Positions 1 through 42,854 of a stretch of DNA of 42,854 bases are shown piece after piece; within the stretch, counting starts at the first letter, position 1, and the number at the start of each line of letters is the position of its first letter. The notes under the pieces were generated by a model, which was not told the DNA's origin, did not search any database, and saw only the letters and a program-made list of their open reading frames with translations. The position numbers were made by a program, and so were the translations under genes. Source of the stretch: an uncultured Campylobacter sp. (GTDB lineage: Bacteria; Campylobacterota; Campylobacteria; Campylobacterales; Campylobacteraceae); the NCBI RefSeq assembly GCF_905371695.1, contig NZ_CAJPMA010000001.1, forward strand, positions 1-42,854, given 5' to 3'.

Positions 1-22
1 TCGTTTTTTACGAACCATTGTT

Positions 23-1795
23 TTGAGACATAATCTCGAATTTATAACCGTTTTTGACGAAAAGGGCATTTTAAATGAGTATTGCGCGAAATTTCAGGGC
101 TTAGAGCGGCTTGAAGCGCGCGAAGCGATCGTGGCCGAGTTGGAGCGTTTAGGCAACGTAGAAAAGACCCAAGACTACGAAAATCAAGTCGGATACTGCT
201 ACCGCTGCAAAAACGTAGTCGAGCCTTATATCTCAAAACAATGGTTCGTAAAAAACGAGATCGCGAGCGAGGCGATCCGTAACGTAAACGAAGGCGGCGC
301 GCAGTTTTATCCGCCGCATTGGATTAATAGTTTTAACGCGTGGATGAGAGAGTTAAAAGATTGGTGTATCAGCCGTCAGCTGTGGTGGGGGCATCAAATT
401 CCCGTATTTTACTGCGAGTGCGGACACGAGTGGGCGGACGAGGCCGATAAACCCGCTAAATGCCCAAAATGCGGCGGGCAAAATTTTACGCAAGATCCGG
501 ACGTGCTAGATACGTGGTTTTCCAGCGGGCTTTGGCCTATTAGCACGCTCGGCTGGGGTAACGGCGACGAGCTAAAAAACAAAAAGTGGTTTGAGGGCGA
601 TTTGAAGGAATTTTACCCCAATACGATGCTAATTACGGGCTTTGACATACTGTTTTTTTGGGTCGCTAGAATGATGTTTCAGTGCCAAAACGCGCTCGGG
701 CAAATTCCGTTTAAAGATATTTATCTACACGCGCTAGTAAAAGATAAAGACGGCAAAAAAATGAGCAAAAGCAGCGGAAATATCATCGATCCGCTCGATA
801 AAATAGACGAATACAGCGCCGATATTTTGCGATTTACGCTCGCGCTTTTAGCCGTGCAGGGACGCGACATAAGGCTAAGCGAAGAAAAACTCGTGCTGGT
901 GCGAAATTTTACCAACAAGCTTTATAACGCGAGCAAATTTTTACTGCTAAACGCGAGCAAATTCGAAAATTTAGAAGACGTTCAAATAAAAACCGCGCTG
1001 GGCAAATATATGCTCTCGCGCTTTAACGAATGCGTTCGCGAGGTTCGCGAAAATTTAAGCGCTTATCGCTTCAATGACGCGGCGACGGCGCTTTACCGCT
1101 TCTTGTGGGACGAATTTTGCGACTGGGGCATCGAGCTTAGCAAGGCGGACAAAGGCGCGATAAGCGAGCTGGGCGCGATATTTAAAGAGGCTATGCGCGC
1201 GCTAAGCCCGTTTATGCCGTTTATCAGCGAGTATCTATTTCACGAGCTTAGCGGCACGAAATTAGAAGATGGCGCGCAGTCCATCATGGTACAAAGCTAT
1301 CCTTCTAATCTAAGTCGCGACGAGGCGATAGAGCGAAATTTCGCATTAATTATAGAAGCTATCGTTAGCATTCGCCGCGCAAAGGCGCAAATCGAGCTAG
1401 GCAACGCCAAAATCCCGCTAGCATACGTAAAAACTAACGACGACGGCGCAAATTTGGGCGAATTCGCAAATTACATAAAAACGCTCGCAAAATGCGAGGA
1501 CGTGGAATTTACGCGCGAAAAACTAGAAGGCGCGATCCGCGACGTAAGCGAAAATTTAGAGAGCTTCGTTCCGTTAGCTGGCGTCGATACGGGCGCGATG
1601 ACGGCGCGTCTAAATTCGCAAAAAATAAAGCTTGAAAAAGAGATACAGAAGCTATCGAATATGCTAAATAACGAAAAATTCATCGCTTCCGCGCCGGCAA
1701 ACGTAGTCGAGGCTAACCGCGAAGCGCTTGCCGTCGCGCAGGAAAAATTTAATAAAATTCGCGACGAATTGGTCGCGCTCGGGGGTCAAGATTGA
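23..1795 (+). CDS. valS: Valine--tRNA ligase, C-terminal ~590 aa (5'-partial)
   Basis: [37 protein letters not shown] and KMSKS motifs plus C-terminal coiled-coil arm. The HIGH-containing N-terminus is not in the window. Confidence 0.96.
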
Positions 1796-2748
1796 TAGAG
1801 ATTAAAGATTTAAAGAAATTTTACGGACAGGCGCTAACGATAGACGGCGTCAGCCTAAACGTAGCAAAGGGCGAAATTTTCGCCATCGTAGGTCACAGCG
1901 GCGCGGGCAAATCGACGTTGCTTCGCTGCATAAACGGATTAGAAAGCTATCAAGGCGGTTCGCTTAAAGTATTCGGGCGAGAAATTAGCGAGCTAAAAAA
2001 TGACGAGCTTAGAACGTTTCGCCGCGACGTAGGGATGATTTTTCAGCATTTCGCGCTGATGAGCCGCAAAAACGTCTTTGAAAACGTCGCCGCGCCGCTT
2101 AAATTTTGGGGATTTGATAACGCGCATATTAATTCGCGCGTAAACGAACTCTTAAATTTAGTAGGGCTCGGCGATAAGGCAAAAAGTTATCCTAACGCGC
2201 TTTCCGGCGGTCAAAAGCAACGCGTCGCGATCGCTAGGGCATTAGCGCTAAATCCTAAAATTTTACTCTCCGACGAGGCGACCAGCGCACTTGATCCGAA
2301 CACCACCAAAGGCGTCTTGGAGCTTCTTACTCGCATTAACCGCGAGCTTGGAATTAGCATCGTCATCGTCACGCACGAGATGGAAGTCGTAAAATCTATC
2401 GCCTCGCGCGCGATATTGCTAGAACACGGCAAAGTCATCGGCAGCGGTAGCGTAGAGGAGCTGTTTTTAAAACCCAACGAGAAGATGAAGGAATTTTTGG
2501 GCGAGGAGGAGATTTTACCTAGCGGCGGCGTAAATATTAGGCTATTTTTTCCAAAAGAGGTCGCGCAAAACTGCGTAATAACCAGCATGGCGCGCGAGCT
2601 AGATATCGATTTTAATATAGTCTGGGGCAAATTAGAGCGGCTAAACGAGCGCGTGCTGGGAAATTTAGTCATAAACGTAAACGAGCGCGATAAGCAGCGC
2701 GTGCTTGATTACGTAAGTAAAAGCGGCGTTTTATGGGAGGTGGCGTGA
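1792..2748 (+). CDS. metN: Methionine ABC transporter ATP-binding protein
   Basis: Walker [24 protein letters not shown] signature, [10 protein letters not shown]-terminal NIL-like domain; TTG start overlaps valS stop; adjacent to metI/metQ. Confidence 0.93.
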
Positions 2749-3422
2749 TGTTTGGCATAGATTTTTCGAAATTTCCGGAGCTTTTTAATAAAATTTTACT
2801 TCCGGCGATTAACGAAACGCTTTATATGAGCTTAGTTTCCACACTTTTAGCGTTTATAATAGGGTTAATTCCCGCGGTGCTTTTAATTCTTTGGGATAAA
2901 AACGGGCTAAAACCGAACCCGAAATGTTATTTTACGCTCGACATAGTGATAAATACGCTTAGAAGCTTTCCGTTTATCATACTCATCATCGTGCTTTTCC
3001 CGCTTACCAAGCTCATCGTAGGCACTAGCATCGGTACCACGGCGGCCATCGTTCCGCTTACTATCGGCGCAGCGCCTTTCGTGGCTAGATTAATCGAAAA
3101 TTCGCTAAAAGAGGTCGATAAGGGCATCGTCGAAGCGGCAAAGAGCTTCGGCGCGTCGAATTTTCAAATTATCTTTCGCATAATGTTCGTCGAGGCGTTG
3201 CCCGGTATCGTTTCGGCATTTACGCTAACGCTAATCGTAAATATCGGCTTTTCGGCGATGGCGGGCGCGGTAGGCGGCGGCGGTCTCGGCGCGGTAGCGA
3301 TAAACTACGGCTATCAGCGCTTCCGCCCGGATATTATGTTTTACACGGTCGTGATCTTAATCATAATGGTGCAAATCGTGCAAATTTTGGGCAATTATCT
3401 CTATAAAATTACTAAAAAGTAG
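2748..3422 (+). CDS. metI: Methionine ABC transporter permease
   Basis: LRSFPFIIL, EAAKSFGAS (EAA loop), SAMAGAVGGGGLG motifs. Start placed at ATG 2748 (TGATG overlap with metN stop, GGAGG upstream) rather than 2733. Confidence 0.93.
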   Translation: MFGIDFSKFPELFNKILLPAINETLYMSLVSTLLAFIIGLIPAVLLILWDKNGLKPNPKCYFTLDIVINTLRSFPFIILIIVLFPLTKLIVGTSIGTTAAIVPLTIGAAPFVARLIENSLKEVDKGIVEAAKSFGASNFQIIFRIMFVEALPGIVSAFTLTLIVNIGFSAMAGAVGGGGLGAVAINYGYQRFRPDIMFYTVVILIIMVQIVQILGNYLYKITKK

Positions 3423-3450
3423 CCGTAATCGGCTACTTTTATTTTTGTTT
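3415..3450 (+). terminator. Intrinsic terminator after metI
   Basis: Perfect stem AAAAGTAGCCG-taat-CGGCTACTTTT (3415-3440) followed by ATTTTTGTTT. Confidence 0.8.
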
Positions 3451-3470
3451 AAAGTTTTTTTGCTTACAAT
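3437..3470 (+). promoter_or_regulatory. Putative sigma70 promoter for the leader-metQ transcript
   Basis: TACAAT at 3465-3470 preceded by periodic T-tracts, typical of Campylobacter promoters; about 30 nt upstream of the leader ATG. Confidence 0.6.
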
Positions 3471-3501
3471 CACCGCTAAATTTTACCCGAAAGGATCAGC
3501 C

Positions 3502-3561
3502 ATGAAATCAGATATGTGCGATATGCGTCGCTATACCCGAAACGAGTCGTCGAGAGACTAA
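3502..3561 (+). CDS. Putative Met/Cys-sensing leader peptide, 19 aa MKSDMCDMRRYTRNESSRD
   Basis: AAAGGA RBS at 3490-3495, ATG 3502, Met at codons 1, 5, 8 and Cys at codon 6, TAA 3559-3561; directly upstream of alternative hairpins and metQ. Confidence 0.72.
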   Translation: MKSDMCDMRRYTRNESSRD

Positions 3562-3685
3562 CCTAAGCGCGAAATTTCTTTTTAAGTGCTTAGATTGGCT
3601 AGCATTTAAAAAGAAATTTAAGCTCCCATTTATACGCTTATCCTTTTTAAATTCGCTAGCAAAAATTTTTAAAAAGGATAAAACA
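3558..3685 (+). promoter_or_regulatory. Putative translational attenuator (alternative helices, anti-SD/SD sequestrator) for metQ1
   Basis: Helices 3558-3570:3586-3598; 3572-3590:3601-3619 (19 bp); 3598-3613:3643-3660; and perfect 14-bp 3638-3651:3668-3681 covering the AAGGA SD. Confidence 0.72.
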
Positions 3686-4462
3686 ATGAAATTTTCTAAA
3701 ATCTTACTAGGCGCTTTGCTTGCCGTTAGCTTAAATGCCGCAGACAAAGCTAAAACAATCGTCGTAGGCGCCACCCCAGTTCCTCACGCAGAAATTTTAG
3801 AAACGATTAAACCGCTTCTAGCAAAAGAAGGCTACGCGCTTGAAATCAAGGAATTTAACGACTACTCTATACCTAATCTCGCTACTGAGGACGGCGATTT
3901 AGACGCGAATTTCTTCCAACATCTTCCGTATTTAAACGAATTTAACAAAAATAAAGGCACGCATTTGGTTAAAACCGTCGGCGTACATTTAGAGCCGATG
4001 GCGGTTTATTCGCAAAAGATTAAAAACATTAACGAGCTTAAAAACGGCGATAGCGTCGCGATTCCAAACGACCCTACAAACGAATCTCGCGCGCTTGACG
4101 TGCTAGCCGGCGCGGGACTAATTAAGTTAAACGACAACCCGCTAAAAACTCCGCTTGACATAACCGAAAATCCTAAAAACCTGAAATTTAGCGAAATCGA
4201 AACCGCGCAGCTTCCGCGTACTTTAAGCGACGTTACGATCGCCGTTATTAACACAAACTACGCGCTAAACGCGAATTTAAACCCAACCAAAGACGCTCTT
4301 GTCGTCGAAGGCAAAGATAGTCCTTACGTAAATTACGTAGTAGTTAAAGCCGGTAACGAAAACAGTCCAAAAACAAAAGCCCTCGACAAAGCCATTAACG
4401 ACGAGAGCGTTAAAAAATTTATCGAGGATAAATATAAAGGCGCGATACTTCCGGCTTTTTAA
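3686..4462 (+). CDS. metQ: MetQ/NlpA-family substrate-binding protein (paralog 1)
   Basis: GATPVPHAEIL, DANFFQHLPYL, PNDPTNESRAL, INTNY, SPYVN motifs; signal peptide. Confidence 0.92.
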   Translation: MKFSKILLGALLAVSLNAADKAKTIVVGATPVPHAEILETIKPLLAKEGYALEIKEFNDYSIPNLATEDGDLDANFFQHLPYLNEFNKNKGTHLVKTVGVHLEPMAVYSQKIKNINELKNGDSVAIPNDPTNESRALDVLAGAGLIKLNDNPLKTPLDITENPKNLKFSEIETAQLPRTLSDVTIAVINTNYALNANLNPTKDALVVEGKDSPYVNYVVVKAGNENSPKTKALDKAINDESVKKFIEDKYKGAILPAF

Positions 4463-4573
4463 CCGAATTTAGGCGCTCTAACGAGTAAAATTTCAAGTCG
4501 CCGGGCCGTTGCGCCCAGGCTAACCCCGCTCAAAGGCTTTTTACCTTTTGTGCTAAATCTAAAAGGAAAAACA

Positions 4574-5353
4574 ATGAAAATAAGCAAAATTTTGCTATCT
4601 ACGCTAGTAGCGTTATCGCTAAACGCCGCCGATAAGGCGCACACCATTAAAGTCGCGGTCTCTCCCGTCCCGCACGCCGAAATTTTAGAGGCGATCAAAC
4701 CGCAGCTTAAAAAGGAAGGCTACGACCTTGATATTATAGAAATAAGCGACTACTCGATACCAAACGTCGCTACGCAAGACGGTTCGCTGGACGCAAACTT
4801 TTTCCAGCATCTACCCTACTTGCAAAACCAAAACGAAACGCGCGGGTTAAATTTAGTTAGCGTCGCGGCGATCCACTTAGAGCCGCTGGGCTTTTACTCC
4901 AAGAAAATTAAAAATATCAACGAGCTAAAAGACGGCGCTACCGTCGCGATCGCTCATGATCCTAGCAACGGCAATAGAGCGCTTCAAATTTTGCAAAAAG
5001 CGGGGCTTATAGAGCTAAATAAAAATGCCAAAGTAGCGAGCGTGCAAGATATCGTTAAAAATCCTAAAAACCTAAAATTTACCGAACTTGAAGGCGCGCT
5101 TATACCGCGCGCGCTAGATGACGTCGATTTAGCAGCGATTAGCACGAATTTTATCCTTGATATGGGGATGAATCCAAGCAAAGACGCGCTTTTGATCGAG
5201 GATACCGATAGTCCTTACGCAAACATAATCGTAGTAAAATCCGGAAACGAAAACGAACCTAAAATTAAAGCGCTTGTAAGCGCGGCTACTAGCAAAGAAT
5301 CTAAGGAATTTATCCTTAAAAAATATAACGGCGCGATACTGCCGACATTTTAA
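4574..5353 (+). CDS. metQ: MetQ/NlpA-family substrate-binding protein (paralog 2)
   Basis: SPVPHAEIL, DANFFQHLPYL, DPSNGNRAL, SPYAN; start moved to ATG 4574 behind the AAAAGGA RBS. Confidence 0.9.
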   Translation: MKISKILLSTLVALSLNAADKAHTIKVAVSPVPHAEILEAIKPQLKKEGYDLDIIEISDYSIPNVATQDGSLDANFFQHLPYLQNQNETRGLNLVSVAAIHLEPLGFYSKKIKNINELKDGATVAIAHDPSNGNRALQILQKAGLIELNKNAKVASVQDIVKNPKNLKFTELEGALIPRALDDVDLAAISTNFILDMGMNPSKDALLIEDTDSPYANIIVVKSGNENEPKIKALVSAATSKESKEFILKKYNGAILPTF

Positions 5354-5372
5354 TTAATCAAAAAGGAAATAA

Positions 5373-6155
5373 ATGAAAAATTTAAAATTTTTACTAGCGG
5401 GCGCGCTTTTTGCGCTAAATCTACAAGCCGCGGGCGATGAAAAGACGATCGTAATAGGCGCCACTCCCGTCCCGCACGCCGAAATTTTAGAAGAGGTCGT
5501 AGCGCCGCTTTTGGCAAAAGAGGGCTATAAACTAGAAGTTAAAGTTTTTAACGACTACGTGATTCCTAATTTAGCCGTCGAACAAGGAGATCTCGACGCA
5601 AACTATTTTCAGGGCTTGCCGTATATGAAGTCGTTTAATAAAGACAATGACACGCACATAGTCCCGACCGTCGGCGTGCACGTCGAGCCTATGGGTATTT
5701 ACTCTCGTAAAATCAAGAAGCTAGACGAGCTAAAAGACGGCGATAAGGTCGCTATCTCAAACAACACCGCAGACTCTACGCGCTCAATAAATTTGCTTGA
5801 AAAAGCGGGCGTTATTAAGGCAAAAGACGGCGAATATAAGTCTCCGCACGACATCGTACAAAATCCTAAGAATTTAAAATTTATCGAAATGGAGTCGGCT
5901 CAAACTCCGCGCGCGTTAGACGAAGTAGCAATCGCGTTTATTAATATTAACTACGCGCTAGACGTCGGGCTAAAACCTACGCAAGACGCCCTACTTTTAG
6001 AAGGCAAAGATAGCCCGTATACGAACTACGTAGCCGTAAAGGCGGGTAATGAAAATTTACCGAAAATAAAGGCGCTTGATAAGGCGATTTTAAGCCCCGA
6101 AGTAAAGAAATTTATCGAGGACCGCTACAAAGGCGCGGTGATTCCGTCGTTTTAA
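5373..6155 (+). CDS. metQ: MetQ/NlpA-family substrate-binding protein (paralog 3, divergent)
   Basis: GATPVPHAEIL, DANYFQGLPYM, SPYTNY; AAGGA RBS. Confidence 0.88.
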   Translation: MKNLKFLLAGALFALNLQAAGDEKTIVIGATPVPHAEILEEVVAPLLAKEGYKLEVKVFNDYVIPNLAVEQGDLDANYFQGLPYMKSFNKDNDTHIVPTVGVHVEPMGIYSRKIKKLDELKDGDKVAISNNTADSTRSINLLEKAGVIKAKDGEYKSPHDIVQNPKNLKFIEMESAQTPRALDEVAIAFININYALDVGLKPTQDALLLEGKDSPYTNYVAVKAGNENLPKIKALDKAILSPEVKKFIEDRYKGAVIPSF

Positions 6156-6223
6156 AATTTTATGGCGGTTGCTTGACCGCCAGCCCTAACTATTTTGATT
6201 ACGCTTGCCATTAAAGGAATTTT

Positions 6224-6871
6224 GTGAATCTGCTTTTAATTGCTACTATTATGGTTACGCACTTTATCGCGCTTATCGTGCCCGGACCAGATATATTTCT
6301 CATACTCCGCACATCGCTAGCTCATGGCTTTAAACAAAGCGTATTTGCCTGTCTTGGCGTAGGTGCGGGCATACTTGTTTGGATTATATTGACCGCATTT
6401 GGACTAAAAACGCTCTTTACACTCTTTCCACCGCTTAGACTGATTTTAATGGCATTTAGCGTGGCATACCTACTTTATTTATCAATCATTTTGTTAAACT
6501 CATCGCGAAAAGGCAGCAGTATAAATTTGGGCGCAAAGCACGAACTAAACGCTTCTAGCCTACGATTTTTTACATTAGGTTTTTTGACAAATCTCTCAAA
6601 CCCAAAGGCTGTGCTTTACTTTGCCAGTATCTTTTCAAATTTTATTAGCGATACAAGCGAGGCTAGTAGTGTGATCTTGCTAATGACGGTTATTGGTGTT
6701 GAAAGTATGATTACTTTTACATTGCTTGGCAAAATTTTCTCTGCCAAAAAGGCTCGCGAGATATTTTTAAAAAACCAACGCATGCTTGACGGTATATGCT
6801 CGGCTGTTTTTGCGATTTTTGCATGCGCGATATTTTACGAGCTAGCAAGCGAAATTTTAAGCGAATTTTGA
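6224..6871 (+). CDS. LysE/RhtB-family amino acid exporter
   Basis: N-terminal PGPD motif, GFLTNLSNPKA motif, multiple hydrophobic segments; AAGGA RBS with GTG start. Confidence 0.88.
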   Translation: MNLLLIATIMVTHFIALIVPGPDIFLILRTSLAHGFKQSVFACLGVGAGILVWIILTAFGLKTLFTLFPPLRLILMAFSVAYLLYLSIILLNSSRKGSSINLGAKHELNASSLRFFTLGFLTNLSNPKAVLYFASIFSNFISDTSEASSVILLMTVIGVESMITFTLLGKIFSAKKAREIFLKNQRMLDGICSAVFAIFACAIFYELASEILSEF

Positions 6872-6907
6872 CTAAAATCGCCTCTAATTTTTGCTTTAAG
6901 GTTTAAT

Positions 6908-7519
6908 TTGCTACATGAAATTATAGATTTTATCGTATCTACCGTAAGTCAGTGGGGCTACGTCGGTATATTTTTTATGATGTTTTTAGAAAGTTCGTTT
7001 TTTCCGTTTCCTAGCGAAGTAGTAATGATACCCGCGGGCTTTTTGGCGCACAAGGGCGAGATGAGTCTGGTAGCGGCGTTCGCATCGGGGGTTGCGGGCT
7101 CGCTGGCGGGTGCCGCGTTTAATTATTATTTGTGCTTTTTTTTCGGAAGATCGCTCATCGAGCGATACGGGCGCTATGTCTGGATCACGCATGAAAAAAT
7201 GGCGAAATTCGAAGCTTTTTTTAATAAGCACGGCGAAATTTCTACGTTTAACTGCCGCTTGATCCCTGGTATACGTCAATACATCAGTCTACCTGCCGGA
7301 CTTGCAAAGATGAATATCTTTAAATTTTGCTTTTATACAACACTGGGCGCAGCCGTTTGGGTGGCGATATTACTTACCGTCGGCTATTTTCTAGGAGCCA
7401 ATCAAGAACTCGTACACGAAAAAATGACTCAAATTACGATAGGTCTGCTTTTAGCGGTCGCGGCGATTAGCGGAGTTTATTTTGCGGTTTTAAAAAGAAA
7501 GAGCCGACCGAAAATTTAG
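6908..7519 (+). CDS. DedA-family membrane protein
   Basis: FLESSFFPFPSEVVMIPAGF and RLIPGIRQYISLPAG motifs. Confidence 0.9.
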   Translation: MLHEIIDFIVSTVSQWGYVGIFFMMFLESSFFPFPSEVVMIPAGFLAHKGEMSLVAAFASGVAGSLAGAAFNYYLCFFFGRSLIERYGRYVWITHEKMAKFEAFFNKHGEISTFNCRLIPGIRQYISLPAGLAKMNIFKFCFYTTLGAAVWVAILLTVGYFLGANQELVHEKMTQITIGLLLAVAAISGVYFAVLKRKSRPKI

Positions 7520-7532
7520 TCGGCTACCGAAT

Positions 7533-8072
7533 TTACGAAATTTTCTTTTGTTTAGGACGAAAAACCTTCATTTTAGTTTCGTCCGTCTCTATAAACGCGC
7601 CCTCGATTAGGTCGATGCAGTAAGGAACCGCGGGGAATACGGGCTCTAAGCACTCTTTTATCGCTTTGGGCTGCCCCGGTAGATTAATAATTAGCGCGTG
7701 CTTTCTAATGCCCGCCGTCTGGCGCGATAAGATCGCCGTCGGGACGTATTTTAGGCTCTGCGCGCGCATTAGCTCGCCAAAGCCGGGCATTATTTTCTCG
7801 CACACCGCCTCCGTTGCCTCGGGCGTTACGTCGCGTACCGCAGGACCCGTGCCGCCCGTAGTTAGAACCAAGTCGCAGCCTAGCTCGTCGGTCATAAATT
7901 TTAGCCTCTCGCAAATTAGTTCCAATTCGTCCGGTATCACCTCGTAAAAATACTCGCGCGGACTTATTATCCACTCGTCTAAGCACTCTCTTATCGCGGC
8001 GCCGGACTTATCCTCGTATACGCCCTCGCTGGCGCGGTCGCTAAGCGTTAAAATGCCGATCTTTGCCGTCAT
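7533..8072 (-). CDS. mog: Molybdopterin adenylyltransferase
   Basis: SDRAS.GVYEDKSG, TTGGTGPAVRDVTPEAT, LSRQTAG, NLPGQPKAI motifs. Confidence 0.95.
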   Translation of the reverse strand: MTAKIGILTLSDRASEGVYEDKSGAAIRECLDEWIISPREYFYEVIPDELELICERLKFMTDELGCDLVLTTGGTGPAVRDVTPEATEAVCEKIMPGFGELMRAQSLKYVPTAILSRQTAGIRKHALIINLPGQPKAIKECLEPVFPAVPYCIDLIEGAFIETDETKMKVFRPKQKKIS

Positions 8073-8081
8073 AACATCTCC

Positions 8082-9770
8082 TTATTCGTAAGTTTTATTT
8101 AAAATATCTACGATCGTTTCGCGTTCGATACTTTCGTAATCTAGTAGGTATTGCGCTACGCTAGCCGTTTGCGGGCTCACTCCGCGTAAAAAGCTGGTCA
8201 TCTCGTCCTTCGCCTGCGCTAAAATTTTATCCACGTCGGTCGGATTTGGCATTAGTGCTCCGCCCATCGCGTATTCAAACACCATTTTTTGCGCTAGCTC
8301 CTTTGCGGCGTTTATGTCTTGCGCCGCGTTTGAAAACAGATCGTTTTCATCGAGTTCTAGCTTGCACATTCCCGCTAGCAGTACCTTTACGCGCGAAAGC
8401 ATTTGCGTTTTAGACTCGATCTCGCGCTCGGCTAGCGTGAAGCGATCTTCTATGAGCGAAATTTTATCGAATTTTACTTCGAACCAATACGCCGCAAGCG
8501 CCTTTGCCGCCTGGTAGGTAGCTAAAATTCGCTTCTCCTCTTCGCTATAACTTAGCACCTTTTTTTTGCCTAAAAGCACCTTGTTTAATACAGCTTCAAA
8601 ATCGCTAAGGTTTATCGTATCGCCGCCTCGTCTTAGCGAGTTGATCGCGGCTTCGTTAACCAGCGTCGATAGAGCCGCGCCGGAAAATCCGACGCTTAGC
8701 CGAGCTAGTTCGTTTACGTCCGCGTTGCAACGCTTGTTTTTAAGATAGGTTTTAAGTATCGCCGCGCGGTCTTTAAAATCTGGCATCGAAAGAAATACGC
8801 GTCTATCGAATCGCCCCGAGCGTAGCAGCGCCTCGTCGATCATTTCGATGCGATTAGTCGCGGCGATCACTATGACGCCCGAATTGTCCTCAAAACCGTC
8901 CATCTCCGTTAGCAGCTGGTTGAGCGTGGCTTCGCGCTCGTCGTTTCTGCCTCCGCCCCTACTCTTGCCGACCGCGTCTATCTCGTCGATAAAAATAATA
9001 GAGGGCGCATAGGCTTTGGCTTTTAAAAACAGCTCTCTAACGCGTTTGGCGCCCATTCCGACGTAAATTTGCACGAAACTAGCGCCGTTTTGGTAAAAAA
9101 ACGGCACGTTCGCTTCGCCCGCGACCGCCTTTGCGACGAGCGTTTTACCTACTCCGGGAGGCCCTACCATCAGTACGCCTTTGGGCATTTTTATACCGAA
9201 ATTTTTGTATTTCATAGGGTTTTTTAAAAAATCTACGATCTCCGCAAGCTCGCTTTTGACGTCCTCTATGCCCGCCACGTCGGCAAAGCTAACGTTTGAA
9301 ATAACCGGCAGCGCAAACGAGTTTAATAACCCCTCGACGCCCGTAGCTTCGGCTTTTTCGCCGTTTTTTAGTTCGGTCGTTTGCTCTTTTTTCTTAACCC
9401 TAGCGAGCGCGACTAAAATGATAAAAAACGCCGCAAAGACGATTAAAATCGTTAAAATTTCGCTCGTATCGACGTAGATTTGCTTGTTTTCTATCGGCGC
9501 TACTTTAAAAAGCTCGCTTAAATTTACGCTATCTTTTACCACTTTGTAGCGGTTATTTTGCGCGTATAAAATTATTTCATCGCCCTCGATTACCGCACGG
9601 TCGATAAAATTTTGGCTAAGCAGCTGCTTATAATCGCTAAAATTTATCGTCTTAGGCTCGCCTCGAAAGCTCGCCGCGATTAATAAAATCGCCAAAAGCG
9701 CGGAGCTTACGATTAAAATATTTTTCTTGCTTTTAAATTTTTGCGTAATTAGCCCCGATATTTGCCTCAT
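8082..9770 (-). CDS. FtsH-like membrane AAA+ ATPase lacking the HEXXH protease motif
   Basis: Two TM segments, [45 protein letters not shown] sits where YHEAGHA is expected. Confidence 0.88.
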
Positions 9771-10974
9771 ATTCGCTCACCTCCACCCATTCTTTTGTTA
9801 TATCCCGCTCGCAATTTATTAAAACTTTATTGTAAAACTGATCGAAGCCCTCGTAAAATTCGCCGCTTTTACTCTCGACTAGGACGCTTAAAATTTCTCG
9901 TCGCAACCTTCTAAATACCAAATTTTTCTCGTCCGTTATCCCTTTTAAAATTTTAAGCCGCTCTTTGGCTACGTCGCCGCTAACGTCGGTTTTAAGCCCC
10001 GCCGAATGCGTCTCTGCGCGAGGCGAATAGCAAAACGCGTGCAGGTGCGTAAGCGGAAATTTCTTAAAATTTTCCAGCGCTTCGCTCCAAATTTCGGGCG
10101 TCTCTCCTGGATGGCCTACGATATAATCCGTCCCTAGCGCAAAGCCTAGGCTAGCAAGCTCTAAAAAAAGCTCTAAATCGCTAAACGCCTCGTTTCTGCG
10201 GCGCATGATTTTTAGCATTTTCTCGCTCGTGTGTTGTAGCGCGATATGCAGATGCCGCTCTAGCCATGTTTCGCGCAAAATTTCGCGAAAGCTCTCGTCT
10301 ATTTGGCTAGGCTCTATGCTGCCTAGCCTAATGCGACGGATGCCGGAAATTTTGCCTAAATTTTGAAGCAAACGCCCCAGCGAGCTACCGCTATCCCTGC
10401 CGTAGCTGCCGATATTAGTGCCCGTTAATACTAGCTCGTTATAGCCGTTTGCCGCTAAAATTTTAGCCTCGCGCAAAATCGCCGCCTCGTCCATGCTACG
10501 CGCCTTTCCGCGTACGGAAGGGATGATGCAGTAGCTGCAAGAGAAGTTGCAGCCTTCTTGGATTTTAATAAACGCTTTCGTGTGGTTTTCGTAATTAGTC
10601 ACGATATCGCGGTCGATCGAGTTTAAATTCCCAAGCTCGAAAAAGCGGTTTCGTCCGCCGATTAGCTCGTTTATGCGAGATTTCTCGCTAGCTCCCAAAA
10701 CGCCGAAAATTCCCGACTTTTCAAATAGCTCTTTGCCCTTACTGACCGCGCCGCAGCCTGTTAGTATAACGCGTGCGCCGCGGCTTTTAGCGCCGTTAAT
10801 GTAGCTTCTAACGCCGCTATCGGCGGAATTAGTCACCGTGCAGGAATTTACTACGATTACGTCGGCGGCGTCTTCGTCGTTCGTTATCTCGTAATCTTTT
10901 ACGTAGCGCTTCATCAGCTCGGTGTCGTAGATGTTCGTGCGGCATCCGAACGTTTTAAAAAACACCTTTTGCAT
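9733..10974 (-). CDS. mtaB: tRNA t6A37 methylthiotransferase (MiaB/MtaB radical SAM family)
   Basis: TFGCRTN, NSCTVT, TGC (UPF0004 domain) and CNFSCSYC radical SAM motif. Confidence 0.88.
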   Translation of the reverse strand: MQKVFFKTFGCRTNIYDTELMKRYVKDYEITNDEDAADVIVVNSCTVTNSADSGVRSYINGAKSRGARVILTGCGAVSKGKELFEKSGIFGVLGASEKSRINELIGGRNRFFELGNLNSIDRDIVTNYENHTKAFIKIQEGCNFSCSYCIIPSVRGKARSMDEAAILREAKILAANGYNELVLTGTNIGSYGRDSGSSLGRLLQNLGKISGIRRIRLGSIEPSQIDESFREILRETWLERHLHIALQHTSEKMLKIMRRRNEAFSDLELFLELASLGFALGTDYIVGHPGETPEIWSEALENFKKFPLTHLHAFCYSPRAETHSAGLKTDVSGDVAKERLKILKGITDEKNLVFRRLRREILSVLVESKSGEFYEGFDQFYNKVLINCERDITKEWVEVSEYEANIGANYAKI

Positions 10975-12557
10975 TACTGCGCGCCGTCCTCGTCTTTTAG
11001 CTCGGTGTGAGCGCTGGGAATTTGACGCCTATCAAAATACATAGTCTGCGTCGGATAGGCGATTTTGATGTCGTCTTCTTTATTAAACGCGTCTATAAGC
11101 TCGGCGCTAATCGTGCTGCGAAGCGCGAGCGTAGCGTAAGAGTTAGACATAAACCAGACCGAAACGTTTATGCCGTAAGGCTCGAAAAACGTGAAAATTC
11201 TGGGCTCCACGTTTGGATTTTTAATGCTATATTGACTGCGAAGCTTCGTCATCTGGCGCTTTGCGATCTCGGTATAGCCTTTTGAATATTTACGCGCTAT
11301 CGTTTTTGCAATATAGGCGGCCTTTTTGTGATTGCTATCGAAGCTAATAGCTATATCGATGCCGTCCCAGACGGTTTTCATCCCGTAGTGCGCGTAATTT
11401 GCGATTAGGTCGGTAAAAATATAATTATTCGGAATAAATATTATGCGTCCCGCACGGCGATTGGTTTTATAAGTGGAATACGTAACGTCCTCAAACACCG
11501 TCATTCTAAGCATCGAAATATCTATCACGTCGCCGACGAATTCAGATCCTGCGTGAAGCACTCGCACGCGGTCGCCTACGTGTATGGAACCGCCGAACAT
11601 TATTACCACCCAGCCTAGCATACTCATAAACATATCCTTCATCGCGATCGCGATACCGGCCGAGGCAAAGCCCAGCACCGTCACTAAATAAGTTACGTTC
11701 TCGATGTACGCAAAAAGTAAAATTACGATAATTAGCGTAACGTTGATAAAATTTAAAAATTTATTGACCGTATAAAAGCGTTCGTTGTCCGTGATAGTGC
11801 GCTTGGCGATAAATTTCGCAAAGAAAAATAGCGCGATAGAGATTAAAATTACGATAGCGATGTAGGCCATGCTAACAAATTGCGATTTTATCTCGCCGCC
11901 GGTTATGTTTACCGCTTCGTCGGCGCGCTTTTCATAGACGTTAAACGTCGTCGTAGCGATCTGTTTGGCCGCTTTAAAGTCGGCTATTTCTTGTCTGGTT
12001 AGTTCAAGCTCGTCTTTATTTAGCTCGCTAGGCATTATTTCCACGAGTTTTGCTAGCAAGTCCTCTTTGCCGCTTAGTTTCTCGATTAGCCCGTCAAGCT
12101 CTAAAATATGCTTTGAATATTCAGCCTTATCGGTTCTTATCTTTTTAATGTAAGAAAAGCCCGAGATTAGCTCGATCGGATTTATTATGCGCGGAGGATT
12201 TTCTACTTCGGGCGCGGCTAACATATTAGAAAACGGCGCGTTTTCGTACTCTTTTAGCAAATTTATCTGCTCTTTTAGCGTCGCGATCCTTTTTTCTAGT
12301 TCGGGCGATTTTTTCGCGCCTTTTTTAACGGCGAATTCGGTATTGCTAAGCTCGCTCGCTAGCTTTTGATAGGTGTTGTAATTTGCGTATCTAGTAATCC
12401 AAACGTTATTTTTTAGCGCGTTATCTATCGCTTGTATCTCTTTTAAAATTTCAGCTCTCTTTGAATAATCAAACCCCGCGTCTTCAAGCGGTAAAGTCGC
12501 GTTTTCGTCAGACAACGCAAAAGCAAAAAAAGTAAGTAAAAGGGCTAAAATTTTCAT
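10974..12557 (-). CDS. MscS-family mechanosensitive channel with large N-terminal periplasmic coiled-coil
   Basis: Signal peptide, helical region, TM helices with LGFASAGIAIAMKD, VGDRV..G.V.DI, IPN and AYPTQ motifs. Confidence 0.85.
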   Translation of the reverse strand: MKILALLLTFFAFALSDENATLPLEDAGFDYSKRAEILKEIQAIDNALKNNVWITRYANYNTYQKLASELSNTEFAVKKGAKKSPELEKRIATLKEQINLLKEYENAPFSNMLAAPEVENPPRIINPIELISGFSYIKKIRTDKAEYSKHILELDGLIEKLSGKEDLLAKLVEIMPSELNKDELELTRQEIADFKAAKQIATTTFNVYEKRADEAVNITGGEIKSQFVSMAYIAIVILISIALFFFAKFIAKRTITDNERFYTVNKFLNFINVTLIIVILLFAYIENVTYLVTVLGFASAGIAIAMKDMFMSMLGWVVIMFGGSIHVGDRVRVLHAGSEFVGDVIDISMLRMTVFEDVTYSTYKTNRRAGRIIFIPNNYIFTDLIANYAHYGMKTVWDGIDIAISFDSNHKKAAYIAKTIARKYSKGYTEIAKRQMTKLRSQYSIKNPNVEPRIFTFFEPYGINVSVWFMSNSYATLALRSTISAELIDAFNKEDDIKIAYPTQTMYFDRRQIPSAHTELKDEDGAQ

Positions 12558-13597
12558 TTAAACTCTCTTAAAATTTTAATCACTTCCTCGCGAGGCAAGT
12601 CGCTTTTTATCACCGCGTCTCCGATACCCTTTGGCAGGATAAATTTTACCTTACCGTTTTGACTTTTTTTATCTAGGCTAAACGCGTCGCAAAACGCTTC
12701 TTCGTCTGAAATTTTATAGCTTACCGGAAGATTATTTTTGATCAAAACTTTCTTTACCCGCTCGGCGTCTCGCTCGCTTAAAAGCCCTAAATTTACGGCT
12801 AGTAGGTTTGCCATATTCATACCGATAGCCACCGCTTCGCCGTGTAAAAAACTCTTGTAATTCGTCTGGTTTTCTATCACGTGCGCGAAAGTATGACCGT
12901 AGTTTAGCACCGCTCTAAGGCCCTTTTCTTTCTCGTCGGCTTCGACTACGCGCGCTTTAATCTCGACCGATCTAGTTACTAGGGCGGTTAAATTTCTCTC
13001 GTCTTTTAAATCCGCGTTTTCAAGTTCGTTAAACATTCGCGCATCGAACGTTACCGCCATTTTTATCGCCTCCGCGACGCCCGCGGCAAATTCCCTGGGT
13101 GGCAAAGTGCGTAAAAATTTCGTCTCGCAATAAACGGCCCCGGGTTGGTTAAAAGAACCGATTAAATTTTTGCCGAATTTGTTATTTACGCCCGTTTTTC
13201 CGCCTACGCTAGCGTCTACTTGCGCTAGCAGCGTGGTCGGTATATTGATAAAATCAATCCCGCGCTCGTAGATGCTCGCGCAAAATCCCGTAATATCGCT
13301 TACCACGCCGCCGCCGAAGGCTATTAACGTGCTTGCGCGGTCAAGCCTGCTCGTAAAAAGCTGCTCTAAAATTTCCTGCGCGACTGTTAAATTTTTATAT
13401 TCCTCGCCGTCGGGGATAGTTACGATAAAATATTCGTCGCATTTTAGAGCGCTAAGCAGCGTTTTTAAATGAAGTCCCGCTACTTTGGGATTAGTCACGA
13501 TCGCTACTTTGCCGGGGATTTCAAGCTCATTATTAAGCTCGTCGATAAAGACTTTATAATTTTTCTCTTTTTGTTTTAGCGTTAAATCTATCTGCAT
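12554..13597 (-). CDS. aroB: 3-dehydroquinate synthase
   Basis: PDGEEYK, GGGVVSD, PTTLLAQVDASVGGKTGVN, LNYGHTFAH, LHGEAVAIG. Confidence 0.97.
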   Translation of the reverse strand: MQIDLTLKQKEKNYKVFIDELNNELEIPGKVAIVTNPKVAGLHLKTLLSALKCDEYFIVTIPDGEEYKNLTVAQEILEQLFTSRLDRASTLIAFGGGVVSDITGFCASIYERGIDFINIPTTLLAQVDASVGGKTGVNNKFGKNLIGSFNQPGAVYCETKFLRTLPPREFAAGVAEAIKMAVTFDARMFNELENADLKDERNLTALVTRSVEIKARVVEADEKEKGLRAVLNYGHTFAHVIENQTNYKSFLHGEAVAIGMNMANLLAVNLGLLSERDAERVKKVLIKNNLPVSYKISDEEAFCDAFSLDKKSQNGKVKFILPKGIGDAVIKSDLPREEVIKILREFK

Positions 13598-13635
13598 TTT
13601 AAACCTTTGGCCGATTTTATCTAAAATTTCATAAA

Positions 13636-15060
13636 TTACGCGCTAGTAGGCACGAAAAGCTGCGCGTTTTTGCCTAAAATTTTATAAAGCCTATTTAGGT
13701 CCGCGCTTAAAAACGCAAGCTTATTGTCGTTTGCTATTTTTTCGTCGAAAACTACGAAATGCAATAAATCTTTTTCGTTTTTTAGCTTTACGAGCGGATT
13801 TATATCGCCGCTGCTTTCGATACTAATACGCTTTGAAAATATCTCGCTAAGGCTTTCAAAATGCTCGGCAAGCGCGGTTTTATCGCTATTTTTAGAGTCA
13901 AAATGGTAAAATTTTACCTCTATTTGAAGCTGCGCGCAGCAATCCACGATCACGGCGGATTGATTTTCTATCTCGTCGCCTTGGCTGCCTAAAATAACAC
14001 CCTGCTTCACCTCTTTTAAATTTTTAACGCCGAGCTTTAAAACGGGTAGTTTCAGCGCGTAAAGCACGGTCTTAAATTTTGAAAAATATCCGTCGTCGCA
14101 AACTACTAGGCCGACGTCTAAAAGTGGAATTTCCGATGCGAGTTTTGAGTTATTCTTTGAAAAATAATCCATCAAAACCGCAATATTTTTATCGTCTAGC
14201 GCCTTTAAACGGTCTAAATTTTTACCCAAAGTCGGGTTCAAAACCTTAAAAAATAGCCGCTTATTTTTTAATTTTTCGTGTAGAAATAGGCTATCGTCAA
14301 TAATTTTAGCTACCCTAGCCTCGCTCATTAGGCGCATATCGATTACGGCGTATATGTTGCTTCCAAAAGGGCTCGGGAATTGCCCGCTCTCGCGTTTTAT
14401 AGCGCGGTAGACGTTTTGCAATACGCTAGGCTCGCCCGTAAGCAGCAGCGTATCGCCTGGACGGATAGATTCGGCGGGTTTTGGCATTAATATCTCGCCG
14501 CCTCGATATATCAGCGCGATACGCCACTTTTTTTGCTTGATCTGACCGACTCGGCGATACATATAAGCGCTTCCTACGGGTACTTTTACCTCCATTATTT
14601 CGCCTTCTATCAGTCCGATATTATCGGCAAATACCGGCACGTCGGGCAAGCAGTCCATAAGTCTAGCCGCCGTTATGTCTCTAACGTCCACTACGTCTAG
14701 GTGTTTATCTTGCAAGAAGCGCTCTTTTTCGCGCTCGCTTAGCTGCCAAAGATTCATAAAAACAAGGTCGGTTTTCGTGCTTATTTTTCGTAAATTTTCG
14801 TAAATTTCAAAGCTCTCGGCGCGGTTTTGGCTAACGACGCAAAACTGGCTAAAATAGCCGTCGATCGCGCTTTTAAGCTTTGAAAGGCTAGTAGCGTCGA
14901 AGTAGCGGAAAGTAAAATTTTCTAAATTTTGCGCGTCTTCGCCCATGGTTTCGTCGTCGCTGATTATTAAATATTCGTGTTCGCTAATTTTTGAATTATG
15001 TAGGCGTCGCAAGAAATTTTTCGCCAAAATTCCGTCCGCGACTATTAAAATTTTTTTCAT
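13636..15060 (-). CDS. COG3400-like protein with TrkA-N/TrkA-C (RCK)-like domains
   Basis: N-terminal KKILIVADG Rossmann-like start; GEIMEVKVPVGS...IALIYRGGEILMP...GDTLLL.G matches TrkA-C. Confidence 0.75.
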   Translation of the reverse strand: MKKILIVADGILAKNFLRRLHNSKISEHEYLIISDDETMGEDAQNLENFTFRYFDATSLSKLKSAIDGYFSQFCVVSQNRAESFEIYENLRKISTKTDLVFMNLWQLSEREKERFLQDKHLDVVDVRDITAARLMDCLPDVPVFADNIGLIEGEIMEVKVPVGSAYMYRRVGQIKQKKWRIALIYRGGEILMPKPAESIRPGDTLLLTGEPSVLQNVYRAIKRESGQFPSPFGSNIYAVIDMRLMSEARVAKIIDDSLFLHEKLKNKRLFFKVLNPTLGKNLDRLKALDDKNIAVLMDYFSKNNSKLASEIPLLDVGLVVCDDGYFSKFKTVLYALKLPVLKLGVKNLKEVKQGVILGSQGDEIENQSAVIVDCCAQLQIEVKFYHFDSKNSDKTALAEHFESLSEIFSKRISIESSGDINPLVKLKNEKDLLHFVVFDEKIANDNKLAFLSADLNRLYKILGKNAQLFVPTSA

Positions 15061-15085
15061 TTAAACTCCGTAAATTTAAAGTGGG

Positions 15086-15094
15086 ATTATAACA
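15086..15094 (-). promoter_or_regulatory. Extended -10 sigma70 promoter (TGTTATAAT) for the 15060 gene
   Basis: Reverse complement of ATTATAACA; about 25 nt upstream of the start, with a GGAG RBS in between. Confidence 0.65.
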
Positions 15095-15156
15095 GAACGA
15101 GATTAAATTTACGATTGCGTAAAATTCGAGCTTTAAATTAAAGCGCAAAGACGGCG

Positions 15157-15756
15157 CTAAATAGCCTGCGCCAAAAGCTCGTCTATCGCCTGATTAGCCG
15201 CCTTATTTATCGTCTCAAACACCGTCTTTGAGCTAGGATTGGGACAAAATAGCTCTTTATTAACGATACCGGACTTAATAGACTTTTTAGCCGTAAATAG
15301 CTCGTAAGCCATCGAAATTTCAGCCTTATCGCCTCTAATTTGCAGCGAAATTATATTTACTTTTAAGCGCAAATCGTCGGTTCCTGGCGCAAATACGGGC
15401 TTTACGCCGCAGTTTAGATAAGCGCCCTTAACCAGCGCTTTATAGATCATCTCGCTAGGCAGCGTTACGAATTTTGCGTCTTTTAAGTAGCGTATCTCGT
15501 TGTTTTCGGCTACGATTAAAATATTGCTAGTATCGACTAGATCGAGCGCCCCTACGTTTTGAATGTAGATATTTTTACGCCCCTCCGTTTGCGCGCCGCA
15601 TTTTGCGTTTGCGTAATAAAGTTCGTACATCGTAGGCTGCTCTACTTGCATTTTTAGCGAGCATCCGCAGATTATCGTCGCGCTCAAAAACGAAACTAAA
15701 ATTTTATCCGCGTAAAATCTTGCTCGCGGCGCCCCTAAAATTCGTAAAATTTCCAT
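15157..15756 (-). CDS. ABC-type transport auxiliary lipoprotein (PqiC-like)
   Basis: Lipobox-like ICGC after a hydrophobic stretch; last gene of the MCE operon. Exact start uncertain. Confidence 0.7.
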   Translation of the reverse strand: MEILRILGAPRARFYADKILVSFLSATIICGCSLKMQVEQPTMYELYYANAKCGAQTEGRKNIYIQNVGALDLVDTSNILIVAENNEIRYLKDAKFVTLPSEMIYKALVKGAYLNCGVKPVFAPGTDDLRLKVNIISLQIRGDKAEISMAYELFTAKKSIKSGIVNKELFCPNPSSKTVFETINKAANQAIDELLAQAI

Positions 15757-16686
15757 CTATCTCCCCTTTTTATCCGCGCCTTGCACCGGCTCTTTAAAGA
15801 AAAACTCATACGGATTATCCTCTAATCTATCAAGCGCGGCGCGAAATCCTCGCAGCGTCTTTTGAAAATCGCTTAGCAAATTCGTAGCTTCTAAGATCAT
15901 CGGGTTTAAACTCGCTCTTAAATCGAATTCTCCGCCCTCTACCCTATCTCGCACGCTTTTTTGCAGGCCGTTAAATCCGCCTATCGCGCCGTTTATAGAA
16001 GCTATTAGCGTATCCGCGTCTTTTAATAACGCGTTTAAATTTTCGCTCGTTTGTTTTACGTTAAGCCCGTTTAGTTTCGCGCTTAACTCATTTAGATTGT
16101 TTAAAATTTCGCTTAAATTTTTAGCGTTTCGCTCGTTTGCGATTTGCGCGCTAAGATTTTGCAAATTCGCGACTATGCTTTCTAAATTTTGCGCGTTTTT
16201 TTCCGATAGCAGGCGGTCTACGCGCTCTAACGTACCGTAAATTTTCTCGCCCATACTTTGCACGTCGTCTTTTACCTTGCTTAAAAGACTATCTTCAAGC
16301 TTTAATACCGGTTTATCGTCTTTGCTAAAATCTTGCGTTCCGCGACTGATATTAATGCTGGCTACGCCGCTAATTATCTGAAATTCCGTGTTTGCTACGC
16401 TATCTTTTTTTATCGGCAGATCGTCTCTGATTTTTAGCGTTATTTCGATGAGTGCGTCCGCGTCTTTTACGAAATTTATACCGCCTACGCTACCCGCCGG
16501 GACGCCGATAAATTTTACCGCCGAGCCCTCTTTTAGTCCGGCTGGAAGCTCTTTTGTGTAGATATAGTAGTTTTTGTATTCTAGCTTACCGCTATCGCCG
16601 CTCATCCACCATACAAAGCCCACGAACGCCGTCACGCACAACAAAAAAAACATCCCGACGATCGTATAAGAATTCCTATTTTCCAT
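15757..16686 (-). CDS. mlaD: MCE/MlaD-family protein with long helical C-terminal domain
   Basis: N-terminal TM, GLKEGSAVKFIGVPAGSV MCE motif, heptad-rich C-terminus. Confidence 0.85.
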   Translation of the reverse strand: MENRNSYTIVGMFFLLCVTAFVGFVWWMSGDSGKLEYKNYYIYTKELPAGLKEGSAVKFIGVPAGSVGGINFVKDADALIEITLKIRDDLPIKKDSVANTEFQIISGVASINISRGTQDFSKDDKPVLKLEDSLLSKVKDDVQSMGEKIYGTLERVDRLLSEKNAQNLESIVANLQNLSAQIANERNAKNLSEILNNLNELSAKLNGLNVKQTSENLNALLKDADTLIASINGAIGGFNGLQKSVRDRVEGGEFDLRASLNPMILEATNLLSDFQKTLRGFRAALDRLEDNPYEFFFKEPVQGADKKGR

Positions 16687-17428
16687 TATTTACCCTCATC
16701 TTAAATAGCTCTTCAAGCGGATTTCTCGGCGCTTTTTGCAGCTCGCTAAGCGTACCTTCAAAGGCTATTTTTTTATTTTCTATTATTAAAAAGCGGTCCA
16801 ATATATCAAAAATACTATCCGCATCGTGCGTTACCATCACGACCGTAACGCCCAAAGTATCGCGCAGATCTCGCACCAGCGCATCCATTTGGCGGGAACT
16901 AACCGGATCTAATCCGCTATTTGGCTCGTCTAAAAATAGCGCGCGAGGACTAAGCACGAGCGCTCTGGCTAGCGCGGCTCTTTTTTTCATCCCGCCGCTA
17001 AGCTCGCTGGGATAAAGCGCGGCGGCTTCTTTTTTAAGCCCTACTTTTTGTATCCAAAACATCGCTATTTCATCAATCTCGCGCTTTTTAAATTTCGAAT
17101 ATTCGCTTAAAAGCACGCCAACGTTATCTAAAATCGTCATCGAGCTATATAGCGCGCCGAATTGAAACATCGTCCCGCTTTGCAGGCGAATTTCTTGCCG
17201 CGCGCTCTCGTCCGCCCGCCACATATCTTGCCCGCCGAATAAAATTTCGCCGCTAACGGGGCGTTTTAGATACATCATCGTTTTCATCAGCGTCGTTTTA
17301 CCGCAGCCGCTACCGCCTAAAAAGCCGTAAATTTCGCCCTGCTTTACATGCCAGCTAACCGCGTCGTGCATCACGCGCTCGCCGTATTTAGTGGTTACGT
17401 CTTTGCCGACGATTAAATTCTCGCTCAT
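16676..17428 (-). CDS. mlaF: MlaF-like ABC ATPase
   Basis: GGSGCGKT, FQFGALYSSM, PSELSGGMKKRAALARAL, DEPNSGLDP. Confidence 0.88.
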   Translation of the reverse strand: MSENLIVGKDVTTKYGERVMHDAVSWHVKQGEIYGFLGGSGCGKTTLMKTMMYLKRPVSGEILFGGQDMWRADESARQEIRLQSGTMFQFGALYSSMTILDNVGVLLSEYSKFKKREIDEIAMFWIQKVGLKKEAAALYPSELSGGMKKRAALARALVLSPRALFLDEPNSGLDPVSSRQMDALVRDLRDTLGVTVVMVTHDADSIFDILDRFLIIENKKIAFEGTLSELQKAPRNPLEELFKMRVNNGK

Positions 17429-18525
17429 ATTTTCATCCAGTTAAACGCGATCGCGAAAAACGCGTCTATCGTGATAACCCAAAATATCGCGTTTACGACG
17501 CTAAGAGTAGTCATCTCGCCCAGGCTTTGCGCGTTATTTGCGGTGCCTAACCCCCTCATGCAGCCGATTATCGCGATTATCGCACCGAAAAACGGAGCCT
17601 TTATCATACCGACGGCGAAATGGCGCAGCTCGACCGTGTCCCTAAATCTGCTTAAATAATCGCTAAAATCGATCCCTAGCAGTATTTTGCAAACGAACAT
17701 TTGCCCCGTTATACTTACGGCGTCGGCTAAGAAAATTACTATCGGCACGCACGCCGTCATCGCTATTATACGCGGCAAAACCAAAAAGTTAAACGGATCA
17801 AAGCCCATAGTTTTCATAGCGTCTATCTCTTCTGAAATTTTCATAGCTCCGATTTGCGCGGTAAAGCTAGACGCCGAGCGCCCCGCGATTACGATAGCCG
17901 CGATTAGCGGGCCTACTTCTCTAAGGGTTAGCATACCCATAATTTCTACGATAAAAATGCTAGCCCCGAAGCTTGCTAGCATCGAGCTACCTAGATACGC
18001 CAGCACTATACCGATTAAAAACGACGTAAGAGCCACGATAAATACGGCGTTTACGCCCGCGTCGCGAACGTAGTTGCTAATCTCTTTGCCTCTTAAACGC
18101 GAAGGAACGGGTAAAATTTTGGCCGTTTTTATTAAAAATTCGCCCAAAAATCCGCTTAAATCGCGTAAATTAATAAACCCGTCGAATATCTTTTTTCCTA
18201 GCCGCGCCAAAAAATTTAGACGATTTTGCACGGGTAAATAATCGGCGTTTATATTACCGTCGTTAATTAGCGCCAGCATTGAGGCAATTTTATCGTTTGC
18301 GCCTAAAATTTCATATTTTTTGCCGTTTGCGGCGCGGATTATTAAAATTAAACTCGCGTAGTCGATGCGGTTAAGCAAGCTAAAATTTAGCCTTATTGCC
18401 GCATTAAATTTACGAATTCGATCTAGCGCCGCATAAAGCGTTTTTGCGTCTTTGTAGCTAATTTCGCCGCAAAACGAAATTTCGCAAACGCCGTTTTCGC
18501 TTGAAATTTTGATTTTTTCTGACAA
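17425..18525 (-). CDS. mlaE: MlaE-family permease with N-terminal STAS-like domain
   Basis: LREVGPLIAAIVIAGRSASSFTAQIGAMKISEEIDAM..MG..P...LVLPR motif; N-terminal NFSLLNRIDYAS is STAS-like. Confidence 0.88.
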   Translation of the reverse strand: MSEKIKISSENGVCEISFCGEISYKDAKTLYAALDRIRKFNAAIRLNFSLLNRIDYASLILIIRAANGKKYEILGANDKIASMLALINDGNINADYLPVQNRLNFLARLGKKIFDGFINLRDLSGFLGEFLIKTAKILPVPSRLRGKEISNYVRDAGVNAVFIVALTSFLIGIVLAYLGSSMLASFGASIFIVEIMGMLTLREVGPLIAAIVIAGRSASSFTAQIGAMKISEEIDAMKTMGFDPFNFLVLPRIIAMTACVPIVIFLADAVSITGQMFVCKILLGIDFSDYLSRFRDTVELRHFAVGMIKAPFFGAIIAIIGCMRGLGTANNAQSLGEMTTLSVVNAIFWVITIDAFFAIAFNWMKI

Positions 18526-18601
18526 AATTTACCTTGAAATTTTTAAATTTAGCCGCAATTTTACCTAAAATTTATAAATTTGCCTTTACCCGCTAAATTT
18601 T

Positions 18602-18610
18602 TGCTAAAAT
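18602..18610 (+). promoter_or_regulatory. Extended -10 promoter (TGCTAAAAT) for tgt
   Basis: Matches TGnTAnAAT; 20 nt upstream of the start, AAGGA RBS follows. Confidence 0.6.
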
Positions 18611-18630
18611 ACCGTCCAAAAGGATAATTT

Positions 18631-19791
18631 ATGGAATTTAAAGTAGAAAATACCGACGGCGCGGCGCGCGCTGGGCGTATCGTAACGGCGCATAGCGAAA
18701 TTCTAACTCCCGTTTTTATGCCCGTCGGCACCGTGGGCGCAGTTAAGGCGCTAGACGCGACCGATATGGCCGAGATTTTAGACGCTAAGATAATTTTAGC
18801 TAATACCTATCACATATATCTGCGCCCAGGCTCGCGAACGGTGGCGGAATTCGGCGGGCTGCACGGATTTACGAAATTTCCCCGCAGTTTTTTAACCGAC
18901 AGCGGCGGCTTTCAGGCGTTTAGTCTGCGCGCAAACACTAAAAACGACGAGGGCGGCATAAAATTTAAAAGCCACATCGACGGCAGCATGCATTACTTCA
19001 CGCCCCGCTCGGTGCTAGATACGCAGTATGAGCTAGGCAGCGACATCATGATGATACTAGACGATTTAGTCGATTTGCCGCGCGATCCGCGAAATTTAGA
19101 CGCGAACGAAGCGGCGCGGCTTAAAAAACGCATCGATCTAAGCGTCGCACGCACGATAAAATGGGCTCGCGAAGCGGTAGAGTATCACAAAAGCTCGCAG
19201 GCGCGGGGCATCGGGCTAAATCAAAATATCTTCGGCATCATTCAAGGCGGAACCGACCCGCAGGCGCGTAAATTTTGCGCCGAAGCGCTGTGCGAGATGG
19301 ATTTTGACGGGCTTGCGATCGGAGGGCTCAGCGTGGGCGAAAAAAACGAGCTGATGTATGAAACCGTCGAGGCCATGATGCCTTTCGTCGATGCGGCGCG
19401 CCCGCGATATTTGATGGGGGTCGGTACGCCCGAGGATCTCGTCGAAAACGTCGCTCGCGGCGTGGATATGTTTGATTGCGTGATGCCTACGCGCAACGCC
19501 CGCAACGGCACGCTATTTACGAGCTTCGGCAAGATCAGCATCAAAAACGCGGGCTTTATCAGCGATCACGATCCGATCGATCCGCACTGCGACTGCTACA
19601 CGTGCAAGCGCTTCAGCCGCGGCTATCTAAATCATCTATTTCGCGCGCGCGAGCTTAGTTTTTACCGCCTAGCCAGCATTCATAATCTGCATTATTATCT
19701 AAATTTAATGAAGCAAATTCGCGCGGCGATAAAGGATGGGAAATTTGCCGAATTTAGAAGAGAATTTTACGAAAAAAGGCAAGCTAAATGA
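18631..19791 (+). CDS. tgt: tRNA-guanine transglycosylase
   Basis: [56 protein letters not shown] zinc site. Confidence 0.97.
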
Positions 19792-20513
19792 GCGAAAATT
19801 CGCAAAATTTAAAGCCCGGCGCCAGAGCGGTTACGGGATATTTTTACGCCGAGAGTTACGAATACTTAAATTTCGCCACTTCCGCGCAGCTTGCGCATTA
19901 TAAATTTTTCTTTAAAAACGGCGAAATTTTTACCGACGAAGCGCTAAACGAGCGCGCGAGTATAGACGAACTAACGGCTGCGATCAAAAAAATTTTAAGC
20001 TCTCATAAGGAGAAAATTTCGCGCTATTTAGGGCATTTGGAGAGTTTCGAGACGATTTACAAAAAGCCAAAAGAATATCCCGAATTTATGAAGCGGCACG
20101 CCGAGCTAAAATACGAAATTCGCAAATTCTATAACAAAATTTCGCGCCTACAAGACGCGCTGATAACCTGCGCCAACGAGCAAACCGCGCTTAAAAAACC
20201 GCTAAAACGCTTCATCGCCGAAACCGGCGCCGCAAAAAGCGTAGTCGCCGAGTGCGGAGCGGGGCTGGACGATATTTACGCCTTTATTCAAAGCGTAAAA
20301 AACGACAAAATCAACCGCAATATCTATATGTTGACGATGATTTCGGCGCTTTTGCTGCCGCTAAATTTTATAACTAGTTTTTTTGGAATGAATACGAACG
20401 GGCTATTTTTAAGCGAGTATCCTAACGCTACTTTTATCGTAACTTGCGCGATGGGCGCGGTTCTGGTGGGGCTTGCGGGGCTGTTTTGGCTGTATAGCAA
20501 AAGGCAAAATTGA
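19788..20513 (+). CDS. Short CorA-family divalent cation transporter
   Basis: [18 protein letters not shown] (GMN motif) followed by a second TM; short soluble domain. Confidence 0.8.
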
Positions 20514-20863
20514 TGAAAATTTTACTTTTTGCGACGCTTTTTTACGCGAGCGCGGCGTTCGGCGAGATAGCCGCATGGCAAAGGGCTTGCAATGCGGGCG
20601 ATACGCAGGCGTGTATGGAAGCGGGCAAGTATTTTACGGATATGGCGCGCACGCAAGCTTATTACGAAAAGGCGGCGCAAATGTATAAAATCGCCTGCGA
20701 TAAAGACGCCTTTGAAGCTTGCGGCGAGCTAGGAGCGCTCTACGCGCAAGGTCTAGGCGTTAAAAAGGACGCCGCAAAAGCGAAAGAGCTTTTTAAAAAA
20801 GCGTGCGACGGCGGAGATAAGGCAGGTTGCGATAGGTACGAAGAGCTTAAAGAGCGAGACTAA
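20513..20863 (+). CDS. Secreted Sel1-like repeat (Hcp-like, Cys-paired) protein
   Basis: Signal peptide; three AC-x6-7-C units; LGALYAQGLGVKKDAAKAKELFKKAC is an SLR consensus. Confidence 0.85.
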   Translation: MKILLFATLFYASAAFGEIAAWQRACNAGDTQACMEAGKYFTDMARTQAYYEKAAQMYKIACDKDAFEACGELGALYAQGLGVKKDAAKAKELFKKACDGGDKAGCDRYEELKERD

Positions 20864-20864
20864 A

Positions 20865-21059
20865 ATTTGCGGTTTGCGCTTTAACTTTCGCGTTTGCGAC
20901 CCGCTTTACCGTGCTCGGCTTTAAGGCGGTTTTCCTCGGTCGTTTTTTATTTCGCCGCACCGCGCTCGTAGCGCGGCGAAATTTCCGCTATTTTTCGCGT
21001 CTTTGCGCTTAACCGCAAATATAGCGGCTAACTTTATAAGCTTCAAAGACGGTCGCAAA
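20865..21059. repeat. Palindrome-rich spacer between convergent genes (includes likely terminator hairpin)
   Basis: ATTTCGCCGC 20949-20958/GCGGCGAAAT 20973-20982; ATTTGCGGTT 20865-20874/AACCGCAAAT 21011-21020; TTTGCGACC 20893-20901/GGTCGCAAA 21051-21059. Confidence 0.55.
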
Positions 21060-21068
21060 AGGTAAATT

Positions 21069-22022
21069 TTAAGATTTTTTCGCGATACGCAACAATTTTG
21101 CCTGCGTCTTTAAATGTTCGCCCAGCTCCATTATCGGATATGCACCGGCGTATTTCTTGCCGCCTTCAAGGCTTTTACTCACTCCGCCGCGCGCGGCTAT
21201 CTGCGCGAAATCGCCGATCCTTACGTGCCCGACCGATCCGCTTTGTCCGCCCATTACGACGTTTCGTCCGAGCGTCGTAGAGCCTGCGAGCCCGGTTTGC
21301 GAGACTATTAGGCAGCCGCGCCCTAGCTCGCAATTATGTCCTATTTGCACTAAATTATCGATTTTAGTATAACTTTCTATCGTCGTGCTTTCAAACACTC
21401 CGCGGTCTATCGTCGTGCAGGCGCCGACCTCGACGTAATCGCCTAAAACGACGTTTCCGTTGTGATAAATTTTTACGTGTTCGCCCGTTTTGGTGTGCGC
21501 GTAGCCGAAGCCGTCGCTTCCTATTACGCAGTTTGCCAACAAATGGCAGCCGTTTCCGATCACGCAATCGTTGTAAATTACGACGTTGGGATGAATTATA
21601 CAGTTTGCGCCTACGCGAACGTTATCGCCCAAAAACGCGCCCGCCATTATCACGCAATTCTCTCCAATTTCAACGCCCGACCCCACGTAGACGTTCGGCA
21701 TTACGTTTGCGCTAGGAGCTATGTTTGCGGGGCGCGGCTCGCAAAAAAGCGGCTTTGCGAAATCCGCGCTTAAAATCGCAAACGCTAGGTGCGGATTATC
21801 GCAGACGACCGCCGTCATGCCAGCAGGCACGAGCGGAAGCAAATTCGGACTAACCAAAATCGCTCCCGCGTTTGAATTTGCTATAAATTTCGCGTTTTTC
21901 TCGCCGTCGCAGTAGGTAAGCTCGGCGCGATTTGCGCGAGCGAGCGAATTTAACGCGAAAATTTCGATATCTTCCCCGCTAAATTTAGCTTCCGTTTTTT
22001 GTGCTATTTCGCTTAGTCTCAT
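21069..22022 (-). CDS. lpxD: UDP-3-O-acylglucosamine N-acyltransferase
   Basis: Hexapeptide repeats, IGSDGFGY, TTIDRG, KIDNLVQIGHN. Confidence 0.96.
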   Translation of the reverse strand: MRLSEIAQKTEAKFSGEDIEIFALNSLARANRAELTYCDGEKNAKFIANSNAGAILVSPNLLPLVPAGMTAVVCDNPHLAFAILSADFAKPLFCEPRPANIAPSANVMPNVYVGSGVEIGENCVIMAGAFLGDNVRVGANCIIHPNVVIYNDCVIGNGCHLLANCVIGSDGFGYAHTKTGEHVKIYHNGNVVLGDYVEVGACTTIDRGVFESTTIESYTKIDNLVQIGHNCELGRGCLIVSQTGLAGSTTLGRNVVMGGQSGSVGHVRIGDFAQIAARGGVSKSLEGGKKYAGAYPIMELGEHLKTQAKLLRIAKKS

Positions 22023-22023
22023 C

Positions 22024-22491
22024 TTAAATATCCATTAAAACCGACCCTCCGCGAACGATATCGGTCGGGTTGTATTTTTTTATCGTTTTTAAAAATCCCT
22101 CTATCCGCGCGGTGTCGTCGGCGACCATTACCGCGATGTAGTTTTCGTTGGTATTTACGATCGAGCCGTTATAGGCTTTAAGTATCGCGTCAAGCCCGGC
22201 AAAGCTCTCGTTTAGCGGAATTTTGACCAGCGCCATCTCTTTTTCTACGAACTCGCCGCTTTCTATGACTTTGTAAGTAGGAATTAGCTTGTGAAGCTGT
22301 TTTACGATCTGCTCCAATACGCGCTCATCGCCGCTAGTTACGATAGAAAGGCGCGAAAATTCGCTTTCCGGGATCGGCGCTACGGTTAAGCTGTCGATAT
22401 TATACCCGCGCCCCGCAAAGAGCCCCGCGATACGCGACAAAACGCCGTGTTCGTTTAAAACTATGACTGAAATTACTCTTCTTATACTCAT
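22024..22491 (-). CDS. ilvN: Acetolactate synthase small (regulatory) subunit
   Basis: ACT domain NEHGVLSRIAGLFAGRGYNIDSL, EQIVKQLHKLI (IlvN/IlvH). Confidence 0.94.
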   Translation of the reverse strand: MSIRRVISVIVLNEHGVLSRIAGLFAGRGYNIDSLTVAPIPESEFSRLSIVTSGDERVLEQIVKQLHKLIPTYKVIESGEFVEKEMALVKIPLNESFAGLDAILKAYNGSIVNTNENYIAVMVADDTARIEGFLKTIKKYNPTDIVRGGSVLMDI

Positions 22492-24179
22492 TTTTGCTTG
22501 CCTTTTAGCATCATATTGTATATAGCGGCACCCGCAGGCACCATCGGTAACACGTCTTCAAAGCGGTCCACGCGAACGTCTATGATCGCCGTTTTACCGC
22601 TCTTTATCGCATCTTTTAGCGCCGCGTTAAATTCTTCTTTCGTAGCGCAGACGTATCCTACGCCGCCGAAGCCTTGCGCGATTTTGACGAAATCGGGCTC
22701 TAAGCTAAGATCGGTCGACGAGTAGCGCTCTCCGTAAAAAAACGTCTGCCACTGGCGTACCATACCTAAAAACCTATTATTTAGCACGATATTAACGACG
22801 GGTAGACCGCTTTCAAACGTAGTCATTAGCTCTTGGATATTCATCAAAATCGAGCCGTCGCCCGTAAAATTTACTACTAAATTTTTAGGATTCGCCGCCT
22901 TTGCGCCTAGGGCCGCGGGCAAGCCGTATCCCATCGTGCCCAGACCTCCGCTGGTAATTAGCTGGCGCGGGCGATTAAACGGATAAAACTGCGCGACCCA
23001 CATTTGATGCTGTCCGACGTCGGTCGAGATTACGGCGTCTTTGCCCGCGATTTTGGCCGTTTGTTCCACGACCCATTGCGGCTTTAAAACCTCGTCGCTA
23101 TCGTCGTAAAACGTCGGATTTAGCTTGCCGTAGTTTGCCAAAATTTCTCTCCACTCGCTAAATCGCTCGGGTTTTGCCTCTACTTTTGGTATTAGCTCTT
23201 CAAGGACGTTTGCTAAATCGCCTACTATCGGAAAATGCGCGTTTATGATTTTTGAAATAGAGCTCGGGTCGATATCTACGTGGATGATTTTCGCGTTTTT
23301 GGCAAATTCGCTAGTTCTGCCCGTTACGCGGTCGCAAAATCTAGCTCCCAAAGCGATTAGCAAGTCGCACTCGCTAAGCGCCATGTTAGAAGCATAGCTG
23401 CCGTGCATCCCGCACATACCTAAATTTAACTCGTCATTAGCGTCCATTACGCCTAGCGCCATTAGAGTTTCTACCGCGGGGATGCCGGTTTTTCGGGCGA
23501 ATTTTCTAATTAGATCCGACGCGTTTGATGCCACCGCGCCGCCGCCTATATAAAGCAGCGGTCTTTTACACGCGGACACGGCCTCGGCGGCTTTTTTGAT
23601 CTGCTTGGCGTTGCCTTTTAGCGTCGGCTTATAAGTAGGGATCGAAATTTCTTCGGGATAGTTAAAAACACCCGTTTTGGACGTAATATCTTTTGGAATA
23701 TCGATATGTACGGGCCCCGGACGTCCGCTTCTAGCGATATAAAACGCCTCTTTTATTATGCGCGGCAGCTCTTCGATGCTTTTAACCAAAAAATTGTGCT
23801 TGACGCACGGGCGCGACATACCGACGGCGTCGATCTCTTGAAAGGCGTCGGTGCCGATCATAAAAGTAGGCACTTGACCGCTGATTAGCACGATAGGAAT
23901 GCTGTCGCTATACGCCGTAGCAAGCCCCGTAAGCGCGTTGGTAAACCCCGGTCCGCTCGTTACCAGCGCTACGCCTACTTTACCGCTAATCCTCGCATAG
24001 CCGTCGGCGGCGTGCGTAGCGGCTTGTTCATGGCGAACCAAAATGTGTTTGAAATATTTTTGCTTATAAGTTTCGTCGTAGATATTTAGCGCCGCGCCGC
24101 CAGGATAGCCGAAAACGACCTCCACGCCCTCTTCGTGCAACGCTTCCATTATCATCTGCGAACCGTTTAACTCTTTCAT
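22488..24179 (-). CDS. ilvB: Acetolactate synthase large subunit
   Basis: FGYPGGA, RHEQAATHAADGYAR, TDVGQHQMW, GDGSILMN...NN ThDP motif, LGMVRQWQ (IlvB/IlvI). Confidence 0.95.
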   Translation of the reverse strand: MKELNGSQMIMEALHEEGVEVVFGYPGGAALNIYDETYKQKYFKHILVRHEQAATHAADGYARISGKVGVALVTSGPGFTNALTGLATAYSDSIPIVLISGQVPTFMIGTDAFQEIDAVGMSRPCVKHNFLVKSIEELPRIIKEAFYIARSGRPGPVHIDIPKDITSKTGVFNYPEEISIPTYKPTLKGNAKQIKKAAEAVSACKRPLLYIGGGAVASNASDLIRKFARKTGIPAVETLMALGVMDANDELNLGMCGMHGSYASNMALSECDLLIALGARFCDRVTGRTSEFAKNAKIIHVDIDPSSISKIINAHFPIVGDLANVLEELIPKVEAKPERFSEWREILANYGKLNPTFYDDSDEVLKPQWVVEQTAKIAGKDAVISTDVGQHQMWVAQFYPFNRPRQLITSGGLGTMGYGLPAALGAKAANPKNLVVNFTGDGSILMNIQELMTTFESGLPVVNIVLNNRFLGMVRQWQTFFYGERYSSTDLSLEPDFVKIAQGFGGVGYVCATKEEFNAALKDAIKSGKTAIIDVRVDRFEDVLPMVPAGAAIYNMMLKGKQK

Positions 24180-24209
24180 TTTGTCTGCCTTTTTGAAATT
24201 TAAAAGTCG

Positions 24210-24217
24210 ATTATAGC
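24210..24217 (-). promoter_or_regulatory. Sigma70 -10 (GCTATAAT) for ilvB-ilvN-lpxD
   Basis: Reverse complement of ATTATAGC, 30 nt upstream of the ilvB ATG; AAAAGG RBS in between. Confidence 0.6.
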
Positions 24218-24244
24218 TTTATTAAGGTTAAATAAAAATGATAA

Positions 24245-24360
24245 TGCCCGAAATTTTAAGCGAGACGTAAAATTTGGTTACGTTTTTTATGAAATTTTAA
24301 AGTCTTAAATTTGCGGCTTAAATTTTACGAGACGCGCTCACTTGCGTTAAATTTCGGGCA
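24245..24360. repeat. 116-bp element with terminal and nested inverted repeats
   Basis: TGCCCGAAATTT 24245-24256/AAATTTCGGGCA 24349-24360; inner CGTAAAATTT 24266-24275/AAATTTTACG 24320-24329. Confidence 0.6.
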
Positions 24361-24473
24361 AAGCTAAACGAACGGCCTGCCCTAGCCCGAAATTCTCGCC
24401 CGCTTACGATTAAGATCGCGGATGCGCGCAAAACTTCGTTTAAGACGCTAGCCGTAGACGGCTTAAAAGGCGG

Positions 24474-25181
24474 TTAAAAAGGCCAAATCGCCTCCATTAA
24501 ACGCGTTCCCCACGGCTTCTTCGTCGATTTCTCCACGTCGCCTTCGGTTTTATATAAAATTTTCGCGTCGGCGATATAGCGCGAGTCGATTTCGTTGGCG
24601 TTTGATATGTCGTAAGGACGGATTACGCCCGTTACTTGGATAATCTGCTTCTCGCCGTTTACTAAAATTTCTCGGTTGCCCTCGATAAAATAGTTGCCGT
24701 TATTTAAAATTTTAATAATCCTAGCCGAGATCGTCGTCGTAAAGCGCTCGTTTCTGCTCGTCGTACCGCTACCGCTAAATTCGTTCGCTCCGCCCGCTGA
24801 AAAGCCTATATTTCCGTATTTATTTAGCTGATCTGCGACGGTGCTTAAAGGTGCCGCGCCCGCGCTAAAAGTACCCGCACCCAGCGAAGTCGTGCTGTTA
24901 CGGCTATTTTTCTTGCTTCCCGTGGAGCTTTGCGTCGCGGTTTCTGATATCACGATCGTTACGATATCGTTGACGTTCATCGCTTTCCTATCGGAAAATA
25001 GCGGGTCCTTGCCGCGTCCGTAAAGGCTGCCCGCATTGCCCTGTCCTACGCTATTTTCTTTTGCGGGAAGCTGCTCGACGTAGACGGGAGGCTTCATATC
25101 GATATGCGGGTCGGCGCTAGGCGTGCATCCGCTAAAAATCGCAAGCGCGCAACCTATCGCTAGAAAATGGGAAAATTTCAT
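24474..25181 (-). CDS. flgH: Flagellar basal-body L-ring lipoprotein
   Basis: Lipobox FSGC, LFSDRKAMNVNDIVTI, NGNYFIEG, GVIRPYDI, IADAKI, C-terminal WPF. Confidence 0.95.
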   Translation of the reverse strand: MKFSHFLAIGCALAIFSGCTPSADPHIDMKPPVYVEQLPAKENSVGQGNAGSLYGRGKDPLFSDRKAMNVNDIVTIVISETATQSSTGSKKNSRNSTTSLGAGTFSAGAAPLSTVADQLNKYGNIGFSAGGANEFSGSGTTSRNERFTTTISARIIKILNNGNYFIEGNREILVNGEKQIIQVTGVIRPYDISNANEIDSRYIADAKILYKTEGDVEKSTKKPWGTRLMEAIWPF

Positions 25182-25209
25182 AAATTTACCTTAAATTTTA
25201 TATCTTGTA

Positions 25210-25218
25210 TGCTAAAAT
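25210..25218 (+). promoter_or_regulatory. Extended -10 promoter (TGCTAAAAT) for pta-ackA
   Basis: TGnTAnAAT match 32 nt upstream of the pta ATG; AAGG RBS at about 25240. Confidence 0.6.
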
Positions 25219-25220
25219 CC

Positions 25221-25237
25221 AGCAAATAAAGTTCCAA
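25221..25237 (-). promoter_or_regulatory. Sigma54 (-24/-12) promoter of flgH
   Basis: Minus strand reads TTGGAACTTTATTTGCT = GG-N10-GC, about 40 nt upstream of the flgH ATG. Confidence 0.82.
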
Positions 25238-25250
25238 AAAAGGCGGTTAG

Positions 25251-26624
25251 ATGCAAAATTGTTACGTTATTTCGCGCGAAATTTTAGACGATTTGACGCG
25301 GATTATATCAGCAAAATTTAAAAATTTCGCTGTGTTTGAAGTAAATTTTAGCCAAGACGAGCGAGAACTGATTAAAAAAGGGTTAGACAAGGAGCCGATA
25401 TTAGCGCTAATATCGCGCTTTGAAAAAGCGAGCGAAGGGTTCGAATTTTTAATAATCGCAGGCTGCGAAGGCATCGGGCTAATCGGCAAAACCGAGCTAA
25501 ATTTAAAAATAGCCAGACATCTAAACTCACCCGTTTTCGAGCGCGAAAATTTAAACGAACTTCGCGCCATAAACGCGAGTTCCAAGCTCTTAATCACGAA
25601 CGACGTAAGCGAAATTTTAGTCTCCTCGCAAAATATAATTACGCCTTACCGTTTTGAGAAAATTTTACTGCAAAGAGCGCGCGAAGCGGGCAGCAGCGTC
25701 ATTTTGCCAGAAAGCGACGACGAGAGAATTTTAAAAGCGGCGCAAATTCTACTAGCGCAAGGCGCGGTAAAAATTATCTTGCTAGGCGACGCGGAAGAGA
25801 TAGATAAAAGAGCCCGAAATTTGGAGATAAATTTAAGCGGCGCGCAGATATTCGACCCTAAAACCGATCCGCGCGGCGAGGAGTTCGCGCAAATTTTATA
25901 CGAAGCCAGACGCGCAAAAGGCATGAGTTTAGAGCAGGCGCGAATTTTAGCGCGCGATAAAGTTTATTTCGCTACGCTAGCCGTAGCTTCCGGTGCCGCG
26001 GGAGCCGTAGTGAGCGGCGCTACTATGAGCACGGCCGATACTATTCGTCCTGCGCTGCAAATTATAAAAACAAAGCCGAACGCAAAGCTCGTTTCGGGGC
26101 TATTTTTTATGGCGTTAGAAGAAGAGACGTTAGCCTACGCAGACTGCGCCGTAACGCCTAATCCGAGCGCGGACGAACTAGCTAGCATCGCGGTTACGAG
26201 CGCGCAAACGGCAAAGGCGTTCGGCATCGAGCCGCGCGTAGCGATGTTAAGCTACTCGACCGCAGATAGCGGCAGCGGCGCGGACGTAGATTTTGCGCGC
26301 GAAGCGGCGGCAAAAGCGCTTGAAATCGCCCCCGAGCTAAAAATCGCGGCTCCGATCCAATACGACGCGGCCAGCGTGCCTAGCGTGGGCGCTAAAAAGA
26401 TGCCGGGCTCCGAGGTCGCGGGGAGAGCGAACGTATTTATATTTCCTAACCTAAACTGCGGAAATATCTGCTACAAAGCCGTCCAGCGCAGCGCGAACGC
26501 CGTAGCGATAGGTCCGATTTTACAAGGACTAAAAAAACCGGTTAACGATCTAAGTAGAGGCTGCGAGGTCGCGGACATCGTAAACACCGTGCTAATTAGC
26601 GCAATCCAAGCAAAGGCGGAATAA
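25251..26624 (+). CDS. pta: Phosphate acetyltransferase
   Basis: [65 protein letters not shown]; reduced N-terminal extension. Confidence 0.95.
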
Positions 26625-27817
26625 TGAAAATTTTAGTACTAAACTCCGGAAGCAGCTCGATAAAATTCCAGTTATTTTTAATGGATAACGAGCAAAGCAT
26701 AGCAAGCGGGATCGTCGAGCAGATCGGCTGTCCCGGCGGGCGCGCGACGCTTAAAGCAAACGGCGAAATTTACGAAAGGACGACGCCCGTCGCGGATCAC
26801 CACGCAGGGCTTGATCTAATGGACGAACTGTTTCGCGAGTCGGGTACGCTACACGATCTAAGCGAGCTAGACGGCATCGGGCACAGGATAGTGCACGGCG
26901 GCGAGAGCTTTTTTAACTCCATGATCGTAACGCCCGAGGTTATCGAAAAAATCGAGCAAATAAGCCCGCTGGCTCCGCTTCATAACCCGGGCCACATCGC
27001 GGGTATCAAAAATGCGATGGCAAGCAGTAAAGGCGTACCTCACGTCGTAGTTTTCGACACCGTCTTTCATCAAACGATGCCTGAATACGCCTACCGCTAC
27101 GCCCTACCCTACGACGTTTGTAAGGCTCACCACATCCGCAAGTACGGCTTTCACGGCACTTCGCACAACTATGTTTGCAAGCGCGGCGCGGCGCTTTTGG
27201 GCGTGCCTTACGAAAATTTTAACGCAATCTCGCTGCACCTTGGCAACGGAGCTAGCGCGTGCGCGGTGCAAAACGGCAAAAGCATAGATACGTCTATGGG
27301 TTTAAGCCCGCTTGAAGGGCTTATTATGGGGACGCGTAGCGGCGATATGGATCCTGCGGCGCTCGTATATCTCTTAAACGCCGGCGAGCTCAAATGGGAC
27401 GAGATAGACTCGTTTTTAAATAAAAAAAGCGGACTGTTAGGCATTTGCGGATCGAGCGATATGCGCGACGTGGTTGCAAAAATGGAGCACGACGAGCGCG
27501 CGAAACTGGCGTTTGAGATGTTTTGCTACCGAGTGAAAAAATATATCGGCGCTTATTACGCCGCGCTCGGACGCGTAGACGCGCTGATTTTTACGGGAGG
27601 TATCGGCGAAAACGCGCCTAATACGCGCCAAAAGCTCTGCGACGAACTAGCGCATCTAGGTATTAAAATCGACCGCGAGCTAAATTTTGGCGCAAGTCGC
27701 GCCGAACGCAGCCTAGACGCAAAAGGGGCTAAAATTTCCACGCTGGTAATCCCTACGAATGAAGAGCTAGAAATAGCAAGGGAGACTAAACGCTTAATTT
27801 CGGGAAAGAGCGCGTAA
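26624..27817 (+). CDS. ackA: Acetate kinase
   Basis: [52 protein letters not shown]. Confidence 0.97.
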
Positions 27818-27888
27818 AATTTAGCCCATCCCGCCAAAATAAAAATCGCTAAAATTCGCGCCGAACGACCGCGCCGATTTTTAGCAAA

Positions 27889-28473
27889 CTACCTCTTTTC
27901 TTTCTTTTTATCCGCTTGCTTCGCGTTTTTAGCGGGCATCTTCGGCGTAGCGGGGGCTGCTGCGGCGTTTGCTTTTTGGCTTTGGGCGCCGGCAGAGTCT
28001 GTCTTCGCCTCGCCCGCTAAATTCGTCCCCAAATTTTGAGCGCTCGCATTATCTTCGCTTAAATTAGCGTCGCTCGCGCGCGTAAATTCGCCGACTAACT
28101 CGTCGTAGCGCGATTTTGCTTTTTCGTAGACGCCTTGATTTAGATCGACTCCGATCTTTTTTAAATCGACGACGTCGCCGCACGCGAGCAAATAGCCGCT
28201 ATCGCAGCTTTTCATTAGATAACCTACGCCAAGCTCGGCGCTCGTGTGCCTATTTAGCGCCGCATCCATTTGAGGCGTTATTTGCTCGTTTATATACATT
28301 AAGCCTAGCTCCTCGCACGCCATTTCGTCGTTTACTTCGCAGCCCGCGCTAAAAATTTCATACGCCGCCGCGAAATTTTCATCGTTTATCGCATCCATTC
28401 CGCGCTCGATATCGTCGATGTCAAAGCCGAGCGCGGCTACCCACAGCGCGCTTAAAAATATAAATTTTCTCAT
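27889..28473 (-). CDS. Exported Sel1-like/Cys-paired hypothetical protein with low-complexity tail
   Basis: Signal peptide; GC-x6-AC and SC-x6-AC pairs; Ala/Lys/Pro-rich C-terminus; ATG overlaps murF TGA. Confidence 0.72.
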   Translation of the reverse strand: MRKFIFLSALWVAALGFDIDDIERGMDAINDENFAAAYEIFSAGCEVNDEMACEELGLMYINEQITPQMDAALNRHTSAELGVGYLMKSCDSGYLLACGDVVDLKKIGVDLNQGVYEKAKSRYDELVGEFTRASDANLSEDNASAQNLGTNLAGEAKTDSAGAQSQKANAAAAPATPKMPAKNAKQADKKKEKR

Positions 28474-29912
28474 CACATAAAGCTCGGAGCGTCGTTTGAA
28501 AATAGCACCAAATCGCCCATTTTCGTATATTTTACGAGCATTTCTTGCATCTTGGTTTTATCCTTTATAATTATAATTTCAGGCTTACTTAGCGCTTTCA
28601 TCAGCGCCTGCGCGTTTAGCGGACTTGAAATCATCACGACGTCGAAAATTTCGTTCATCACGCGTCCTAGTCGTTCGTTTTCCTCGGGCGTGCTCTCGAC
28701 TATACCCGGCGTTATTACCACCTTGCGTCCGCCGTAAGTCGCCGCAAGCTCGTAGCTAGCGCTCATTCCCGCGAAATTTCCGTTAAAGCTATCATCTATT
28801 ATCAGTTTGCCGCTCGCTTGGATTTTTTGCAAGCGATGCTCTACGTTTTGCATTTTAGCTAACACCCGCGCAATATTTTCGTAGGAAACGCCTAAATATT
28901 TAGCTACTTTAATACAAACGGCAAGATTTGCGGCGTTAAATTTTCCGAGCAAAGGCGAGCTAAATTTCTCCCCGTCAAGCTCGAAATTTAAGCCATCCAA
29001 ACTAGCGACGACGTTTTTTAAATTTTCGTCGTAAATTTCGATGTTTTCGCCCGTTTTTTGAGCGCTAGAATGCAAAAACGCCTTTTGCAGGCGCGGACTT
29101 TGCAACGCTTCAAGCTTAGTCGCTCGCACGTTTTCAAGCGTTTTAAAATACTCGATGTGCTGCTCGCCTATCTCGCCTACTACTACGATTTGCGGGCGTA
29201 AAAACTCGACGATCTCGGCGATATCTCCGCGCTGACGCGCGCCCGCTTCGGCGATGTAGATTTGCGTATTCGCGGTTAAGTTTTCGTTGACGTCTTTAAT
29301 TAGCCCCGCAAGCGTGTTTACGCTGCGCGGCGTCTTGTGGCAGATAAAATCGTCTTTTAGTAGCTCGAAAAGGAAATTTTTAATGCTGGTTTTGCCGTAG
29401 CTAGCCGTTATTAAAATTATCTTTAAATCCGAAAAATTCCGTAGCTTTGCATCTGCCTTTCGCCTAAAATTTAGCGCGTTTATCCGCTCGAAAACAAAAC
29501 TAGCTCCGAGCGACGCGAAAAGCGTTAAAAGCGCGTCTATTTTTACCGCGCCCGTAAATTTAAAGGATAGCGCCGCGCCTAAAACGCAAGCAAGCGCCGC
29601 AAAAGCGAAAAACCGCTTCACGCGAGCGGTAAAAACCAGCTTTTTATCAAGCTTTTTGTGCCACAAAAAAAGCGCGGGCAAAAATGCGAAATAAAAGTAT
29701 ATCCAAAACCACGTTCCCGTCGCGTAAAACAGCGCGAGCGGAACGGCGAAAAACGTCGCGTGCCAAAGCGGCCGCGTAAAATGAAATAGCACGCGCTCCA
29801 CGCGATACGAAAACCACTGAAAACACGTAATCGCGTAAAAACATATCGCAAACGCGAATGCCGCTTGGCTAGCGATAAAAAACGCTTCTTTCGTAAAATC
29901 TGGCGAGCTCAT
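28473..29912 (-). CDS. murF: Mur ligase, MurF-like, with N-terminal transmembrane extension
   Basis: ITASYGKTSIK P-loop, TPRSVNT, EAGAR, HRLQ, IIDDSFNGN; in an operon with ddl. Confidence 0.82.
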   Translation of the reverse strand: MSSPDFTKEAFFIASQAAFAFAICFYAITCFQWFSYRVERVLFHFTRPLWHATFFAVPLALFYATGTWFWIYFYFAFLPALFLWHKKLDKKLVFTARVKRFFAFAALACVLGAALSFKFTGAVKIDALLTLFASLGASFVFERINALNFRRKADAKLRNFSDLKIILITASYGKTSIKNFLFELLKDDFICHKTPRSVNTLAGLIKDVNENLTANTQIYIAEAGARQRGDIAEIVEFLRPQIVVVGEIGEQHIEYFKTLENVRATKLEALQSPRLQKAFLHSSAQKTGENIEIYDENLKNVVASLDGLNFELDGEKFSSPLLGKFNAANLAVCIKVAKYLGVSYENIARVLAKMQNVEHRLQKIQASGKLIIDDSFNGNFAGMSASYELAATYGGRKVVITPGIVESTPEENERLGRVMNEIFDVVMISSPLNAQALMKALSKPEIIIIKDKTKMQEMLVKYTKMGDLVLFSNDAPSFM

Positions 29913-30706
29913 TTTATCTCCCTCACGCTTTCTATACCGCTATCAAGCGCCTCTTCGTCTGAGCGAAGACTAAAATTTTCCTCGTCGGCGCTTAAAATTC
30001 GCTCTATTTGCTCGCAGATAAATCCCGCGTGCAGTAAAAAGAAAAAATGGTCTCCGCTAAGCGGGAAAAATTCGCTGTTTTTAATTAGCGAATGGATTTT
30101 CTCCCCGCTTTTTAAGCTCGTAGCGCGGTCGCTCTCGCCCCAAAAGACGAGCGCGCGCCCGTTAAAATCTGCAAATTTCGCGCTAAAATCCTCGTTTACG
30201 ACGTTTTTAAGCGTCTCGTACATCGTGCGGCTCATTCCGCTCACGTCTTTACTGGCGAAAATTTTATAAAATTTCCCGAAACCCAAAATTTTAAAAAATT
30301 TAAAAATCGCGATTTTAGCGCGCACTAAAAAGGGCTTAGGCTCTACGATGCCCGCAGAGCTTAAAAGCGCTAAAATAGGCGGATTTAAAAGCACGGCTAC
30401 CTTCCCGCCGAAGCTGTGCCCCGCTATAAGCCTTGGGCAAAGGCCCAGTTCGCTCAAAAATGCGGAAACAATTTTTGCGTAATCTTTCGTAGTTAGCGGC
30501 TCGCCTATACTGCTAGCTCCAAAGCCCGCAAGATCTACGTAAATATGGCGAAATTTCGTCAAATGAGCGCCGAACGCCTTTTTCATCAGCTCTTTATTTG
30601 CGCCCCAGCCGTGTAAAAACAACACGCAGATATCAGCCTTAGGGTTTAAAATTTCATAGCTTATCTCATACGTACGAGAGCCTACTTTTACGCTTTTACT
30701 CGCCAT
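29909..30706 (-). CDS. Alpha/beta fold hydrolase
   Basis: FLHGWG oxyanion motif, DLAGFGAS, GHSFGG nucleophile elbow, GDHF; start moved to ATG 30706 (MASKSV) behind AGAGGG. Confidence 0.88.
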   Translation of the reverse strand: MASKSVKVGSRTYEISYEILNPKADICVLFLHGWGANKELMKKAFGAHLTKFRHIYVDLAGFGASSIGEPLTTKDYAKIVSAFLSELGLCPRLIAGHSFGGKVAVLLNPPILALLSSAGIVEPKPFLVRAKIAIFKFFKILGFGKFYKIFASKDVSGMSRTMYETLKNVVNEDFSAKFADFNGRALVFWGESDRATSLKSGEKIHSLIKNSEFFPLSGDHFFFLLHAGFICEQIERILSADEENFSLRSDEEALDSGIESVREIK

Positions 30707-31037
30707 CTTGCCCTCTTTTGTCCTCTGCGGCTCGCTTGTCGTCGTAGATGCTTTGTAAAATTTTAGCCGCTTTTTGCAGCTCCTCGCGCCCGCTAGCGTT
30801 CGCCAAAATTTCCTCGAATTCGCCCTGCTTTTTAGCCGCGTAGATACCGCGCAAAATTCCGACCGCATCTTGAAGCCGCTCGTACTCGCTCATACTTAAA
30901 AGTATGGCTTCGAATTTGTTATTTTTTACTATCACGGCGCGTTTACTCTCGTTTTTGCTAATCTTGCTTAAAACAGAGCTAAAATTTCGCACGACCTCGG
31001 TCGCGGTAAAAATTTCGTCTTTGCTAAATTCCGCCAT
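30696..31037 (-). CDS. Phd/YefM-like (antitoxin-fold) protein with duplicated C-terminal helix
   Basis: TATEVVRNFSSVL...AVIVKNNKFEAILLSMSEYERL fits the Phd/YefM pattern. Confidence 0.78.
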   Translation of the reverse strand: MAEFSKDEIFTATEVVRNFSSVLSKISKNESKRAVIVKNNKFEAILLSMSEYERLQDAVGILRGIYAAKKQGEFEEILANASGREELQKAAKILQSIYDDKRAAEDKRGQDGE

Positions 31038-31115
31038 ATTGTGCCTCTACATAAAATTTTACGCAAAATTTAGCGTATTTTTGATTAGACTTAGGTTAAA
31101 ATTTAGCCTATTAGG

Positions 31116-32153
31116 CTAAATTTTGCCGCCCTTGGCGCTAGTGATGGAATTTATAAATTTGTAGTCTATTTTGATATTTTTAGCTTGCGGAAGCGATTGC
31201 GCGAGTTTATCTAAAACGTCCTCGAAATCGGCGAATAGGTAGTTTGCGAGGCTGCCCGGGTTTGGATTTATCTCGTTTAGATAGACCTTGTCGTCTATTA
31301 CGAAAAAGTCGCAGCGAATGAGCGCGCCCTCAAAACCGCTTTCGTAAATTTTTCTAAACGCCTCTTTTAGCCTCTCTTCAAGCTCACTTGAAATTTCGGC
31401 GCTTTTAGCTTTGCCGTCGTTTGAAAAGCTAAGGTATTTTTGCTCGTAATCGAGAAATTCCTTTTTTTTAGGCTCTTCTATGACCGAATAAATAAACTCG
31501 CCGTCCGCCTTACAGCCGGCTAAATTATACTCTTTTACGCCCGCCACAAAAGGCTCTACCAGCACTTCGCTATCAAATTCAAACGCCACGTCCAGCGCGT
31601 ATTCCAGCTCGCTTTGCTCATGCGCGACGCTCACGCCGATGCTGCTTCCAAGCCGCGCGGGCTTTAAGATAACCGGGAAATTTAGCCCCGCTCTTTCGCC
31701 TCGTTTAATCGTTTCGTATTCTAGCGTCGCGACGCCCGCTTTTTGGGCCAGCAGCTTAGTTAGGGCTTTATTAAAGCTCATTACGCTAGCTTCCGGGCGC
31801 GGTCCGATGAAGCTAACGCCGTAAAATTCGAGTAGCGCGGCTAGCTTGCCGTCTTCGCCGTCCGCGCCGTGGATTAGATTAATATAAACGTCCGCTTCTA
31901 CGCGCTTAACGCCCAGTAATCCGTGCGAATAAAAGCCGCCTTGCGATAAAAATACCCGCTTGCAGCTTTTATATTTTCCGGAGCTAAAAAAATTAGCCCT
32001 CATCTGCGCGGCAGGAATTAGGTAAAATTCTCTTCGCGCGTCGCAAAATATAAACGTCAAATCTCGTTTTAGCACGTTTTTCACAGCGATCGCGCTAACG
32101 ATGCTAATCTCGTGCTCGTAGCTTTGTCCGCCGAATATTATCCCAAATTTCAT
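31116..32153 (-). CDS. ddl: D-alanine--D-alanine ligase
   Basis: FGGQSYEHEISIVSA, HGADGEDG, KPARLGSSIGV, LNEINPNPGS. Confidence 0.95.
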   Translation of the reverse strand: MKFGIIFGGQSYEHEISIVSAIAVKNVLKRDLTFIFCDARREFYLIPAAQMRANFFSSGKYKSCKRVFLSQGGFYSHGLLGVKRVEADVYINLIHGADGEDGKLAALLEFYGVSFIGPRPEASVMSFNKALTKLLAQKAGVATLEYETIKRGERAGLNFPVILKPARLGSSIGVSVAHEQSELEYALDVAFEFDSEVLVEPFVAGVKEYNLAGCKADGEFIYSVIEEPKKKEFLDYEQKYLSFSNDGKAKSAEISSELEERLKEAFRKIYESGFEGALIRCDFFVIDDKVYLNEINPNPGSLANYLFADFEDVLDKLAQSLPQAKNIKIDYKFINSITSAKGGKI

Positions 32154-32162
32154 AGATTTCCT

Positions 32163-32717
32163 TTACGCTAGTTTTTTTAGGGCTTCTTTGACGATTTCGC
32201 CCGTATTTTCGCCTTTGCAATCGCCTAAAATTTTAACGATCTTGTCGCGCTTAAAGCCGAGCGCTTCAAGCGCCATTAGCGCTTCGCTTTGATAGCTAGG
32301 CACGGCCTCGTCGGCGATTAGTTTGGCGTCTCCTAGCTCTGCGATTATCCTGCGTGCGCTTTTAGGCCCGATACCCGGCACGCTTTGAAGCGCCGCAGCA
32401 TCGCCGCTAACTACCGCCGTATTAAACGCGCCTGGAGTAAGCGACGAGCATATCGCCATCGCCGTGCTGGCGCCAATCCCGTTTAGCTTGATTAAAATTT
32501 CAAACATCTTTTGCTCGCTAGCGTCTAAAAATCCGTAAAGCAAATTCGCGTCTTCGCGAATTATCTGCGTAGTTTTTAACTCCACCTTCGCGCCCGTTTC
32601 CAGTTTGGCGCTGCAAAATAGCGAAATAAACAGCCCGTAGCTTATCCCGCTAGCCGTTTTTAACACGACGAACGCGGGCATTTTTTGCGTTATTACGCCT
32701 TCGACGGCTTTTATCAT
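32163..32717 (-). CDS. ruvA: Holliday junction branch migration protein RuvA
   Basis: REDANLLYGF, HhH motifs NGIGASTA and PGIGPKSARRI, ALEALGF. Confidence 0.96.
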   Translation of the reverse strand: MIKAVEGVITQKMPAFVVLKTASGISYGLFISLFCSAKLETGAKVELKTTQIIREDANLLYGFLDASEQKMFEILIKLNGIGASTAMAICSSLTPGAFNTAVVSGDAAALQSVPGIGPKSARRIIAELGDAKLIADEAVPSYQSEALMALEALGFKRDKIVKILGDCKGENTGEIVKEALKKLA

Positions 32718-32726
32718 TTTTATCCT

Positions 32727-34628
32727 TTAAAACGTTACTTTCTCGAAATCGCCCAGCGAATTTGATTTTTTAATCCTAAAATCGGTCTCTCCGTCCGCTT
32801 TTTCGAATTTTTCCAGCGTTATTACGCGCGCGGTTTCGTTTTGCTTGGTCGAGTACGTTACGGTTTTTGGCGGATCTACCAGGGTAAAGCGAATTTCGTT
32901 TAGATCTATCCAGCCGCCGCGATTTATGATCTTTGCCGAAAATACGCCGTTTTGCATCACGTCAAGCTCTTGCTTTAAGGCGGCGAGCTCGTCTTTTTTA
33001 CTATTAAATTCGCTCAAAATCGCGTTATATTCGCCGACTAAATCCTGATACTCTTTTAGCTTTTTCATAAAGGTTACTGGCGGCACGACCTTTGTTTTTT
33101 GCAACTCTTCAATCTTTTGCTTTATCGTATAAATCGGCGCTTTATTTTCGTCGATTATGATTTTTTTAGTTCTTAAAATTTTAGGCAATCGCTCCAACTC
33201 CGCGTTTAAAGCATCGATTTTAGCTAGCTGCTCGTCTATCTCGCCCGTTTGATCTTTCATTTTGCTCGCGTCTATGATAAAGCGATTATTCGTGCCGCGC
33301 AAATATTTCACGTCTATAATGTTTGAAGCCGTTAGCGTGCAGTTTGAGCCTAGGGTTTCTATCTGGATGCTTTGAGCCGTGATCTGTCCGCCGACCACGC
33401 TTTTTACCCTTACTTTTTTAGCCAGCACGCAGCCGCCTTCTAGCCTATCTATCGTAATCTCGTCGCCCTCTGCGTAGCCGATGTGAATCGCTATATCCGC
33501 GCTTGCGGCGTAAATTTTTGATTTTCCGTGCGTTTGTCCGCCGATTACTACGTGGTTTGCTTTTACTACGGCGTTTGAACCTATATTGCCCTTTACCTGC
33601 ACCTCGTCGGCCTCCACCGCGACGCCCGGACCTATCGCGTCTTTTATCATATCGCTCTCTTTTACTACGAGCGTTACGTTAGTATCAAGGCCTGCTTGCA
33701 CGGAACCCGTGGACTTAAAATCGATCTGGCTTACTTCAAGCGTCTCGGCGATGTCGTAAAAGCCTTTGTTTTCGCTTACGTAACCGGCCTTTTTAGCGAT
33801 AAATTTTACGCTCTCGTCATCCTCTCTTCGCTCGATATTATCGCTTACTTTTATCTCGTTGCCGTTTTCGTCTTTGGGCGCGGGGATGGCGATAAATTTA
33901 CCGCGCGCGTCGCGTCCGTTTTTGCCGTCTTTGGGCTTTATTTGCTCCATAATAAGCTCGCCCTCGCTCACGCCGAATAAAAATCCGCGGCTCGCGTAGT
34001 CGATTTTACCTTCTTTGCCGATATTTTCCAGCTTTTTTTTGTAATAATAAATCGTTTGCGCGTCGGTCGAGATTTTAGGCGCGACGCCTACCGCGACTAC
34101 TATCGTCGTATCCTCGCTAATTTCGTCTTTTACGCGAAGCTGCGAGGCTATTTGCAGTAGCTTTTCCTTCGTCTCGCCCGTTCGCACTCCGATTAAAATT
34201 TGCGCCTTTAAAAGCTGCTTTGATATATATTCAAACATTAGCCGCTCTAAGCCCGCCGTATAATGGCATTCGCCGGTTTTACGAACCGTAGCGATTACTT
34301 TGGTTACGGCGCCGTTTACGCCGATCGAAATTTTAGGCATCGGCGGCGGAGGGCTTTTGCGCAGGTCGTAAAATTCGACTAAGTAACTTTGCGAAATTTC
34401 TAAGCTCGGGTCGATAAATAGCTCGTTATCGTCAAACACCCCCAGCTCGTCTTGCTTAACCTCGACGGGCTCTTTATTCGCTTCGTTCGTATAAGAAGTG
34501 AAAATTTCTTGTATGTCAAAATCGATAAATTCCGCCGCTACGCCTTGTTGCGCGCTTAACTCGCGAAGTTTAGCGTAAGGTTTGTCGGTTTGAATTTGCA
34601 CCGGTTCTAAAAATTTTATCTCGCTCAA
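32727..34628 (-). CDS. FapA/DUF342-family protein (flagellar assembly protein A-like)
   Basis: KIDYASRGF...GELI....KPKDGKNGRDARG, IDFKSTGSV, beta-helix-like repeats and coiled coil; position next to ruvA as in other Campylobacter. Confidence 0.75.
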   Translation of the reverse strand: MSEIKFLEPVQIQTDKPYAKLRELSAQQGVAAEFIDFDIQEIFTSYTNEANKEPVEVKQDELGVFDDNELFIDPSLEISQSYLVEFYDLRKSPPPPMPKISIGVNGAVTKVIATVRKTGECHYTAGLERLMFEYISKQLLKAQILIGVRTGETKEKLLQIASQLRVKDEISEDTTIVVAVGVAPKISTDAQTIYYYKKKLENIGKEGKIDYASRGFLFGVSEGELIMEQIKPKDGKNGRDARGKFIAIPAPKDENGNEIKVSDNIERREDDESVKFIAKKAGYVSENKGFYDIAETLEVSQIDFKSTGSVQAGLDTNVTLVVKESDMIKDAIGPGVAVEADEVQVKGNIGSNAVVKANHVVIGGQTHGKSKIYAASADIAIHIGYAEGDEITIDRLEGGCVLAKKVRVKSVVGGQITAQSIQIETLGSNCTLTASNIIDVKYLRGTNNRFIIDASKMKDQTGEIDEQLAKIDALNAELERLPKILRTKKIIIDENKAPIYTIKQKIEELQKTKVVPPVTFMKKLKEYQDLVGEYNAILSEFNSKKDELAALKQELDVMQNGVFSAKIINRGGWIDLNEIRFTLVDPPKTVTYSTKQNETARVITLEKFEKADGETDFRIKKSNSLGDFEKVTF

Positions 34629-34750
34629 AATATAATCCGATTATCAAAATTTAAAGCTTGATTATCCCATAAAATTCATTAAATTTGGGTTATGCGAGCT
34701 TTTAGGCAAAATTAGTTACAATCCGCGAAGCTAAATTTAGATAGGATCCT

Positions 34751-36151
34751 ATGTTTATCAAAGGTTTTTTTTCAAACTCGGCGGGCATTATGATCTCGCG
34801 AATTTTGGGGCTTGTCCGCGATTTATTAACCGCGTCGATTTTAGGCGCGGGGGTTTTTAGCGACCTATTTTTTATCGCGTTTAAAATACCTAATTTATTT
34901 CGTAGAATTTTCGGCGAAGGGGCGTTTACGCAAGCTTTTTTGCCTAACTTCGCAAAGGCCGGCAAAAAAGGAATCTTCGCGGCGAAAATTTTTATAAATT
35001 TTTTGCTTTTTATCACCGTTTTAACGCTTGCAGTCAATCTTTTCACCCCGTTTTTTATTAAAATCATCGCCAGCGGCCTAACCGCTCAAAATATCGCGGA
35101 CGCCGCGCCGTTAGTTTGCGTAAATTTTTACTATTTGGCGCTAATTTACGTTGTTACTTTTTTAGGCTCGCTGCTTCAATATCGCGGGCATTTCGCCACC
35201 ACCGCGTTTAGCACGGCGCTTTTAAATTTAGCTATGATCGCCGCGCTTTTACTCTCGCGAGGGCTTAGCGAGCGCGAGGTCGCGTTTAATCTAAGCCTAG
35301 GCGTGGTCGCGGGCGGAGTTTTACAAGTCGGCGCGCACCTAATAGCGCTAAAATTTAACGGAATTAGTAAAATTTTTTACGGCGGACTAGTTAGGCTCGC
35401 GCGCGGTAAAAAGGCCGAAACGAAAGGCTTTTTTAGCAACTTTTACCACGGGCTTTTAGGTTCGTCCGCGATGCAGATAAGCGCGTTTATGGATACCTGG
35501 CTAGCTAGCTTTTTAGCGGCGGGCTCGATTAGCTATCTTTTTTACGCAAACCGCATTTTTCAGCTTCCTTTGGCGATTTTCGCTATCGCGCTAGCCCAAG
35601 CGCTGTTTCCTAAAATTACCCGTCTTTTAAAATCGGGCGACGAGCAAAACGCGCTAATTTGGACTCAAAAAAGCTTTAACCTGCTTTTAGCGCTGCTGCT
35701 TAGCGCGAGCGCGGCGGGCATTATTTTTAGCGAAGGCATAATTTGGCTGCTTTTTGAACGCGGAAATTTTAATAGAGCCGATACGCAGGCATGCGCGGCG
35801 GTTTTGAGCGCTTATTTGATAGGACTTACGCCCTTTGGACTGGCGAAGCTTTTTTCAAACTGGCTTTACGCTAAAATGCAGCAAAAATTAGCCGCTAAAA
35901 TTTCGCTTATCACGCTAGGCGTGAATCTCGCGTTAGCGGTGGTTTTGATGAAATTTTACGCAGCGGCGGGACTTGCGCTGGCAAGCTCGCTGGGCGGATT
36001 TTTACAACTGGCGCTATACGTAAGAGCCTTCGGAGCGCGAAATTTTTTAGCTATAATCTCGCCCAAAATTTTATGCGCGATAATAGTCTGGACCGCTATT
36101 TTATCGTTTATTTTAGAAATTTTAAAGGAAAAATTATATGTATATCTATGA
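34751..36151 (+). CDS. murJ: Lipid II flippase MurJ (MviN)
   Basis: [41 protein letters not shown]. Confidence 0.96.
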
Positions 36152-37529
36152 TACCTCAAAACGCAAAAAGGTAAAATTCGAGCCCGTATCTCCTATGAAA
36201 GCGAATATCTATCTGTGCGGGCCTACCGTTTACGACGACGCGCATTTGGGTCACGCAAAAAGCGCGGTAAGCTTTGATCTGCTTCGCCGCACGCTAACCG
36301 CGCTCGGATACGAGGTAAATTTCGCGCGAAACTACACCGACATAGACGATAAAATTTTAAAAAAAATGGACGAAACCGGCGAAAGCTTAGAAGCCATAAC
36401 GCAGCGCTATATACAAAGCTACGAGCGCGATATGAAAGCGCTAGGCGTACTAGATCCGAATTTTAAACCCAAAGCCACGCAATGTCTGGAAGCGATCAAA
36501 GAATATATCGTCTCTTTGTTAAAGAGCGGATTTGCCTACGAGATCGCAAACGACGGCATATATTTTAATACGAGCAAAGACGAGCGGTATTTCGAGATTA
36601 GCGGCAAAGATAATAACGCCGAACTAATCGCGCGCGTGGCAAGCAACGACGGCAAAAAAGACGTCAAGGACTTCGCGCTGTGGAAATTCGACGAAAAATG
36701 GTACGATAGTCCGTTCGGACGCGGCAGGCCCGGCTGGCACACCGAATGCGTCGCGATGATAAAGCAGCTTTTTAGCGCGAGCGGCGACGAAAATTTTAAT
36801 ATAGACATTCACGCGGGCGGCATCGACCTACTCTTCCCGCACCACGAAAACGAGGCCGCGCAGTGCCGCTGCGCCGAGCGCAAAAGCCTAGCTAAATACT
36901 GGATGCACAACGGATTTATTCAAGTAAATAACGAAAAAATGAGCAAAAGCCTAGGAAATAGCTTTTTCGTAAAAGACGCGCTACGCGAGAATTTAGGCGA
37001 AGCGCTGAGGTATTATCTGCTAACTAGCCATTACCGCGCGAATTTTAACTATTCAAGCGAAGATTTAAGCGCTGCAAAAAAACGGCTGGATAAAATTTAC
37101 CGCCTTAAAAAGCGCGTTTTGGGCGTAAGCGCTAGCGCGGCGGATAAAAATTTTAAACGCGAAATTTTAGAGGCTCTAAGCGACGATTTAAACGCCTCAA
37201 AAGCGCTTGCCGCGGTAGACGAGTTTATAAAAAACGCAAACGACGGGCTTGATAACGCACCCAAAGATAAGGCGCTAAAAGGCTCAATCGCCGCGAATTT
37301 AGAGTTTATCGCGCAAATTTTAGGCGTGGGGGCGATGGATTGCTTCGAGTATTTTCAATTCGGCGTTACGGACGAGCAAAGGGCTAAAATTTCGCGCTTA
37401 ATTAGCGAGCGAGACGAAGCTAAAAAGGCGAAAGATTACGCTAAAAGCGATGCGATTAGAGACGAGCTCGCCGCGCTTGGAATTAGTATAATGGATACGC
37501 CGTGCGGCTGCATGTGGGAGAAAATTTAA
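36138..37529 (+). CDS. cysS: Cysteine--tRNA ligase
   Basis: [51 protein letters not shown]. Confidence 0.97.
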
Positions 37530-39265
37530 TGAGCGGCGAGAAAAAACCTATGAGCCTAAAAGAAATTTTAGGGCGATTTAAGGGCTATTATAAAGACTAT
37601 ATCCCTCAGTTCGCGCTAGCGTTTTTAGGCATGATAGCAGCGGCTCTTAGCACCGCGGCGCTCGCAAAACTCGTCGAGCCCGTACTAAATGAAATTTTCG
37701 TACAAAAAGAAAAGGATATGCTTTACTTGCTACCCTACGCCATTATCGCGGTGTATTTCGCCAAGGGCGCGGGCGGCTTTTTGCAGGCGTATTACACGGC
37801 TTACATCGGACAAGACGTGGTGCGCCGCTTCCGCAACGCGCTGCTTGAAAATTTGCTAAAACTAGATATGGAATTTTTTAACAAGTACCGCACGGGCGAG
37901 CTAATCAGCCGAAATATCAACGACATAGAGCGCATTAGAAGCATCGTAAGCTCGCTAATACCCGAATTTATCCGCGAAGTAGTTACTATCGTAGGGCTGC
38001 TCGGCGTCGTGATTTATCAAAGCTACGAGCTTGCGTTTTTCGCGCTGATAATCATGCCGCTGGCCGCGTATCCACTCTCGCTGCTTGCTAAACGCATGAA
38101 AAAAATCTCCCGCAGCTCGCAGGAAAAAACCTCCGATATTAGCGCGAAACTAAGCGAAATTTTTACCAATATCGAGATAATTCAGGCAAATAACGCGCAA
38201 AGCTACGAACACGCGAAATTTTGCGAAGAAAACGCGAAATTTTTCAAGCTAAATTTAAAAAGTACCAAAGTCAGCGAAGCGGTAAGCCCTTTAATGGAAA
38301 CCTTCGGCGCGGTAGGTATCGCCGTGGTCATCATCGTAGGCGGCAAGCAAGTAATCGAAGATACGATGAGCATGGGGGCGTTTTTTTCGTTTTTAACCGC
38401 GCTTTTTATGCTTTACACGCCTATAAAGCGGATTTCTGGGCTTTATAATAAAATGCAAGACGCCGTCGCCGCAAGCGAGCGGACGTTTGAGCTACTGGAT
38501 CAAAAAAGTTCTATCTCGGACGGTAAGCGCGAAATTTCAGGCGATATAAAGAGTATAAAATTTGAAAACGTTACGCTTGATTACGGCGAGAAAAACGTAC
38601 TAAAAGGCGTTAGCTTCGAAGCGCAAAAATCGCGCCTAATCGCGCTCGTCGGCGCAAGCGGCGGCGGCAAGAGCTCTTTAATGAATTTGCTGATTAGATT
38701 TTACGACGTAAAAAGCGGGCGAATTTTAATAGACGGCGTAGATCTGCGCGAGTTTAGCCTACGCTCGGTACGCGAAAATATCGGACTGGTAAGCCAGCGC
38801 GTTTATATTTTTAACGACACAGTCGCAAAAAACGTAGCTTACGGGCGCGAATTCGACGAAAAAGCCGTCGTCGAGGCGCTAAAAACGGCGAACGCGTGGG
38901 AATTTACGCAAAATTTAGAGGGCGGAATTCACGCCGTTTTAAGCGAATTCGGCGCTAATCTTTCGGGCGGTCAGCGCCAACGCATCGCGATCGCGCGCGC
39001 GCTTTATAAAAACCCGCAAATTTTAATATTCGACGAGGCCACTAGCGCGCTGGATAACGAAAGCGAAAAGCAAATCACGGACGCTATAAACAAGCTTCGC
39101 GGCGAAAAGATAATCTTCGTGATCGCTCACCGTCTAAGTACCGTGCGAAATGCCGATAAAATCGCGGTTTTAGAGGACGGAAAAATAGCAGACTACGGAA
39201 GCGACGAAGAGCTTTTGGGGCGCTGCGAAATTTACGCCAAGCTTAAAGGCAAATCCTTAGTTTAA
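37529..39265 (+). CDS. msbA: MsbA-like lipid A/LOS export ABC transporter (fused permease-ATPase)
   Basis: TMD followed by [41 protein letters not shown]; start at TAATG overlap with cysS. Confidence 0.8.
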   Translation: MSGEKKPMSLKEILGRFKGYYKDYIPQFALAFLGMIAAALSTAALAKLVEPVLNEIFVQKEKDMLYLLPYAIIAVYFAKGAGGFLQAYYTAYIGQDVVRRFRNALLENLLKLDMEFFNKYRTGELISRNINDIERIRSIVSSLIPEFIREVVTIVGLLGVVIYQSYELAFFALIIMPLAAYPLSLLAKRMKKISRSSQEKTSDISAKLSEIFTNIEIIQANNAQSYEHAKFCEENAKFFKLNLKSTKVSEAVSPLMETFGAVGIAVVIIVGGKQVIEDTMSMGAFFSFLTALFMLYTPIKRISGLYNKMQDAVAASERTFELLDQKSSISDGKREISGDIKSIKFENVTLDYGEKNVLKGVSFEAQKSRLIALVGASGGGKSSLMNLLIRFYDVKSGRILIDGVDLREFSLRSVRENIGLVSQRVYIFNDTVAKNVAYGREFDEKAVVEALKTANAWEFTQNLEGGIHAVLSEFGANLSGGQRQRIAIARALYKNPQILIFDEATSALDNESEKQITDAINKLRGEKIIFVIAHRLSTVRNADKIAVLEDGKIADYGSDEELLGRCEIYAKLKGKSLV

Positions 39266-39274
39266 GGCTCTTTT

Positions 39275-39283
39275 TGCTAAAAT
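39275..39283 (+). promoter_or_regulatory. Extended -10 promoter (TGCTAAAAT) for pyrD
   Basis: TGnTAnAAT preceded by T-tracts, 33 nt upstream of the ATG. Confidence 0.55.
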
Positions 39284-39316
39284 GCGCCAAATTTCAGCGC
39301 TTAAAAGAAGTTAAAG

Positions 39317-40393
39317 ATGTTAAATTACGACGCATTAAAATCCGTTTTTTTTAAATTCGACCCCGAAACCGCTCACAAAATCGCCGAAATCGCGATGCGC
39401 GGGGCGAATTTTATATTTCCGGGCGCTTTTAGCCTAGTCGCGCGCAAGTGCGTGATAAACGACGCTAGATTACAGCAAAATTTACTAGGCTCTATCTATA
39501 ATAACCCCGTAGGCGTCGCGGGAGGGTTCGATAAAAACGCGACGATGATCCCTGCTCTTACGGCGATGGGTTTCGGCTTTTTAGAATTCGGTACTTTCAC
39601 GCCCAAACCGCAAGAAGGCAACGACAAGCCGCGCCTTTTTCGCCTAATCGAAGAAGAGAGTATCCAAAATGCGATGGGTTTTAATAACGAAGGTTGCGAG
39701 CGCGTAAAATCGCGCGTTAGCAAGCTTTATCCAAACGTATTGCCGCTTTGGGCCAATATCGGTAAAAATAAAATCACTCCGAACGAAGCCGCTATTAGCG
39801 ATTACGAAACTCTCGTGCGAGAATTTTGCGAGCTAACCGACGCTTTCGTTATTAACGTCTCTTCGCCTAATACACCTAACCTTCGCGCGCTGCAAGAAAG
39901 CGAGTTTATAAGCGAGCTTTTCGGGCGCATCCGTCCGCTTACCAAACGCCCGATAATATTTAAAATAGCCCCCGATATGAGCGAGCAAAAGGCGGTAGAA
40001 ATCTGCAAATGCGCGGTAGATAGCGGTGCGGACGGCGTGATAATAAATAATACCAGCGTGGATTATTCGCTATCGCATTCAGCGAATTTGCAAAATTTCG
40101 GCGGCCTTAGCGGTAAAATAATCGCTCAAAAATCGCGCGAGCTTTTCGGGACGGTCGCTAGCGAGCTTTACGGTAAAACGACGCTAATTAGCTGCGGCGG
40201 CATAGATAGCGCGCAGGAAGCTTACGAACGGATAAAATTAGGCGCTAATTTGGTACAAATTTTCACGGCGTTTATATTTAAAGGGCCTATGATAGCGCGC
40301 GCTATAAACGCGGGAATTTTAGAGCTTTTACGGCGCGACGGATATGAAAATATCAAGCAAGCCATCGGTGCGAATTTGAAAGGAAAAGCGTGA
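39317..40393 (+). CDS. pyrD: Dihydroorotate dehydrogenase (quinone), family 2
   Basis: DPETAH, AGGFDKN, GNDKPRLFRL, NAMGFNN, NVSSPNTPNLR, KIAPD, GGLSG. Confidence 0.96.
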   Translation: MLNYDALKSVFFKFDPETAHKIAEIAMRGANFIFPGAFSLVARKCVINDARLQQNLLGSIYNNPVGVAGGFDKNATMIPALTAMGFGFLEFGTFTPKPQEGNDKPRLFRLIEEESIQNAMGFNNEGCERVKSRVSKLYPNVLPLWANIGKNKITPNEAAISDYETLVREFCELTDAFVINVSSPNTPNLRALQESEFISELFGRIRPLTKRPIIFKIAPDMSEQKAVEICKCAVDSGADGVIINNTSVDYSLSHSANLQNFGGLSGKIIAQKSRELFGTVASELYGKTTLISCGGIDSAQEAYERIKLGANLVQIFTAFIFKGPMIARAINAGILELLRRDGYENIKQAIGANLKGKA

Positions 40394-41640
40394 TAAAATT
40401 TAATAAAACAAAACTTAAAAACGGACTTGAAATTTACCATCTACCCGTCAACAAAGGCTCAAACGTAATTAGCGTCGATATTTTTTACAAAGTCGGCTCG
40501 CGAAACGAAACCATGGGCAAAAGCGGCATCGCGCACATGCTAGAACACCTCAATTTTAAATCGACTAAAAATTTAAAAGCCGGCGAATTCGACCGTATCG
40601 TAAAAAGCTACGGCGGCGTGGATAACGCGAGTACGGGCTTTGATTATACGCATTATTTTATTAAAAGTTCTAGCCCGATTTTAGAGCGCTCGTTAGGTCT
40701 TTTTGCCGAGCTGATGGAAAATTTAAGCTTAAAAGGCAGGGAATTTCAGCCCGAACGCGACGTCGTGCACGAAGAGCGCAGATGGCGCACGGATAATAAT
40801 CCTATCGGATACTTATATTTTCGCCTTTTTAACCACGCCTTTATCTACCACCCTTATCACTGGACGCCAATAGGTTTCATAAAAGATATAGAAAACTGGA
40901 CGATCGAAGATATCCGCGAATTTCACGCGACATATTATCAGCCGCAAAATGCGATTTTATTAATTAGCGGCGACGTAGACAAGAAAACGGCATTCGAGCT
41001 TGCTAAGGCAAAATTCGGACACATTAAAAATAGACGCGAGTTGCCTAAATTTCACTGCGTAGAGCCCGCGCAAGACGGTGCTAAACGCATCACGATCCAC
41101 AAAGAAAGCCAAACGCAGCTGCTTGCCATCGGCTATAAAATCCCGCCGTTTAATCACGACGATCAAGCCTGGCTGAGCGCCGTTAGCGCGTATCTTAGCA
41201 GCGGTAAAAGCTCGGTCTTGCAGCGCGTACTAATCGACGAACTACAACTCGTAAATGAAATTTACGCCTACGATATGCCTAGTATCGACGAAAATTTATT
41301 TATCATTCTCGCCGTTTGTAACCCTGGCGTAGAAGCCGAGCGCGCGGAGAATGAAATTTTAAAAATTTTAGACGAGTTAAAGACGAAACCTATCGCGCAA
41401 GACGACGTAACGAAGATTAAAAATTTAATCAAAAGCAAATTCGTATACGCGCAAGGAAGCGCTTCAAAAGCGGCGAATTTACTAGGCGATTATCTAGCGC
41501 GCGGGAGCATTGAGCCGCTTTATAAGCTTCAAAGCGCAAGCGAAAATTTAAGCGCCGAAATTTTACGAGATACGGCTAAAAAGTATTTTACGCCGCACAA
41601 TTCTACGACGATCATCCTAAGAAAGGAAAAAAGTGAATAA
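40390..41640 (+). CDS. M16 (pitrilysin-family) zinc peptidase
   Basis: [17 protein letters not shown] (HXXEH), [21 protein letters not shown]. Confidence 0.92.
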
Positions 41641-42529
41641 AAAAACAATAATGGGCGCTATGACGGCGCTGATTACGCCTTTTAAAGACGGTAAATTAGA
41701 CGAAATCGGTTATGAAAAATTAATCAAAAGACAAATCGCAAACGGCATCGATGCGGTCGTACCCGTAGGCACGACGGGCGAGAGCGCGACGCTAACGCAC
41801 GACGAGCATAGAATTTGCATCGAAATCGCCGTAAATACCTGCAAAAATACCGGCGTAAAAGTGCTCGCAGGCGCCGGTAGTAACGCCACTCACGAGGCGG
41901 TAGGTCTTGCAAAATTCGCGCAAGATCACGGCGCAGACGGCATCCTCTCGGTTGCGCCCTACTACAACAAACCGACGCAAGAAGGCCTATACCGCCACTA
42001 CAAAGCGATCGCTTCAAGCGTCGAAATCCCGGTGCTACTCTATAACGTCCCGGGCCGCGTGGGCGTAGATATCCAGCCGTGCACGGTTTTTAGACTGTTT
42101 AAAGAGTGCGAGAACGTCTACGGTGTAAAAGAAGCCACCGGCAGCATCGAGCGCTGCGTCGATCTGCTCGCGCACGAGCCTGCCTTGTCCGTCATCAGCG
42201 GCGAGGATGCGATAAACTACCCTATCCTCTCAAACGGCGGCAAGGGAGTGATCTCGGTCACGGCAAATTTACTCCCCGACGAAATCTCAAATTTGACCCA
42301 CTTTGCGCTAAAAGGCGAATTTGCGCGCGCAAAAGCCATAAACGACGATCTTTATGCGGTAAATAAAATAATGTTTTGCGAGAGCAACCCTATTCCCGTC
42401 AAAGCCGCGATGTATATCGCAGGGCTCATATCAAGCCTCGAGTACCGCCTGCCGCTTTGCGAGCCGAGCACCGAAAATCTCAAAAAAATCGAACAAACCA
42501 TAAAACAATATAATATAAAAGGATTTTAA
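41633..42529 (+). CDS. dapA: 4-hydroxy-tetrahydrodipicolinate synthase
   Basis: [44 protein letters not shown]. Confidence 0.97.
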
Positions 42530-42854
42530 TGAATTGCGAAAACGAATTTAAAGGCAAAACTCTAGTAATCAGCGGCGGAACGCGCGGCATCGGACGCGCC
42601 ATCGTGGAGGAATTCGCCGCAAAGGGCGTAAATATCGCCTTTACTTACAACTCAAACGAAGAGCTAGCCAAAACCCAAGCCGCCGAGCTCGAGGCGACAT
42701 ACGGCATAAAAGCCAGAGCCTACGCGCTAAATGTACTTGAGCCCGAGACCTACAAAGATCTATTTTTAGAGATCGACGCCGATTTTGACCGTATAGATTT
42801 TTTCGTCTCAAACGCCATCATCTCGGGTCGCCCGGTAGCAGGCGGATATACTAA
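42529..42854 (+). CDS. Short-chain dehydrogenase/reductase (enoyl-ACP reductase/7-alpha-HSDH-like), 3'-truncated by window end
   Basis: Translated by hand: [40 protein letters not shown]...IDFFVSNA; ATG overlaps dapA stop; absent from the ORF track because it has no stop in the window. Confidence 0.88.
   Translation, partial: MNCENEFKGKTLVISGGTRGIGRAIVEEFAAKGVNIAFTYNSNEELAKTQAAELEATYGIKARAYALNVLEPETYKDLFLEIDADFDRIDFFVSNAIISGRPVAGGYT

Follow-up and report, generated by a model that had tools for sequence, protein, structure and literature searches.

A conserved Met/Cys leader peptide gene and alternative RNA helices upstream of Campylobacter metQ genes: a candidate ribosome-dependent translational attenuator

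The control of methionine and cysteine in the Campylobacterales is poorly understood, and neither MetJ nor the SAM riboswitches and T-boxes that serve in other bacteria are known from the order as a whole. Ribosome-mediated sensing of amino acids is typified by trpL, leuL, thrL and hisL of enterobacteria, in which a short ORF enriched in cognate codons has an intrinsic terminator as its output. In leaders of the ermC/cat type, stalling of a ribosome on the leader ORF rearranges the hairpin in which the Shine–Dalgarno (SD) sequence of the next gene is masked, while TnaC is a nascent-peptide arrest that works with tryptophan. In C. jejuni, the small ORF (sORF) CJsORF19 (MMYQMR), found upstream of Cj0772c by Ribo-seq and start-site profiling, is enriched in Met codons, and a leader-peptide role in controlling the transporter gene has been proposed for it (Froschauer et al., Nat Commun 2025, PMC11955535). 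The same species carries MetL, a 20-aa peptide with 3 Met codons upstream of metBA (Porcelli et al., BMC Genomics 2013, PMC3847290). Finally, the mycobacterial 'Cys ribulon' comprises polycysteine leaderless sORF attenuators, in which ribosomes stalled at the Cys codons are reported to prevent a structure that sequesters the downstream ribosome-binding site (Canestrari et al., bioRxiv 10.1101/834739).

The locus described here lies in a window of 42,854 nt from an uncultured Campylobacter sp., in which a valS fragment, metN (ABC_tran and NIL domains), metI (BPD_transp_1 domain), a 263-nt spacer, three metQ/NlpA genes and LysE follow one another; all features below are on the plus strand. The metI stop codon occupies 3420–3422, and the metNI unit is predicted to end at a terminator-like hairpin (3415–3440; 11-bp stem, 5 GC pairs) with its T-run (3415–3450 together), which is the sole terminator-like site between 3300 and 3800 on either strand. 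It is followed by the putative promoter of a leader-metQ unit (3453–3470), consisting of a T-rich tract and the −10 box TACAAT (3465–3470). A sigma-70 consensus promoter scan did not flag this box, and it is retained as a putative promoter, from which transcription would start, only because it is conserved together with the upstream T-rich tract: the block TTTTAA.CTTTTTT..TTA[AC]AAT is kept in 27/27 aligned spacers. About 30 nt downstream of the box lies the SD sequence AAAGGA (3490–3495), 6 nt before the start codon ATG (3502–3504) of a 19-codon ORF, MKSDMCDMRRYTRNESSRD, which ends with TAA at 3559–3561 (3502–3561 in total). The original prediction had placed such an SD and ORF after the metI terminator and the TACAAT box, with Met-Cys-Asp-Met at codons 5–8, and the sequence bears out each of these elements: Met5 (3514–3516), Cys6 (3517–3519), Asp7 and Met8 (3523–3525) form the stretch of putative control codons at 3514–3525. 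As in the attenuator class, the ORF has its own SD and start codon within the 5′ leader of the operon that it would regulate. Its last codons contain a mini-hairpin, GTC-GAGA-GAC (3549–3558), whose loop is GAAA, GAGA or GCAA in most lineages.

The candidate regulated genes are three tandem MetQ/NlpA lipoprotein genes (3686–4462, 4550–5353 and 5373–6155), which match Pfam PF03180 with E values of 1e-87 to 1e-94 and have MetQ/NlpA as their best NCBIfam match, below the curated cut-offs. In several relatives the leader stays beside metQ although metI is 1.5–3 kb away, which indicates that the leader is independent of metNI.

It is conservation, not the single sequence, that makes the ORF more than a chance occurrence. 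The spacer DNA was matched in 36/36 same-genus genomes. The comparison of metI–metQ spacers from relatives, suggested at the outset as a check, came out in favour of the ORF, since all 27 syntenic spacers retain the SD, the ATG, the 19-codon length, the stop codon and the core MKSDMC-x-M with its Met and Cys codons; GAAAGGA is invariant in the same 27/27, and the six codons in the middle vary freely across these loci with neither a change of length nor the gain of a stop. Among 28 distinct 19-codon sORF DNAs, Met5 is present in 27, Cys6 in 28 (TGC 27, TGT 1) and Met8 in 28, while at codon 9 Cys (20) alternates with Arg (8), the residue of the window. The Cys codons 6 and 9 alternate between TGC and TGT, and other substitutions are synonymous (TCG/TCT, AAA/AAG) or conservative (AAA/AGA, Lys to Arg). 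Codons 2–6 are almost invariant at the nucleotide level, and this could reflect a role of the RNA or of the nascent peptide instead of tRNA sensing. A set of 120 loci was retrieved by means of a pattern in which codons 1, 2, 4, 5, 6 and 8 are fixed, so for these codons only the homology-based sets (36 genomes, 27 spacers and 141 genomes) are unbiased. The window peptide itself has two internal Met codons and one Cys codon in 19, a modest enrichment; for a starvation sensor these are few.

The hairpin motif after the ORF is present in 140/141 genomes of the genus. Outside the genus, the narrow hairpin pattern of this family occurs at background level, which suggested restriction to one genus, but a looser pattern matches 4/78 genomes of one sister genus. 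The peptide core SDM[CY]EM persists in a sister genus while the rest of the peptide differs. In the single genomes that represented 24 other families of the order, matches were short (E ~1e-4) or absent.

A paralogous leader richer in Cys codons, MK[NS]DMCDMCCCEMKS, is found in some relatives. Its peptide, MK[NS]DMCDMCCC(E)(M/T)KS, has 3–4 Cys and 1–3 internal Met in 14–18 codons, with TGC/TGT alternation also within the CCC run, compared with 2 internal Met and 1–3 Cys in the metQ-type peptide. Cys runs (CC or CCC) are confined to the paralogue of relatives, and the window leader has a single Cys codon. Where a downstream ORF could be called, MetQ follows the metQ-type leader in 112/112 instances and a cystine-type binding protein follows the paralogue in 33/33, with 13 further leader instances located at contig ends. 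The operon behind the paralogue, in each of these 33 instances a cystine-type ABC operon ending with a Cys/Met PLP enzyme, contains two SBP_bac_3 genes, a cystine-type permease, a TcyN-like ATPase and a PF01053 enzyme. Judged from these gene neighbourhoods, the codon content of the leader tracks the operon that it would regulate. The best match to the cystine-type binding protein in the window's own genome is 34% identical, so that a close homologue is lacking there, and on this ground the paralogous leader is considered absent from this 92%-complete assembly.

These features can be set against the C. jejuni leaders. CJsORF19 and the window leader occupy the same genomic position, with the gene for the methionine ABC permease on one side and the first of the MetQ/NlpA genes on the other (PMC11955535). 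They differ in length (6 vs 19 codons), in their hairpins and in that CJsORF19 has no Cys codon, and the two share no sequence similarity; the accessible part of that work gives neither mechanism nor structure, whereas the window leader family displays a five-segment RNA relay, described below, and a Cys-rich paralogue. The original prediction had asked for a check on whether a Met-rich leader would be new for a transporter; the novelty is reduced, since such an sORF had already been proposed as a leader peptide before the orthologous Cj0772c. MetL resembles the window ORF in being a short ORF with Met codons in a Campylobacter leader and a proposed Met-tRNA sensor, but it precedes biosynthesis genes and was proposed (PMC3847290) to act by transcription termination/antitermination. 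A sister genus has 6-codon sORFs of the form MM[SP][QS]M[RS] in 5/14 metQ upstream regions, with unrelated hairpins; a segment directly after their stop codon (CTGACTATC) and a near-identical SD-adjacent TGACTAT are both complementary to GATAGTCAG, and these complementarities suggest that the 6-codon leaders use the same logic. In the searchable literature, no paper was found with MKSDMC, MKNDMC or DMCDMCCC, nor, judged by titles and the beginnings of abstracts, any that links C. concisus to a regulatory leader peptide.

Between the sORF stop codon and metQ, the RNA can be divided into five segments, A to E. Segment A (CTAAGCGC, 3563–3570) follows the stop codon by 2 nt and is complementary to B2. 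Segment B (3572–3593) consists of B1 (AAATTTCTTTTTAA, 3572–3585) and B2 (GTGCTTAG, 3586–3593), and can pair either with A through B2 only or with segment C over its whole length. Segment C (3599–3619) consists of C2 (CTAGCA, 3599–3604) and C1 (TTTAAAAAGAAATTT, 3605–3619), and has B or D-ext as its partner. Segment D (3638–3659) contains the overlapping anti-SD (TTATCCTTTTTAAA, 3638–3651), which pairs with E, and D-ext (CTTTTTAAATTCGCTAG, 3643–3659), which pairs with C. Segment E (TTTAAAAAGGATAA, 3668–3681) holds the metQ SD, AAGGA (3674–3678). The position of segment A relative to the ORF is itself maintained, as it starts 1–5 nt past the stop codon in nearly all lineages; in those whose ORF is 2 codons longer, the stop falls inside segment A.

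The pairing potential of these segments is conserved. The A:B2 helix has 8 pairs, and 98.5% of 270 alignment cells are paired, as against 13–38% when the segments are slid by 1–3 columns. The B:C stem comprises 22 pairs; 96.6% of its 746 cells are paired, 11/22 pairs never vary, and G-U wobbles occur at two others (GU 18 at one, UG 11 at another). Covariation counts are small, one pair in A:B2 (AU 29, GC 3, GU 1) and 3 pairs changed on both sides in B:C, because the element is so conserved, and relatedness inflates the shuffle controls for these two helices. The C:D duplex reaches −17.7 kcal/mol in the window (z = −7.1 vs shuffled D-ext) and −11 to −18 kcal/mol among 34 representatives, with z < −2 in 33/34. 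The D:E helix runs without interruption for 14 bp in the window and for at least 9 bp in 32/34 representatives. Compensatory changes are seen between C2 and D (CATTT/AAATG vs TATTT/AAATA vs CACTT/AGGTG), and in one sister-genus genome A, B2, C2 and the D tail are all altered together (GTAAAACAC / GTGTTTTAC / TGTAAACA / TTTACA). RNAalifold additionally pairs GUGC of codons 5–6 with GCAC of segment A. A pseudoknot combining A:B2 with B1:C1 was rejected by geometric reasoning, since the linker of 1 nt would be too short to bridge a helix of 14 bp. According to these models, A:B, B:C, C:D and D:E can form as mutually exclusive helices, the last of which would bury the metQ SD. The predicted helices support a connection between the sORF stop codon and sequestration of the metQ SD, through which the choice of helices would depend on the ribosome.

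Folding calculations show how the relay could operate and which state is favoured. When A:B2 was enforced in the window, C:D formed by itself and the SD nucleotides were 70–91% unpaired (−33.7 kcal/mol); when segment A was masked, the fold became B:C plus D:E (−33.3 kcal/mol). At equilibrium the closed state is favoured in the window (−39.9 vs −33.7 kcal/mol), the predicted probability of an unpaired SD being ~0 there and at most 0.1 in 27/34 full-length leaders. With the 5′ part masked to mimic a ribosome halted at codon 8, this probability stayed at or below 0.1 in 28/34. Unmasking segment A changed little in the partition-function calculations: under masks that imitate stalling or termination, only 2/34 representatives (L041 and L135) moved in the expected direction. 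We therefore do not claim a thermodynamic switch. For transcripts ending at 3660–3676, the minimum-energy fold is A:B2 plus C:D, and for those ending at 3620–3652 it is already B:C. Since equilibrium folding favours the closed state and the shorter transcripts already adopt B:C, the open state would have to be a kinetic trap.

The output of the window leader looks like masking of the SD, that is, translational attenuation, and not a terminator of the TrpL type. No terminator-like site was found in 3441–3800 and the last predicted helix masks the SD, which rules out intrinsic termination as the output in the window. In some relatives and in the cystine-type paralogue, a GC hairpin lies directly before the segment-D U-run, and in these there may be a termination component. 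With trpL, leuL, thrL and hisL the window leader would share a short ORF enriched in cognate codons and mutually exclusive helices chosen by ribosome position, with a ribosome at the stop codon favouring the off state. Leaders of the ermC/cat type differ in their trigger, an antibiotic and the nascent peptide, the trigger proposed here being amino acid supply. The mycobacterial Cys sORFs have in common with the present case a translational output and several operons under one sensing principle, and the sequestration of a downstream ribosome-binding site in an mRNA duplex finds its predicted counterpart in D:E. They are leaderless and purely poly-Cys, whereas the window sORF has a conserved SD 6 nt upstream of its ATG, mixed Met and Cys codons and no Cys run; moreover, a ribosome stalled in the window leader would act indirectly through the helix relay, not by sitting on the sequestering structure.

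Taken together, we consider it probable, with considerable room for doubt, that the 19-codon ORF is the regulatory leader peptide gene of a separate leader-metQ transcription unit and serves as the sensor by which a ribosome-dependent translational attenuator responds to sulfur amino acids. Its codon content and conservation support the Met/Cys leader-peptide interpretation, from which we infer translation of the ORF, stalling and sensing, as well as the switch's direction and kinetics. Specifically, when Met-tRNA and Cys-tRNA are plentiful, the ribosome would reach the stop codon and cover segment A, which would let the B:C and D:E helices form, bury the metQ SD and turn expression off. Under a shortage of charged Met-tRNA (or Cys-tRNA), the ribosome would pause at codons 5–8, and likewise at codon 9 in lineages with Cys there; segment A would then be exposed and capture B2, and C, thus freed, would pair with D-ext, releasing the metQ SD and turning expression on.

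Some of the same observations could be read differently. Both paralogues show hardly any variation in their first 8 residues, and the core of these is kept in the sister genus despite the differing remainder; the non-regulatory K, S/N and D are conserved, which a pure codon-counting sensor would not need, and codons 2–4 show almost no synonymous change. This would suit a nascent-peptide arrest module, M-K-S/N-D-M-C-x-M, on which a small molecule (free Met, Cys or a derivative) stalls the ribosome in the manner of TnaC, so that the switch would report a metabolite pool and not tRNA charging. We regard this as improbable, because Cys codons reach 3–4 precisely before the cystine-type operon, as fits sensing of tRNA charging, because an uptake system induced by plentiful supply of its own substrate would follow an unusual logic, and because the nucleotide invariance is equally explicable by the RNA pairing of codons 5–6 with segment A. 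If it were true, the motif would sense a sulfur metabolite within the ribosome tunnel, and two paralogous modules with the five-segment relay would make up a ribosome-directed regulon that coordinates methionine and cystine uptake in an oral and gut Campylobacter clade, a proposal that is just as doubtful as the arrest module on which it depends. Alternatively, the B:C hairpin might be bound by a protein or ligand as RNA, or serve as a palindromic DNA operator, and thereby set the masking of the SD, the small ORF being incidental or merely an aid to mRNA stability. B:C is indeed conserved well beyond the needs of pairing and corresponds in DNA to an inverted repeat of ~20 bp, and the closed state is thermodynamically dominant at any ribosome position. 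Rfam at its gathering thresholds, however, gave 0 matches over the whole 42,854 nt; between 3300 and 3800 at E <= 10 all hits were sub-threshold and fell to unrelated sRNA, snoRNA, miRNA and leader families, with no Met/SAM riboswitch or T-box, and the best of these matches lies over the metI terminator on the minus strand. The G-U wobbles suit RNA and not a DNA palindrome, and the fact that each segment has two partners accounts for the strong conservation. Binding at B:C would also leave unexplained the conserved SD, start codon, frame and length of the ORF, the synonymous Cys-codon changes and the operon-specific Cys enrichment, and we judge it unlikely.

It is also conceivable that the product of the ORF is a small Cys/Met-rich peptide that acts in trans, perhaps through metal or redox activity, and is merely co-transcribed with the transporter, given its CxxC-like spacing (C-x-M-C, CCC) and its conservation across the genus. 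The length and C-terminus nevertheless vary by paralogue and lineage (11–21 residues, 33 distinct peptides), the middle of the peptide is unconstrained, conservation falls instead on how the stop codon is placed with respect to segment A, and the ORF always sits within the switch-like leader of an uptake operon, all of which makes this very unlikely. Least credible is a functionless chance ORF in an AT-rich spacer; 19 codons alone are not improbable in a single sequence, but chance can hardly account for retention in every syntenic spacer, for the motif in nearly all genomes of the genus, and for a second sulfur amino acid operon whose paralogous leader shares the core.

The attenuator reading has several consequences. 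A masked SD is a rare output for an amino acid sensor, and its closest tested case is that of the mycobacterial Cys sORFs. The CJsORF19 proposal gains an independent evolutionary replicate, at the same locus and with unrelated sequence, and this strengthens the view of the intergenic position as a regulatory hot spot. The four-helix relay is compact and easy to mutate, and hence directly testable in cultured strains. If true, the leader-peptide attenuator would mean that two operons are read by the ribosome, the Met:Cys codon ratio of the leader differing with the substrate, and it would explain how the uptake of sulfur amino acids is tuned across the genus (C. concisus, C. showae and the related group).

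The short ORF in the metI–metQ spacer encodes MKSDMCDMRRYTRNESSRD* (ATG at 3502, TAA at 3559–3561; all window features discussed here lie on the forward strand), with Met-Cys-Asp-Met as codons 5–8. Upstream of it, metI ends at 3422 within a terminator-like hairpin (3415–3440), which is followed by a T-run and is the sole terminator-like site in 3300–3800; further on are a TACAAT box at 3465–3470 and AAAGGA at 3490–3495. The sequence features cited in the original prediction of a Met/Cys leader peptide are all present in the window. The surrounding gene order is a valS fragment, metN (ABC_tran and NIL), metI, three tandem NlpA/MetQ lipoprotein genes, LysE and a VTT-domain gene. The three tandem MetQ/NlpA paralogues occupy 3686–6155, with a masked Shine–Dalgarno (SD) sequence on the first only; the array resembles the Cj0770c–Cj0772c arrangement of C. 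jejuni, and the paralogues may differ in substrate. Additionally, a mini-hairpin, GTC-NNNN-GAC, lies in the final codons of the ORF (3549–3558, and at the same site in relatives); most metQ-type lineages have a GNRA-like tetraloop in it (GAAA, GAGA or GCAA), and the hairpin is absent from the cystine-type leader, a second copy found before another operon.

The leader is conserved throughout the genus. Searched with 501 nt centred on this spacer, 36/36 same-genus genomes matched at 70–75% identity; of 24 further families in the order, each represented by one genome, three gave short matches at E ~1e-4 and the rest none. In 27/27 loci with metN–metI–spacer–metQ synteny the ORF keeps its GAAAGGA, its ATG, a length of exactly 19 codons and its TAA, so the ribosome-binding site and short Met/Cys ORF that had been predicted before metQ recur in every related spacer of this kind. 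Specifically, codons 1–6, 8, 17 and 19 are essentially fixed in these loci, and codons 11–16 are free to vary, without indels or stops. Synonymous swaps occur between TGC and TGT at codons 6 and 9 and within the CCC run of the cystine-type leader, as well as between TCG and TCT and between AAA and AAG; such changes are the expectation under selection on the reading frame. One lineage (locus L008, G024:C2; two instances) has GTG (Val) at codon 5, giving MKSDVCEMRRFTELKSSKD; Met5 is therefore not strictly needed, while Met8 is invariant in all sequences seen. The post-ORF hairpin motif was found in 140/141 genomes of the genus, and in other genera of the family at no more than the level of a reversed-pattern control. 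In several relatives (genomes G010, G013, G021, G009, G017, G015 and G034), metI and the leader are 1.5–3 kb apart and the leader remains beside metQ, showing that the transporter locus can be split between the metI end and leader–metQ. This separation, together with the terminator and a conserved T-rich/−10 block, indicates that leader–metQ is its own unit.

Downstream of the ORF, five RNA segments can form the mutually exclusive helices A:B2, B:C, C:D and D:E, the last of which buries the metQ SD. Segment A (3563–3570) begins 2 nt past the stop; B (3572–3593) is divided into B1 (3572–3585) and B2 (3586–3593), and C (3599–3619) into C2 (3599–3604) and C1 (3605–3619); D (3638–3659) contains the anti-SD (3638–3651) and D-ext (3643–3659), while E (3668–3681) carries the metQ SD, AAGGA, at 3674–3678. 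We aligned 34 representatives, differing by at least 6 positions and drawn from 109 unique leaders. In B:C (22 pairs), 96.6% of 746 cells pair, versus 33–63% when slid, and three pairs have changes on both sides; the helix was recovered independently by RNAalifold, which also pairs GUGC of codons 5–6 with GCAC of A in a weak helix of just 4 bp. In A:B2 (8 pairs) the figures are 98.5% of 270 cells versus 13–38% when slid, and one pair covaries (AU 29, GC 3, GU 1). Since the same B2 position paired to C instead shows 11 wobbles and 4 mismatches, and another B2:C2 pair is mismatched in 15/34, A pairs more cleanly with B2 than C does. Gaps in the alignment preclude column counts at D and E, and these segments were therefore scored sequence by sequence. 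Of the representatives, 32/34 form D:E with 9 or more contiguous pairs (14 in the window). The C:D duplex falls between −11 and −18 kcal/mol, with z < −2 against shuffled D-ext in 33/34, the exception being a C. portucalensis-like leader; C2 and D-ext also show compensatory changes (CATTT/AAATG, TATTT/AAATA, CACTT/AGGTG).

The variant leader MKSDMCEMYGLEFSCQMT, at L043:4031–4237 (Campylobacter portucalensis) and L165, keeps A:B and B:C without a convincing C:D (−3.7 kcal/mol, z ~0) and with a short D:E of 7 bp, and could represent a copy that is decaying or has been rewired. In a sister genus, four genomes carry related leaders (peptides MMSDMCEMRYTS, MKSDMCEMYGLEFSCQMT, MTSEMSDMYEMCSF and MMSDMCEMCKF). 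In one of these A, B2, C2 and the D tail are all altered together, and in the others the A–B complementarity uses another register, so that pairing is preserved though sequence is not. The position of A relative to the stop is conserved, and the stop lies inside A in lineages with two additional codons.

We propose that the leader would act as a translational attenuator, in which a relay of four mutually exclusive helices controls SD accessibility. A ribosome pausing at the Met/Cys codons would leave A free, allowing A:B2 and C:D to form and the metQ SD to open, while a ribosome at the stop would cover A, favouring B:C and D:E and a closed SD. Counted from where the A-site codon begins, the ribosome footprint extends 12 nt, so that 7 of A's 8 nt would lie under a terminating ribosome. 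Folding of the complete leader is stronger than that of shuffled sequences (z = −3.6). In the window leader, the fold of lowest energy is B:C + D:E (−39.9 kcal/mol); when A:B2 is enforced, C:D arises spontaneously and the SD is 70–91% unpaired (−33.7 kcal/mol), and when A is masked, mimicking a ribosome at the stop, B:C + D:E forms (−33.3 kcal/mol). Transcripts ending at 3620–3652 have B:C as their minimum and those ending at 3660–3676 have A:B2 + C:D, which reverts once E is added. The SD has a probability of being unpaired of ≤0.1 in 27 of 34 full-length representatives, which, with the window folds, makes the closed state the ground state. Moving the mask from the stop to codon 8 gave the predicted shift in only 2/34 representatives. 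The two states lie a few kcal/mol apart, A contributing roughly that margin, and the open state could exist only as a co-transcriptional trap. A GC-rich hairpin directly before the U-run of D (anti-SD) occurs in the cystine-type leader and two metQ lineages (loci L037:1516–1731, L050:6785–7000 and L031:529–729); it resembles an intrinsic terminator, and those lineages may combine termination with SD masking. The terminator scan of 3300–3800 found no such site in the window's leader.

Some same-genus genomes contain the second leader copy, whose ORF reads MKNDMCDMCCCEMKS*, with close variants including MKSDMCDMCCCEMKS* and MKNDMCDMCCKVKV*, and is followed by helices of the same kinds. The operon behind it (L031:529–4699 on G024:C18, with equivalents at L032–L035) comprises two SBP_bac_3 genes, a cystine-type permease, a TcyN-like ATPase and a PF01053 Cys/Met-metabolism PLP enzyme. 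Its transporter proteins score best against NCBIfam models of cystine ABC transporter components, in each case under the curated cut-off. The assembly that holds the window lacks this paralogous leader; its best match to the binding protein is 34% identical. Scanning one genome per species for the SD and ORF-start pattern gave at least 120 stretches, informative only on the remaining peptide and the downstream-gene linkage since the pattern fixes codons 1, 2, 4, 5, 6 and 8; 80/80 titles among the matches listed were Campylobacter. With the earlier loci, the set holds at least 158 instances (13 at contig ends) and at least 33 distinct peptides. Among the matches listed, the metQ-type peptide precedes a MetQ homologue in 112/112 instances with a callable downstream ORF, and the Cys-rich type precedes a cystine-type binding protein in 33/33. 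The paralogue fits the sensing hypothesis, and the window leader belongs to a family of two in which codon content varies with the substrate.

In two C. jejuni studies, LeuL, TrpL and MetL were predicted (Porcelli et al. 2013, PMC3847290) and confirmed through start-site profiling (Froschauer et al. 2025, PMC11955535); the discussion of the latter puts forward CJsORF19, a Met-rich 6-aa product (MMYQMR) encoded upstream of Cj0772c, as a candidate for a further leader peptide. The name CJsORF19 was not found elsewhere in the searched literature. Six-codon MM[SP][QS]M[RS] ORFs with unrelated alternative hairpins occur in 5/14 sister-genus metQ upstream regions, ~100–120 nt upstream of metQ (L170, L173, L174, L176 and L179). 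There, CTGACTATC just past the stop and a near-identical TGACTAT beside the metQ SD are both complementary to GATAGTCAG; judged by these complementarities, the arrangement looks like the same switch built from three segments, resembling CJsORF19. The CJsORF19 proposal and these unrelated hairpins indicate that the leader idea is already in print for the same locus, yet that the present element is a distinct, non-homologous solution. The closest tested mechanism is the mycobacterial poly-Cys sORF system (bioRxiv 10.1101/834739). The searched article texts contained neither the peptide strings nor mention of a regulatory leader peptide in C. concisus.

Together, every comparative test available supports the interpretation that Met/Cys codons before metQ would serve as a sensor of Met-tRNA or Cys-tRNA shortage. 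That this ORF truly functions as a regulatory leader is, in our view, highly probable, and we lean, with less assurance, towards the specific mechanism of translational attenuation through the helix relay. What would be new here is a mixed Met/Cys leader ORF, a two-member family with substrate-following codon content, and a four-helix relay onto SD accessibility.

Follow-up and report, generated by a model that had tools for sequence, protein, structure and literature searches.

The spacer between metI and metQ1, in the 42,854-nt stretch of DNA from an uncultured Campylobacter sp. that was analysed here (the window), raises the question of whether a ribosome on a short leader ORF decides if the Shine-Dalgarno (SD) sequence of metQ1 is exposed or buried. 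An earlier note on this DNA had proposed that four pairings behind the leader, A to D, form two mutually exclusive sets, A+C with the SD open and B+D with the SD hidden, and that methionine supply chooses between them at the level of translation. Our computations covered the leader ORF and its helices, how far these are conserved and covary, the geometry around the stop codon, the burial of the SD and the match between leader codons and transporters. On these grounds we consider it reasonably likely that the element before metQ1 is a ribosome-mediated translational attenuator reporting the supply of sulfur amino acids, and its control is probably kinetic. The features of the locus are the following.

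3415..3440, + strand: intrinsic terminator of metI (11-bp stem, T run), which separates metNI from the metQ unit
3453..3470, + strand: promoter-like block, read by eye (T-rich run ending in TG, then TACAAT at 3465-3470)
3490..3495, + strand: SD sequence of the leader ORF, AAAGGA, 6 nt before ATG 3502
3502..3561, + strand: leader ORF of 19 codons, MKSDMCDMRRYTRNESSRD (ATG 3502, TAA 3559-3561)
3563..3570, + strand: segment 1, the 5' arm of helix A (longer form 3558-3570), its first base 4 nt past the T of the stop codon TAA
3572..3590, + strand: 5' arm of helix B, whose last bases (3586-3590) fall in segment 2
3586..3593, + strand: segment 2, the 3' arm of helix A, overlapping the 5' arm of helix B
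3598..3619, + strand: segment 3 (3' arm of B, 3601-3619; 5' arm of C, 3598-3613)
3638..3660, + strand: segment 4, with the anti-SD CCTTTTT (3' arm of C, 3643-3660; 5' arm of D, 3638-3651)
3668..3681, + strand: segment 5, the 3' arm of helix D, carrying the metQ1 SD AAGGA (3674-3678)
3686..4462, + strand: metQ1, a MetQ/NlpA-family substrate-binding lipoprotein gene (TIGR00363 211 bits, NF008285 205 bits, under or just under the curated cut-offs)

The genes metQ2 and metQ3 are located after metQ1. The promoter-like block is conserved upstream of every copy displayed, and it was not flagged by a scan for E. coli-type promoters; we take it to be a Campylobacter-type promoter, with the start of the metQ1 transcript predicted near 3477.

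All four pairings named in the earlier note are present in the sequence. The core of helix A joins 3563-3570 to 3586-3593 through 8 bp including one G-U, and an extension to 3558/3598 adds four pairs, one of them G-U, and a C/A mismatch. Helix B is a 19-bp stem (3572-3590 with 3601-3619, one G-U). Helix C consists of 10 perfect bp (3604-3613 with 3643-3652) and, beyond a 2-nt bulge, another 6 bp (3598-3603 with 3655-3660), while the 14 perfect bp of helix D (3638-3651 with 3668-3681) enclose AAGGA 3674-3678, 7 nt before the metQ1 ATG 3686. Because they have bases in common, A and B, B and C, and C and D are mutually exclusive; A and D are compatible with each other, a point absent from the earlier note. 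The pairings fold far better than shuffled sequences: the MFE of 3477-3700 was -52.9 kcal/mol, whereas shuffles averaged -36.3 (z -4.4, 0/200 shuffles as good), and local folds with z < -2 against mononucleotide shuffles were obtained for A in 26, for B in 34, for C in 33 and for D in 29 of 34 representatives. An Rfam search matched no family at gathering score, the best leader-type match reaching 17.4 bits against the 50 needed; the SAM, SAH and T-box models were absent among the 23 sub-threshold matches (E up to 10), which were dismissed as chance-like.

The spacer was found in 100/100 other genomes of the genus, with 70-82% identity over nearly its entire length. Covariance model R1 matched in three genera of the family (34/34 genomes of g1, 2/2 of g3 and 7/34 of g5) and in 0/140 genomes from 25 other families of the order. 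Applied to 35 g2 genomes, the model returned a single weak match (L138, E 1.4e-4), which has neither leader motif nor helices and was judged false; short A/T-rich blastn matches to the SD region outside g1 were not counted as homologues. At the site of the metI-metQ spacer, another gene follows metI in three g2 genomes, metQ lies 9 nt after metI with no leader in one g7 genome, and the match in one g4 genome held a stop.

Helix conservation was scored on a MAFFT alignment of the 34 representatives. Helix A was paired in 99.3% of cells (one of its pairs is AU in 25, GC in 5 and GU in 3 sequences), helix B in 95.8% (one pair UA in 31 and AU in 3), helix C in 78.7% (one pair UA in 19 and CG in 14) and helix D in 85.6% (one pair AU in 14 and UA in 10). 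Slid controls gave a lower percentage for every helix, and each of the four helices has at least one pair altered on both sides. With g3 and g5 added, 7/19 pairs of helix B were altered on both sides in an alignment fitted to the model, which 0/500 shuffles matched. Six sequences carry a U-to-C change in segment 2 that regains a G-C pair in A and leaves a C/A mismatch in B; since this change favours A at the cost of B, A itself is argued to be selected. Counts across genomes overstate independence, because the genomes are related. The arrangement read from the window alone, a leader ORF followed by overlapping helices that end in SD occlusion, is conserved and covaries across the homologous spacers.

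The spacing between the leader and the helices is also kept. The earlier note had placed the leader stop codon within the 5' arm of helix A, and among 43 distinct sequences the stop codon indeed lies inside this arm or 0-7 nt away from it. In all 43, the start of segment 1 falls between -1 and +7 nt of the stop codon's first base and its end no later than +14. Helix B begins at +13 to +15 in 41 of them, which, given the size of a ribosome footprint, presumably puts it right at the front edge of a ribosome terminating there.

In the mechanism that we propose, the promoter just past the metI terminator would give an mRNA from about 3477, whose first frame is the 19-codon leader, and the five segments behind the leader stop would pair as 1:2 (A), 2:3 (B), 3:4 (C) and 4:5 (D). 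With ample charged Met- and Cys-tRNA, the first ribosome would stand at the stop codon while the polymerase makes segments 2 and 3. The footprint of this terminating ribosome would cover segment 1, B would form, segment 4 would remain free and D would close over the SD, leaving metQ1 untranslated (OFF). With ribosomes stalled at codons 5-8, which read Met-Cys-Asp-Met and of which Met5, Cys6 and Met8 are the presumed sensing codons, or without initiation, segment 1 would be free and A would form first. Segment 3 would then be left for segment 4 (C), the SD would emerge unpaired for capture by the 30S subunit, and metQ1 would be translated (ON). In this scheme we infer leader translation, stalling, the size of the footprint, timing and polarity. 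One point against the model is that methionine starvation limits initiation as well.

The earlier note expected the fold to change with the position of the ribosome and counted a fold without such a change against the proposal. For the full-length RNA at equilibrium the expectation did not hold: B+D was the MFE structure with either 3502-3540 or 3545-3572 kept unpaired. In energy, B+D (-32.1 kcal/mol) is ahead of A+C (-24.8 kcal/mol). Over the 34 representatives, the RBS-opening cost changed little with the ribosome state (mean difference 0.44 kcal/mol, from -1.6 to +3.0, positive in 22/34), the mean probability that the SD is paired in full-length RNA was 0.90 in the stalled and 0.95 in the terminating state, and a full-length equilibrium switch was seen in only two representatives (L030 and L044). 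Nascent transcripts did switch. When the growing transcript was folded from 3541, A was present up to 3610, B at 3614-3658, A+C at 3662-3674 and B+D from 3678 on. In nascent transcripts without the last arm, A+C (-24.8) beat B (-19.6) when segment 1 was free, and B (-17.7) beat C (-14.2) when it was masked; the pairing probability of the anti-SD in the nascent window RNA was 0.83 in the stalled and 0.03 in the terminating state. The difference in nascent anti-SD pairing exceeded 0.3 in 14/34 representatives, and the switch was absent in 20/34, to which the large L045-type clade and most cystine-type copies belong. This test was run with the ribosome-covered 5' part removed; when the 5' UTR was left free, the SD of the leader captured the anti-SD and the difference was lost in all but 1/34. 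Since the switch is seen only as long as the 3' arm of D has not been transcribed, the mechanism, if right, is co-transcriptional and kinetic, and since B+D is the thermodynamic ground state, ON would be a kinetic trap set during transcription and not an equilibrium alternative. Barriers computed from nested direct paths only were 14.8-25 kcal/mol. Every base of the 14-nt loop of helix A has its complement in the distal 3' arm of B, so that pseudoknot-assisted strand exchange could make the change from A to B fast.

What the ribosome would sense is suggested by the leader itself. The ORF is intact in 89/89 locus records, which hold 27 distinct peptides starting MK[S/T/N]DMC[D/E/Q/H]M, and length differences among the primary copies are multiples of 3. 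Across the alignment of 34 representatives the leader SD and ATG are invariant, the AAAGG of this SD being scored as invariant or nearly so. Non-start Met and Cys make up 3/18 residues of the window leader (P 0.014; background 1.9% Met and 1.0% Cys), 7/14 in the paralogous leader (P 5e-8) and 7/22 in g3 (P 2e-6). The paralogous copy of the element, with its Cys-richer leader, precedes cystine-type transporter genes. Among 129 locus records, 116 leaders stand before a MetQ-like ORF (mean 1.8 Cys) and 13 before a cystine-type binding protein (mean 3.9 Cys; family names checked for 2/13), and the make-up of the leader codons follows what the downstream transporter carries.

The first eight leader residues are almost invariant over three genera while the remaining peptide drifts. 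Lys2 and Asp4, which are not sulfur amino acids, are invariant, and so are the synonymous sites of codons 4 and 6; a pure hunger-codon model requires neither. TnaC arrests the ribosome with tryptophan, and the nascent chain MKSDMCxM might similarly arrest it on a small molecule (free Met, Cys or a derivative) and set the same A/B choice, the downstream RNA logic being unchanged. The conservation of the N-terminal residues favours such an arrest, which we nevertheless regard as unlikely. The rise in mean Cys before cystine-type transporters and the seven Met/Cys among the 22 non-start codons in g3 are what a codon-counting sensor predicts and therefore argue against it, an arrest induced by a ligand at high Met would have the wrong polarity for an importer, and we know of no arrest motif that matches the leader peptide.

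Simpler relatives bear on the polarity and the output of the proposed attenuator. A three-segment version occurs in g3, where segment 3 is the metQ SD itself and is buried directly; as modelled, this relative displays the proposed off/on polarity in its simplest form, in agreement with the polarity given in the earlier note. At the g5 loci L133 and L136, the A/B choice switches at equilibrium with the ribosome constraint; among the distant homologues, B wins under both constraints in 4/6 and A/B switches at equilibrium in 2/6. At L139, represented by one genome, the leader reads through segment 1 and stops beside B, which has no simple fit to the model.

The 3' arm of helix B in g3 consists of the metQ SD and start codon, so termination at that position would be pointless. 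This weighs on classical transcription attenuation, in which B or another helix would be a translation-dependent terminator and SD burial by D would be secondary. A leader ORF with alternative hairpins is the trp/his/leu layout, the 3' arm of B ends in a short U run, and the C. jejuni MetL, LeuL and TrpL RNAs end shortly past their stop codons, according to the available text of PMC3847290. Against this, a consensus scan detected no terminator-like site in 3441-3800, upholding the earlier statement that a GC-stem/U-tract terminator is lacking, and the sole site in 3300-3800 is that of metI. Moreover, the stem of B is long and A/U-rich, its U run lies inside the stem and is followed by AAG, and nearly every homologue has its SD inside helix D. 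We therefore consider transcription attenuation quite improbable.

The palindromes B and D might also act as DNA operators of a dimeric repressor of sulfur-amino-acid uptake, with RNA pairing as a by-product. They form 19- and 14-bp inverted repeats of highly conserved sequence, and the same repeat pair precedes two functionally related operons. The strand test speaks little against operators: the + strand folds better than the - strand in 21/34 representatives with a mean margin of 1.9 kcal/mol, a weak asymmetry that leaves RNA versus DNA unsettled. However, the promoter-like block and a conserved ORF with its own SD both stand upstream of the repeats, A and C are conserved and covary although neither is a palindrome, and D contains the SD. 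Many cells are G-U or U-G (one B pair is GU in 19 and GC in 14 sequences, one C pair is UG in 33/34), combinations that a DNA palindrome, or the opposite strand, would have as A/C mismatches. An operator function thus appears very improbable. That helix D is simply a constitutive hairpin, or one controlled otherwise (by temperature, a small RNA or an RNA-binding protein), beside a leader that is a separate small gene, is hardly credible to us: although D, which is A/U-rich, forms more locally and faster than any other structure around the SD, and equilibrium models show little effect of ribosome position, this would not account for the fixed spacing from stop codon to segment 1, for the way A, B and C are conserved and covary, or for the link between leader Cys and transporter type.

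In ermC, cat and cmlA, a drug acting through one particular nascent peptide is the signal, and segment 1 of the four segments is melted when the ribosome stalls. The metQ1 element has in common with this group, which is summarised in bioRxiv 10.1101/834739, a leader ORF, alternative hairpins and a default-buried SD that a ribosome stalled in the leader would free, and differs in its presumed tRNA-charging signal, its five segments and the location of segment 1 past the stop codon. That preprint describes mycobacterial polycysteine short ORFs (Ms5788A) as translational attenuators, in which, as is proposed here, a short upstream ORF senses the charged tRNA for a sulfur amino acid via stalling, and several loci with a common sensor form a 'ribulon', as they would here. 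The Ms5788A type is leaderless with Cys runs, whereas the metQ1 leader has its own SD and mixed Met and Cys; its stalled ribosome directly blocks the sequestering duplex, per the authors, whereas here a terminating ribosome is proposed to mask a segment. The metQ1 leader is further set apart by the relay of four successively mutually exclusive helices behind the stop codon; the two have no sequence relation and belong to different phyla. With trpL, hisL and leuL, and with the LeuL, TrpL and MetL predicted in C. jejuni (PMC3847290, available text), the element shares an ORF with cognate codons and overlapping helices, the choice among which would depend here too on the position of the lead ribosome. 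The output of trpL, hisL and leuL is an intrinsic terminator, whereas the last helix of the metQ1 element, which lacks a terminator, holds the SD.

The orthologous locus of C. jejuni offers another comparison. CJsORF19 (MMYQMR) is translated, lies upstream of Cj0772c and is called a potentially new leader peptide in the available text of PMC11955535, where no mechanism or structure is given for it. Like the metQ1 leader, it is a Met-rich mini-ORF directly upstream of the family's first MetQ-like binding-protein gene; it differs in having 6 codons, no Cys and no sequence similarity to the metQ1 leader. The exact MMYQMR pattern occurs in 2/58 g2 genomes, and the RNA behind CJsORF19 forms a single 11-bp hairpin directly after the stop codon, not the A-D relay. 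CJsORF19 is a printed analogue by genomic position and Met-rich idea only. The novelty claimed earlier agrees with the Rfam result but is weakened by this suggestion in print, at least as it reads in the available text. We found no paper describing this leader or its helices, PMC11955535 and PMC3847290 coming nearest, although the supplements of these two, on sORF conservation and predicted leaders across Epsilonproteobacteria, could include it.

A broader reading is offered tentatively, and we think it may well not hold in full: the element would belong to an undescribed family of dual Met/Cys-sensing attenuators of Campylobacter relatives, with an importer regulon, a default-ON kinetic relay and an origin by duplication. 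The importers metQ and the cystine-type transporter would then constitute a small regulon read by ribosomes. Co-transcriptional A+C would keep the SD open, and timely completion of the leader would flip the RNA irreversibly to the stabler B+D. The five-segment relay would have arisen from tandem duplication of a sequestering hairpin, the three-segment ancestor type persisting in g3. Finally, the Met-Cys codons AUG-UGC may themselves serve as a sixth segment: resembling segment 2 (GUGC), they would pair with segment 1 in RNA that is not translated.

Amino acid sensing by leader peptides is textbook knowledge for transcription termination and, to our knowledge, rarely documented for translation. 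Methionine is an awkward signal, because it is also needed to start the leader. If true, the reading of the metQ1 element as a translational attenuator would provide a conserved example of translational amino acid sensing of comparative-genomics grade, in a group where, judging by our Rfam search, these genes lack the usual SAM riboswitches. It would also supply a structural hypothesis for the Met-rich mini-ORF seen by ribosome profiling at the same locus of C. jejuni, as given in the available text of PMC11955535. Occurring naturally in forms with three, four and five segments, and as two paralogues tuned to different transporters, the element would be a mutable model for kinetic, co-transcriptional control of translation initiation, for the gain of relay helices by duplication, and for the regulation of sulfur-amino-acid uptake in Campylobacter relatives, many of which are host-associated.

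The 263-nt metI–metQ1 spacer carries a feature that is real and conserved, and we read it as probably a translational attenuator of sulfur-amino-acid importers, mediated by the ribosome, in which the decision would be co-transcriptional and B+D an irreversible OFF sink; its polarity and timing we infer. A leader ORF is followed by five segments that pair as helices A (1:2), B (2:3), C (3:4) and D (4:5), with A/B, B/C and C/D mutually exclusive, segment 4 holding the anti-Shine–Dalgarno (anti-SD) and segment 5 the metQ1 SD.

Features in and around the spacer (forward-strand coordinates; family names of genes are best matches, mostly just below NCBIfam curated cut-offs)
23–1795: valS, 3′ part
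1792–2748: metN
2733–3422: metI
3415–3440: clean terminator of metI
3465–3470: TACAAT, with a T-rich block, in the spacer
3490–3495: AAAGGA, in the spacer
3502 (ATG) to 3559–3561 (TAA): leader ORF, 19 codons, MKSDMCDMRRYTRNESSRD
3686–4462: metQ1, MetQ/NlpA-type binding-protein gene 1
about 4550–5353: metQ2, MetQ/NlpA-type binding-protein gene 2
5373–6155: MetQ/NlpA-type binding-protein gene 3

Further downstream, the metQ1–metQ2 spacer (4463–4575, ~110 nt) contains, near 4499–4520, an inverted repeat that is G+C-rich and lacks a T run. The listed GTG start of metQ2, at 4550, probably lies too far upstream, since AAAAGGAAAA comes after it, at 4562–4571.

An intact leader ORF of 14–21 codons is present in each of the 89 locus records that blastn recovered, which include duplicates of one place and four that are the window itself. 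Its SD and ATG are invariant, indels in primary-copy leaders are multiples of three, and the 27 distinct peptides share the start MK[S/T/N]DMC[D/E/Q/H]M and diverge afterwards. Against a background of 1.9% Met and 1.0% Cys codons (32 long ORFs of the window), non-start Met and Cys occupy 3 of 18 codons in the window's leader (P = 0.014), 4–5 of 18 in other metQ-type leaders, 7 of 22 in the leader of g3, another genus of the family (P = 2e-6), and 7 of 14 in the leader of a second, cystine-type copy (P = 5e-8). Judged from its sequence, the leader appears to be translated and resembles a sensor. Mean Cys is 1.8 in leaders before MetQ-like genes (116 records) versus 3.9 before cystine-type genes (13 records), counts from related records that are not independent, and no other single observation argues as strongly for a codon-reading sensor as this match of codon content to transporter substrate. 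Set beside it, and for all the shared start of the peptides, a ligand-sensing arrest peptide is an unlikely description of the leader.

The position of the stop codon is consistent with such sensing. Counted from base 1 of the leader stop codon, segment 1 starts at −1 to +7 and ends no later than +14 in 43 distinct sequences, and the 5′ arm of B starts at +13 to +15 in 41 of these. Given the footprint size that we assume, a ribosome whose A site holds the stop codon should thus mask segment 1, its leading edge meeting the start of B; one held at codons 5–8 should leave segment 1 free. Locus records L043 and L137 have their stop codon within segment 1; in the latter a 1-nt insertion shifts the leader frame, the ORF ending at a TAG in that segment. 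The variant leader of L139 (genome G159, of the window's genus), MKSDMCCLKKSCRKTTTKR, lacks Met8, and its frame continues across segment 1 to end immediately 5′ of helix B, which does not fit a simple footprint model.

All four pairings claimed by the earlier note were confirmed in the spacer by repeat search and folding; the search recovered B (19 nt, 95%), D (14 nt, 100%), the C core (10 nt, 100%), outer C and the A pairing. The minimum free energy (MFE) structure of 3477–3700 was B+D (−52.9 kcal/mol; z −4.4 against shuffles), and it was still B+D with 3502–3540 or 3545–3572 forced unpaired. The ribosome-dependent refolding proposed in that note thus fails at equilibrium and needs a kinetic version, while its architecture holds and its polarity is probably right. 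Computed energies were −10.6 (A), −19.6 (B), −14.2 (C), −12.5 (D), −24.8 (A+C), −23.1 (A+D) and −32.1 kcal/mol (B+D). Between the terminating state (ribosome at the leader stop, segment 1 masked) and the stalled state (codons 5–8, segment 1 free), the free energy needed to open the metQ1 ribosome-binding site differed by just 0.44 kcal/mol on average, with a positive difference in 22 of 34 representatives. In the growing transcript the optimum was A up to 3610, B at 3614–3658, A+C at 3662–3674 and B+D from 3678; A+C was ahead of B by 5.2 kcal/mol with segment 1 free, and B ahead of C by 3.5 with it masked, so that in these folds the choice depends on segment 1 between the emergence of segments 4 and 5. 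Truncating the window's transcript gave an anti-SD pairing probability of 0.83 (stalled) versus 0.03 (terminating); the difference exceeded 0.3 in 14 of 34 representatives, but not in the L045-type clade (B of 22 bp) or most cystine-type copies. Barriers on nested direct paths were 14.8 (A to B), about 20 (B to A+C) and 19.5 kcal/mol (A+C to B+D), and within this model the first-formed fold would be locked. All 14 nt of the A loop are complementary to the distal 3′ arm of B, and pseudoknot-assisted exchange via this loop could be much faster than the nested paths, a serious caveat on the barriers.

Two further pairings involve the leader region. With the 5′ UTR left free, truncated-transcript folds were dominated by long-range pairing of the anti-SD of D (3639–3647) with the leader's own SD (3489–3496), possible because both SDs are identical. 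RNAalifold paired the GUGC of leader codons 5–6 (AUG-UGC; 3512–3519) with the GCAC/GCGC half of segment 1 (3567–3570) in 33–34 of 34 sequences, and the leader Met-Cys codons copy the segment 2 core; these codons could form a weak 'segment 0' holding segment 1 in untranslated RNA, a role that might be the reason for the invariant UGC at codon 6.

The element would work like the erm/cat translational attenuators and especially like mycobacterial polycysteine short ORFs, which are reported to sense the charging of tRNA-Cys and to govern access to the ribosome-binding site (10.1101/834739). The terminator that defines classical attenuators is missing from it, and a hidden transcription terminator is very unlikely.

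Conservation of the helices was read from a structure-blind MAFFT alignment of 34 representatives, to which 70 distinct sequences were collapsed at up to 4 edits.

Conservation of the helices (34 representatives)
Helix A: 99.3% of cells paired; double-sided change AU 25, GC 5, GU 3; local window z < −2 in 26/34
Helix B: 95.8% of cells paired; double-sided change UA 31, AU 3; local window z < −2 in 34/34
Helix C: 78.7% of cells paired; double-sided change UA 19, CG 14; local window z < −2 in 33/34
Helix D: 85.6% of cells paired; double-sided change AU 14, UA 10; local window z < −2 in 29/34

Slid controls paired less than the true register in every case, and the paired figures of C and D are lower because indels partly misalign their arms. 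When sequences from g3 and g5 (a further genus of the family) were added, in an alignment fitted to a covariance model and hence biased towards structure, 7 of the 19 pairs of B changed on both sides, a count that none of 500 shuffles equalled. Six sequences carry, in segment 2, a U-to-C change that leaves A paired (G–C) and gives B a C/A mismatch; since it favours A over B, A is no passenger. The B–D linker ranges from almost nothing to about 35 nt with the arms retained, and sequence conservation is high because every segment has two partners. On this comparative evidence the four helices are under selection, and an Rfam search found no family close to its threshold. DNA operators are slightly less probable still than a terminator. 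The strand test, which might have spoken against DNA palindromes, was weak (21/34 favoured the + strand); many cells are G–U, and A and C are non-palindromic yet covary, all of which points to RNA. Least probable of all, with A, B and C retained beside D, is an SD hairpin unrelated to the leader.

The spacer of the putative attenuator was found by DNA search in 100 of 100 other genomes of the genus, at 70–82% identity over nearly its full length, unusually high for intergenic DNA. A covariance model built on leader and helix B matched 34/34 genomes of the genus, 2/2 of g3 and 7/34 of g5; under stricter filters it was not found in the 49 genomes searched from seven other genera of the family or the 140 from 25 other families of the order. 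By these matches the element is conserved and no local accident. The lone match among 35 genomes of genus g2 was weak and apparently false. Two genomes assigned to g5 (G184 and G169; loci L073 and L075) carry a copy 80–81% identical to the window's and very near the type of L002 in the window's genus, which hints at intergeneric transfer or at a problem of classification. Segments 1 and 2 of L073 mismatch at one position, and its A window gives −5.0 kcal/mol. In L011 (G058:C124), the ~22 bases at the contig end upstream of the leader resemble what we take to be a sequencing-adapter remnant, not genome sequence.

A second copy with the same A–D architecture occurs in part of the genus only, 5′ of genes for a cystine-type substrate-binding protein and permease, a naming that comes from hmmscan on 2 of 13 loci with best families below cut-offs, all 13 being similar by blastp. 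Its paralogous leader (L060–L071 and L137) is 15 codons long, with four each of Cys and Met, and in L060 lies downstream of proC. The window's own assembly (92% complete) holds one copy of the element, and the cystine-type paralogue was not found there.

For C. jejuni, two published reports describe CJsORF19, a translated 6-codon Met-rich ORF upstream of Cj0772c found by ribosome profiling and termed a potentially new leader peptide by its authors (PMC11955535), and a MetL leader predicted before metBA (PMC3847290). Exact matches to the C. jejuni mini-ORF pattern are present in g2, so that the family is presumably that of C. jejuni. In contrast to the leader and A–D relay of the window, the C. 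jejuni-type locus encodes another peptide, and one hairpin lies 3′ of its stop codon; therefore the idea is in print, whereas this leader family, its relay structure and the cystine-type paralogue were not found in the literature searched, outside which lie the supplements of both reports, which may bear on novelty.

Simpler relatives occur in g3 (L131/L132), where a leader of 23 codons, 5 of them Met and 3 Cys, precedes three segments only: segments 1 and 2 form a 13-bp A hairpin, the anti-SD lies on segment 2, and segment 3, holding the metQ SD and ATG, forms the 3′ arm of B. This arrangement reduces the logic of the earlier note to its minimum. In g5, helix A has a shifted register and a 4–6-nt loop, and the A/B choice switches at equilibrium under ribosome constraint in L133 and L136; equilibrium folding favoured B in both ribosome states in L131, L134, L135 and L139. 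On the minus strand of two g5 loci (L135:1501–1631 and L136:1501–1605), the 3′ arm of B holds AAGGA and the start codon ATG for an additional small ORF, of about 16–18 codons, whose stop abuts the metQ SD, which makes this a two-stage variant that may be translationally coupled. The window's B and D modules repeat each other in direct orientation (3590–3604 versus 3647–3661, 87%; 3605–3613 versus 3668–3676, 100%), from which we infer that the five-segment relay may have arisen by tandem duplication of a sequestering hairpin, with its polarity preserved.
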